A stretch of 64,000 bases of DNA from Gracilinanus agilis (Eukaryota). How positions within the stretch are numbered: position 1 is the first letter of the stretch; the number at the start of each line of letters is the position of its first letter. The stretch lies in the NCBI RefSeq assembly GCF_016433145.1, contig NC_058132.1, positions 119,126,626-119,190,625 of the forward strand, written 5' to 3'. Of this stretch, positions 1-64,000 are shown piece after piece. The translations under genes were made by a program, and so were the position numbers. Under the pieces are notes generated by a model. It saw nothing but the letters and a program-made list of their open reading frames with translations. It had not been told where the DNA came from and made no database searches.

Positions 1-112
1 TTGTTACATTTTATGGATTAGACATCTAAAATACACTTATTGTGATGTAATTAGAGAAACACTATAATTAGATATTATCTAGAAAACACTTAATACAGGA
101 AAAAATGTCCAA

Positions 113-235
113 GAATCACAGATTTAGGGCTGGAACCTTAGAGAATATTTAATCCAACTCTTATTTTACAAAAGACAAACCCAGAGAGATTAAGTGACTT
201 CCCCAGTGTCATACAGGTAATAAATGATCTTTTCC
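113..235 (-). mobile_element. MIR fragment
   Basis: gatttagggctggaaccttagag...ttttacaaaagacaaacccagagagattaagtgacttccccagtgtcatacag matches the reverse MIR core. Confidence 0.6.
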
Positions 236-1118
236 ACTGAACTACACTCTTTCCATTCAAGGAAAGTATCACTTTTATTTTCTAGTAACCAACTGCAAGG
301 ATAAATGACCCTATTCTCCAACAGGGCTTGATGCAGTTATTTGAAATGAGAAATAAAAAAATGGATGGTTAAGAGAAGATTGTCTGTCACTGGCCTATAA
401 TCAAATAATTTTTATTCCAGGAATAATTAACTTCAAACCAAGAACAGAATTCATCCATTCTTGCCGTAGCAGAGATCCAATGCTTTGCACATGTTCTGAA
501 ATGACAAAATTCCTAGTTAGTTGCCACAAAATGACTGAAGTATATTATAACTCCATGATGCAGAAGAAATGCTTTAGGATCCCACCGAAATCCAAGTTTG
601 AATGATATATCATAGCTGAAAACAACAAATCGAACAAAAAAAACTATTAACTGAATACATAATTTGTGTTCCCTATTTTCTAGATGCTTTTAGGAGTTTA
701 AATAAGCATAAGTTGCAATAATTTCCTAGGGAAGACAAAAGATAAATAGGCAAACAGCTAAATAACAATATCAGATCTATCATAAGGCTGTGTTTATTAA
801 CTGCCAAATGAGTGGGACAGACAATAAACTATCAGATGAGGGCAAGATCAGTTTATGTAGGAGAGGTCAGAGTAGGCTTATAGAGAAAGAAAGATATAAG
901 ATGGACCTTAATTGATAAATGAGAAGAGTGGCATTCCAGATAGGGAAAACCGCATGATAAATGTAGAGAGAATGAAACTGTTCTAGGAAATTATTGGGAA
1001 ACAAGGCAAATTGTAAGATAGATAATAGTAAGAGCCTCAGCTAGGGTGGTCATAGTAAGAATTGCGGGGAGGGGTACACAGCAAATCTTTCAAAAGAACT
1101 ATCAGTAGGGCATTAGCC

Positions 1119-1312
1119 AGGCAGCTAGGTAGCACAGTGGACAGAGCAACAGGTCTGAAGTTTGGACCCAGACACTTCCAAGCTATTCCCTAGACAAGTC
1201 ACTTAACCCCAATTACCTAACCCTTACTACTCTTCTGCCTTGGAATTGATACTAGGACAGAGGGGAAGGATTTTAGACAATAAAATAAAATAAAATAAAT
1301 TAAAATAAAATA
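1119..1312 (+). mobile_element. Older marsupial tRNA-derived SINE with (AAAAT)n tail
   Basis: aggcagctaggtagcacagtggacagag head, gacaagtcacttaaccccc body, A-rich tail. Confidence 0.75.
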
Positions 1313-1394
1313 GGACTTTAGCCTGATTGGATATGAGGGCTCTGTCAGCAATTAAATGATGAAAATTCCTCATCTGTAAAAAATGAAGGCATGG

Positions 1395-1593
1395 GGGGGG
1401 CTGCTGGGTAGCTCAGTGGATTGAAAGCCAGACCTAGAGACGGGAGGTCCTAGGTTCAAATCTGGTCTCAGACACTTCCCAGCTGTGTGACCCTGGGCAA
1501 GTCACTTGACCCCCATTGCCTACCCTTACCACTCTTCTGCCTTGGAGCCAATACACAGTATTGACTCCAAGATGGAAGGTAAGGGTTAAAAAA
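1395..1593 (+). mobile_element. SINE1_Mdo-type SINE inserted into a MIR
   Basis: Full head-to-tail SINE. TSD aaaaaatgaaggcatgg at about 1378-1394 and 1594-1610. The flanks join into MIR sequence (cctcatctgtaaaa...aagttcccttccagctct). Confidence 0.9.
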
Positions 1594-2257
1594 AAAAAAT
1601 GAAGGCATGGATCTCTTAAGTTCCCTTCCAGCTCTTTCATTCTAAGCAAAGATTCAGTATAGTTTCAGCTAGTCCTTTAGGTATTTGCTGAATCTGAACT
1701 AGCCTCAAAGTCAAAACACCACATTATAAACACTAAACCTAAAATTTTTAGTCACTGTACATTAATATGGACCCTCATGATAGCCTGAAGTCTGACAGCC
1801 CACTCTAAACTCTTGGTAGAAGAGCCATTTAACAGTTTGAGAATGTGATTGCAATCAGCTTCTACAGATATACCTAAAATCAAATTCTAGTTTTGTTATA
1901 TTAACTCTTTTGAAGTTAACTTATCATGCTTACTTGCTTTCTTTCCTTTTTTTTTAAATGTACCCTTGCCTTTGGTATTAGAAGGGAACCATCTTCATCA
2001 GTATGACTATAAACCATGGGATTAAACCATAGGGATGATAGGTCTCTCATCCAACTGAAACCTATCAAGTACAACCCTTTCATTTTATAGAAAAGGGAAC
2101 TGAAGCCTAAAGAAGTTAAGTGACTAGTCCAAGGTGATCCAAGTAATTCCTGTTCTTTAGTGCTTGGCATCCTGGATCTGAGTCCTGTTTGAAACTAGCT
2201 ATTTTTCCCCATGAGGTACCTGTGGACATAAGACTTAAATTACATATTAATTAATCA

Positions 2258-2345
2258 ATAAGCATTTACTAAGTGCCTACCATGTACACTGTCCTAGGTG
2301 CTGAGAATAGAAACACAAAGATTGAAGTAATTAGTGTTCTCATGG
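2258..2345 (-). mobile_element. L2 3' end
   Basis: caataagcatttactaagtgcctaccatgtac...gtgctgag is the reverse complement of the L2 terminus. Confidence 0.65.
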
Positions 2346-3551
2346 AGCTTTTATATTCTAATAACAACCTTGTTTTTCTTTCTTGACCTTTTTGTCTCAC
2401 TAGCAGCTGTGCCTTTTTTAAAAAATGAGCTGACCTATTTTTGTTATTTGACTTATCTTTTGTTTTCTGGTATTCTCATCCTAACTATATTTTTGATGAC
2501 CAGTAGTCATTTAGAAAGTATGACATAAAATAAGTTTGAACAGCCAAAAATTACAGTATAAACAATTTTAATTGATGTTGGAGAGAGTATACTCAAGTGT
2601 GTACTCTACCATGCTGCATGTTTACCTGGAATTGCTGAATTTATATAAAGCTGAAAAGAGAAATTGGAAAAGCTTGCCAATAAAATCAGGAAAATATTAA
2701 AAACTTGAACCATTAATCCAAAATGATACGGTTCATGGGATTCTGGATTTACTTCATCTCCTAAAATTTGGAGATTGGACTAGATAAACTCTGAGGACCC
2801 TTCTAGCTTTAGGACTATGATTTTGTATTCTTATGAAGTATTATTCAGTCACATTATCTAAAATGCCAACTAGGCTGTAATCTTCTTCTTCCCATCCCAT
2901 TATCTTCCTTCTTTTGTCTCTTTTGGTCATACTCAAGGTGTACTGCTCGAAAAGGGGATATATGGTAGAAAAGAAGAGGGCACAACTTTGAGTTCTTTGG
3001 GATGTGCTTTTGCCTGCTCCCAGTATTGCTTCTGGGCATTTTCCTTGCATACTAAATGTATGAGAAGAAAAAAATACCATATTTCTCTCTCCTACTTCCA
3101 TGTAAATAGAAGTGAGGCTTCTAAGAATGTATAAGAAATTCTCCCTTTTCCTTAGGTAGGGAAAATCTAGGAGTCAAAGGACATTCTTACTCCCTCCATA
3201 CCTATAAAAAACATACTTCTATTTTAGAAGGAATTAATTCCTTTGAAAAAGTTGTAATGAGGGAGTACTTATAACTCAATCATTTTTTATTTTTGGTTCT
3301 AGTCTTTTGATTTGATCTGTATCAGGACTTCCTGTCCTAGAAATTCTTTGTACACTGAGGCAGTGGCTTCAGACATTTTGAGAAGCCAAAGTGGCATAAC
3401 TTGGGACCCACTAGTGTGTGTAAGAAGCAAGAGTTGAACCCAGGTTTTCCTCCATTGCCCACTTTCTATCTACTCTGCAATGATACCTCTCATGACACTT
3501 TTAATGGCTATAAGATTGTATAGTTTGTATACTCCAACATGATCACTTGTT

Positions 3552-3751
3552 AATTTTTTGGTAAACCCTTCCTTCCATCTTAGAGTATCAATTCTTAGGT
3601 AGAAGAAGGTAGGGTAGGGACTAGGAAATTGGAGTTAAGCAACTTTCTTGTCCAGGGCCACACAGCTAGAAAGTGTCTAAGGCTAGATTTGAACCCAGGT
3701 CCTCCCAACTATAGGCCTGGTTCTCTTTCTAGTGTATGCCCTAGCTGTCTC
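3552..3751 (-). mobile_element. Diverged marsupial SINE
   Basis: aaacccttccttccatcttag...gccacacagctagaaagtgtctaaggctagatttgaacccagg...ctagctgtctc. Confidence 0.8.
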
Positions 3752-4069
3752 TTCAACTAATTTTAAGTGAATCTAGTTACAGTAGTAGTATTAAATGCAT
3801 CTAGTGAATTATTTCTCTGTAATAGAAAAAAATATTCTTCCATTTTCATGCAATGCGTTCCAGCTCCTTTCCCATATTACAAAAATTACAAATACCAACA
3901 GCATATTTTGATAGCTTTATTTTCATATGCCCAAGTGGATGTTTTTTATCAGAAAATTTAAACAAATCTGATATTTCACCACTTGGTGGTGCTCCATGAC
4001 ATGAGTATATGGTAGAAGAAATAGTAAGTAGTCACTAATTTGGGAGACATTGTTAATGTAGTCAATTTA

Positions 4070-4287
4070 TTTATTTATATATATATATTTTAAACCCTTA
4101 CCTTCCGTCTTGGAGTCAATACTGTGTATTGGCTCCAAGGCAGAAGAGTGGTAAGGGTAGGCAATGGGGGTCAAGTGACTTGCCCAGGGTCACACAGCTG
4201 GGGAGTGTCTGAGTCCAGATTTGAACCCAGGACCTCCTGTCTCTAGGCCTGGCTCTCAATCCACTGAGCTACCCAGCTGCCCCCTCC
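4070..4287 (-). mobile_element. SINE1_Mdo-type SINE, low divergence
   Basis: Full length; 12-bp TSD gtagtcaattta at 4058-4069 and 4288-4299. Confidence 0.92.
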
Positions 4288-4579
4288 GTAGTCAATTTAG
4301 CTGACATCTTATTTTTAAAATAATTTTTATAGGTTTTATTTTCATATTATTTCAATTTTCCATTATATCTCCCCCACACACCCCTTTGCCTTCCCAGGCA
4401 ATTATCCCTTATAGCAAAAAAACAAAACAGAATAAAAAGAAAACACAATTCGGCAAAACTAACCAACATATTGAAAAAGCTGACATTGCATACAGTGTTC
4501 CACATTCATAGTCTCATATCTGCAAAATAAGGGAAGGAAGCTTTTCATATCTATTCTTTTTGCCCAGGTTTAGTCACTA

Positions 4580-7500
4580 TACTTTTTTTAAATTAGATTT
4601 TATTTCTTTATCAGCAATAATCCAACTTCTCCCACCCCTAATTGAAAATGAAAGAAAACAAAACAAGTATAGTCAAACAAAATAAGCAGTTGTTTTGTCC
4701 ACATGGGTCATATCTAAAAGAAAAGTACACATAAGTATATGTTTGTGTATATATGCATATACATATATATTTGTTTCATTCTATACTTGTGAGTTCTTCA
4801 CTTCTCAGTGAGGAAGTGGGTATTATGTTTCATCTTTAGTTCTCTGGAGTCATGGTTAGTCATTACATTGATCAGAGTTCTAAGCATTTCAAAGTTGTTT
4901 GTCTTCATAGGATTGTGTTTTTGTATAAATTGTTCCCCTCAGTCTATTAATTCACTCTGTTCATACACATTTCCCCAGGTTTCTCTGAAGCTATCCTCAT
5001 ATCATTTCTTGTAGCACAATAGAATTCTATCACATTTCTATGCCATAACTTGCTCATCTATTCCCCAACTGATGGGCATCCCCTTAGATTCCAGTTAATT
5101 GTCACCTTAAAAAGAGCCATGTATATTTTTTTACATCTTTAGTTAGCCTTTGTTTTATATAGGATTATTCCTTCCCTTAATCTACCCACCCTGTAATTCT
5201 CCCTTCTCCCTTCTCTCTCAATATAAGATGAAATGAATTTTTGGTGAAATCCAACTGTGTCTACATCTGTATGTTCATTCTTTGCTTCTTTGACTTAGTT
5301 CAGATGAAAGTGAAGTTCAAGTGTCATCCACTACCTCTTAACCCCACCTCCTCCATGTTTGTCTAAATTTCCATTTTTTTTTCTTTTATGTGAGAGAATT
5401 TCCTATAACTTTCTTTTACATTATTACCCCCTCTGACCCCTACATATTCTCCTGCCTTTCCTTTTCCAGTCTTCTTTTAAGATTTTCAAGATATAACAGA
5501 GTTGCTACAGGATCTTCAGTCTAATAAAATTCCTTCTGTCACCATCAATGATGATGGGTTTAAAAGGGACATATATATCATCTCATATAAGAATATAAGC
5601 AGTTTATCATTGTATATAGTCCTTTATCATTGATCATTCATATTTACTTTTTTATGTTTCTTTTAACTCCTGTGCTTGAAATTCAGAGTTTCTCTGCAGC
5701 TCTGATCTTTTCATTAGGAATGCTATGATATCCTCTATTTCATCAAAAATCTATTTTTTTCCCTGTAGCATTATACTGTGTTTTGCTGGTTGAGTTATTC
5801 TTGGCTCTAAGCCTTTATTCTTTGCTTATAGAACAACATATTCTATACTCTCTACTTCTTAATCATAATGTAGCTATAAATCATATGTGTTCCTAACTGC
5901 GACTTCTCAGAACTTTGATTCTTTCTTTTGGCTGCTTGAAGTATTTTTTTCCCCCTTTTACTCAAAAGCTCTGGATTTGAACTGTAATGTCTCTCAGAGT
6001 CTTAATTTTGGATTTTCTGTAAGGATGTGATTGATGGAGTCTTACTCTTTCTGCTTTGCCGTCTGGTTCTAAGAGTTCTGGGAAATTTTCAAGGTTTTTT
6101 CCTTGATCAATTTTGCAGATAAATTGTTTTCCCATGAGATACTTTATATTTTTTCTATTTTTTCAGACTTTTGACTTTTGTTTTCATATTTCTTATTGTC
6201 TCATGGCATCATTAGCTTCTATTTGGCCCATCTCATTTTTTAAAACCCTAACCTTCCATTTTAGAATCAGTTCTGTGTATTGTTCTAAGACAAGAGTGGT
6301 AAGGCTAGGCAATGGGGTTTAAGCGACTTGCCCAGGGTCACACAGCTAGGAAGTGTCTGAGACCAGATTTGAAGCCAGAACCTCTGTCTCTAGGCCTGAC
6401 TCTCAACCCACTGAGCCACCCGGCTGACCCTCCCATCCTAATTTTCAGGAAGTTGGATGCTTGGACAGTTTTGTACCTCTTGTGTTAAGCTGTTAATACC
6501 TTTTCCATTTTTCTTCTATAGCTCTCATTTCTTTTTGAAATTTTTTCCTCTAATGATTTCATTTCACTCATAAAAACATTTTAAACTTTTAAAAAAATAC
6601 TCTTCATTTATGTCCCCTAGGAATTCTAGTTGATTTTGTGCATAAACTATGGGTGTTTGGTTTTGGGTTTTTTTTGAGATTTTGTTTATAGATATGTTGG
6701 AGTCATTCTCTTCCAAGTTTGTGTCTTGAGTTTTCCTAACCCCATTATAGCTTTTTGTTGTGGGATTCTTTTTTGTTTGCTTGTACTTCCAATTTTTCTA
6801 ATTTTGTACTTTAAGTCTGGGCTTTTGGCATCTCTGTAGGGAAGGTCTAGGCTGGTCTCGTAAGCTCTTTCTTGAGCTATTGAGGATTGTGTTATTATTG
6901 CCTCTTGGGATAACTCAGTCTAGAGACCTGCAAGTTTTCAGTATTCTCAAAAAGGTCTGATCCAGAACAAAATTTGATTATTTTCTCCCTGGTCTGAGCT
7001 CTTAAGTTCTTGACCTGGGTTTAGGTCTGAGCATTAGTAGACTGCTGCTAGCCTTAGCCACTATTGGAAAACTCTGTAGTTTGAGTGACAGAACTGTAGG
7101 CTCCCCTTTAGTCTGGGATTCCTGCCATTCCTCTTCAGACTTCAGTTTGAGCTAAAAGTTGTACCTGAGACCCTGCTCTGTTCCTAGGGTATGAGCTATT
7201 ACTTCTGATATTTGTTTCTTAACTTTCTTCTTGCTCAGTACACAGGCTAGGGCCTGCAACTGTTCTTCACCCCAGAATGCCACTTCTAGATATAATTCCT
7301 CTTTTCATTCTGTCCTACTTTTGTGACCTGAAGCTGGTTGGATAGCAAAGTTTCCAGGTGGCAAACTTCTTCTTCCTGGTGCACAACCTCTTCTTGTACT
7401 AGAGTGCTCTGACCAGACCCCATCTACAGACCTCTCTGTCTGAGATGAAAAAAGGATTGGCTTTTGTTTTATTTTTCTTAGGTTTCCCTACCAGTATTGT

Positions 7501-7618
7501 GTCTGATGCATTTTCTACATATGTTTGCAGGAGTTTGTGGGGAATGTAGGGGGTAGAGGTAGGGGAAGGAATCTTGCTATATTTCTTACTATTACTCTGC
7601 CATCTTGATTCCACCTTT
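4580..7618 (-). mobile_element. L1-derived element with 5' UTR, ORF1, spacer and ORF2 C-terminus/3' end; bulk of ORF2 absent (HAL1-like)
   Basis: Marsupial L1 5' terminus ctctgccatcttgattccacc at about 7600. ORF1 C-terminal remnant at about 5650-5960. ORF2 tail motif ttccccaactgatgggcatcc at about 5060. Interrupted by a SINE at 6236-6430. Confidence 0.7.
6236..6430 (-). mobile_element. SINE1_Mdo-type SINE nested in L1 ORF1
   Basis: aaaccctaaccttcc...cccagggtcacacagctaggaagtgtctgag...gagccacccggctgaccc. Confidence 0.88.
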
Positions 7619-7789
7619 GTCATTATAATCTTGAAAACATTCAGTTTTGATTGCTTTATTCTTGTTCTTTCCATTTTCATTGTTGTAATTTTATGCAAGT
7701 ATCCCTTCCACATCATGGGAGTTTTGGAGCCCATCTGGAAAATCTGTGTAAAATTTTTTGGCTTTCATGTTCTTTTTGAAAACTAACTT

Positions 7790-8430
7790 TTTACTTATTT
7801 TAACTTTAAAAAAGAAATTGTGTATGTTTATGGTATTAAAAGGTAAAGTATATTGATATTATACAATACTATAAATATATTTTATGCATTTCTGAGTTCC
7901 TAAACTTTTTCTTTTTGCTGGCCTTCATGTGTGGTCTATGGCTTCTCCAAAACTCCCACTTCCCCATCCCCCATTTAACCTCTCATGCGGATCCACAATA
8001 CATCAAAACTGCTATGGGGAAAGTCATGATGTGAAAGGGATTCCTGTGTATTGTTTTCCTAGTTTTGTTTACTTCAATTCACTTAAGTTGCACATTTCTG
8101 ATTATTTCTTAGAATATAGTAGAATTCTATTTCTGAACTCCGGTTTGTTTAACCATTTCCCAGTTCCAGCAAAGACATCTGCTTTGCTTCCAGTTCTTTG
8201 CTACTACAAAAATGCTGCCATAAATGTTTTGGTTTACGTGGGACTTTTCTTTTTCTTTTTGACTTCCTAGTGTATGGGTCATAGGATATGGACATTTTAG
8301 TCACTTTCTTTGAATAGTTGCAGATTGGTAGTCCCATTCACAGTTCCCCCAATAGTGTTTTAGAATACCTCTTTTCCTACTATGCCCCCAACACTTAATT
8401 TGCCATTTTTTGTTGTCTCTTCCATTTTGT
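7790..8430 (-). mobile_element. Old L1 3'-end fragment
   Basis: ttgtttaaccatttccc...ttccagttctttgctactacaaaaatgctgccataaatg is the reverse of the ORF2 C-terminus. Confidence 0.65.
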
Positions 8431-8439
8431 TGAATATGG

Positions 8440-9350
8440 GGTAAGCCATTCATTCAACACGCATTTATTAAGCAGTTAATATGTGACATGCATTATACTA
8501 AGCATTGGGAATATAAAGAGAGGCAAAAATTGTCTCTACCTTCAAGAAATTTGCATTCTAATGAACAAACATAAAAATAATTAGAGTCACACAAGACACA
8601 GAATGAAGAGAAGGTAGTATCAGAAAGGAAGAGACTAGCAGCTGGGAGGACCAGGGAGACCTCATGAGATGTGTTTTGAGCTGTCTTGAAGCAAGCCACG
8701 GAAGCAGGAGTAGAAAGTTCAATTGCAGAGGCTTAAGAAGACAGTGAAATGAAAAGTAGAGCCATCAAGGATAGATGACTTTCTCAAGGAATTTCAACAT
8801 GAAGAAAAGGAAGGACATTGGATTATAACTGCTGAGAATTGTAGAATCAACAAGGTTGGTTTTTTGTTGTTTTGTTTTGTTTTGTTTTGTTTTGAAGAAT
8901 GAGGAAGGCATTGGTATGGTATAGACAGCAGAGAAAGTAGCTGATAGATGGGGGGGAAATGAAGATAAGTTTAAAAATGTGTATAATAATGCAGTCTACT
9001 GGAGAAGTAGGGATTTGGAGAGTTGGAACCAGGTCTCATAGGGGTTGACTTTAGCAAGGAGACAGTCCATTTTTTCATCAGATACTAGAATGAAAGAGAA
9101 CATAGTGGGGAAAGATGTCTGAGTAATTTTAGTTAAGGCAGAGAGGAAAAGAAGGAGCTCTTTACAAGTTACTTTGTTTTGTTTTGTTTTTTTGTCAAGT
9201 AAGAGGCAAGATTCTTAGCAAAAAGCATATGCTGTGGTACGCTTGAGGTGAAATGAGGTTTAGAATAGCCACTGGGGAGAGTGGGATAGCAAATTGATTA
9301 GGGAATCCTGGAATGCCTTGCTGTAGTGAAAGCCAAGTTGAAATTATTAT
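8440..9350 (-). mobile_element. L2 fragment
   Basis: Begins with ttcattcaacacgcatttattaagc (reverse L2 terminus), followed by a purine-rich L2 body. Confidence 0.6.
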
Positions 9351-11758
9351 ATAACAAAAATTTATAATCAATATAGTTAATGTGCTTATTTTTTTGTTTT
9401 GTTTTCTTTTCTTTTCAGCTCTATTAACTGACAATGAATTGGAGCAAAGTAGTCAGCTGGTAGGAGTAATCCAGGGTTGAGGTTTGACAAGACATACTTA
9501 TAGGATTAGGTAGCAAGGAATTTGTGAGAAGATAGCTTTTGCCTACCTTTCCAGCTTTATTTTTACTCATTTTATGTTTCATTCCAAATGGGCTATTGAA
9601 ACAGATATATATCATACTTTTCATATCTTTCTCATCTATGACTGTCAAAATTCCTTTTTTTCCTTGAATGCTTAGCACAGATATCCTTTATGAAGCCTTC
9701 CTTGATTCCCTTTCCACTCTCCAGCCACAATTGTTCTTTGCCTCCTCATATTTTCTTAGTGTATTTTGTCAGAATCTTTTCTTTGTCATCATTACTCTGT
9801 AGCTTGTCATATACTTATCTGTATACTGATTGTTTTTCTCTCAATAGAATCTATGATTTTTGTGGGACTATTATTTTTCATTTTTGTGTAACCAGTAGCT
9901 TGCTCAGTGCCTTTGCATGTATTTGGATTTGGAAATTTTTTTAAAAAATCAAATAGTTTCAAATGGTAAAATATAACAAGTTGTATCTGGATAAAAATAT
10001 GCTTATTTAGAAAATGGCATAAAATGAACAAGAAGTAACAATCTTATAGAAAATAAGCATTTCTTAAATTTTATGTGCAAATAAGTGAAAGAAAGTTTCA
10101 AAAATATGTGAACTTTGTAACATTCATTATTTTGTGGAAAATCTAGTCATGTAATTTATTACACTGTATTTACCTCTTCTTTTCCCTCTTCCTTAATGTA
10201 ACTGATCTTTAGTATACAAACCATATTTTTTAAATGAGGTAGCTCTGAGGCAGACATAAATTTTAGCTTTACATACTGATTTGAGTAGCCATGTTATTTT
10301 TTTTTTTGTGATGGGGCATTAATGGAAGAAGTATAGTCTTTTTCTTTCAAAATAACCATTTTGCTTTATGTGGAAAATTTCAGGCTAACAGTTTCAGTAT
10401 GAGCCTTGGTTCTTTGATCTCTAATGTTCTATTTAGGTTGCCCTTTAAAAAAATTAGGATGACAGATCATTGTTTTGGTTCATAGAATAAGAAAATAGAT
10501 TGGGGAAAAAAAGTATCTGCCTTGAAAATTAAACATCCCAAATTGCATTTCTTAACTCACTAAAAATATTTTGTTTCTCTGCAATTTACATTATAGTTAT
10601 CTATAAAACTGGTTTTCTTTTTGTTATAGGAAGGCAGTATGAGTTATTGTAAAAATTGCTAATTGGGAATTGCGTTGAGACCCGAGTTCAAAATGCACTT
10701 CTAAAACTTAATACTTATTTGACAATTTGGCAATTCAGAGTCACTGAACTCTAGTTTTTTTCATCTCTAAAATGGAAATGATAATTCCTGATTTATCTAC
10801 CTTACAAGATTACTGTAAGGATCAAATGAGATAAAAAGTATAAAGTGTTTTGTAAGCTTTAGAGTTGTATATAATTGTCTGCTAATGGTATTTATTATTT
10901 GTTACAATGGAGGATTGGAAAAGAGGAGCTTAATTTTTTGATATTTTTTCAGGTGGGGAACAGAATTGCATAAGGTTGTTTAGTTAGATCTATTTTTCTA
11001 TTTTAAATCAGTTGATAATTAGAAAAAATAAGTATGACAGTGTGAAACAACTTTTTAAATCTTCTTATCATATACTTTTGTATACTCACAAAACCTGAAG
11101 TCATAGGCATAGCCAGTGTTATAAATAGAGAGTTAAGATAGTATAATTTTATAGGAGTTGTAAACATCCCTCTGCTCAGTTAGAGATTTTTTCCTCTTCC
11201 AGAGGGAGGAGAATTATATTCAGAATGGAAAAAATCCAAACATCTTAAATCATTCATTATTAGCCCTCACATCATGAGAATTGGTTTTTTTTAGGTTGCT
11301 TTCTATAGCATTACTAGTGAAAGAGTCTTTTTAAAGGAATAAATTAGAGAATAAATGATTACTTTAAAGCAATGATATTTTTTTGTTTTTAAATCACCTT
11401 TATTTTCATATGTGAAACAAGCTTTGATTTAAGTAAAGAAATAGGTTTAGAATATGGAACACTGCTCTAAGAAGGCTGACTTAGATGAATCTACTAAAAC
11501 ATCTCTGGGTAGCTAAAAAGCAGCATAAGGTCATTAAGTACCTTATAGATGGCCAGTGAGGGTGGGGTGGGAAGAAAAGGGTGGCTAGTATTGCACAAAG
11601 GGTGGAGAAGGAGCACTTTAAGGCAAGCGTTTACCTGTATATAAGAGTTTTCCAACTATTACTATCTTTGACTATGTCTTTTCAAAGAAAAACCTGTTTC
11701 AAAGCTGACATTTTCCTCTCACATTTGCCAAATTTGATTGCATATAATGGTGGTCATA

Positions 11759-12008
11759 TTTGTTATTGTTCAGTCGTTTTGTTTGTGTCTAATTCTATAA
11801 TACTTCATTTGGGGCTTTCTTGGCAAGGATACTTGAAAGGTTTGCTATTCCCTTTTCTGGTTCATTTTGTAGATGAAGAAACTGAGATAAAAAGGGGATA
11901 AGTGACTTGCCCAAGGTCTCACAGCTAGTAAGTGACTGAGCTCAGATTAAATTTAGAAAGAGGTATTCCTGACTTTAGACCTGGTGTTCTATCCACTATA
12001 CCATCTTG
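11759..12008 (-). mobile_element. MAR1-type (RTE-tailed CORE) SINE
   Basis: gttattgttcagtcgttt...ttcttggcaaggatacttgaaaggtttgctattccctt tail plus the core gatgaagaaactgag...aagtgacttgcccaagg. Confidence 0.8.
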
Positions 12009-12344
12009 TTATCCAGGAATATAACTAGTGATAAATAAAGCATTTGCTGTCATATTTAGAGGAAGAGACAATTTAGTGCTAATTAGATTTGGAGTCAGAA
12101 GACTTCAATTTGAATTAGGGCTGAATTATTTACTAGTTGTGTGATGATTTATACATACCATCTTCTCTGAACCTGAAATTCCTTATCTTTTAATAAGAGT
12201 ATAATACTAGTACTATGTTATTATGAGGATCAAGTGAAATAATGTTTGAATAATTTCTAACACATATACTAATGCTTTAGGATTTGCAAAGTTCTTTAAA
12301 TACTTTATTTCAATAAATCTTATGTATTATGTATTATTAGCATT

Positions 12345-12605
12345 GGGGCAGGTAAGTGTATAGTGGGTAGAGTGCTGAACTGTAGTCAAAAAGAGTCAAA
12401 AAGATCTGAGTTCAAATGTTATCTCGGATACTTAGTAACTGTTTACCCTGAACAAGTCTCTTAACCTTATTTGCCTCGGCTTCCTCCTCTATAAAATTAA
12501 AATGAGCTGGAAGAAAAAATGGAAACTGGTCTAGTATCTTTGCCAAGAAAACCCCAGATGGGATCACAAAGAGACTAAAATAACTAAAGTGACAACAAAC
12601 AACAA
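12345..12605 (+). mobile_element. MAR1-type SINE
   Basis: ggggcaggtaagtg...atctgagttcaaatg...gaagaaaaaatggaaactggtctagtatctttgccaagaaaacccc...acaacaaacaac. Confidence 0.8.
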
Positions 12606-13399
12606 TTATTAGTATTATTTTACTGTTTTGGAAACTGAGGTTAGTGACTTGCCTTGAATATAAAATCAAACAGCTTGATTTTAAAACTAGGTCTTCTGAC
12701 TTCTAATACACCATAATGCTTTGTGGTCTTAAAGCAATACTACATGGTGATATTACTGTATAATTTTTCTTTGTAGATTTGTGGCTATTTTAGAATATTT
12801 GATTATTTGAATGGTATGTTTAGATAATTTATGCTTAACTTCATCAAAATTGAAAAATTAAAATCGAATTATTGGTAAATGTTTTAAAAATGCATACTCT
12901 TCTTATTTTTCCTTTGCAAAACTAGTAGTTTCCTACTTAAAATTATTTGTTAACTTGTTTGCTTTTGCATTTTTAGTATATTAGAGATTAGATAAAATAG
13001 ACTTTTTTTAGGCATTAATTTTGAACTAGTTGAAAAAATTCAAAATTAGATCAGAGAATGGGCTTGATTTCAGACAAAATGTATGAATTATGAATGTTCA
13101 CATTCTGATGTTGACTATGAATGGCATTGGATCAGACATTTACATCAAATATATGATCATATAATTTTCTATATTTTTATGATTAGATCTTTCTGATAAT
13201 TTTGTTTTTAAAAAGTCAACTACTCCAGCAAAAAACAAATCATTTAAGTGCAGTATATGTGTGAATCCTTTTGAGGCATGAAAATGTATGTTTAAGACTT
13301 CTAATTTTGATATTCTGAAAAAATTATCACTTTTATATCTATTTCTATTATAGTGCTTCTGAATCCGGTGAATTGATGAATTCTGTTTTTTCTCCATAG

Positions 13400-13515
13400 G
13401 AATATGATATTCAAAAGAAAAAGGAATTATGGGGAATCTGTATATTCACTGCAGCCATAGACCTGGATGAGATGCCATTCACCTTTACTGAGCTTCAGAA
13501 AAACATAGATATAAG
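13400..13515 (+). CDS. RB1: RB1 exon 3 (116 nt), [39 protein letters not shown]
   Basis: Boundaries ccatag|GAATAT...ATAAG|gtacat. Translation matches recalled human RB1 89-127 ([25 protein letters not shown]). Length equals human exon 3. Confidence 0.97.
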
Positions 13516-13652
13516 GTACATTTTGTAATGTCAGTAGAAATATTTGTCAAAGTAAACTGCAACATATAACTCACATTTTCACTGCATAAGTAAGAAATCA
13601 TAAAATGGTACCAAACTGGGTAATAGTCTTTTACAAAGAAAATTCAACTTTA

Positions 13653-13869
13653 GGGGGCAGCTGGGTGGCTCAATAGATAGAGAGCTAGGCCTAGAAACAG
13701 AAGGTCCTGTGTTAATATGTGGCCAAGACACTTCCCAGCTGTGTGACCTTGGGCAAATGATTTGACCCCCATGCCTAGCTCTTACCACTCTTCTGCCTTG
13801 GAACCAGTACACAGTATTGATTCTAAGATGGAAGGTAAAGGTTTAAAAAAATAAAATTAAAAGAAAAAA
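13653..13869 (+). mobile_element. SINE1_Mdo-type SINE in intron 3
   Basis: Full length; TSD aaaattcaacttt at 13639-13651 and 13870-13882. Confidence 0.9.
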
Positions 13870-14049
13870 AAAATTCAACTTTGAAGAAAACACATGTTCA
13901 GACATACTTTTGGGTTAATCTAATTATTCAGTTTATATCAGATTGATGATATAGCTTTGTCCTTGTTTTAGTTAAATAAAACAGTTACAAATTCTAGAAT
14001 TTGAGTTAAGATTTTTGTTGTATTATTACTTTCTAGTACTTTAAGTATC

Positions 14050-14300
14050 AGTGAGTTTACTGTTATGAGCATTTCCCTTACTGATATAAAATACAATCCT
14101 TATATCTATTAGCAGTCTTCATGATTTACTATGGCCAAAATAATTGATCACCTGTGGCCAACTTTCTGTTAGTGATCTTCTTTGTTTAATCTGGAAGTCC
14201 TCAGATGACAGATGTACACCGTCTATTGCTGGGCCCATTTCAATACTTTTAACTTGAGGATCTGCCAAATATGGACTTAAATGGCACAGTCTTTGAAAAC
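14050..14300 (-). mobile_element. Possible ancient RTE-type LINE C-terminal remnant
   Basis: A minus-strand frame reads IKQRRS...NYFGHS, resembling the RTE IK.R...YFGH motif. Heavily degraded. Confidence 0.3.
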
Positions 14301-14519
14301 ATATTTACATGCTTTGAGGTATCAGTAGGATTTTCATAGAACTTATAATGTGGGAAAATGGCTTCAATATATTTGTCTAATTTATTAAATTAAATATAAT
14401 CTACCAAATATTTTATAAATCATTGTTTTAGTTTTGTTAATTAAAATAACCAGTTATAATTGTTTCCTGACATAGCTTCACAACTAATAGAAACATATAA
14501 TAGTTTGTGTATTCCAAGA

Positions 14520-14730
14520 GAATCCCTGTGGTCTAGTGAATAGAAAGCTGGACCTGGAGCTTGGAAGACCTGGGTAAATGTCCAATCGCTGACACAGACT
14601 GACCATGTGTCCTGAGCAAAGCCCTTACTCTCTCAGAGATCGAGGCATCTCTAAGGATAGATGTGTATTTGGAGAGGGTTTCTTGACTGGAGCATTACAT
14701 TTTCTGGTGAAATCACAGATCTAGCTCCTC
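14520..14730 (+). mobile_element. Ther1/MIR3-type marsupial CORE SINE
   Basis: gaatagaaagctggacctggagc...ctctctcag...aggcatctctaag...ggtgaaatcacagatc. Confidence 0.65.
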
Positions 14731-15174
14731 TATCATGTAAAAATGAAATGTGCATGTGAATTATAAAAAATAATGTATTACGGTTATAGCAGATAACAAG
14801 AAATCAATTGGTGTAAAGCAAGGAAAAAGTACTAAAATGAGCCCTAAGTAGTAACCTAAAAAAAATAGATCTATTTTGTCAAACAATGAAATTAGGAGAA
14901 TTTGATTTTGACTGGTTTACAAACCTTTTCTATTATATCCAGGTAATATTTTAATTAGTGAAACTATTTAGAACTTGAATTTTTTATTTCTTATAATGAC
15001 CTATCTTATTGATAACTATATTTCCTCTCCCTGTCAAATTGGTGAAGAAAGCTATCTTATGATTTTTCTTCAAGGTCTAATTGATAATTACCACAAGGAA
15101 TATAACTGATTCATTTAGTAAAATTGTAGCACGCATTGTTTCTAGCTTATTTTTTCTAATCCTTTTCCTTGTAG

Positions 15175-15294
15175 TGTACACAAATTTTATCATTTGCTAA
15201 GAGAAATTGATACCAGTACTAAAGTTGACAGTGCTGTTTCCAGACTAATGAAGAAATATGATGTTTTATTTGCACTCTACGACAAACTGGAAAG
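15175..15294 (+). CDS. RB1: RB1 exon 4 (120 nt), [40 protein letters not shown]
   Basis: ttgtag|TGTACAC...GGAAAG|gtaaaa. In frame with exon 3; EIDTSTKVD and KKYDVLFAL motifs of RbN. Confidence 0.97.
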
Positions 15295-16622
15295 GTAAAA
15301 TGAAATTTTTTTTTTTAAGAAATAAATCTGATCTGAATTTATTGGCCTCATGTTCATTTTGTCCAACTACTGTGGAACTTTCTACTTTCTTGTGATCAAA
15401 AGGGTTTCAACTTATATATCCTACTTTAATCATCCTCGTTTCCTTTCCCCTATCAGCTTCCCTAAGAAAATTTTATAAATTCTCCTGGGGACTATTAAGA
15501 AATATTCATTTAAGGGAGTATTAAGAAAAAATACTTTGTGTACTGGAACAGTATTTCTCCATCTCTATAACTTTACAGTCTTTAACACCTCGTTTCTAAA
15601 ACCAAATAGGCCACCATTTTCCCAAAAGGTATATAAGATTGTGGGAAAGAAAAGAAAGATAAAGGAGGGAGACAAAAAAGAATCCTATAGAGAATAACAA
15701 GAAAATAGAAAAAACAAGATTTTAATATGGGAAGAGCAATAAATATTGCTTAATAGTATATGTATTGTAGCTAACTCGTGATAGGAGAGTAGTAGTACAG
15801 GTAAGCTAAAAGTAACTTACATTTAGATTTGGCATGTATGATATTGCATTTCCCTACCCCTAATAGCTCAACCTTTTTACATACAAATTCATAGATACAT
15901 ATATGTGTGTGTATACACATACATATTTCAATAAATAATTTTAAAATTACTTTGGATTTTCTGAGCACATTTCAAAGAATAGTTTAAAGAAGTAGACCAG
16001 AAATGTGCCATCTGGCATAATGATGCTGTTTGGGATGCAGAATCTTTAGTAAATAATCCATATATACAATTGAGAGCAATTGAGAATTAATGCCTTGGGG
16101 TAGGTTGGTTTAGTAAAAGTGTTTACTTTTCTGCAAGACTGAATTATTCTGCCTCATTTAACTTAGCATTTTCTGCAAAGCTACTGAGAGTATTAACCAT
16201 TATGTAAACACTGTTTATTTCAAAGCTGTGTCTAATGGAATCATGCAAATGATCATGGTACAATGATAGTATTATTGTATACTAAAATTATGGAAAGTAA
16301 TGTACATTTAGCTTTCTTTAAATTTTTAAAGTATCTTGGTATGTATTATTACTATCATTATTTTAGTCTGAGTATATGATTTCATTGGTGTGGAGAACTC
16401 CTGCTTTGGGAAAAATTCTTGTCTCTAAACCATAATTTCACTTTTCTCAGTGTGAAATTTCTGAAATTGGAAAAAAAGTTTTGTAACTTTTATCTTCCTA
16501 AAAATGCATTTTCTTTTTTAAAAATCCAAAGCATTTTCTTAATAAAATAAAAAAACTCCCGGACTAAGCAATTTTCAGTTTTAAGAAATTCTTAGCCTAA
16601 ATGATATATTCTTCCCTTTCAG

Positions 16623-16661
16623 GACATGTGGACTTATATATATGGCTCAACCTAGTAGTCC
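16623..16661 (+). CDS. RB1: RB1 exon 5 (39 nt), TCGLIYMAQPSS
   Basis: tttcag|GACATG...AGTCC|gtaagt. 39 nt as in human exon 5 (TCELIYLTQPSS). Confidence 0.95.
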
Positions 16662-17679
16662 GTAAGTGATTCAGAATGCTATTTTGATTTTTCTTTTTTC
16701 TTGTACTAATCAAGTATATATTGATCCTAATTGTCTCCTTTGTTTAGAGGGTGGGGCTACACTTAAGAGTTCATGTGTGACAAATATCATTTACCACATC
16801 ACAAAGATTCCGTGGCTATGGGCTCTGATATTAACCTTCCATGTGTTATTTGTATGTTAAGCAGAATGTAGCAAGTGGCTCAGTGTTGTTCATCATTCAT
16901 GAAAACAGCTCAAATCAATTAATCAGTAAATATTTATTGAGTTTTTTCACATATTCAACTAATAAGCAACAACAGCTATTTCATAAAATACCACACACTT
17001 ATCAAGAACAAACTAATTTTGGGGAGGGTGCAGGGGGTGAAGGGGAAAGTAGGAGCATGAATCATGTAACCATGTTAAAAATGAATATTAATAAATGTTT
17101 TAAAAAAAGAACAAATTTAATTAATGACAATTAAATAAGTTGTTAATGCATGTTACCTAATGGGCATCTGTAGTTTTTGACTTGAGGAATGGAAGATGGT
17201 AGAATAACTCACACAAAGTTAGTTTTTACTTATGTAGTTGATTATATTTCTGAGAAATATTCTATAAATTAAAGTAATGTAAGTCAAACCTAATTTTTTC
17301 TTGGAACCAGTGTTCTAATAATAGAGGATCAGATTACTGGCAAATGAGAATGACTTGATGCCTAGGTTTTTATGTAATGGTTACAAAAACTACATTTAAC
17401 AAATCATATTTTGTGTATCAGTGCCATATATTTGAAAATTTTCTAAAGTATATATAAAATATACATCAATTAAGTAGGCATATATGAAATATAAATCAAG
17501 CCAGCATACTAACCAGCCATGTAAAATGTTGTATGATATAATATCAATATATTTACAAAAAGTGCTTATCTTCACAATTTTTGCCTTGTTTTTAAATAAG
17601 AAACTTAAAAGATAAAGCTTCATGTAATCTTTGTAGAGATTTTTGTTTTGACTTGTTCTTTAAGTTTCATTGAAGCCTT

Positions 17680-19190
17680 TTTTTAATAATCACAATCGTT
17701 TCCATGTACCACCTCACACCTAGGAAATTGACAAAAATGGAAAGCATGATTATGTTTTGGGGCATAAACACTTCATCAAAACATAGAAAGGCAGAAATAT
17801 TAAACGCATCATTTACTGATAACAATGAAATAAAAGTAATAATTTTGTAAAGAATGGGTAATTAGAAACTAATATAATCCCAAAGACCTGCAACTAATTG
17901 TAGAAATAATAGAAAATTTCATCAAAGAAAATAACAGTAATGACAGTGTAATAAATTGGATTGAACTAAAGCTTCTCTGAAGGAAATTTCTATTTCTAAA
18001 TTCTTTCATCAGTAAAAGAAAGACCCATTGATGAGTTAGGCATACAAGTAAAAACAAAAACAACAAATTAGAATCTTCAACCAAATAACAAAACAAAAAA
18101 ATTATGAAAAGAAGAAATTAACATAGTCTGAAATTTTTTAAAAAGTTGAATTGATAAATCCAGGAGCTGTTTTTTTCTTTAAAAAACTAAGCAAATAAAC
18201 AGCTAGTCAATTTTTTTAAATAGAGGAAAACCAAATTATATCAGAAATAAAAAGGAAATTTTATAACAATTGAAGAGAAAATTATTTTTATGTAAATGTA
18301 TAAAATAAATTTATAAAATTATTTTGTTCAATTATATCCAAAAAACTGATAATTTAGGAGAAATAGATGACTACTTCAAAAAATTAAAATGTCAAGGTGA
18401 ACAGAAGAAAAAAGTATATTATTTAACATACTATCAGGGGAAAAAATTGAGCAAGTCATAAATGAACTTTCCAAAAAAAAACCAGAACAAAATTCTAGGA
18501 CCAGATGGATTTGCAAGTGAGTTCTAACATTCAAAAAAATAATTCCAATATTACACAAATTATTTACAAAATAAGAAAAGAAGGCATCTTTTCAGTCTCA
18601 TTCTATAATGCAAATATGGTATTAATAATTAAATCAACCATATACTCCTAGTTGGCCTGTGCCTTAAAGAGATAAGGAAAAGAAGAAAAGGTCCTATATA
18701 AATAAATGTTAATGGCTTCTCTTTCATAGACTAAAATCTGGAAATTAACAAGGTGTCCTCCTATTTGACGAATGATTAAACAAATTGTTGTAAATGTATA
18801 ATAAATAATATGTGCCATAAGAAATGGTGAAATGAACAATTTGATCGGAAACTTAGGGAGACCTTTATGATCTAATACAGAGTGAAATGAACAGAAATAG
18901 AACATCATTTACATAATGACAACATTATAAAGAAAAACAACTTTGATTTTAAATTCTGATCAATGCTGGTCTTTAGTTCAGAGGCCTGAAGATGAATCAT
19001 GTCATCCACCTCCTGACAAAGAGTTGATGGGCTTAAATTTCAGAATGATACGTACATTTTTGGATATGCTCAATGTTAAAATTTGTTTTGCTGAACTACA
19101 CAAGTTTATAATAAGGATTTTTTAAAAACTGTCACTTTGGAGAGAGGGGAATAGGAGAGAGAACTTTTTTTAAAATGCTAAAACAATAAA
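17680..19190 (+). mobile_element. Fragmented L1 ORF2 and 3' end
   Basis: ggaccagatggatttgcaagtgagttc (GPDGF motif), gataatttaggagaaatagatg, aacaaggtgtcctcctatttgacgaatgattaaacaaattg. Confidence 0.75.
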
Positions 19191-19954
19191 ATACCCATTA
19201 ATTTGTACCTTATTTTGTGATCCTAAATTTTAAAGGTGAAGCTTCATTAGAATCATACTATTAGGGGAGATTTTTGTTTTGGCTTATTTTTTTAAGGTCT
19301 GTTGATGCCTCTGTTTTTTTATGCCATAGTCATTTCCTTTTGCCACCTCACACTCTACAAAATTGGCAGATGACAAAAGATCAGAACAGGCTTTGGAGAG
19401 TCAGGCCACTTTTCTTAATTGAGCTTTGAATTTTCTTCATTTTCTCCTCTGATGCCCTACCCTATTTCAGATTTCTTTTGTGTATTATCTTCCCTCCTTA
19501 GATTATAAACTTCTTGAAGGGCAGAGACAGCATTTTTTAAAATTTTTATTCCCAGTGCTTAGCACAATACTTGGCACATAGTAGATCCTTAGTATATGTT
19601 TATTGAATTTAATTGAATTGGGTTTAGCTATTCTAGATATCAATTCGAAATTAGTCAGTAAAGTAACCTTTAATCACAGTGTCCATAGACTTTAACCCAG
19701 TGATCCCACTATTGGGTATATATACATACCTATATACAAATATATATTTTCATATATCAAGGAAGTCAGACAATGTGTATATTCATTAATTGGAGAATAA
19801 TTGACAAAACAGGAAAAGAATATTGCAGAGAATTATTGCACAATAAAAATGATACATGAGGATTTCAGAGAAACATGGAAAGATATGTATGAATTCATAA
19901 AGAATGAAATTAGCAGAACAGTAAAGAACAAGACATACTGATAAGCTTTAATTA

Positions 19955-20470
19955 TTTATTTATTAGGTATTAGGTACTTTGTTATGTGCTAGGGATACAA
20001 AAAAACAAAAACAAAACAAAACAAAAAAAACCAAAACATTAGGAAACCAGAGAATTGAAGAATCAGGTGAAGAGGGAGTGTAGTCCAAGCTTGGGGGAAA
20101 ACCATCAAGAAGTTATGGAATCAGGAGATATGTCATGTCATATCATGTGTGTGAAGAACAGAAAGAAGGCCAGTATGATTGAATCATAGAGTACTTGAAT
20201 TTAAGATAAGTTTAAGAAGATTGGAAAGTCAGGAATGGGCCAGGTTGTGAAGAACTTTAACTGCCAAACAGATGATCTTCTTATTTTATCCTTGAGGGAA
20301 TAAAGAATCACTATTTATAGATTAAAAGAATTGAATGATCAAAACTGCTTTATAAAGAAAGATCACTGGCAACTGAGTTAAGAGTATAGAGAAACAAGGT
20401 GGGGAAGCCAACTAGAAGACTATTGTAGTTGTCAAAGTATGATGTATCAAGGTGGGGAAGGTTGAGGAGA
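19955..20470 (-). mobile_element. L2 fragment
   Basis: tttatttattaggtattaggtactttgttatgtgctagggatac terminus and purine-rich body. Confidence 0.6.
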
Positions 20471-20606
20471 GATGAAAAGGTTTAGTACTGACATTATTTT
20501 AAATGGAAGAATGAATCACTTAAGGAGGTATTAAGGAGTCGTCTTGCTGCAATCTGGGCTTAGTTGAGATTATGTTACACAATTTTGTAGTGAACTAGTT
20601 AGCATA

Positions 20607-20674
20607 ACTCATAAACTACTGAAGAAAATCATGAACTAGCATAGTTTCATGATTTTCTTCAGTAGTTTATGAGT
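20607..20674. repeat. Perfect inverted repeat, 29-bp arms, 10-nt spacer
   Basis: ACTCATAAACTACTGAAGAAAATCATGAA (20607-20635) is the exact reverse complement of 20646-20674; spacer CTAGCATAGT. Confidence 0.98.
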
Positions 20675-21460
20675 GAGAATTAAAACAGTACATGGTGGGA
20701 ATAAGCAAAGTTTGGGGATCAGCAAGTCAAGATGGGCAATACTATTAGAAGGTAAGCACTTAATTGTAGAGGATAGTGTAGCATTGAAATGGTTCACCAA
20801 GGGTGCTGGTAGTAAGAGGAGGAAAGTTTAGCTAAAATATAAGTGATACCTTGGGGTTTGGGGTGGGGGACGAAAACCAAAACGAAACAAAATGAAAAAC
20901 AACTAAATGGTGGAGGGATTGGAGGTAATAGTGATGAACAGGGTTAGGATAAGTAAGCTGAGCTTTGAGTAATTGGAAAACTTAAAGTTCCAGAGAAAAG
21001 ATAATTAAATATATCCCTCTCTTTCAGACCTGGAGGCAGAGGATTATTTACTGGTTCCTATTGTAGACTTTGTTAGATGTTTGTACTTAAATTTTCTTAT
21101 CATAAGACTGTTTGATCTGGGATAGGGAGAAGGTTTTTCCTTATAGAAATGACTGATGACAAAAGGCTTCAATAAAACTTCTTTTTTAAAAAAATTACAT
21201 AAAACCAAGACAATATTTGAACATTGGATCCTCTTCCCTCCCTCTCCCTTGTGTAATTTTCTGCTAAGACTGAACTTTTACCATAATACATGACTTCAGT
21301 TATCACAGAATAAATACATATTTGCCACCAAGGACAATAAATGGTTTTAAAAATTAATATGCCCTAATGCATGCTTCCTGTCCCTAGATTTGGCTTTATA
21401 TTATCATTAATGCCTTTTATCATAAATTTTTATTTTTTTTTCCTGTGGTCTATTTACTAG

Positions 21461-21528
21461 GATATCTTCTGAAATAAATTCTATGTTGGTGCTAAAAGTT
21501 TCTTGGATCTTGTTTTTGTTGGCTAAAG
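21461..21528 (+). CDS. RB1: RB1 exon 6 (68 nt), ISSEINSMLVLKVSWILFLLAK
   Basis: tactag|GATATC...GCTAAAG|gtaaat. LVLKVSWI-FLLAK motif; length 68. Confidence 0.97.
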
Positions 21529-21599
21529 GTAAATTTATTATATTTATTGAATGAGTTCTATAAATGTGAGCTATTATTGTTTATCAAATTATTATATCT

Positions 21600-23420
21600 C
21601 ATGGATCTCCTATGCCATCTAGCTAAACCTCTACCTGAACAAGAATACATTCCAAAACATTCTCAACAAAGGTGGTCAGCATTTGCTTAAGACCTTAATA
21701 AAAAAATGTATACTTTCCAAGATATAGTTCATTCTATTTAGAGATAGCTTCAATCATTAAGAAATTTTTTCTTTATGGCAAGCCCAAATCAACTTCGCTG
21801 CAATTCCATCCTCTTTCTCAGTCAATTTCTGTCTATAATACTTGAAGATAGCTTCATATCACCTTTAAGTCTTCTCTTCTCTAGATTAAACATCCCTGGT
21901 TCCTTCAACCTCCTCACCACTTAATTGCCTTTTTTATGGACATGCTTCAGCTTGTCAACATCCTCCCTAAAGTGTGGTGGCTCAGGACTAAACCCTATGC
22001 TACACCTTCCTCTTTCTTGGACTTTTTTTCTTCTCTTAATTCATCTTAGATTGCACTAATGTTTTTTGGCTGTCGTATTATATTTTTGACTCACATTATA
22101 ACTCATAGTCCACTAAAACCCCTAAAACTCTTTTAGATGAACTATTATCCAGCCACACACCTCTCCTATCTCATTCTTCTGGAGTTGTCTTTTTGAAATC
22201 AACTGTAGAACTTAAATTTATCTCTTTTAAACTTAATTATATTATGTCATTTATCCCATTCTTTGCTGTGGCCATTTAAATCTTTTTGGACTTTGACATC
22301 CAGTATCTTGACTAATATTCTTAACTTTGTGTCATCTGCAAACTTGATAAGCATGCCATCTATGCATTCATCAAAGTCATTGATAAAATTGTTGAATTGC
22401 AGAGAATTGACAAATGCCGGAGTACTAACCTTGACTCCTCCCTACTTGTTGGGATTTAATTTGGCCAGATACACAGCTAACAGTACTATTATCTGGCCTT
22501 TAACTTTCCACTAACATAACATGCAAGACTGTGTCAGACTTTTTGCTGAAATCTAGGTTCATTGTGTCTATATGATTCTGTTAATCTAACAGTCTAGTAT
22601 CTTTCAAAAGAGGAAATGAGGTTAGTGGGCCATGATCTTTTCTTCCTTGCTGAGCCAGTATGGTGAAGTAAAAAGAACGCTGAATTTGGAGTCAGGATCT
22701 CTGAATTCTAATTCTGGCTCTGCCACTCATTAATTTTGTGACTGGATGCAGCTAAGTCTAGATTCGTGCAAATGATGAATCCTGTGAAATGGTCAAATAT
22801 TTAAAATTGTACCATTCAAAGTTTAAAATATGGTAGTTGATTCTATCCAAGGGGAAATATGCAGTGAAAAATTGAATAATGCAGATACTTCCCAGGGCTC
22901 ACTGTTCATGTCTCCTAAGCATCACTAGCTGTATTTAATTTCCTTTTTCCAGGCCTCTACTTCTTCATTTGTAAAATGAAGGGGCAGAGTTATTTAATCT
23001 CTAAGTTTCCTTCTGGCTTTTAATCCATTATTTTTTGATTCAGTAAATTTTAGTGAATTCTGCTTCCATTTCTAAATACTCAGAACCAAATCTATTAATA
23101 TTATTCTAAATTGCAAGAAATGTTAAACTGACACTTTGTACAGACTACCTTCTCTTCCTTGTGCTTCCCATTTAACTGGGCCAACACTTAAAATTCTCCA
23201 GTCTTGCAGTATCTCTCCCATTCACCATGATCTTAAAAAAAAAAAAAAAGCCTGACAATGGTTCAACAATCTTATCTTCCAGTTCTTTCAGTATGTTGGG
23301 ATAGAGTTCACCTAGGCTGAGTTATGTGAATCTGTGAGGAAGTTAGACATTTATCTTACCTTCTTCCTGCTTATCTTGAATTTCAGTTTCAAGAGAGATC
23401 ATTCTCCTGGGGGAGAGGGG
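21600..23420 (-). mobile_element. CR1/L3 LINE remnants
   Basis: Reverse RT motif KFADDT at 22328-22345; L3-type 3' end (cttctcttctctagattaaacatccctggttccttc). Confidence 0.75.
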
Positions 23421-24034
23421 GAGAATAGAAACAAAATTTTAGTTTAGTCTTGCCTGTTCTTCATCCTTAGGGTTATTATTTCCCTATCCATAGTCCAGTA
23501 ATATCTGTATTAATAGTATGCTCACATGTGGAAACTACACTTTTCTCACTATGTGTTTTATGTTTCTTTGAACAATTTATGTAGATTTACCTAGTTATAA
23601 ATACCCAGGGCACTTTATTGTCTGTGGAACTATAAGAACTTTCCAGAAGTATGATTTTGGACAAGTTGTTTAGCTTCTTTGAGTCTCAGTCTCCAAATCC
23701 CTAAAATATTGCACTCTCTCTTTAATAGAATTATTATATACAAAATGATTTATAAACTTTAAAGAACTATTTAATTGTGAGTTTTTCAACTGTCTTTGAC
23801 TGGTAGTGCATATTAATAGCCAAATTTGGGGTAAATAGCAGTATATAACATATTTCCACACTCCACTCAGATTTTGAAAGCCTGTTTGAAATGTATTTCA
23901 GATGCCCCCTGAAAGAGCGAGTTAGCTGTAAATGTATATGTGTATGGGTGTATACATAGACCTATGTAGATATGTGAAATATATTTAACTTTTTACATAA
24001 TAACATTCATCCAGTGGAGGAGAAAAGAGGGAAA

Positions 24035-24290
24035 AGCATTTATATAATAATGCCTTTTATGTGCCAAGATCTGTGCTAAGTGTTTTACAAATATTATCTC
24101 CTTTTAGTCTTACAATAACTCTGCAAGGTAGGTGCTGTTATTCTTATTTTGCAGTTTAGGAAATGGAGGCAAACAGATATTAAGTGACTTTTCCAAGGTT
24201 ACACTGCTATTAAGTGTATTAAAATGAATTTGAACTTGGGTCTTTTTGATACTAGGCCCAGCTCTCTATCCTCTGCCCCACCTAGCTGCC
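24035..24290 (-). mobile_element. MIR
   Basis: gtgctaagtgttttacaaatattatctc...ttttgcagtttaggaaatggaggc...taagtgacttttccaaggttacac. Confidence 0.75.
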
Positions 24291-24421
24291 TTCCTAGTAA
24301 TGGTTAATGTAATAAGTTATAACTTTCTGATCTTAATCACTAGACAATAAAATGTGAACTTTTACTTCCAGATTGTGAGAAAGTGAGTGTATATGTGTGT
24401 TTGTGTGCATGTAACATATAT

Positions 24422-24468
24422 GTACAGGATATTCCAAAAAGTCTTAGTGCAGTTTTAAGCTTTAATAT
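24422..24468. mobile_element. Single arm of a Tc1/mariner-type MITE
   Basis: tacaggatattccaaaaagtcttagtgcagttttaagc resembles a TA|CAGGGTGTCCCAAAAG-type TIR. A degenerate copy is at about 36740-36770. Confidence 0.35.
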
Positions 24469-24601
24469 AGTTATTATAATATACATTATATATACACTAT
24501 ATATATTATGTATATGTATATATGTGCTTTATACATATACATATTATATACACAATATAATATACAGAGATAATAATCACTGATTAGGGAATTGCTTAAG
24601 G

Positions 24602-24660
24602 CAGTGATGGAAAAACTACAGCCTGGATCTGGCCCGAGGGGAATAGTTTGCCCATCACTG
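24602..24660. mobile_element. 59-bp hAT-type mini-MITE
   Basis: TIRs CAGTGATGGAAAAACTA / TAGTTTGCCCATCACTG match at 15/17. No intact 8-bp TSD. Confidence 0.65.
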
Positions 24661-25193
24661 AAACACTATACTTATGTAGATGTCTATGTATCACTCTATA
24701 CACATATGCATATGTGCATATTTTTATAGATTACTCATTTATATATACATATTTCCCATGGAAATATATATAATAAATACACATACTTCTATCTTTTAAT
24801 GTTATCTTAGAATACAGGCTTTTGGGGTACAGGGGTTATTCATGCTTTTTATGTAAAATAGTTTCTATATTTAAATATATATACTATTGGAGGCTGCATG
24901 ATATAAATAACCTCTGAGTCTGGAATCAGAGGATCTTAATTCAAATCATAATCCTGATACTTGCTACTTACTCTTGTGATCTTGGTCAGGTTTCTGTGAA
25001 TCATTGAAATAGATGGCTTTTGAGATCTTTTCCAGCTCTAAATCTATGATCTTATAAGTAGATACTTGAAATATATTTTATCTGTTTGTGAAATAATAAA
25101 CATTCCTCTGGTAGGGTTAATATACTAAATTTTTTACAATTTACTGATCTTTAATCACTAGACAATTTAAAAAGTGAACTTTTTTACTTCTAG

Positions 25194-25304
25194 GGGAAGT
25201 ATTACAGATGGAAGATGATCTGGTGATTTCATTTCAGTTAATGTTGTGTGTCCTTGACTATTTTATCAAACTCTCACCTCCTGCAGTGCTCAATGAGCCA
25301 TATA
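25194..25304 (+). CDS. RB1: RB1 exon 7 (111 nt), [37 protein letters not shown]
   Basis: ttctag|GGGAAG...CCATATA|gtaagt. Near-identical to human; SP site equivalent to S230 retained. Confidence 0.98.
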
Positions 25305-25581
25305 GTAAGTATTCCCTGGATTTATTCATTATATCTAAGTTCAGTTTACTGAATAGGTAATTTCCTCAATGATGATATTATTTTGTGAAATTTGAAATTC
25401 CAACTTCAGATTTTAAAACTTGATTTTATATTTATATATACAAAACAATGTAAGTGTTAATAATATTAATATATTATAATTAACCTGTTGTAATGGTGTA
25501 TAATGATACATTTATATGAATACTAGCTTATTTGCTTTTTATTAGTGTAGTCTAACTGACTTTTGTTTTTTTCATATTAAA

Positions 25582-25970
25582 ATTTTTTTCTTAGCTTTAT
25601 TTTATTCCAAAAACAAATTTACCCATGATTTCCAAAGTTACATGATTCATATTGCCTCCCTCCCCCTTTCCTCTCCCCTCCCAGAGTGGATAAGCAATTC
25701 CACTGGATTAGACATATATTATCACTCAAAACATATTTCCACATTATTCGTTTTTGTAAGAGAATATTTGTAAGAATATAATCTTATAAAACCAAAACCC
25801 CAAATCATATACCCAAATAAACAAGTAATTAATCATATGTTTTCTTCTGCATTTCTACTCCCACAGTTCTTTCTCTAGATGTGGATGGTATTCTTTTTCA
25901 TAAGTCCCTCAGAATTGACCTAGATCATTGTATTGCTGTTAGTAGCAAAGTCTATCACATTTGATCATGA
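25582..25970 (-). mobile_element. Marsupial L1 3' end
   Basis: catgatttccaaagttacatgattcatattgcctccctcccc is the reverse of the opossum L1 tail. Confidence 0.8.
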
Positions 25971-26823
25971 CTGTCTTTTCTGAGTGTGAACTATTGTCCT
26001 TCACTTTAGTTAGTAATGAAATTAATATATTTGAACTAAAATAATATCCATTCTTAAACATTAAAAACCTTTTGACCCAGTTTGTATTAGTTGAAGTTGG
26101 ATGACGTAAGTTTGTATTGTTTTGAAGACATTTGTGAGACTTATTCCAACTGTATTCAGCAGTTTTTGAGTATGAAAAGGGGAAGTAGCTGGGAAGAGTA
26201 ATCCAGGACTGAAATGTGGCAAGAAGAAAGTGAAATAGAGGTGAGAGATTCTAGAATAGTGTAGAGTTAAAATATCTAACTATAAGATTGAGGTTGGTGA
26301 GGAAGAGGAAGTCAGAGCTGAAGAAACTGCCTGAGAAATTGAAAGGTGGAGAGATTCTCTTAAGATATTCTCTCTATTTTTTTTTTATTGTTAGCTCTGT
26401 AACTCTTTTTCACTGTCTCTCTTTCTTTTTCTCATATTCTATAGAGAACCAGAATTGTAGAATTACAAGGCACAAATATATTAAATATGTTTTATTTACT
26501 ATAATTTAATATGGTGGAGAGATGAAGTATTGATTATAGAAAGAAAGGAGCATAAGAAGAGGTTGGATAATAAGTTATGGTTAGATAGACTAAATTTCAG
26601 ACTTCATAATTAGAAAGTGGAAAATTTATGTGTAATTATGAACTCTAATATATTATTAGACCTATGTATATCCGAGCTAGAATAAAGGAGTAGGTCAGTA
26701 GGTCATGGAATTTAAGAAAGCTGAAGAGAGTTTAGAGACTATCTTGAGGATATTCAAGTTCCCTAGTGTAAGGGAAGGAGTTAATGAGGAAATATTGATG
26801 GTTAACCAAATCTTTAATTCTTT

Positions 26824-27021
26824 TTTTTTTTTAATTTTTTTTTTAAACCCTTGTACTTCGGTGTATTGTCTCATAGGTGGAAGATTGGTAAGGGTGGGCA
26901 ATGGGGGTCAAGTGACTTGCCCAGGGTCACACAGCTGGGAAGTGGCTGAGGCCGGGTTTGAACCTAGGACCTCCTGTCTCTAGGCCTGACTCTCACTCCA
27001 CTGAGCTACCCAGCTGCCCCC
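26824..27021 (-). mobile_element. Young SINE1_Mdo-type SINE
   Basis: Full length; TSD ctttaattcttt at 26812-26823 and 27023-27034. Confidence 0.92.
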
Positions 27022-27124
27022 ACTTTAATTCTTTAAGAAAGAAGGGAGAATGATTTGGGATTCAGCATGTTACAGTTATCAATATTTGGATTGGGTGGAA
27101 AATTTTGACTGAATGTTTTTCTTT

Positions 27125-27316
27125 CTTTTTAAAAAAAAAATCCTTACCTTCTGTTTTAGAATCAATACTAAGTTTCAGTTCCAAGGCAGAAGAGCAGTAA
27201 GGGCTAGGCAATTGGGATTAAATGATTTGCCCGCAGGTAGGAAGTATCCTGAGGCCAGATTTGAACCCATGACCTCCCATCTCTAGGCTTCAATCCACTC
27301 AGCCACATGGCTGCCC
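27125..27316 (-). mobile_element. Older marsupial SINE
   Basis: ccttaccttctgttttagaatcaatact...gaggccagatttgaaccc...gccacatggctgccc. Confidence 0.8.
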
Positions 27317-29795
27317 AAATTAAATGTTTTTCAATGAGTGATGGAGGTAAAGTTGGAGTCTGTAAGTGACAGCGAGGAGCAAGGAATATTATGACTCCTC
27401 CTTTAGGACCAGTGTGAGGGAATTGAGGGATGAGCTATAAGAAGAGTTTTATAGCTGGTGCTAAAGAAGATAGGCAAGAAGGCAATGTTGACAGGGGAGC
27501 TAGGTCTCAGAGAAGACTAGTAAATGGAAGGAAGGTGAAAGAAAGAGATCCAAGGAGAAATTTATTCATTCTGGAATGGGCATAGTGAACAGAATGGAGA
27601 GCATGGGACTGGGAAATGGGGGAAATAGCATTGAGGTGATAGGGATGAAAGAATGGGAGAAAGAGGCTAGAGAGAATTTAATTCTAAATAACTCTTTTCG
27701 ACGAGTACATTCATAGGTGGAGAAAAAGGAGAAGCCAATAAGGGTTATAATAGGTGGCAAATAAAGCCCACTATCCCCAGAGAGTATTGCAAAGGGGACT
27801 GCACTGTGTTGGGCTGGGCCTAGGTTGGCCTGACCTTTGACTGCAGCTTCTCCTTTACTATAGTGACCAGGAGGAAGTGGAGGGGGGGTGATGGTTCTCT
27901 TGCCCACTTCTAATCTTCATGTCCCCCCCCACCCCCCCAGCTTCCATGGCCACCCTCTCTGCTCAGTTCATTATAGTATTGATCTACCATGGTTCTGTTA
28001 GGTAGGATTGGTTCTGGGATTGGCTAGCTTGTTGTTGGTCCTGTTCATATTATAGGGTGGCTAGTGGAAAGTATAAGGAAGGGTGGAGGGGAAGGGGGTA
28101 AGTAGTTCAGTATTCCCTTCCCTAGCAGAGGGCACTGGAAAGCTGGACCTGGGCCTAGGTTTGGCCCTCACTATTTACATATTTATTATCTCTTCTATAT
28201 TCTTTACATACCTATTATCTCTTCTCCCTAAAGGGCAGAATTCTTTCCTTTTTTGTATTTGTGTGTAGTACAGTGCCTTGAACATAGTAGGTACTTAACA
28301 AATTGATTAATTGATGGAAGATATTACCTGGTAAGACAAGGTAGACATTATTTTTGCTTAACACTATAAGATACTAGATAAGATGTTTCTCCTACTCTAA
28401 AACAATACATTTTGTACTAAGCATGCATAATGTAAAACTACATTGTCATGTGAACCACAAAAGTTTATTTTTTAGTTTCTCCTGGATTTTATTTCTTAAT
28501 TGGATTCTCATAACATATTCATATTTTTTTAGTATTGTCAGCTCTGTAACTCATTTCATGGCCTTTCTTTCTTTCTCATATCCTAAAGAGAGTCAGTGTT
28601 ATGGAAGAACAAAGTACAAATATACTGAAGTATATAATATTTAATTTAGTTTTATAGTCATAGATTTCTCCTTGTTCTGGAACATGGCTATGAGGATCAA
28701 TTTACAGAATTAGAATAGCTTGTTTCTGCCTTAACATATGAATACATATTATATTCATTAAGCCACATTCCACTTTCCTATCTTCATGGTGCTCAAAGAT
28801 GTTACTCTTCCCATATTCCTTTCCAAATGTCATGCCATCATCAATCTTGGTTGCCCTGCCATAGTTGTTTTTCATTACATGGTCATTAATGCAGGCAACA
28901 GCTTATTCTTGTTACTGTTTATACTCAAATTCACATCTTTATCATTTGGCAGCAACTATCATAATTCTTCATTACTATCTCTTTTCTCCTCCATTCTTTA
29001 GTTAATTCCATTTCTGAGATAACTACGTCTCACTACTTACAGTGTAGCCACATCTCCCACAAGCCAGCTATTAGTGTAGAAATGAAAAAAGAGCTCCCTC
29101 AGCATTCCTGAAGTCACCTGAGCTGTTATCAAACTTTTGTGTCCCTATATTTGAGCTAGTTCTTGCCTAGGCATCAATTAATCCATCCTGTAGCCAGTTA
29201 AACCCCTCAACTCCAATAATTACATCCTTACATCTGTCAGGAAGGAAACGAACCTCCACCCAATTTATATACTGTCTACGTCAGCATGTAACGATAGGAA
29301 ATGAGTGGGGTTCTGTGAATCGTAGTTTTGCTAGGGATCATAGTTTTTAGGGTAACAGATTTTAATTATACAATCTTACCTTTAACACTTGGTAAATTTT
29401 TGGATCATTTTTTCACATTCTTTAAGGTAGAAACCCATCTTTAATATGTACCCTGCCACACAATAAACTCTCTGCCTGAATCATTTTGTAATCCAAATCC
29501 TTCCTTTTTCTTCTTTGTCAAACCACCAACTTGAGTATGGGACATTTTATTTGCATAATTTTGCCATTGGTTTAATCTAGAGCTCTGTGGGCTAGATATT
29601 GACAAAGACTGTTACTGGTGCCTAACTTGTATGTTATGATTAAAATTGGAAATAGCAAGTTTTATTATTGTGAGAAAGAATAGTTTGGAGGTAAGTCATC
29701 TAACCATCTCTCTGGTGTGTTCTATTATTATGTTAAATACTTCATTACATAGAATAAGGAATGTATTAACATTTATGGCTATTTTGTCATTACAG

Positions 29796-29944
29796 AAACA
29801 GCAGTGAGTACATCATCTATTAATGGTTCACCTAGAACACCAAGGCGAGGTCAAAATAGGAGTGCACGGATAGCAAGACAACCAGAGACTGACACAAGAG
29901 TCATTGAAGTTCTTTGTAAAGAGCATGAATGTAATATAGATGAG
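29796..29944 (+). CDS. RB1: RB1 exon 8 (149 nt), [50 protein letters not shown]
   Basis: ttacag|AAACAG...GATGAG|gtaatt. SPRTP CDK sites (human S249/T252) retained; 6 nt longer than human exon 8 (143 nt). Confidence 0.98.
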
Positions 29945-30099
29945 GTAATTTTTAGATATTTTTCTTTGAAAGTGAAATTGAATCTACATGCAAATTTTGG
30001 CTTACCATTGTTTCTTGTATTATGCCTGTGGTACATAAAATTATATTAAACCTTTTTAAAGAATAAATTTTTATTGGCATCTTTGGTTTTTAAATTCAA

Positions 30100-30440
30100 T
30101 CCAATAAACATTTATTAAGTGTTTACTATGTGCCAGGCACTGTGCTAAACAGTGGCAATACAATTAAGAAAAAGAAAGATAGTCCCTTCCCTAAAGGCAC
30201 TTACCATCTAATGGAGGAGACAACACCCAAAAAGGAGACAAGAAAGCAGGGTGAATGTGTGGAGGAATGGTATACCAGTAGATGGATACCTGCTGCTGGG
30301 TCATCTTGTTCTGTGGAGTTGAGGCCAGGCAAAGCAGCAGATGCAAAGTGGAGTGAGTTGAGAGTCCAGTTCTGTTTTCTGTGAAAGAAAGGAAAAGATA
30401 TAAGGAGAAAAGACATTAAGAAAGCCACATCAAACATAAT
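30100..30440 (-). mobile_element. L2 3' region
   Basis: aataaacatttattaagtgtttactatgtgccaggcactgtgctaaac. Confidence 0.75.
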
Positions 30441-32084
30441 TTTTTAAGAACCTTGTGTTAAGTGTGATGTTCCACCCCTGTTTCCCACCTCAGCAAAGAA
30501 GAGGAGAAGGGAATTGTCTTCTTTTACTTCCTCTTGGAGGTCAAATTTAGTTATAATTTTGTAACATTCAATTTTGGTTGATTTGTTGTTCTTTTCAGTT
30601 AAAGTGTTATGGTCATTGTGTTTTGTGTCTTCTATGCCTTGTCAATGGGCATATACTTTGTTTCTTTTCTGATAACAGAAAATATTCCTACAAATATTTT
30701 TCTCTATGTAGAACCTTCCTTTTTTTTGTCATTGACTTCTATATGCCAAGAAGTGGAATCACTGAATAGCCTTCCTGAACATCCTTACTTTTTACCTCTC
30801 CCCTCCCTGCCAGCCTCCATAGGAAGTTAGAGACACACAAACTGAATCACAGGTTAATCCTGACAACCACACAAAAGTTTCATTTCTACCACTGAAACTC
30901 TTTTTTACACTCCATACCCCTTCTTATCCTCCAACCTGTTGTAGCAGCCATTGATGCAGAGGGGTTTGAGAAGAATAGAGGATTAATTTATCCATAAATA
31001 CTTATTAATGTTTACTACCATGTACTAGATACAAAACAAAACAAAAAAATGAGTTGCAGCCTAATAGGGAAGACAGTATACAAAAGGAAGCTGAAAATTG
31101 AGGTCATTTGGGGAAAAGGAGGGGTAATAATGAAGTCCAGAGAAGTCCAAAAGAGCACAAATCCAGAGGAAATGAAGAGATGACTAACCTGGGCCCCTTC
31201 CTTAAAAGGAAGTTTTAGAGTTCCTGGCCCTGCCCTCCAGTCAAAGGGGCAGAGTAGTGATGAGGTATGAATACCAAGATTGATTGGTAATTGCAATTTA
31301 GAGATATCCCAAAGATGAGCATCCTTAGCTTTTAGATTAATAAGGTTTGAGGGGAATAGATTAATTTAAATATGCTTTGCTTAGGCTATTATATTTATCT
31401 ATTTTCTGAGCAGACATCAAATGTCCAGTGAAGAAAATGGCTCAGAAGTTTTTTGAGATGGTTGGGGGAAAACTAGTGTAAAAATTAAATTTTTCCAAAC
31501 ATAATTCATACATAAGTTTGGTTGTTGAGAATCAACAATAATTGAGTGTCATAGTATGAATGAATGACTAAAGCATTTATTAAGTGCCTACTATTTACAA
31601 AGTGCTAAAAGTCAGATAATCTTTGTTTTCTGGGAGCTCATGTTCCAGTGAGGGAGATAATACACAGGGTAAGTTTCAACTGCAAATCAGATGAAAAGGT
31701 CCCATGGTCCTTAGGATATAACAGTAAAGAAGATAGTAATGCCTCTGTTTTATTGTCATTTTTACTTTTCAAATCTTATCATATTCTAATGCTGAACTCT
31801 TTGACAATGCCAATTATTTTGGTGATAAGAATTTCCTTTTCTGGATTTTTAAAAGTAGCTATGGCTATAGCACCTTCAGAACAGAACAGCCAGGCTACAT
31901 CTCCATAGGGGTTGTTTCCTAGTAATAGCTGAAATGTGTATTTATTAACTAAATATGTTGATAGTTATCCTTTGATTCTAGTATTTCAGATATTAATATA
32001 AATGATAAAATTGAAGCAAATGAGAAGTGAGTAATTACATTTAAAAAAATCTTCATGATAATGTTTTAACTTAATTTCTTTCAG

Positions 32085-32162
32085 GTAAAAAATGTTTATT
32101 TAAAAAACTTTCTACCCTTCTTGAAGTCTCTTGGTATTGCAGCTTCTAATGGACTACCAGAG
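32085..32162 (+). CDS. RB1: RB1 exon 9 (78 nt), [26 protein letters not shown]
   Basis: tttcag|GTAAAA...CCAGAG|gtaaac. 78 nt; VKNVY and SNGLPE motifs. Confidence 0.97.
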
Positions 32163-34199
32163 GTAAACTAAAAGATTTTTTTTCCCAAAATGTGAATATA
32201 CCCTTGTGATTTATTATAGTTTTCTAAAATTCTTTAATATACTTGGCAGTATGTTATAACTTATAGCCAAGTAAGGGAGTTTTATCTGGAGGAATGATTA
32301 ATACACATTGTGGAAAAAAAAAACCCTTTTAACTATATAACATAAATAAGAATTATGTTATGTTTGTAAATTTCCTTAGTATGGGGGAAAACTAATCTAA
32401 AAAGTAGGAGAACCCTTTGGGATGGGTGTTTTGGATGGACTTTGGGATTGAGATAAATCTCGGGCAGAGTTTTGTAGCATGAGCAGGAAAATGTGATTTA
32501 ATGACATTAGTTCTGGGAAGTAGCTTTAGGAGGTGGAAGCAGATATGTAACCTAGAAAAGCTGTAGAAAGAAGTATTGTTTGATGAACCCTTAGCCCAAT
32601 AATGATTTTGAATAAAGTGATAGGGGAAAGAGTGGTGAAGTAGAGGGTGATAGGGCCTGGGTGGAGATATGGGGTCCAGGGAGTCCTTTGGGGCAATATT
32701 ATTACTTCTTACTTTAGAATAACTTTCCATTAAATTTTTTGAGGGAGAAAGAGGGTTCTGATAAATTACCTTATGACTTTAAACTTAAATATTTTGGTTA
32801 CTAAGGCATTATTGTAATTTGGAGCTATATTGAGAATCACATCTAAAATCATTCTCATTTTGTGGAATGATATTTTTGACTTTATAATTTTGATAATGAA
32901 ATATGGATTATGTAACACAAAGCAAATTAGGAAGTTATTCTAAATTCTAGGTCAATTGAGGACTGCTAATCAAATATAGTCTTTAAATACAATTTATATG
33001 TTGAAAACAATGTACTGGTTGTTTTGAAGAAATTTTAGTAGGTAAATATTAAATTAAACTTTTAATTTATGAGTAGAAACAGCGGGGAAAGGTGAAGTGA
33101 ATTACTTGAGATTATGGCAGAGTCATGGGAAAAAGGAAGAATTAAACTTGTTAGATTGTGATTGATGTGTCTGGGTAATTTTTCCATGTTTGGTTTTAAA
33201 TTTGTGATTAATAATTACTATACACAAACTGCTCTACAGATGCGGCAGAGCTTCAGTACAAGTAGTAGCATATCCTCTAGGGAGGCAGGGAAAAGGAGAG
33301 GAAGTGAGGGAAGGAAGCACAAGTGCCATCCCATCTGAGGTATTGCAATAGTAATAATAGCTCTTTGAAGAAACAGATGGCCAGATGTGCTATATATGTT
33401 TGATGTATATTTTAAATACTAACATTAATATGGTGATCTAAAAATAATTTGCAGAATGCTACATCATGAAATTTTTGATCTCTTGAATTTCTGAAGCTGA
33501 TTACATGGAATTTTGCTTATCCCTCCAAATGCCAAGACCTGGAAATATTTCTGAATGTCTGCTTAGCACACTTAAAATAACCCTGTAATTCTCACTTTGG
33601 TGACCTTTTTCTTAAGCTTAATGTTTTTTTAAAATGTGATTTGAAAGTTTGGTTTAATAAAACTGTTCTTTTTTTTCATTTATGTAATTATACATCATGC
33701 AGAAAGTAGCATGGATAATGCCATTACTGCAGATGGTAATAAACCTGTAGTTAACTTTATAAACAGAAATGATAGCTTAAATTTTGAAATAAAAATTATT
33801 CTAAGGAGACATTTCTGCCACATTTGTAAATGTTAAGTTTTCATCTTAAATTGATATGCTATGGCACTTTCCCCTTGAAATTGTTTCTTATTTTATTTTT
33901 AAATTGCCATAGAATTGAAGAGCAGTACTGGGAAATTACATGAATTGGGAAGAGACAGAAAGGTTATTTCTTTTTCCTTTCAAAAAAGTATTAGAAACAT
34001 GTCTAGTTTTTAGCGCAGAGTCAGGCACTTAGTAGTGCTATATAAATGCTTATTTACTACCCCTACCTCCACCCCCCCCCCTTAACCAAAATCACTTAAC
34101 TACTTTGAGCTACAGTTTCCTCATCTGCAACATGAAGGAAGATTGGAATCAAAGAGCTGGAAAGATAAAATGAACTTTGATTCTATGATCCTGATCTCA

Positions 34200-35400
34200 G
34201 CTGGGCCTTCAAGGTAGTTAGACAAACATCATATTCCTCCCTAATGGATTTGCTCTACTACTCTCTATGGCAACTGTTCTAAACTTTCCTAGCCCTCTTC
34301 AAACTTTCCATAGTACAAACTCTCACCTCTCAGCTGAAGATCTTGCCTCATATGAGGCCCCCATATATGGGGGGAGATCTGAAAGAACATATGCACTCTT
34401 GAATCTCCCCCTACAGACTTTTCCAGAAAATTGAATCCATTTATTTTCACTCTCTTACTTTGAATTTCTCCCAAACTGCCTCCTTCTCAGCTTCCTACAA
34501 TCATGTCCATGTCTCCCCGATTCTTAAAAATCCCTCATTTAATCTTAACCTCCCCACTATATGTCACCTAAACTCTTCAAGAAAATTATCTATACAAGGT
34601 GAGTCTAATTTCACTTTCTTCTTAACCTTAGTAACGTGACTTCTGACCCAATCATTCAGATGAAACTGCCCTCTCTAAAGTTGTTAGTGATCTCTTAATT
34701 GCCAAATCTAATGGTGTTTTTGCAGTCCTGATCCTTCTTTACCTGTCTGTAGCACTTAATAGTGTTGGTTACCTTCTCCTAGACACTCTTTTCTCTCTAG
34801 GTTTTCATGATACTGCTTTCTTCTGGTTTTCCTTGATCTGTCCCTATCCTTCTCAGTCTCTGTTAATTCTTCATCCATGTCATTCTTAGTAATTATGGAT
34901 TTCTCCTAAGGCTGCCCTGGATACTCTTCTCTTTTTGCATTATAGTACTGACTTCATGAGCTCATGATATTCCATGGGTTCAATTGTCATCCAGTACATG
35001 TGATTCTCAAGTACCCTAGTCTCTCTACTGAGTGAGCTACAGTCACACACCTCCATCTGCTTCTTGGATATTTTGAGCTGGATATCTCATAAATATCTTC
35101 AAACAGAACTCATTATCTTTTCTTCCTCAAAAATTTTCCCTCCTGAACTTCTCTATTACTACTCAGAATCACTACCATTCTCATAGTCACCCAAACCCCT
35201 AATCTTGAAGTCATCTTCTACTCCTTACTCTAACTGACTGTATATATCCAATCAATTGCTAAACTGTGTCCCTTCACAGCATCTTACATATCTATTTCCA
35301 TCTCTATATAAACAATACTAGAACCCTAATTCAGGCCTTTATCACTTTTCTCCTACTGTAATAGTCTTCTAACTTGTCTCCATGACTCGTCTCTCCTCAC
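34200..35400 (+). mobile_element. L2 ORF2 body
   Basis: Pyrimidine-rich L2 sequence (tgaaactgccctctctaaagttgttagtgatctcttaattgccaaatctaatgg; tccatgggttcaattgtcatc). Confidence 0.75.
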
Positions 35401-35979
35401 TCCATTCTACTCAACAACCATCTCTCTCTCTCTTTCTCTGTCTCTCTCTCTTCCTCCCTTCCTCCCTCCCTCTCTCTCCCTCTCTCCTTCTAGTGAGGGG
35501 AGAAAGAAGAAAGGAGGGAGATGGAGACAGTATGGATCATATGACCTTGGAAAACTTACATGAAAATTTGTTATTAAAATAAAATATTTAATAAAAAAAA
35601 CAAAAAAGTTTATCATATTTATAAAAGTTAGGTTATTGAATTAATAGGGTCTTGTTTACCAGATTTGGGCTTTTTTTTTTTTTGAGAAAAAACAAAATGC
35701 AAAACCTACTGCAATGTACATTATTGATTACCTTCAAGTTAATTAACTAACATGTCAGCATAGACTAGCTTAAAAAACTTGGTTATATATTTTAAATATA
35801 ATTTTTTGCGAGTCATCTTTAGATCAACCATATTTATACTGCATGTATTTCTAATGTATAATATTAAATTAGGTGTACATTTAATTTTTGTTAAAATTCT
35901 TAAATCATCTGTGCTTCCATGTATTGATAGATGTAATTCACCTAATATACTGTTAATTTTCTTCTTTTTTTTTTTTGAG

Positions 35980-36089
35980 GTTGAAAATCTCTCTAGACAA
36001 TATGAAGAAATTTACCTTAAGAACAAAGATATGGATGCAAGACTATTTCTGGATCATGATAAAACTCTTCAAGCTGATTCTATTTATAG
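35980..36089 (+). CDS. RB1: RB1 exon 10 (110 nt), [36 protein letters not shown]
   Basis: tttgag|GTTGAA...TTATAG|gtaata. [23 protein letters not shown] motif; length 110. Confidence 0.97.
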
Positions 36090-37393
36090 GTAATATATAA
36101 CATATAATTGTAATTCTGTTTATGAAAGGCAAATTTTAATTCAATTTGTTGATATTTTTTAGATACCTTAAAAGGATGAAATTAGTAACCCCAAAAGATG
36201 ACAATATGCTATTTTTATTGTCATATGTTTTAGTAAGCAATTTAGATAGAAATATTATTTATAATAACGCCCAAAAAAACCCACCCATTAACAGATGTTC
36301 CAAAGGAAAGCTGTTGTTATATCTGTTTTTTACAATTGAAGTCCTTCTTTCCACCATTCCTCTCCTTTCCATTTATAGGATTATATTAGGCCTGAGGAGA
36401 GATGGCTTCTATTTACATAAACCAAACATATCAACAACTTTCCTTTCATATGTTTTTTGAATGTTTAAGGTTTTCATTTTGTTTTTAAAGATACTAATAA
36501 AAACATTCTTCTTTCTTTTTCCTTCTGTGGTCACTTTTTAAACTTAAAAGCCTCATCAAAGAAAATCAAGTTTTTAAAAATAACTGGATGCTTAATAGGG
36601 AATTCTTGAAAATATTTTGAATATTTTGTATATAATATCTTGAATATTTTGATTTTATAATTATATTACCCTTTAGCATCTCTGTTCATTTTCATATGAA
36701 ATTCTATCTCTAATGAGCCTGTGAAATGATATAGTTTTATGCAGGGTGCTCCAAAAATCTAGTACAATTAAATTCTGAATATCACTCAAGTTAAAACATA
36801 ATTATTTCCTTGCAACTTCTCCTAGCCTTAAGTAAGAATGACATCATGATGGAAGATAAGCTTTTATATCTTTTGAACTTCAGTTTGTTTTAAGAGTACT
36901 ATTAGAAAATAAATCCGACACTTAAATTTTTAGATTATTGTTATATCTACATTTCATGTGCCTTGTGAAATATTTTCTTGAAGTGTATTTCATTATATAA
37001 ATAAAACTACTAAAAATCAGAGATCATAATCCTATTTTAGGCAGGCTTTTTAAAATGTTTTCTTGATTTTTAAAAAAATATCAATCACTTCTCATTATAG
37101 CTTCTTCTTCATCCTCTACTTAAACACATCTAGTAGAATCCTTGCAACCAAGAGAAAGTTAATCAAAGCAAACTAATGTAGCATGTGTCTGATGTTAAAT
37201 TCAGGCAGATTATTCATGGGGTCACATACTATCACTTGTTTTGAAGTCTTTGTATAATTAAACAACAAATAAGAGTTGATTGAGAAAAAGTTGTGTTCTC
37301 TTGAGCTGTATAGAAGAACTTGTAAGTTTCAGCACTTCAGTTCTTTTCAGGGCCAAAGACTGTGTTAAATAGTGACATTTTATCCTTTTGTAG

Positions 37394-37471
37394 TTTTGAA
37401 ATGGAGAGGACACCAAGGAAAAGTCATCCTGATGAAGAGATGCCTTTAATTCCTCCACAGACTCCTGTTAG
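37394..37471 (+). CDS. RB1: RB1 exon 11 (78 nt), FEMERTPRKSHPDEEMPLIPPQTPVR
   Basis: ttgtag|TTTTGA...CTGTTAG|gtacaa. CDK sites TPRK (T356) and TPVR (T373) retained. Confidence 0.97.
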
Positions 37472-38228
37472 GTACAAGTCTTCTCTTTTTAAAATTGTTT
37501 ACTAGTATTCTTTATAATAGTGTTTAATGTTTTATTGGTGCTTAAATGCTTGTGATACAATGGGAAATGATGTGAGAATCCAAAGAACTGGTTTCTACGT
37601 TAGGCCTTGCCAATAGACTTTGCTGTATATCCTAGGACAGGTCACTTAACTTTTCCAGTACTATTCTCACTTTTGTAAAACAAGATATTGATGTTTTCTA
37701 ATGTACCTTCCAGTTAAACATTTTCTCATCCTTTATAAATATTCATTCTTTTATTCAACTATTCTCCTATCCATATTTTCAAACTAGTTTTAATATACAT
37801 TTCTAAAGTGTTTTAGAGTTTTTAAAGTGCTTGCCATATACATTATCTCAAAAGTATTCAAAGTAAAATCAAAGCTACAAGGCATTTGAGGGGATCAACT
37901 CTAAGTGATGAAAGCTGAAATTATCTAGGATATTAACATTTGTTTATTTCCTTATGTATTCATTTTGAAAGTCTCTAGGAAGGGGGATTCTGCCACTAAA
38001 CTACTTTATCTAATAGAGTAGCTTCTAATCTTTATTGAAATTTGTTCATGTTTAAATGGTGCCATTTTCCCCCAAAACCAAATGCCTTTATTTTTAAAAT
38101 TTTAAGTTAAAAATTTTTGTGATATAATTTTATTAATAAACTAATTATGCATTCAGAAATATACTAATGTATATATCTTTGAGATAAGGATGTCCAAATT
38201 AATTATCTTTTAAACAGTGGCTATTCAA

Positions 38229-38426
38229 GGGGGCAGCTGGGTAGCTCAGTGGATTGAGAGCCAGGCCTAGAGATGGGAGGTCCTAGGTTCAAATCGGGCC
38301 TCAGACACTTCCCAGCTGTGTGACCCTGGGCAAGTCACTTGACCCCCATTGCCTACCCTTACCACTCTTCCACCTATAAGTCAATACACAGAAGTTAAGG
38401 GTTTAAAATTAAAAAAAACAAAAAAA
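38229..38426 (+). mobile_element. Young SINE1_Mdo-type SINE in intron 11
   Basis: TSD aaacagtgg(c/t)tattca at 38212-38227 and 38427-38442. Confidence 0.92.
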
Positions 38427-38579
38427 AAACAGTGGTTATTCATGCAGTTCATTGTAGAGTGTGTGTTTTAGGAAGCTGATAGAAGAAAAATGGAGAAAAT
38501 GAGTTTGTAGTTTAGTTTAGTTTGTCAGGTTTAGTTTATCAGATAAATAACTTTTCTTTTCCTTTTACTATTTCTTTAG

Positions 38580-38741
<162 letters not shown>

Positions 38742-39003
38742 TAGAATGATGGACAGTGCATTCACTATTTTGATGGCAGGGTATGAAGCAAAATTTATTT
38801 AAAATATTTTATGAAGAAATCTGAATCTGGAAGTTAGACCATTATATATTGGGGATTTTTCAAGATTTGTTTGTCACTGCTTTTAAATTACTATGTAACA
38901 TTATTCAAGTCATAGTTAATAATTCCCTAATTTTAAATTAAAGAATATTCCCTAGATAATTAATAATTATTCATTATTCCCTGACTATTAAGAACATTCT
39001 GAC

Positions 39004-40032
39004 TTTTTTTTTGTTAAGAAAATTTTCATGGTTTCATTGAACAATTGACACATTGGATCATCTGAACAAATCAGTATCTGGCTGCACATGCAGCTACTGC
39101 TTTCTCCTTTGTTTCTTTGATTTACTAGAGGATCTTGTTAGTACATTAAAAAAAAGGCAACTTTTGGCATTACCTAGTCTTTCAAAGGCATGCGCTGGTA
39201 CAACACAAACTTCTCCTGTCAGATGCAGCTAGTCTTAACATCCAAACATCATGCACAACACACTCAAACAGTGATGCTGCCACTACCATGGTGTCTACCC
39301 ACCAAGGCCCTACAGGCTTATGTATGATATTTAGAGTGTTCAGAGGTGGATGGGGAGAGGAAGTGTGAATAATATTAGGAAGAGGAGAGAGAAGGGAAAA
39401 CAGTGGGTACCTTGGGAAAAGGAAGTTCAGCCAGAGTTGTGCAGCACTAGCCTGAACATGTCATTGGGGCAGACCCAAGCATCATTGATGTTCTTTAATA
39501 GAAATATCTAGTGGAATCCCATGATGGGGTCTTCATCAGTCTTTAGTTGTCCCACAACCATACTGAGAATACAGCTGTCAGGGGTGGGCTGGTGGTCCTG
39601 AGCTGTGATGCTTTGTTGTATTTTCTGAAATGGAAGGCTGGACAGTTTCTCCAAGATGGCTGCTTTGCCTTGGCATTGATGCCCTTCCCATGTAAGGCAA
39701 GATGCATCAATATATATTGTTACTAATTGTGTTCTACCATGATCAAATATCTGGTAATAATGTTGCACAAAGCTGGATCCAATCTGCTCCCAAATCGACT
39801 TGTCTCTCATTCTGGATCTTCACCTAGCATCAGAAACTGTAAAATGAGGGAATTGAATTAGAAGATGTTTAAGGTTCCTTCTGGCTCTTAAACTTTGAAA
39901 TTAATACTGGGCTCCTGGGCTAATAATGCTGGGGATTGAAGCCAAATGGGCTGGCATGATGGCAGTGGCAGTAGTGGTGGCAACCAAGTGCAGTCCCAGA
40001 TCAGTTGTCCCCCACCCCCCACTGTCCCTCTC
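39004..40032 (-). pseudogene. NUTF2: NUTF2 (NTF2) processed retrocopy in RB1 intron 12, antisense
   Basis: Intronless frame 39810..39427 (127 codons plus TGA) reads [20 protein letters not shown]...[32 protein letters not shown], with one premature TAG at 39508-39510. NUTF2-like 3' UTR ends in an A-tail (T9 at 39004-39012). Perfect 11-bp TSD AACATTCTGAC at 38993-39003 and 40033-40043. Confidence 0.96.
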
Positions 40033-40054
40033 AACATTCTGACATTTGATTCAC

Positions 40055-43010
40055 TTTTTTTAAAAAACATTTTTAATTTTTAAAAACCTTTTATTTTTTC
40101 AATTACACATAGAAAAAAATTTTGACAATTGTTTTCTGACATTTTTCAATTCAAATTCTCTCTCTCCTCTCTCCTTCTTACTCTCTGAGGTGGTAAATGA
40201 TCTGATATAATTTATACTAGTGCTTTCACATAATACATATTTTCATATTCCCTACATTGTGACAAAAGACATATCACACATACAATAAAAAACTCAAGAA
40301 GGAAATCAAACGAAAGATCGTGTTCTTTGATTTGCAATCAGATTCCAACAGTTCCTTCTTTGTCTGTGGATGGCATTTTTTTTATGAGTCCTTTGAGGTT
40401 ATTTTGGGACCTTGTTTTGCTGATAGTCATGTAGTCCTTCACAATTGATGATCTTACAATATTTCTGTTACTATATATACACTGTTCTGATTCTGTTCAC
40501 TTCATTTGGCATTAGCTCATCTGAGCCTTTCCAGGTTTTTCTAAATTCATCAAGTTCATTATTTCCTATATCACAATAGTATTCCTTTAATAACCATACT
40601 AGAATCAGTGGATATCCCCTCAGTTTCCAGTTCTTTGTCATTATAAAAAGAACTACTCAAAATATTTGTGTACAAGATGATCTTTTTCTTCCCCTATCTC
40701 TAATCTCTTTGAGATACAGACCTGGTAGTGGTATTGCTGTATCAGAGAGTATGCATAGTATTATGGCCTTTTGGGTGTGGTTCCATATTGCTCCAGAATG
40801 GTTATATCAATGTTCACAGTTCCATCACTAGTGTATTACTATCACAATTTTCCCACATCCTCTCCATTTGTCATTTTTCTTTTTTGTTGTATTAGCCAAT
40901 CTGTTGTTTTGTTGTATTAGCCAAATCTCAGATTTGTTTTATTTTTCATTTCTCTAATAAATAATGATTTGGATTTTTTCATATAACTATAGATAATTTT
41001 AATTTATTCACCTGAGAATTGCCTGTTTGACCATTTATCAATTGGAAAATATTTTATATCCTTATAAATTTGACTCCATTCTCTATATATTTGAGAAATG
41101 ACACCTTTGTCAGAGATGGCACTTGCTATAAAAAAATTTTTTTGTTGTAATTTTTTTCATTCCAAAATTTAAAAAACCAAATAAAACAAGCATTTACATA
41201 TACAAAGAAAAAGTACAAAAATGAAATCACAAATCTCTTTATATGTTTGGCTTACTTTTCTTTATATCCACATAATCAATTCTGTTTATAAGTGCCTCAA
41301 CTCCTCCTCACATCACCTGGGAGACCAACATATTCATATAAATTGTTTCATGTTTCAAGTTTCAGTTAACTTTCTGGAAGTAACATTCATAGTTTATTCT
41401 TCCAGTATTAATTCTGTACCCTTGTACTGTTCTCCTTGTTCTACTCCTTTCACTGTTCATTATAATCTCATGTAGTTCTTACCAAGTTTTTTGTTGTTTT
41501 TTTTTTTAAATCAGTCTGCTCATTGCTTCTTATGGTGCAGTAGTATTCCATTATAATTATATACCACAATTTATTTAGCCATTCCCCAATTGATGGGCAT
41601 CCCTTCAGTTTCCAGGTTTTTTTGTCATCACAAAGAGAGCTGCTATAAATATTTTGGAACATATAGGTTCTTTCCCCTTTTGCCTAATCATTGTGAGAAG
41701 CAGACCCAGCAATTCTAAAGATATACACAATTTTATAACTCTCTGAGTGTAATTCCAAATTCCTTTCCAAAATAGTTGGATTAATTCATACCTCCACCAA
41801 GTATTAGTATATATATTTTTCCAGATCACCTCCAACATTTGTCATTTTGCCCTTTTCATCACGTTAGCCAATCTGATGAATGTAAGATGATATCAGAGTC
41901 GTTTTGGTTTTCATATTTCTAATCTTTAGTGATTTAGAACATTTTTTCATATACCTATCTATGACTTTAATTTCTTCATCTGAAAATCTTTCATATCTTT
42001 TGCCCATTTATCAATTGGAGATGGCTCTTATTTTTATAAATCTGACAAAGTTCTCTATATATTTTAGATATGAGACCTATATTTGAGAGAGGCTATCTAT
42101 ACTTTTTTTTTCAAATTTTCTGTTTTCCTTCTAATCTTAATAGCATTTGTTTTATTTGTACAAATTTTTTCAACTTATTGTATTCAAAATTATCATTTTA
42201 CATTTCATAATGCTTTCCATTTCTCTTTGACTCATAAATTCCTCTCCTATCCATAAATCTATCTGTATGTGCTCTGTTCTTCTAATTTACTAGTGATATT
42301 TTTTATGTCTAGATCATGTATCCATTTTAATCTTTTCTTAGTGAGTGATACAGGATATTGATCTATACTTAGTTTCTGTCCAACTAGCTTCCAGTTATCC
42401 CAGTAATTTTTACCAAATAGTGATTTCTTATCCTAAAAACCTGTGTCTATGCTTTTTTCAAATACAAGATTTATAAGCTTTTACTGCTGTTGTATGTCTA
42501 TTCTTTTCCACTGATCTACCTTTCTATTTCTCAACCAGTACCAGATAGTTTCAATAATCACTGATTTATAATTTAAAATCTGTCACTGCTAGGCCTCCTT
42601 CCTTTGCATTTTCCCACTAATTCTTTTGATATTCTTGATCTTTTGTTCTTCTAAATGAATTTTGTTATTAATTTTTTAACTCAATAAAATAATTTTATGG
42701 CAACTTAATTGGGATAGATTAGTTTAGGTACATTTGTCATTTTAATTATATTGGCTCTGCCCGTTGATAACAATGATTATTTCTCCAATCATTTATATCT
42801 GACTTTGTGTAAAATTTGTTTTATGGTTATATTCATATGCTATGAAAATTTTTTCCCAATTTGTTGTTTCCCTTCTAATTTGGGTTACATTGGGCTTTTT
42901 TGTACAAAACCTTTTTAATTTGACATAATCAAAATTATCCATTTCATTTTTTATGTTCTTTACATCTTATTTGATCATAAATTCTTCTCTTATCCATAAG
43001 TCTGACCACA
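40055..43010 (-). mobile_element. Two nested L1 3' segments (ORF2 C-terminus plus 3' UTR)
   Basis: ORF track 41468..41662 contains GCPSIGEWLNKLWY (ORF2 C-terminus). The inner copy is bounded by tgctat(a/g)aaaatttttt at about 41124 and 42838. Confidence 0.85.
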
Positions 43011-43289
43011 TTTTTTCGTAAACTGCCCAAATGCATATTGCAATTTTTTTAGCACTATAAGTGGAATGTAGATACTTCATTTTATGCTGTAAAAAAGTGA
43101 AATTTTTTTAAAACAAAGATTCAATAGTAAAGTCTCTTGGTCTGATTTTTCTGTTTTGATCTTTAAGATAAATTACATAAAAATATCTGTTTTGTTGTTG
43201 TGACCCCTTCCCCATTTTGTGCTTCTTGACAAAGATGATGAAATAGTTAAAAGACTCATAAATTCAACAAACATTAAGTGCCAACTTTA

Positions 43290-43785
43290 TTCAGCATTTA
43301 GAAAAGACACAGCCCTTTACCTTTGTAACTTAATTCTCTCATAATTTATAATCCCACTCCTTTCTAGTTATCCTAGACCACTCCCTCCTTATTGATCCAG
43401 TGACACTGGCCTGCCTCCTTGTTTTTCCTTAGACAGGAAGATACTCCATCTCTGTCCACAAGGCATTTTCACTGGCTGCCTTTCATGCCCAGAATGTTTT
43501 CTCTCATCTCCACCTCCTAGTTTCTTTGGCTTCTTTCAAAACCCACCTAAAATCTTACTTTGTACAGGAAGGCTTTCCCAATCCCTCTTAATTCTAGTAC
43601 CTTCTCTCCATTAATTATTTCCTATTTATCCTGTTTAGAGTTTGTTCCTATATAGTTCTTTTCACATTGTTTCCCTGTGAACTCCATGAGGACAGTGACT
43701 ATCTATTGCCTTTCTTTGCATCCCCAGCATTTAACACAGGACCTGGCACATAGTAGTCACTTAATAAATGCTTAAGTAACTTCCC
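43290..43785 (+). mobile_element. L2 3' region
   Basis: Ends in acaggacctggcacatagtagtcacttaataaatgctt. Confidence 0.75.
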
Positions 43786-44098
43786 CCATAGAGATGACAA
43801 AATTCTAGATTGGGAAAAGCTACTAAGATAATTTGATTTTCATTTGTGTTTTATAGGATAAAATACAGTTCAGTTAAAAATATTTTCAAAGTGTCCCAAA
43901 TAATTTTTGATGGAATTGTTGATTAATCATGTGCTGCTTTCTTTATATGCTCTATCTTCTTGGTCATTAGTATTATTTAAATTTACTCAGTTTACATATT
44001 TATAAATATTACATAGTTTTTCTAAAAGAGCTTTTTCATCTTCAGAAAACATGAAAATAATTAAAGATATTATTTTTTCCTTTTGTTTTCCTTTAAAG

Positions 44099-44215
44099 AA
44101 TTGCACAGTCAATCCTAAAGAAAGTATCTTGAAAAGAGTAGAGAATATTGGATGCATCTTTAAAGAAAAATTTGCTGAAGCTGTGGGACAAGGTTGTGCA
44201 GAAATTGGGTCACAG
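44099..44215 (+). CDS. RB1: RB1 exon 13 (117 nt), [39 protein letters not shown]
   Basis: ttaaag|AATTGC...TCACAG|gtaaca. Also visible inside ORF 44051..44275. Confidence 0.98.
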
Positions 44216-45474
44216 GTAACAATCCAATTTGTCTTTTTGTCCTCACCACCTAACAGAATGCCTACCACACTGTAGGTATTTAATAAATACTTATTTATTA
44301 GTTAATACTACCAGTAAAGCTTATTAATCCATTTTTCTTTTATTAAAGAAGTATAATGCACATATTGAATCTTTATCAAATTCTCAGGAAGGAGGGAGCA
44401 GTGAGGAAAAGAGAGTGAGGAGGAGGAAAAGAATTTGGAACTCAAAATTAAAAAAAAATGAATGTTAAGAAACTGTACATATAATTGGGAAAAATAATTT
44501 TAAAAATAAGTGTAATTTAAAGTAATTCTCAGTTATCTTCCTCTCTTGACCTCTGCTGACTAAATACCTTACTTTGAGGCTTTAATCAGAAAATCAGACA
44601 GTTGGAATCCAGTATATTTGTATATTTGTCTGTTTTGGACCTGTGTAGATGTCATAAAAATCTAGGCTAGAAGTCAGGAAATTTGGAATCTAGGAATTAC
44701 TTCAACATTAATTAGTTTTGTGATTGAACATGTCTTAAATGCACTGAGATTCATTTTCTTCCTTTATTAAATGAGGGTGACAGTTATACAGGACTATTTG
44801 GTGGAGTAAGATACATGTATTCTTAAAGTCTTGGAAAGCATGAAGTACAGTCTGTATGTAAGAGGCCATGATTTCAGAGTCGGGAGATTTGATTATATTT
44901 TCTGTCCCTTACTCATAACTTTTACAAAATAATAATGGTAAGTGCTCCAAGGTGAAAATGTATAGTATTTATGTTTACTTTTTAGAATAATGAGATATAC
45001 TGTGCGTTTTTCTGTCCCATAAAAAACTTGGCTACTCTCAACCAGTTCATCAGGGTATTAATAAGGGCAAAAAAAAACAATACCCCCAGGTTCAAACCTT
45101 ATATATGCTAGTTGATTCTGATCTGTTTCATAACCAACACCTGCCCTCCTCATTCTACCCATTTGTTTTATAAGTGGCTACCTGGTAGATCAGTAAGAGA
45201 ACAGAAAACTATCAGTACAAATCTACTAATACTAGTGATAGCACAATAAAATATGTTCTGTTGATATTGGGTTCAAAACATGATTTTTGTATATGAAGAA
45301 CACTATGTTATTTTTTAGTTTTTCTGCTTTTAGCTTTCATAATCCATTGGCAGCTCTGTTTCTGTGAGTGGTCTTCAGTGAATTCCAAAATAAGATTAAG
45401 TGCAATCTTTTCTGTGTTATTTATAAAACAGTGCTGTCTTATACTTTTTTGTGTTTGTATGTGTTTTTTAAAAG

Positions 45475-45531
45475 AGATACAAACTTGGAGTGCGATTATA
45501 CTACAGAGTAATGGAATCTATGCTCAAATCA
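45475..45531 (+). CDS. RB1: RB1 exon 14 (57 nt), RYKLGVRLYYRVMESMLKS
   Basis: aaaag|AGATAC...AAATCA|gtaagt. Peptide identical to recalled human exon 14. Confidence 0.98.
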
Positions 45532-47399
45532 GTAAGTAAAAACTATTAGAATTGAAATCTATTCTATCTAATATTATTCTCTCCTAACACTGTCTATAAT
45601 TTACTTGCTGCTCTCTCACCATTCTCAAAAACTTTTGTTTGCCTTTTTCTCTTTACTTCTGCCATCATACTTAAAGATTTCATCATTTATAACACTTCTT
45701 CTAAGACATAGTTCCACATAATTCCCTGAGCTGTTTAATTCCCATAACCTCTATCTCCTTTCTCTTTCAGAGACCTAAAACATAGTCATAGTTACACCTC
45801 AACGTTTAAGATTGTTCCACTTTCAAGACTGTGAACTTTGAAGTTCTCTTTGAACATTTGCTTCTCATATCACTTACCTTTTCCAAATCTACTTTTTCAC
45901 CCATACTATGGTATTTGGCCTTTTCTTCTATCTCCTCCTCTCTTACCATTATTGTTCTGCTCTCATTGACTGTTAAAAGTTCAAATGTAGTTTTAAAAAA
46001 AAGACCTAATTTAAAATTTTATCTCTAGAGAAGTTACCTCTAAGTTACTGGCAAGAATGCCATTGAGTTCATCAAGAACAATAAAGACTTGAAGATCTTC
46101 GTTTTTGAAAATGTGGAGAAAAGGGAAACATTTTGCAGTGACTGGAATACATTAGAATTGTATTTTTGAAGCAGTCTAATAACTTATCAATACTCAAAGT
46201 ATCAATTTTTTCTCTTCTCTAAGTGAAAATTAAATGATTCTTGAAGAACATTTCCGTATTTTGTTTAGCAGAGAGAATACAATGTTCCTTAAAAGGCAAA
46301 TGAAAAACAAATAATAACACCCCCCAAAAAAACCCACAAAGAAAAGTTTCAATATCACAACAAAAACAGAAAAAAATTCACTAAAAATTCAGAGCAGGAC
46401 CATGACCTATTTTATGCTGTCAAATAGAAGAATGTGTTACAAGGGAAAGGGGAGAACTATCTCTTACTTGGGCCTGATTAAAATATGAGCCTGTTCCTGA
46501 AGAGGTGGAAACTGGACTTTCTGAGGTACAAGGTGCAAAGAAAGATAATATGGTGTCAGGTAAAGAGATCATCCATGAAAGGACAGAGGAAGAATAGAAA
46601 AGTTGACATCTTGCTTAGGAAGTACTCCATATTATTTGTCAACTTAACATTTGAGAGGTCTTCCTGCTGCCTTCCTGGGCATGCAGTCAATCACTAAGTA
46701 TTTATTAAGTGCCTCCTATGTGCCAAGCAGTGTGCTGAGTGCTGGGGATAAAAATAAAGGCAAAAACAGTGCAGGATACAATGGAAAATATTTCTCATGA
46801 TCTTATTGTACGAGATGATTACTGCCTATATTTTTGGTGGTTCTTGTAAGCATTCATGATACTACTAAAAGAAATCTAGAAATCGCTGCTAAGAAATTTG
46901 AAATATTAGGTAATAAAGAGAAGACCTTTTGTTATTCAGAAGAGACAAGTGGATTTGGGAAATAAACAACTGACCAAGAACATGTTGTCTGAAGGTGCAA
47001 TTTGGAATTCTGGACCACATGTTAAAATAAAAGAACAATAGATTCCTGGCTAGGGATAGATTTGGAAAATCTAATCAAAAGGACTTTAAAGTGAAAAAGG
47101 AAGAGGTAAAAAACTGCCTTTTGTATATCCATCATGTTTGACACCATGGAAAATAGTTACTGTAAAACTAATGTTCTTCGTTTATGGTTGATTCTATATA
47201 TGGATGGATGGATCCACTATAATCTGCAAAGATTTGACACCACCTACCATCTGGTCCAGACTAAATAGATTTGAGCCTCAGTCCTTCCAAAGGGGTGAGG
47301 TGAAGACAAGACTTCTGGTTTTCTTATATTTGATAAATTTTAGTGGCTAGACAAAAATGTTTGTCTAGAAATCTGTCCAAAAACATAAACACATTTCTA

Positions 47400-48300
47400 A
47401 AATTTAACTCATTCTCTTCTCTACAGAAACTGCCTTACTCTTGGTTTCAGAGAGTAATGCCATTGTAACTGTCCCCCCCAGGTTTTAAGCCTTGAAGTCA
47501 TTTTTAACTCTTCTCTTTCCTTTATCCCACACAATCATTCTCTTGTCCTGTTGAGATTTCTGTCATTCATCTTTTTTCATTCTCACTGCAGATACCCTAG
47601 TTAAGGCATTCAGCATCTCTGTAAAAGCCTCCTCACTGGTTATTCTTCTTGTATCTCTTCTCACTAGACTACCTTTTACAACACTAACTTCTTAGTTTGT
47701 TTTTAGAACACTACTCCAATGATGTCACTCTTCTATCCAAAAACATTTACTGGCCTACTGTTGCCTACTAAAATAGAATATAAGGGTCTTATTCTGGTTT
47801 ATAAAGCACATGGCCTTTTGAACCCAATCTAGAGTTCAACCTTATTGAACTCTACTCATGTCATGCACTCTCTTATTGCAGCCAGGTTGTACTAATTACC
47901 ACCCCTCATTGTGGTCCTGGTCTTTCCAATTGCTATGCTTTTGTTTATAGCATACTCCATCTCTGGAACACACTTTTTTCCCTTTACCCTCTATTCCTGC
48001 CCTCCAGCCCCCACTCCACACCCCCATCTCTGCCTTTTGGTATCTTTTCCATTGAGACTCAAGTGTCACCTCCCTCAGATCACCCAGACAGAAGTGATTA
48101 TTTCCTCTTCAAAATTCACGTGGTATTTTATGTAGACCCCTTTTTTAGTGTTATCACAATTTCTCTTGCAATAGTTATTTTTGTATTTGTCTAATTTGTT
48201 TTTAAGCTCTTTCAGATCAAGCAGGGAATCTTATTTCATCTTTATATTTCCCTGCCCCTGGCAGAATGCCTTAACTCATAGGTGTTAATAAATATTTGTT
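47400..48300 (+). mobile_element. L2 fragment in intron 14
   Basis: Pyrimidine-rich body ending in gcagaatgccttaactcataggtgttaataaatatttgtt. Confidence 0.65.
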
Positions 48301-48373
48301 AAAATGAATATCATTCAATACTATAATGTAAAAAGTTCCAAATTACATTGTTTTGTTTTGTTTTTTGTTTTAG

Positions 48374-48405
48374 GAAGAAGAGCGTTTATCTATTCAAAAC
48401 TTCAG
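48374..48405 (+). CDS. RB1: RB1 exon 15 (32 nt), EEERLSIQNF
   Basis: ttttag|GAAGAA...TTCAG|gtgaat. Followed by a 99-nt intron, short as in human. Confidence 0.96.
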
Positions 48406-48504
48406 GTGAATTTTCTTAACTTAAGTTCAAACTTCCCCCCCCCCCCTTTTTTTTTTTTTTTTGTTAAACAAAAAGGAATGTTTTCATCCCTTTCTTTTTT
48501 TCAG

Positions 48505-48581
48505 CAAACTTCTGAATGATAAAATCTTCCATACATCTCTATTGGCTTGTGCTGTCGAGGTTGTAATGGCCACATATGGCA
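48505..48581 (+). CDS. RB1: RB1 exon 16 (77 nt), [25 protein letters not shown]
   Basis: tttcag|CAAACT...ATGGCA|gtaagt. SLLACA-EVVMATY motif. Confidence 0.97.
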
Positions 48582-49018
48582 GTAAGTCTACTTTGTAATT
48601 AAACTCTTTTTTTATTAGATTGAGAATTTATAAGAGATTGCAATCTACTTTTTGTTATTGTTTCTTATTAACAGATTAATATTTTTAGTCAGATCTATAT
48701 TTATGAATAACACCTGAATAGAAAATTTATTTAAGGGACTAATGGTCTGAATTATTTAAGTATACTTTGGGCTCCTAAGACTAGGCATGCTGAATTTATG
48801 AGTTAGCAGTTTTTTTAACTCCTCGAGAGACCTTTGACAATGCAAAATCTTAAAAAAACTCAAGTCAAACCAGGTTGTTTGTTTTGGAAGAAGCTCCATG
48901 CAGTTTCTGTAGGAGGGAGTATCCTTCATATGGCATGGCAGGAGGCAAAATTCTTCAATGTTATCAATGAAATTAGAATTGTTTTCCAAATTTTTATTAT
49001 TTCATTCATGCTCTACCT

Positions 49019-49245
49019 CAGTGGTTCCCAAACTTTTTTGGCCTACCGCCCCCTTCCCAGAAAAAATATTACTTATTGCCCCCTGGAAATTAGTTTTTTT
49101 TTTAAATTTTAATAACAATTAATAGGAAAGATATATGTATTAATGTTTCTACCTTTTTCATAAAATGCACCTGTGGCCATCATCACTTCCCTGGATTGCT
49201 GCAGCACCCACCAGGGGGCGGTGGCATCCACTTTGGGAATCACTG
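49019..49245. mobile_element. hAT (Charlie-class) non-autonomous DNA transposon, 227 bp
   Basis: TIRs CAGTGGTTCCCAAA / TTTGGGAATCACTG; perfect 8-bp TSD CTCTACCT at 49011-49018 and 49246-49253. Confidence 0.93.
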
Positions 49246-49254
49246 CTCTACCTA

Positions 49255-50300
49255 AACACGCTTTTCATTCTTTTTTCCTTCCTGATGTCCTTGTAGCTTT
49301 TGACATTATTGATAGCTCCCTCCTTTTACAACAGGGGTTCTTCATCTATTTTTTGTTATATACTATTTTGCTAGTATAGTAAAGCATATTCTCTTTCTTA
49401 GAATGTTTTTAAATGCTTTAAATTCACAGGATTACAAAGGAATATAGTTATAAAAATATATTAAAAAGTAAGTTGACAAACCCCAAGAACCGCTTTCTAA
49501 ATATTATCTTTTCTGGGTTTTCATAACCTTAATTTCTCTGAATTCTTTTTTTGCCAGCTTGACTGTTCCTTTTCAGTCTCCTTTGTAGGTTCATCATTTA
49601 TTTCCCTACATCTTCCTTTTTTGAGGGTGTACCTTAGGACTCTGTCTTGAGCCCTCTTCTCTTTTTATACTTTATTCTTTGTTATCTCAACTCTCAAGAA
49701 TTCAGTTATTTCTATGCACCTGATCCCTAAGTTTATGCCTGGTCCCCATTTCTCTCCCGAGCTCCTTGTTCTTCATTGAGTGCTTCTCTACCTAAATGTC
49801 CCTTAGACAGCTCAAACTCAATCTATTTAAAAGAAAACTTTTCCATTCCCTTCCTCTTTCTCCTTTTCCTCTGCCACCCTGAATCTCTCCCTCTTCAAAA
49901 TTTTTCTCTTTCTGATGAAGGCACCAACATTTTTCCATTAATGCAGGTTCACATAACCTCAGAGTCATCTTGGTTCTGTGATGTTGTTTACCTTCTTTAT
50001 CCTCCTCTCCTCTTTCTAATCAGTTGCCAAGTATTATTATTAATTATACTTCCATAGTATATCTTGAATCTGTCAAATTCTCTCTCTCTCCTCACAATAT
50101 AACCACCCCATTTTAGACTATCTCTTTCCTAGATTGTTGTGATGATCTTTTTAGTGGTTTCTCTGCATCTAGCCCCCTCCCCTCTCCACTCCATCCACAC
50201 AATTGTTCAGTTCATCTTCCCAAAGCACATGACCTTGCAATTTGCTTTTCTTTTCCTACTCTCTGAAAAATACTTTACACTTTTTTGGGGGGTCCAAACT
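49255..50300 (+). mobile_element. L2 ORF2 body in intron 16
   Basis: gtagcttttgacattattgatagctccctcc (AFD motif), gtaccttaggactctgtcttgagccctcttctc (VPQGS-like motif). Confidence 0.7.
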
Positions 50301-50752
50301 TTTTATTTCATTGGTTCAGGGACCTCCAGGCAATGAACCTAAGATAGCCAGATAGTACAGTGCAAAGAGAGCAGGTCTTGGAGTCAGGAAGACTTTTGTT
50401 CAGTTAAGTTTAGATACCGTGCCCCTGAGCATGTTATTTTACCTCTGTTTGCCTCAGTTTCCTCACTTGTAAAATAAAGGCAAAAATAGCACTTACCTCC
50501 TAGAGCTGTTGTGAGGACTAAGGGAAATAATATATCAAATATTTTGCAAATCCTAAAGTGATTTAGAAATGCTAACTATAATTAATATTATGATTAACCT
50601 ACAAATACAAATCATTAAAAGTTTTGTAACTTAAAGTCTTTAATGAGTTGATTCAGTTTGCTCTTTTGTAAATGAGAATTGGACTAATTAGCTTCTATGG
50701 TTCTTTCCAGCTCTAAATCCATGTTTCTGTTATTTTGTATTATATAAATAAC

Positions 50753-50796
<44 letters not shown>
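50753..50796. repeat. Compound microsatellite (TA)n(CA)n
   Basis: Read directly from the sequence. Confidence 0.95.
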
Positions 50797-51655
50797 AACA
50801 TACATACACTTTGAATATACATAACTCTGTACATGTTATTTCTCCCTGGTAATCTCTTATTAGCACATAGCACAGTGCCTGACACATAGTAGATATCCAA
50901 CAGATGGTTACTAAATTTGTTTGACAGTTTTGCTGAATTAAATTTTTTTAGTTTATATTATTCAACCAGCCTTATCTTATTTTACTTTTCCTCATGCAGT
51001 TTCAGCCAACTTGAACTACTTTGTTATCCCTTGACCATGTTTTCCTGCATTTGTATCTTTGTTCACATTATTCTTTGTGCCTAGAATGACCTTCTTCCAT
51101 CTCTGCTTGTTTAAATCCTGTCTAGTTCAAATGTGACCTATTCTTTGAAATTTTCCTTGAATACCTATAGCTAGAAGTGAGCTCTCTCTTCTTTGAGTTC
51201 TTATAACATCTTATTGTACTTTTCTTCTGAAATTTCTTCTGTTTTTCATAATAATTGCACACTTATCTAATCTCCCTTAGGTACTAGGTAATGTCTAATA
51301 AACAGCAGATATTTATATCAATTCTTTGAATGAATTATTGTTAATGAATGAAGTGGAATTTTTAGATAATGGTGCCAAGAAATAACTCAAGGCCTATACA
51401 TAAGTTTTAGTGATTCTCAAACTTTATTAACTCTAGACTCCTAATTTTCACATTTTTTATTTTAGTAGAATTTTGCTACTTCATTTCCTAGAGCAATAAA
51501 TAAATACCTTAATCTAGTATAGACTAGGTTTTGAGCCTAAGGTTTATTTATTTTTTATTTTATTTTATTTATATTATATATTTGTTTTTTAGCAATTTTA
51601 TTTATTTTTTAACAATTCACATATAAATCTAGTTTTTTTTTTCTTTTACTTTTAG

Positions 51656-51852
51656 GGACTACATACCAGAGCCATGATTCTGGAACAGATTTGTCTTTTC
51701 CATGGATTTTGAATGTACTTGATTTAAAAGCATTTGATTTTTACAAAGTGATTGAAAGCTTTATCAAGGCAGAAGCGAGTTTGACAAGGGAAATGATAAA
51801 ACACTTAGAACGTTGTGAACATCGGATCATGGAATCACTAGCATGGCAATCA
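51656..51852 (+). CDS. RB1: RB1 exon 17 (197 nt), [65 protein letters not shown]
   Basis: ttttag|GGACTA...CAATCA|gtaagt. End of pocket A; length 197. Confidence 0.98.
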
Positions 51853-52184
51853 GTAAGTACTCAGTTTAAGTAGTTAAGACATTTAAGTGCATGAATGTGT
51901 ACGAGTGAAACAATACAATGAAGACACTTCAACACTTCACCATTGGAATAATTCTACAATTGCTTGATTAGTAGGAATTCAGCATATAATTTAGGTTTAT
52001 AATAGATCATGGGGGATTACAGTGAATTCCTTCATACTTGGGCTTCTGAGGGCACCTTGGTTCAAAAAAATATTTTTATGTGTTTTAGTACTAAATACAG
52101 GTCATGTAGCATGCCACACTAAATTGAAAAAGGAAATTTTTAAGGGTTCAAATATATTTGGTTATGTAATAAGACTATATCTCA

Positions 52185-52372
52185 GGGGCAGCTGGGTAGC
52201 TCAGTGGATTGAGAGCCAGGCCTAGAGATGGGAGGTCCTAGATTCAAATCTGGCCTCAGACACTTTCCCAGCTGTGTGACCCTGGGCAAGTCACTTGACC
52301 CCCATTGCCTACCCTTACCACTCTTCCACTAAGGAACTAATACACAGAGGTTAAGGGTTTAAAAAAAAAAAA
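52185..52372 (+). mobile_element. SINE1_Mdo-type SINE in intron 17
   Basis: Full head; aagactatat repeated at 52171 and 52373. Confidence 0.9.
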
Positions 52373-52667
52373 AAGACTATATGTCTCTGACTTGTAATAA
52401 ATAATGTTTTATTTTGAAATTTCAAAGAATTATTCTTAAATTTTTCAGTAAAATGGCATAAATTTTCAGATTAAAATTCCTCCTTGTTATAAGAGCTTTT
52501 CTCAGTACTTGGAATGACTAGAGCAGACTGGCAACCTTTTTATGTATGACTATGTCTTATAAGGTAGGAATTAGATTAGAAGCTATTAGAATGCATATTT
52601 CTCTAATGTTGAAGATAGTTTAAAAATCTTTGTGCTTAATTATCTTAACTTTGTGAGAAAGCTCCTT

Positions 52668-52744
52668 TTAAAAATTTAACTAATTAGTTAATTCTATTAA
52701 TTAATTTATTTAGAATATTTTTCCATGCTTACATGATTCATGTT
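52668..52744 (-). mobile_element. Extremely 5'-truncated L1 stub
   Basis: L1 tail (aacatgaatcatgtaagcatggaaaaatattctaa on the minus strand); 18-bp TSD tttgtgagaaagctcctt at 52650-52667 and 52745-52762. Confidence 0.85.
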
Positions 52745-53789
52745 TTTGTGAGAAAGCTCCTTAAGAGAACAAATCACATATTTCACATGGCACATTTATG
52801 TCTTTAATTATTGATGCCTGAGGAAAAGAAAAAAAAATCCTTTGCAAAATGGAAGGAAGAGAAAAAACAATGGAAAAACAAAGTCACAATGGTAAAAGAG
52901 TATATCCTTGAGATACTATGCCCAGCCTTGACCTTAAATGATTATGAAGGCATGGTAAGTTTCCTGATTTGAAACTCTTTCCTGTGGATATTCCCTTAGA
53001 ATTAGTGTACTCCCTTTATTACTATACTGTCTCCTACTTAGTTATGCTGATAACAGCACTCTCAAACCAGTCTCATTGAATACAACAAATTACAAGTGAT
53101 GAGAATTTAGGTATAGACTTTAGAAAATAGGAAATTAACCTGTAATTTCATTGTTAAAAAGAATTCTGGATGAGGAATTTCTTCGTACTAGTTACAGGTC
53201 AACATCTTCTCTGAAACTTATATAGTCTTAGATATTTGCTCAGACTACGAAAGATTAAGTGACTAGTTTATCAGAGGCAGCACTGAACTCTGATACCTTC
53301 TTGGCTCAAAGGCCAACTCTCTAAATACTGTATTTTACTCCTTCTCAAGCTTTAAAGGTGAGCAATTATAGGTATCTAGTTGTGAGCACAGGATTAACAT
53401 CTATTCAATTTATAACATATGTCTTACTGAATTTCCTTTGCTTCAATGTCCCTGTTCAGTCCACAAGTCCAGCTATACCCAGTTCATGATCCCTTTAGTC
53501 TGATAGTGTTGTCTCTTCTTGAAACTATGCTTCTCTCCCATAGCTACAATAAATGTCTTTTGAGTATTACTATATTACCACATTGAGTATTACTATGCCT
53601 AGACAAATTTAGTTTCCATAGTTACCCAATACTGTTTTCTCTTCAGTATCTTCTACTTTAAAAAACCTATTCTTTCTCTATCCACTGTCTCTGTACCAAA
53701 TGTCTGAGTTGCTCTTTGATCCCTTATATTTGCCCATCATTGTTCTCTTTTGAAGAAATTATAGATATTTCATGTTTGCCCATTAAAAA

Positions 53790-54965
53790 TGAACTTTTCT
53801 TCTATGACTTGGAGGAGAAAGTTCTTAACCCATACTGTACATAGAGGTGCAAAGTATTAAATGGATTATATGAAATTGAAGTATTTTTGCACAAATAAAG
53901 TCAAACTACTAGGACAAAAAAAGGAAATAAGCAATTGAGGGGGAAAGCCTTTGCTTTAGATATCTCTGATAAAGGACTAATATCTTAAAGATATGTAGGG
54001 AATTATTAATACCAGTATATGACTGTCATTCCCCACTGGATCTGTGGCCAAAAGATATAAACAAACAGTTCTCCAAAAAAGAGTTGCAAACTATTGATAG
54101 TGAAATTAAAAACTGCTCCAAAACAATTAAAGAAAAGCAGATTTGTTGTTGTTATTATTCAAACCTTTCAATCATGTCTGACTCTTCATGATCCCATTTG
54201 GGGTTTTCTTGGCAAATATACTGGAGTAATTTGTCATTTCCTTCTCTATCTCATTTAATAGGTGAGAAAACTGAGTCAAACAGGGTTAAGTGACTTGCCC
54301 AGGGGCAGACAATTACTCTCTGAAGTGAATTTGAATTTAGATCTTTCTGATCCAAGCCAGCACTCCTTCTGTTGTGCCATCTAGCTGATCTAAAAACTGA
54401 TCAGAAAAGTTCTGATGTTTTACACTCATGCTTAGGAAACTGGCTGAGGATGTGTGGAAATGGTCTATGTTGGAGGGACTGTGGAAAGACAAATACACTA
54501 ATATATGCACTGTTGGTGATGCCATGAATTGGTCTGATCATTCTGGGAACAAATTTGGAATTATGCTAAGAAGGTAACTAAAATACCTGTACTTCATTGA
54601 CTAAGAGATCCCACTGCTAGGCTTTTGCTCCAAGGAAGTAAAGAAGAGAGAAGCAAAGATCTCATATAAAACAAAGTATTTATAGCAACCCTTTTTTTTG
54701 TGATAGCAAAAATCTGAAAGCAGAATAGATGTCCACTGATTGAAAAATGACTCAGCAAATTATTGTATAGATTGTATTTGAATATTATTGCTCCATAAGA
54801 AATTTTGAATATGAAGAATTCAGAGAAGCATTGGCTTATATGAACTGATGCTAGAGTGAAGTAAACAAAACCAGTAATAAAAAAATATCGATTAGAACAA
54901 TGTAAATAGAACCAAAAAGTGAGTACTATGTAATTATTTTGAACTTTATTCCCAAAGAAGATGTA
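53790..54965 (+). mobile_element. L1 ORF2 3' part with nested MAR1 SINE (54145-54388, minus)
   Basis: gatatctctgataaaggactaatatc, gagatcccactgctagg, cagaatagatgtccactgattgaaaaatgactcagcaaattattg. Confidence 0.8.
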
Positions 54966-54974
54966 AGTGTTCAT

Positions 54975-57545
54975 AAAGAGAAATTTTCCTCTAAATACTA
55001 CCTTGACTGCGTCTTATAGGTTTTGGTATGTTGTTTCATTGTTATCATTATTTTTATTGAAATTATTGTTTCTAAGATTTTTCCCCCCTCTAACCCATTC
55101 TAATTAATTTTTAATCTATGTTTCAAAGGTCTTATTGAACATAATTTTTATTACATTTTGGTCAGGAAAAAGAAGTCTTCTATTTCTGCTTTCCTGCATT
55201 TGTTTGCATTTGTTCACATGATCAGTTTTTGTGAAGATGTCATGTAGAGCTAAGAAATAGGCACACACTTTTCTATTCTCATTGATTATTCTCTAGAAGT
55301 CTAGCATGTCTAACTTTTCAAAAATTCTTTTCATTTCCTTAAGTTCTATCTTATTTATTTTGCAGTTAGATTTACCTAGGTCTGAGAAGGAAGGGGGTAA
55401 ATTGAGGCCCTTTATCACTACAGCTGTACTATGTCCTCTTCTAACTTATTTAACTTTTCCTTTAAGAATTTGGATGCTATGCCATTTGGTGCAGTTATTT
55501 CTGATATTGATATTGATTTATTTTTTATGATATTTTTAGCAAAATGTAATTTCCCTGTTTATCTCTTATAAATAAGACTGTTTTTGCTTTTGCTTTGCCT
55601 GAAATCATGATTACTACCCCTGCCTTTTTTACTTCAGCTGAACCATAATAGATTTTACGGTATGTTTCCTGAAAACATGTTGTTGGATTCTGGTTTCCAG
55701 TCTATGCTGCTATACTTTTTGGTTTTATGGATAAGTTCATCCTATTTATATTCACAGTTATGATTGGTAACTTTATTTTCCTTCCATCCATCCTGTTATC
55801 TATCTTTTTCATCCTGTCCCCTCCATAATAGTCTCTTTTGTTTCTGACTACTGATTCATTTAATTTACTCTCCTTCTTATTTTTTACCCCATCCCCCTGA
55901 ATTTCCCTTAATTCTTTCTCCTCCTATTTCTTTGTTATTTAAGATGAATTTCTTTATCTATTAAGTGTATGTATATGTGTAATTGTATTCTTCTCTCCTC
56001 AAATCAGATGAGAGAGAAATTCAAGTGTTATCTGCTTGTCTATCCTCCCTCCCTCAAAAGTATAAATTCTTCCTTGTGCATCCCATTTATGTGAGATAAT
56101 TTCCCCCAAATCTTGTGTGAGCCCAACTGTGATGCCAGAGTTCTTGAATTCTTTCCTTCTGACTGCTTTCAGTATTTTCTCCTTGATTTGTGAGCTATTG
56201 GTTTTGTCTATAGTATTCACAAGGGTTTTCATTTTGGAGTTTCTCTTAGGAGGTAATCAATGTATTCTTTTGATGTCTGTGTTGCCCATCAGTTCTAAAA
56301 TCTCTAAGTAGTTTTCCTTTATAATTTCTCAAAATATAATGTCTAGGCTCTTTTTTTTTTTTGTTCAGAGCTTTTAATGCTTCTTAAATAACCTCTCCTC
56401 GAACTTTTTTCTTTTTTTCCAAGTCAGTTATTTTTCCTTTGAGATATCTTATGGTGTCTTTCTTCCTTCCTTCCTTCCTTCCTTCCTTCCTTCCTTCCTT
56501 CCTTCCTTCCTTTTTTCTTTTTTGTCTTTTGACTTGGTTTTATTATTTTTTTATGTTTTATGGAGTCATTAGTTTTCATTTGACCATTTCTAATTTTTAA
56601 AAAGTTATTTTCTTCAGTAAATTTTATACCTCTTTTTACCAAGCAGTAAATTTTTTGCATAACTTTGCTGTCTAGTTGTGATTTCCTTTCCCATTTATTC
56701 CTTCACTACTGTGTTTAAAAAACTTTTTGGCCTTTTTTTAAATAAAAAAATCTCTTTCTTTAGCTCTTCTGGAAATTCTTGTTGGACTAATGTCCAGTCA
56801 GCATTTTTCTTTGAGGCTTTGCTTAAACATGTTTTCAGGTCATTGTTTCCTGTGTTTGTCTTGAGCTTTTCTCTCATCACATAAGCTCTTTATCCTTTGT
56901 TTCTTTTTTTGTTTGCTCCTTTTCCACCTTACTCTTTGACTTCAGTTTTTCTATTAGTGTTGAACTCTTTTTAGCAGATTTAGAGCAAATTAAACTGCTG
57001 ACTCCCCTTTGGTCTTGATCACCTTCCCTGGTTTTTCCAAGAAGTCTCATGTGCTAGACCAAAGGTTAGAACTGAGTCACTGTTCTGCTCCTATGCCCAG
57101 AGCCATAAGGCTCACTTTCTGGCATTTGTTTTGGGCTTAGTATTCTACTAGAACCCTGCCCTTAGTCTTCAACCTCCTGGATGTCCTGGATCTGTAACAC
57201 AGAACTGGCAGTGTGCAGTGGCTGCCAGACAGTACTCCTTCTGTTTCCCAGAACAAGTTTAAGGGGTCCTTTGATCTCTTCCTGCCTTGGTATTCTAACT
57301 CAGGGTACTTGAATGCTCCCTTAACTTTCACTGCTGCCACCATGCCATGTTTGTGGCCTACCTCCACAGTCCTCTTTATGTGCTTTAAGCTGTCCTCTTC
57401 TGAAAATATGACTCATGACTTTTTCTTGACTTTCCTGATCAGAACTTGGTCTGACATGTTTTCTAGGTTGTCAGGAAAGACATATATTGCAGAAGTTAGG
57501 CAAAAAAAGCTTCTTCTCACTCTGCCTACTTCCCTCCTTTCTTTA
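54975..57545 (-). mobile_element. L1 5' half (5' UTR, ORF1, spacer, ORF2 endonuclease start)
   Basis: ORF track 55999..56232 (KEKILKAVRRK...LTQDL) and 56695..56880 are ORF1 remnants; 5' terminus cttctcactctgcc at about 57515. Confidence 0.8.
56462..56510. repeat. (CTTC)n microsatellite inside L1 ORF1
   Basis: About 12 units read directly. Confidence 0.95.
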
Positions 57546-57824
57546 TAAAAGTAGGGAACCTTTAATGAGGTGTATTTGAAATATTGCCTCTAAGGTTAGA
57601 TTAGATAATGTGTTGGTTAGTTTTATTGAACTGCCTGTAAAATATATTCTTTGTTACAAAGAATGGCTCCTTGAACAGGGATTAGAGAAAGAATATATTC
57701 TGAAATTAAGGTAATGTGAAAGCAAAAGATTATCAGTAATTAAAAAATTTTAAATAAACATTAATTACCTAAGTTATAGGCATTTTACATGCATACATAA
57801 TGTATATTACATGTGTCTTTAAGC

Positions 57825-58015
57825 AATAGCATGCTTAGAGTTCTATACTTGAAATCAGGAAGACTAGGTTCACATTCTGCCTTTGTGACCTTGGAGAAGG
57901 CCCTTCACTTCTTAGTGCCTCGGGAAACTCCTTGCAACTTATTTACTAAGTTGTAGAAGAGATGTCATCTCTATTAATAGAAGTAGTTTCCCACGCTAAG
58001 GAAAATCACAGACCT
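57825..58015 (+). mobile_element. Ther1/MIR3-type CORE SINE
   Basis: gaaatcaggaagactaggttcac...cttagtgcctcgggaaactcc...gaaaatcacagacc. Confidence 0.65.
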
Positions 58016-58479
58016 TTTTTATAGTCTAAAGTTCATATAGAAACACTATTAGGATAGTTTCCCTGAAGAAGGCAGCTATTTATTAGGTATATATGCTGGA
58101 AAGGAAATTCACAAAATCCTACTCATATGCCTTTTATTGGCATTGAGGTAAACTTACATTCTCAAAAGTATAAAAATAGATAGTAAATTCTTGAAGATTT
58201 TGTTATGCTGGAAAGACTGAGAGTTCAGAACTAATATATTCTTGGAAACTCATATTATGACCAATTGTCTTTGTGACTTCTTTACTCTCTCTATTGATCT
58301 TGACAGAATAATGTAGAGGGTGATAGGAATTACAATTTTTAGACCCACTATAAACAATAAACTAGCTGTTATAATCTAAATACAATATTGGCCACTAACC
58401 AGTGAATAGATATATTACCTAAAGAAATTTATATTTCTCTCATATCTGAGTATAGTTTTCAGCCAATTAATCAATAAGC

Positions 58480-59900
58480 CTGTATTAAGTATCTATTGCC
58501 AGGCAATGTTTTAGGTACTAGGAGTTACAAAGAGAGTGCATTCTATGCATGGAGAAAAGCCTGTACAAAAGCACAAAAATAGGAGATGGAATGTCATCTA
58601 GGAGAAATGGTAAAAAAAGCCTATTTAGCAGATAGATTTCATGAGGGAGAATAACATGCAATAAGCCTGGAAAGATAAGTTGGAGTATGAAGTTGTTAAG
58701 GACGTTAAATGTCATACAGAAGGTTTTGTATTTGTTCTAGAGGTGGAAGGTAGCTTGTGGAGTGTGCTTTAGAAATACCACTTTGACATCTATGTGAAAG
58801 ATGGTTTGGAGAATGGAGAGGTGAGAAAGAGAGGAGCAGGGAGAGACAGACAGACACAGAGAGGGAGAGTTAGAGGGAGGGAAACACTCAGTTAGGAGAC
58901 TATTACAATAGTACAATTGAGAAATGATGGAGAATGGTAGCTCTATGAGTGGGGGAAAAAAGAATGAATATGAGAGATGTCATAGACAAAGTATTGACAA
59001 GGCTTAGCAACTGATTGGATGTATGAAGTGAAGACAGCAAGGAAACAAGGATAACTTTAAGTTTTGAACCAAGGTAACTGAAAGGTTGGTGATATTCTTA
59101 ACAGAGAAAGGGAATTTCAGAAGAATGATGGATTTTAGGGGAAAGATAATGAGTTCTATTTTAGACATGTTGAGTTTGAGATACTTGTAGAACATACAAC
59201 TGAAAATAGATAATTGGTAGGGCAAAATATATACTTCAGAGACTAGGACTAGGGAGCAGTTTCCAAGGGAACAGTTAGGTAGCTCAGTGGATTTGAGAGT
59301 AAGACCAAGAGACGAGACATCCTGGGTTCAAATTTGACCTCAGGTACTTCCTTAACCCTCATTGCCTATCCCTTACCAGTCTTTTGCCTTAAAACCAATA
59401 CACAGTACTGATTCTAAGATAAAAGATAAAGCTTGAGAGAGAGACAAGGACTAGATTTCTAAACATGAGTCATCTGCATAAAAGTGATAATTGAACAGAG
59501 TTATGAAAAGAGAATTAGTAGGTTAGTAAATGAAGTACATAACCTTATTGAAGAAAATAACTCCTTAAAAACTAGAACTGACCAAATGGAAGCTAATGAC
59601 GCTATGAGACATCAAGCTATAATAAACCAAGTCAAAAGACTGAAAAAATAAAAGTATATTTTAGCTATCCTATAGGGAAAACAACTGACCTTGAATAAAG
59701 CTAACACACATTTAGATGGGAGGAGATAAACAATGATCCATCAAGAGTGAGATTAAACAGATAAAAAGAATAATGAGAGAAAGCAGTGTAATGAAAACCT
59801 AAAGAGAGAATATCTACAAGAAGAAAGTTGTTAACAGTGTCAAATACTATAGAGGCCTTGGGAAAAGATATATCAAAAAGTATACACAGTCCATACCCTG
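58480..59900 (-). mobile_element. L2 fragments interrupted by a SINE (59253-59440) and an L1 ORF1 piece (about 59500-59700)
   Basis: gagttctattttagacatgttgagtttgagatac and gagtcatctgcata are typical reverse-L2 motifs. The SINE is flanked by gagac(t/a)aggactag. Confidence 0.7.
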
Positions 59901-60383
59901 AAGGAGCTTACATTTTAATGGATGAGACAAGGTAAAATTAATAAGCATATGCAAGGTATATACAGAGTACCTGGAAGTTAGTCTCTGAGGAAAAGCTATA
60001 GTAGTAGAGAGGTGGTTTGATAAGATACTCATTTAAACCAGATTCTCCCAAGTGTTTCCAAGGAAAAACTGAAGATAAAAAATAGTTGGAAAGTAATTAG
60101 TTAATAAAAGCTAAGGCTACTGTAATAAACTCTTTTCTCTATCAAAGAAGGCAAGGCTACCACCTTTGGACTCTACTGTCATAGACCCCAAAGTGCTATA
60201 TGACAAAGAATAGCACCATACTCTGTTATAGATTAAAAAAGGATGCTGGACTAGAGAAATATGCTTATTCTTTAATAGTCTTATTCAGAAGGTCCCATTA
60301 ATCCATTTGTTAGCAGTTAACTGAGTTCTGTATTTTCCATCTTGTTTGTATTTCTATTGGATTTATCCACCTCTGATACATAC

Positions 60384-60498
60384 TGTAACATGGAAAATGG
60401 CAGGGTGGAATTCCTGCAAGATACAGGGTCAAGCCTCACCCAGAATGGCTTGACCCTGTATCTTGCAGGAATTCCACCCTGCCATTTTCCATGTTACA
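60384..60498. repeat. Perfect inverted repeat, 52-bp arms, 11-nt spacer, TGT...ACA termini
   Basis: 60384-60435 is the exact reverse complement of 60447-60498; spacer TCACCCAGAAT. Confidence 0.99.
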
Positions 60499-61901
60499 AT
60501 AGACACATAGATACTTGTTATGCACTCTATAGATGCTAATCCAATATCTGAAGTTGTGTCTTATATTTGCCTTTCCCTTGTACCTAGCCAGCATGTAACT
60601 TAATTACTTTCCTGAATCTTGCATGCTTTGTCTTCAATTTTATAGAACATTTGTGTGAGAAAAAAAATAGGCTAAAAGTAGTTCATAATTTTAAATTAAG
60701 AGATTCATGGAACAATTTTCCAATTATAGTAGACAACTTAAAATTCTTTAGGTTTCTTGCTGCCTAACTTGTAAACAAAAATCAGAACTTCTTCAGTTTT
60801 CTTTTGAAATGTCAGACTTGACAGGAAATGAACACAAAGGGGAGAAAGGCCTCTGGCTCCGAAAAGGATGTCTGGTGTGTGTTTGTGTCCTGGTGTTTCA
60901 TTAACCTCACATACTTCACATGAAAGCGTTAGTTTTTAACTTTAAAAAGATGTCAAAAAAAGTCAAGGTTTCAAGAGAGTAAAATGGCTTGAAAGACAAT
61001 GATATAGCCACACTTGTTAGTCTTTACATGCATAACTACCACTCTTATAAATGAAATAGCATATTTAATTTTCAAAATCGCATAAAGAATTGCACAAAAT
61101 AATAGTAAGTTGAAAGGAATTGCCTATATGTTGAGAGTTAAGAGTTCTAAGATCTGGTGTCAATTTTAAAATTAATGACCAGCGTGACCTTTGCAAGATG
61201 ATCTCTGGCAAGATGTATCTTCCTACAAACCTGAAGAAATGAATTTTATAATTTTTATAATGCTTTCCTAAGATATATTGCACTTTTATCTTTCTATATC
61301 CTGTGAGGTAATGAAGTTTCATTATATCTCACTTTTGTGGAAACAGTATTACCATTTTGGAACTTTTGCAATAAACATTTACTCAATTCCCACTAAATAT
61401 ATAGAACTACATACTGTTTCTTCAAGGCCTTACTCAATCTCCATTAGGAACATTTTCTTTATAATTTCAACCAATATTCTCTCTTTCTGTAGCACTTATA
61501 ATCAACCATATGGTACTGACAGCATAAAAGTTATTCTACCTTGTACTGTCTACTATAGGCACTTAATAAATGCTTGCTTGTTCATTTTCTAATTGTTACA
61601 TTTGTAAGTCATGTCTCCTAATAATATCAAAATATACTTGAGGGCTTTGGCCTTGTCATTTTGTAATATTTTTGCATACCCTGAAATATGAGGTACAAAT
61701 TTGGTACTAAAAAAGATTTGGTAAACTGAATTAATTTGCAACTCATGTAAATGTAGTTCTGTTTCAGTTACCATGTATTATCTCAGAATTTTTATATATA
61801 AGTATATATACACATGTACACACATGTATATGAAATGTATTTTTACCATGTTAAATCATTTTTACTTGGGCCTTAAGTTTCTTTTTAAAAGTGATTATGT
61901 C

Positions 61902-62036
61902 CGGCCTCAGACACTTCCCAGCTGTGTGACCCTGGGCAAGTCACTTGACCCCTATTGCCTACCCTTACCACTCTTCTACCTATAAGTCAATATACAGAAG
62001 TTAAGGGTTTAAAATAAAAAAAAAAAGTCCATAAAA
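61902..62036 (+). mobile_element. 5'-truncated SINE1_Mdo-type SINE
   Basis: Starts mid-element at cggcctcagac; 15-bp TSD aaaagtgattatgtc at 61887-61901 and 62037-62051. Confidence 0.92.
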
Positions 62037-62823
62037 AAAAGTGATTATGTCTTTATGTTTTTTTCATATTACATGCTAATAAAAGTTCAATAAATAATGT
62101 CTTTTTTCTCCTTTTAGAAGGCCAATTCTTTACTTGACCTCTAAAGAGACTAGGCTAAGATAGAAAATATGTATTTTTAATATGATGCAATGTAAGCCTA
62201 TAACTATGATATGTTAAAATTGCCTGTTCTTTAAATTATGGTAAAAGATAAACCATTCAGCTTATTCTTTGTGGTGTTCCCATTAAAATTATATTACTTA
62301 AAGTCCCATAGAATTTAACAGTGGTAATTAGTTATTTCAGTGTTAATTGTTTAAGATTCAATCTCTTTGCAAAAAAAGGTAGATATGAAATTTCTTTAAA
62401 AGATTCATTAAATTTTAAAACCTTCCTCTTTACTCATGTCTTTCCTGCTATTTTTAATAATATCATCTGAAGATTCATATTTTCTTTAGTAAATATCTAA
62501 CTTTAGTGTCATTGCTTATATTCTTAAACATTGTAAAATTACAAAATATATTAGATATATGGGAATACAATGATGTCATATCATTTTAAAAATATTTTAG
62601 TGAAAATGTGTAGTAATCCTAAAAATTAGAAATGTAGCATCCTAGAACTTAGGGCTAACTAAAATAGACTAATTGATCAGTTTCTCCTCTGTTAATTCAC
62701 TTGTTTTGTGACTCATTTTGCTTTCTCTTTGATTAGGGTTAACTTTCTTCAGATCTTTTTTGGTAATTTTAATGCTTGTTTGAATAGTTGTTTTTTTTTT
62801 CATGACTGTTGACAAGTTTTCCT

Positions 62824-62853
62824 TTTGCCATTTTCTCATTTGCCATTTTCTCA
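62824..62853. repeat. 15-bp tandem duplication (tttgccattttctca)x2
   Basis: Read directly from the sequence. Confidence 0.9.
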
Positions 62854-63379
62854 TTTAAGGTTGTTTCTGGGCCAGCTGATCAAATTTAAGCTAAAGTACT
62901 CTGTACTTTAAACTTGTACTATTGGGTATGAACAGCTTCATCCCTGAGAGTAACATGCTATTACTACTGGGAGAAGAAAAATAGGAGATTATTTTGAGGA
63001 AGGAAAAAGCAAGGGTTCAAGGTTCCTAAAATAATTTGCCACGTAATTTCCTGAGTGGTAACAACAACACAGATTGTTGGTAGGAACTAACGGCCTGCAT
63101 AAGTTCATAAAATGTAGATCTGGAAATATTAGAAATCTAATCTAGCCCTTTTATCCTTTCAGAAAAAGAAGCTAAGGACTAGAGGAATTAAATGACTTAC
63201 CCAAAGTCACAAATAGATTCAGAATCTGGACTTAAAGTTATATTCTTTACACATTTAGCTTGTATGAATGAGAATTTAACAAAGTAAAAATGTCTCCAAA
63301 AATCACCATTTCTTATTTATTTGAACAGCACAAGATTAGACATTTGAGTTACCATGTGAATAGAAAAGAGCTAGAGTTA

Positions 63380-63620
63380 GGGTGGCCAGGTAATGCAATG
63401 GATAGTGCAGTAGACCTGGAGTCAGGAAGTTTGGAGTTCAAATCTGGCCTCAAATACTAGCAGTGTGACCTTGAGCAAGTATACTTAACCCTGTTTGCTA
63501 CAGTTCCTCATCTGCAAAATGAACTAGAGAAGGAAATAGAAAACTACTCCCTTATCTGCCAAGAAAATCGTAATTGGGGTCATGAAGAACTGAACATGAA
63601 CGAAACAATTTAACAACAAA
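63380..63620 (+). mobile_element. MAR1-type SINE
   Basis: ggccaggtaatgcaatggatag...ggagttcaaatctggcctc...gagaaggaaatagaaaactactcc...gccaagaaaa...aacaacaa. Confidence 0.8.
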
Positions 63621-64000
63621 GAGCAAGGAATAATATACCCACTATTATTACTTACATTGTAATCAAAAGTAAAATCTCAAGAATCTGAATAGGAAGGCAT
63701 CTAGTTTATCTAAAGAACATCCCTAAATATATTCCAACAAATAGTTATCCACTGCTAGAAGACCTCCAGTAATGTGGAAACTACTCCTTTGAAAGCAACT
63801 CATTACACTTTTGGACAGCTCTATAATTATTGAAAATTTTTCCTTATCTAGCACCTAATTTACTTGCCTGCAAATTTCATTAAATATTTCCATTTCTCTC
63901 TTTGGGATCAGTTCAAACAAATATCCACTTTCTACATGACAGCCCTTCATATATTTCATACATTGTGTGTGTGTGTCTGTATCCCAGATTTTGGTCTGTG

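Follow-up and report, generated by a model that had tools for sequence, protein, structure and literature searches.

The 115-nt palindrome that interrupts an intron of RB1 in the 64-kb stretch of DNA analysed here (the window; organism A) is very probably a copy of a foldback-type MITE, i.e., a non-autonomous cut-and-paste DNA transposon, that is lineage-specific and present in high copy number. The palindrome thus reflects a family with thousands of copies and the recent insertion of one of them, and not a special feature of RB1. A search of the literature, with Dfam and Repbase outside its scope, found no paper on such an element in marsupials, which is not proof of novelty.

The palindrome consists of two arms and a short spacer (Table 1): a 52-mer (TGTAAC...CAAGCC) that is present once on each strand, at 60384-60435 (+) and at 60447-60498 (-), with 0 mismatches. 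This confirms the perfect 52-nt arms with TGT...ACA ends and 11-nt spacer described in an earlier note on this DNA, and 100 shuffled windows contained no match to the 52-mer palindrome (0/100). With the repeat finder, each arm reaches 55 nt and complementarity is 98% (60381-60435 / 60447-60501, 11 nt between them), and the RNA of 60370-60512 is predicted to fold into a single unbroken 52-bp stem at -105.7 kcal/mol, compared to -33.5 +/- 3.6 kcal/mol for shuffles of the same segment (z = -20 for the real sequence). With a GC content of 47.8% the element is richer in GC than its 300-nt flanks (34% and 30%), as had been claimed, and it contains no CpG. The tetramers that border it, ATAC on the left and ATAG on the right, are identical in three of four bases and read as previously stated. 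The palindrome within each arm (GCAGG...CCTGC / GGAATTCC), which had been proposed to allow branched folds, is indeed present, but the hairpin is weak, a lone arm folding at -10.3 kcal/mol vs -103.6 kcal/mol for the whole element. The sole open frame in the element is a 49-aa read-through, for which no homologue was found in a set of 5.8 billion proteins.

Table 1. Features of the window, and the insertion site in organism A and in two relatives (organisms B and D).
Feature	Positions	Strand	Evidence or sequence
Whole MITE copy, 115 nt, TGTAA...TTACA termini (very probable)	60384..60498	.	repeat search, fold, family-contig edges
Left terminal inverted repeat, 52 nt	60384..60435	+	exact reverse complement of 60447-60498
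Right terminal inverted repeat, 52 nt	60447..60498	-	0 mismatches vs left arm
Spacer TCACCCAGAAT, 11 nt, forms hairpin loop	60436..60446	+	shared with longer family contigs
Putative 4-bp target-site duplication, left copy ATAC	60380..60383	.	119-nt gain; ATAG once in B
Putative 4-bp target-site duplication, right copy ATAG	60499..60502	.	empty-site rebuild
RB1 exon, 197 nt, end of pocket domain A	51656..51852	+	Pfam RB_A E = 4.6e-26; splice sites AG and GTAAGT
Site in organism B			GATAC ATAG GCATG TAGATAC
Site in organism D			GATAC AGAG GCATA TAGATAC
Site in window (A)			GATAC ATAC [115 nt] ATAG ACACA TAGATAC

The multi-copy nature of the element is documented by short-read contigs of the same species. 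In the largest set (X1, ~3.2 Gb, which may stem from the assembly's own source sample), summed contig depth amounts to 174,393, 321,618 and 132,032 in three 50-nt bins over 60363-60515 and to 25.3 on the right flank, so that the element reaches ~10^4 times flank depth, where summed depth is a rough guide and not a copy number. A total of 2,159 X1 contigs were aligned, most of them on the element, and 1,325 fit both arms; identity to this copy is at least 99% for 504 contigs, 95-99% for 845, 90-95% for 549 and under 90% for 261. Similarity of the family contigs of organism A to the window is lost at 60383/60384 and 60498/60499, one joint starting precisely at 60384, and loose ends in X1 accumulate before 60380 (29 contigs), before 60383 (34) and behind 60499 (35). 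These loose ends are AT-rich and show a consensus agreement of only ~0.4, which implies that the flanks are unrelated genomic sequence. Element 31-mers are also present in low-coverage runs from other samples of the species (contig sets X2-X4, 80-91 Mb each), among which X3 has several element contigs at raised depth. As an order of magnitude, the family comprises thousands to ~10^4 copies in the species, and the predicted multi-copy MITE family is borne out by ~2,000 matching contigs, their unrelated flanks and the excess of depth.

Within the 64-kb window, a search with blastn-short at word size 7 returned nothing longer than 11 nt besides this copy, and a scan for TGT...ACA inverted repeats recovered only this element and one inverted SINE pair. 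Inverted pairs of marsupial SINEs (CATTTGGGGCTTTCTTGGCAAGGATAC..., TGTGTGACCCTGGGCAAGTCACTTGAC...) are located at 11806-11843 / 12523-12560 and at 1484-4196; they are long imperfect repeats, 0.7-2.7 kb apart, and not transposon TIRs. A MIR-like SINE fragment at 59800-59950 (...GGAGCTTACATTTTAATGGATGAGACAAG...) is multi-copy in all three species compared, with loose ends rich in poly(A) and a summed depth of ~500-2,100. Elsewhere in organism A, the palindromic element has also been inserted into a further copy of the SINE, directly behind the equivalent of position 59931 (joint 59931>60384). Two 22-23-mers, searched as exact patterns in contigs from viruses, metagenomes and prokaryote genomes, gave no match, and thus revealed neither copies via host contamination nor any hint of a vector.

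The lineage specificity of the family follows from two relatives, organism B (contig set X6) and organism D (X15), each represented by ~3 Gb of contigs and with flanks ~5-8% diverged from the window. In B, a contig of 1,963 nt (X6 contig 28) links 60382 to 60508 with GGCATG between them, and in D, a contig of 3,654 nt (X15 contig 9) links 60380 to 60507 with GAGGCAT between them; the element is absent from both. The check for an orthologous empty site was thus positive, as contigs of both relatives span the site without the element and leave a size gap of 115 + 4. Moreover, contig depth over the centre of the element (60414-60464) is 0 at >=80% likeness in the ~3 Gb of either relative, indicating that the family is confined to organism A's lineage. 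A search of indexed runs outside organism A with six sampled words likewise found no element words.

The same comparison provides a view of the target site. Compared to the empty site, the window has exactly 119 additional nt, which corresponds to the 115-nt palindrome plus 4 nt, and the four extra bases duplicate ATAG, present once in B. An empty site rebuilt with the right copy, ATAG, has 3 mismatches to B and D, and one rebuilt with the left copy, ATAC, has 4. The 119 nt can be split in three ways, into 115 + ATAC/ATAG (with one mismatch), 117 + a perfect TA, or 116 + ATA, the 117 + TA split carrying a C/T mismatch at the outermost base of the TIR; the 4-bp duplication is imperfect (3/4) and read from this one copy only. 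At the family junctions, a pyrimidine excess is found at position -1 (>=98 C/T-type contigs vs at most ~38 A/G-type), and ATAC is over-represented as a flank (29 contigs vs ~1-2 expected). An 8-bp duplication of the hAT type (ATACATAC / ATAGACAC, 6/8) was rejected, as the empty site leaves room for 4 nt only. Within the 5 nt that border the insertion on its right side, three transitions are clustered (ACACA in the window, compared to GCATG in B and GCATA in D), and the left duplication copy also has a G/C difference, while the 115-nt element itself is unmutated. Either a microsatellite of the (ATAC/ACAT)-like kind with a high mutation rate or error-prone repair during the insertion could explain the transition cluster at 60499-60507.

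The insertion appears to be recent. With 0 differences in 104 paired bases, divergence since insertion is below ~2.9% (95%); the probability that 104 nt stay unchanged is 0.35 when divergence is 1% and 0.04 when it is 3%. With the rate of 3.21e-9 per site per year that Gilbert et al. used for marsupials, the copy is roughly dated as young, at under ~3% divergence and < ~9 My, which agrees with an insertion that postdates the separation from B and D (~6-7% diverged pairwise). Homogenisation of the arms by gene conversion, which had been offered as an alternative to youth, is unnecessary: by simple arithmetic, ~28% of the copies would still have perfect arms if insertion had gone on at a constant pace from the species split onwards.

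The description of the element as a young, TIR-only transposon holds with regard to its age and its boundaries, but not in the strict sense of TIR-only. In 74 X1 contigs, the match extends over the left arm and the spacer through 60446 and continues with TCCAGGG... in place of the right arm, and one X3 contig reads ...CCCAGAAT + TCCAGGGTTATAG / TCCAGGGTTATAGAGACC; the arm extends at least ~30 nt further in other copies. Since the spacer is common to copies with other internal sequence, this copy looks like a centre-deleted derivative of a longer foldback element. Joints that leave out 32-71 nt around the centre (e.g., 60404>60461, 60407>60447, 60408>60480) occur in more than ten contigs with the depth of a single locus (22-35), and one arm is joined to other multi-copy sequence in X3 contigs 16 (depth 30.8) and 22 (depth 21.7). 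We infer that the family is made up of foldback elements with longer arms, from which the centre is lost, based on contigs known by alignment and not by full sequence. The proposed course of events is that a longer partner element supplied in trans a transposase that recognised the TIRs, that the target was cut at ATAG with a 4-nt stagger, and that gap repair yielded the ATAC/ATAG duplication. An asymmetric central deletion in a longer-armed foldback might have left one arm with 63 nt and the other with 52 nt, in which case the 11-nt spacer would be the remainder of one arm's continuation. Neither an autonomous partner nor a transposase was seen in the 64-kb window.

Elements of similar architecture and history are known from other systems. 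Foldback (FB-like) elements also have long inverted arms, little or no unique centre and varied central deletions; however, the arms of classical FB elements are made of internal tandem subrepeats and measure hundreds to thousands of nt, and the repeat finder detected no subrepeats in the arms here. OC1_Das_NA and other dasyurid hAT MITEs (PMC3621081, PMC4408412) resemble the family as bursts of short non-autonomous elements within one marsupial lineage, with thousands of copies and empty orthologous sites in relatives. In contrast to the element, with at most 4 duplicated nt and TIRs of >=52 nt, hAT elements have 8-bp duplications and short TIRs.

As for the enzyme that mobilised the family, the ends (TGTNR), the TIRs of >=50 nt and the 4-bp duplication tentatively suggest a DDE enzyme that is related to integrases and of the Ginger2/TDD type, a reading that is drawn from sequence features and to which we give a little less than an even chance. 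Ginger2/TDD elements are marked by TGTNR ends, TIRs of 50-180 bp, 4-bp TSDs and a preference for RTATAY targets (Bao, Kapitonov & Jurka 2010, PMC2836005). The element is similar in its ends (TGTAA...TTACA), in its TIRs (~50-180 bp in Ginger2/TDD; 52 here and longer in relatives) and in its AT-rich insertion site. A 4-bp duplication is obtained from 119 - 115 = 4 with ATAC/ATAG, though 117 + TA also fits. Differences are the target, which is CATAGG in relative B and not RTATAY, a single site that carries little weight, and the integrase-like transposase, which was not seen in the 64-kb window. The suggestion of a Ginger-type product of a DDE integrase, which is a matter of signatures only, therefore agrees with the ends and TIR length and is compatible with ATAC/ATAG, but the RTATAY preference is not matched. 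Ginger1 is excluded, as its 4-bp TSD is CCGG or CCGT/ACGG (PMC2836005) and not ATAC/ATAG. As of 2012, no Ginger2 transposons had been found in vertebrates, only SCAND3 and KRBA2 as domesticated domains (Llorens et al., PMC3575427), and the superfamilies of human repeats do not include Ginger2 (PMC5753468).

An unlikely alternative to an integrase-type enzyme is a Tc1/mariner palindromic MITE similar to human MADE1, in which case the element would occupy 60383-60499 (117 nt, CTGTAAC...GTTACAA) and have duplicated a TA. TA indeed stands on both sides of this copy (60381-60382 and 60500-60501), this duplication needs no mutation, the element itself has none, and the TA-based rebuild of the empty site is equally good (3 mismatches); in addition, the inverted repeat reaches 55 nt at 98% complementarity, and family alignments often take in 60383 or 60499. 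However, although this copy permits a TA duplication, an invariant one is not found across the family junctions: 34 + 35 contigs end at 60383 / 60499 and do not continue through TA, the joint 59931>60384 reads ...GACAAG|TGTAAC, and the junction in X3 contig 22 reads GTTACA|ACCTACATC (GTTACAA|CC), both lacking TA. Moreover, the usual Tc1/mariner ends are CAGT or of the TTAGG type, and the termini of the element are unlike them. MADE1 and other Hsmar1-derived MITEs share with the element a length of ~100 nt, an almost fully palindromic structure, thousands of copies and intronic hairpins, and the TA on both sides of this copy is another likeness, which the other family junctions do not have. In contrast to MADE1, which is primate-wide and ~50 My old, the family is young and lineage-specific, and the ends of the element are TGT...ACA and not mariner-like.

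Slightly less probable still is an origin of the palindrome from a retroviral or LTR end, i.e., a self-primed or fold-back LTR terminus that was inserted by retroviral integrase. Class I ERV integration also gives TG...CA ends and a 4-bp duplication, and multi-copy contigs with one arm on another repeat (X3 contigs 16 and 22 and the 74 X1 contigs) might be read in the same way. However, the arm-adjacent flanks in these contigs lack a polypurine tract or a primer-binding site (TGG...), no LTR starting with the arm sequence was found within the 64-kb window, and we know of no route that would bring a 115-nt palindrome to a copy number in the thousands via reverse transcription. The probability left over by the Ginger2-like, Tc1/mariner and ERV-end readings falls to a DDE transposon of unspecified superfamily.

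The host gene is RB1: the exon at 51656-51852 covers positions 129-192 of the 196 of the Pfam RB_A profile, the element sits 8,532 nt downstream of it in the following intron, and no further RB1 exon motif occurs between 51852 and the end of the 64-kb window. The location in an RB1 intron, as given in the earlier note, is therefore supported, and its designation as intron 17 is plausible, with an exon numbering that we take over from the human gene. LPAR6, in whose direction antisense transcription had been envisaged, is not visible, as the 64-kb window has no ORF of >=110 aa long enough for LPAR6 (~344 aa). Two other observations concern the RB1 introns. A second perfect hairpin, with 29-nt arms (ACTCATAAACTACTGAAGAAAATCATGAA) and a 10-nt loop, lies at 20607-20674 in an earlier intron and is unrelated in sequence to the element with 52-nt arms, and at 61035-61047, in the same intron as the element, B and D have 39-49 additional letters compared to the window, a small indel.

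For RB1, the element is most likely a neutral intronic passenger. The predicted fold leads to the expectation that RB1 pre-mRNA would carry the 52-bp perfect hairpin, and that in an antisense transcript the stem would be the same and the loop complementary, which implies no function. That the hairpin serves as a functional RNA, either as a MITE-derived miRNA or endo-siRNA precursor or as an ADAR target affecting RB1, is very improbable. MADE1 elements seeded the miR-548 family, and sub-threshold matches to miRNA models were obtained here (mir-971 as the best, 38.3 bits vs a gathering score of 53; mir-5697, 33.3 vs 50). However, no family of Rfam 15 was matched at gathering score, and the matches are of a generic perfect-hairpin kind and occur on both strands; moreover, the element is one of thousands of similar copies, and the insertion is absent from the relatives, so that nothing conserved depends on it.

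The idea of a unique local fold-back duplication (by replication template switch) or an assembly artefact, which the single copy in the 64-kb window and the perfect palindromes known as artefacts of some long-read assemblies might suggest, is practically eliminated by thousands of multi-copy short-read contigs with differing, unrelated flanks, including those of other samples, by a 1,456-nt X1 contig that spans the right junction (60473-61200) with 0 differences from the window, and by the clean empty site of the relatives that is exactly 119 nt shorter; the single-copy outcome named earlier as a refutation was thus not found.

Recent DNA-transposon activity is rare in mammals. It is possible, though on balance doubtful, that a Ginger2-type transposon entered one marsupial lineage horizontally less than ~10 My ago and that its foldback MITEs were amplified to ~10^4 copies. 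If true, this would be among very few recent bursts of mammalian DNA transposons outside bats, by a superfamily that is unreported as vertebrate repeats; OC1 and hAT-1_MEu, the cases known from marsupials, are horizontally acquired hAT elements (PMC3621081, PMC4408412). If the integrase-type signature holds, the family would bring in a superfamily that is new for mammals and represent a datable invasion. The family would also put thousands of perfect or near-perfect 50-bp hairpins into transcripts, as raw material for small-RNA and editing substrates.
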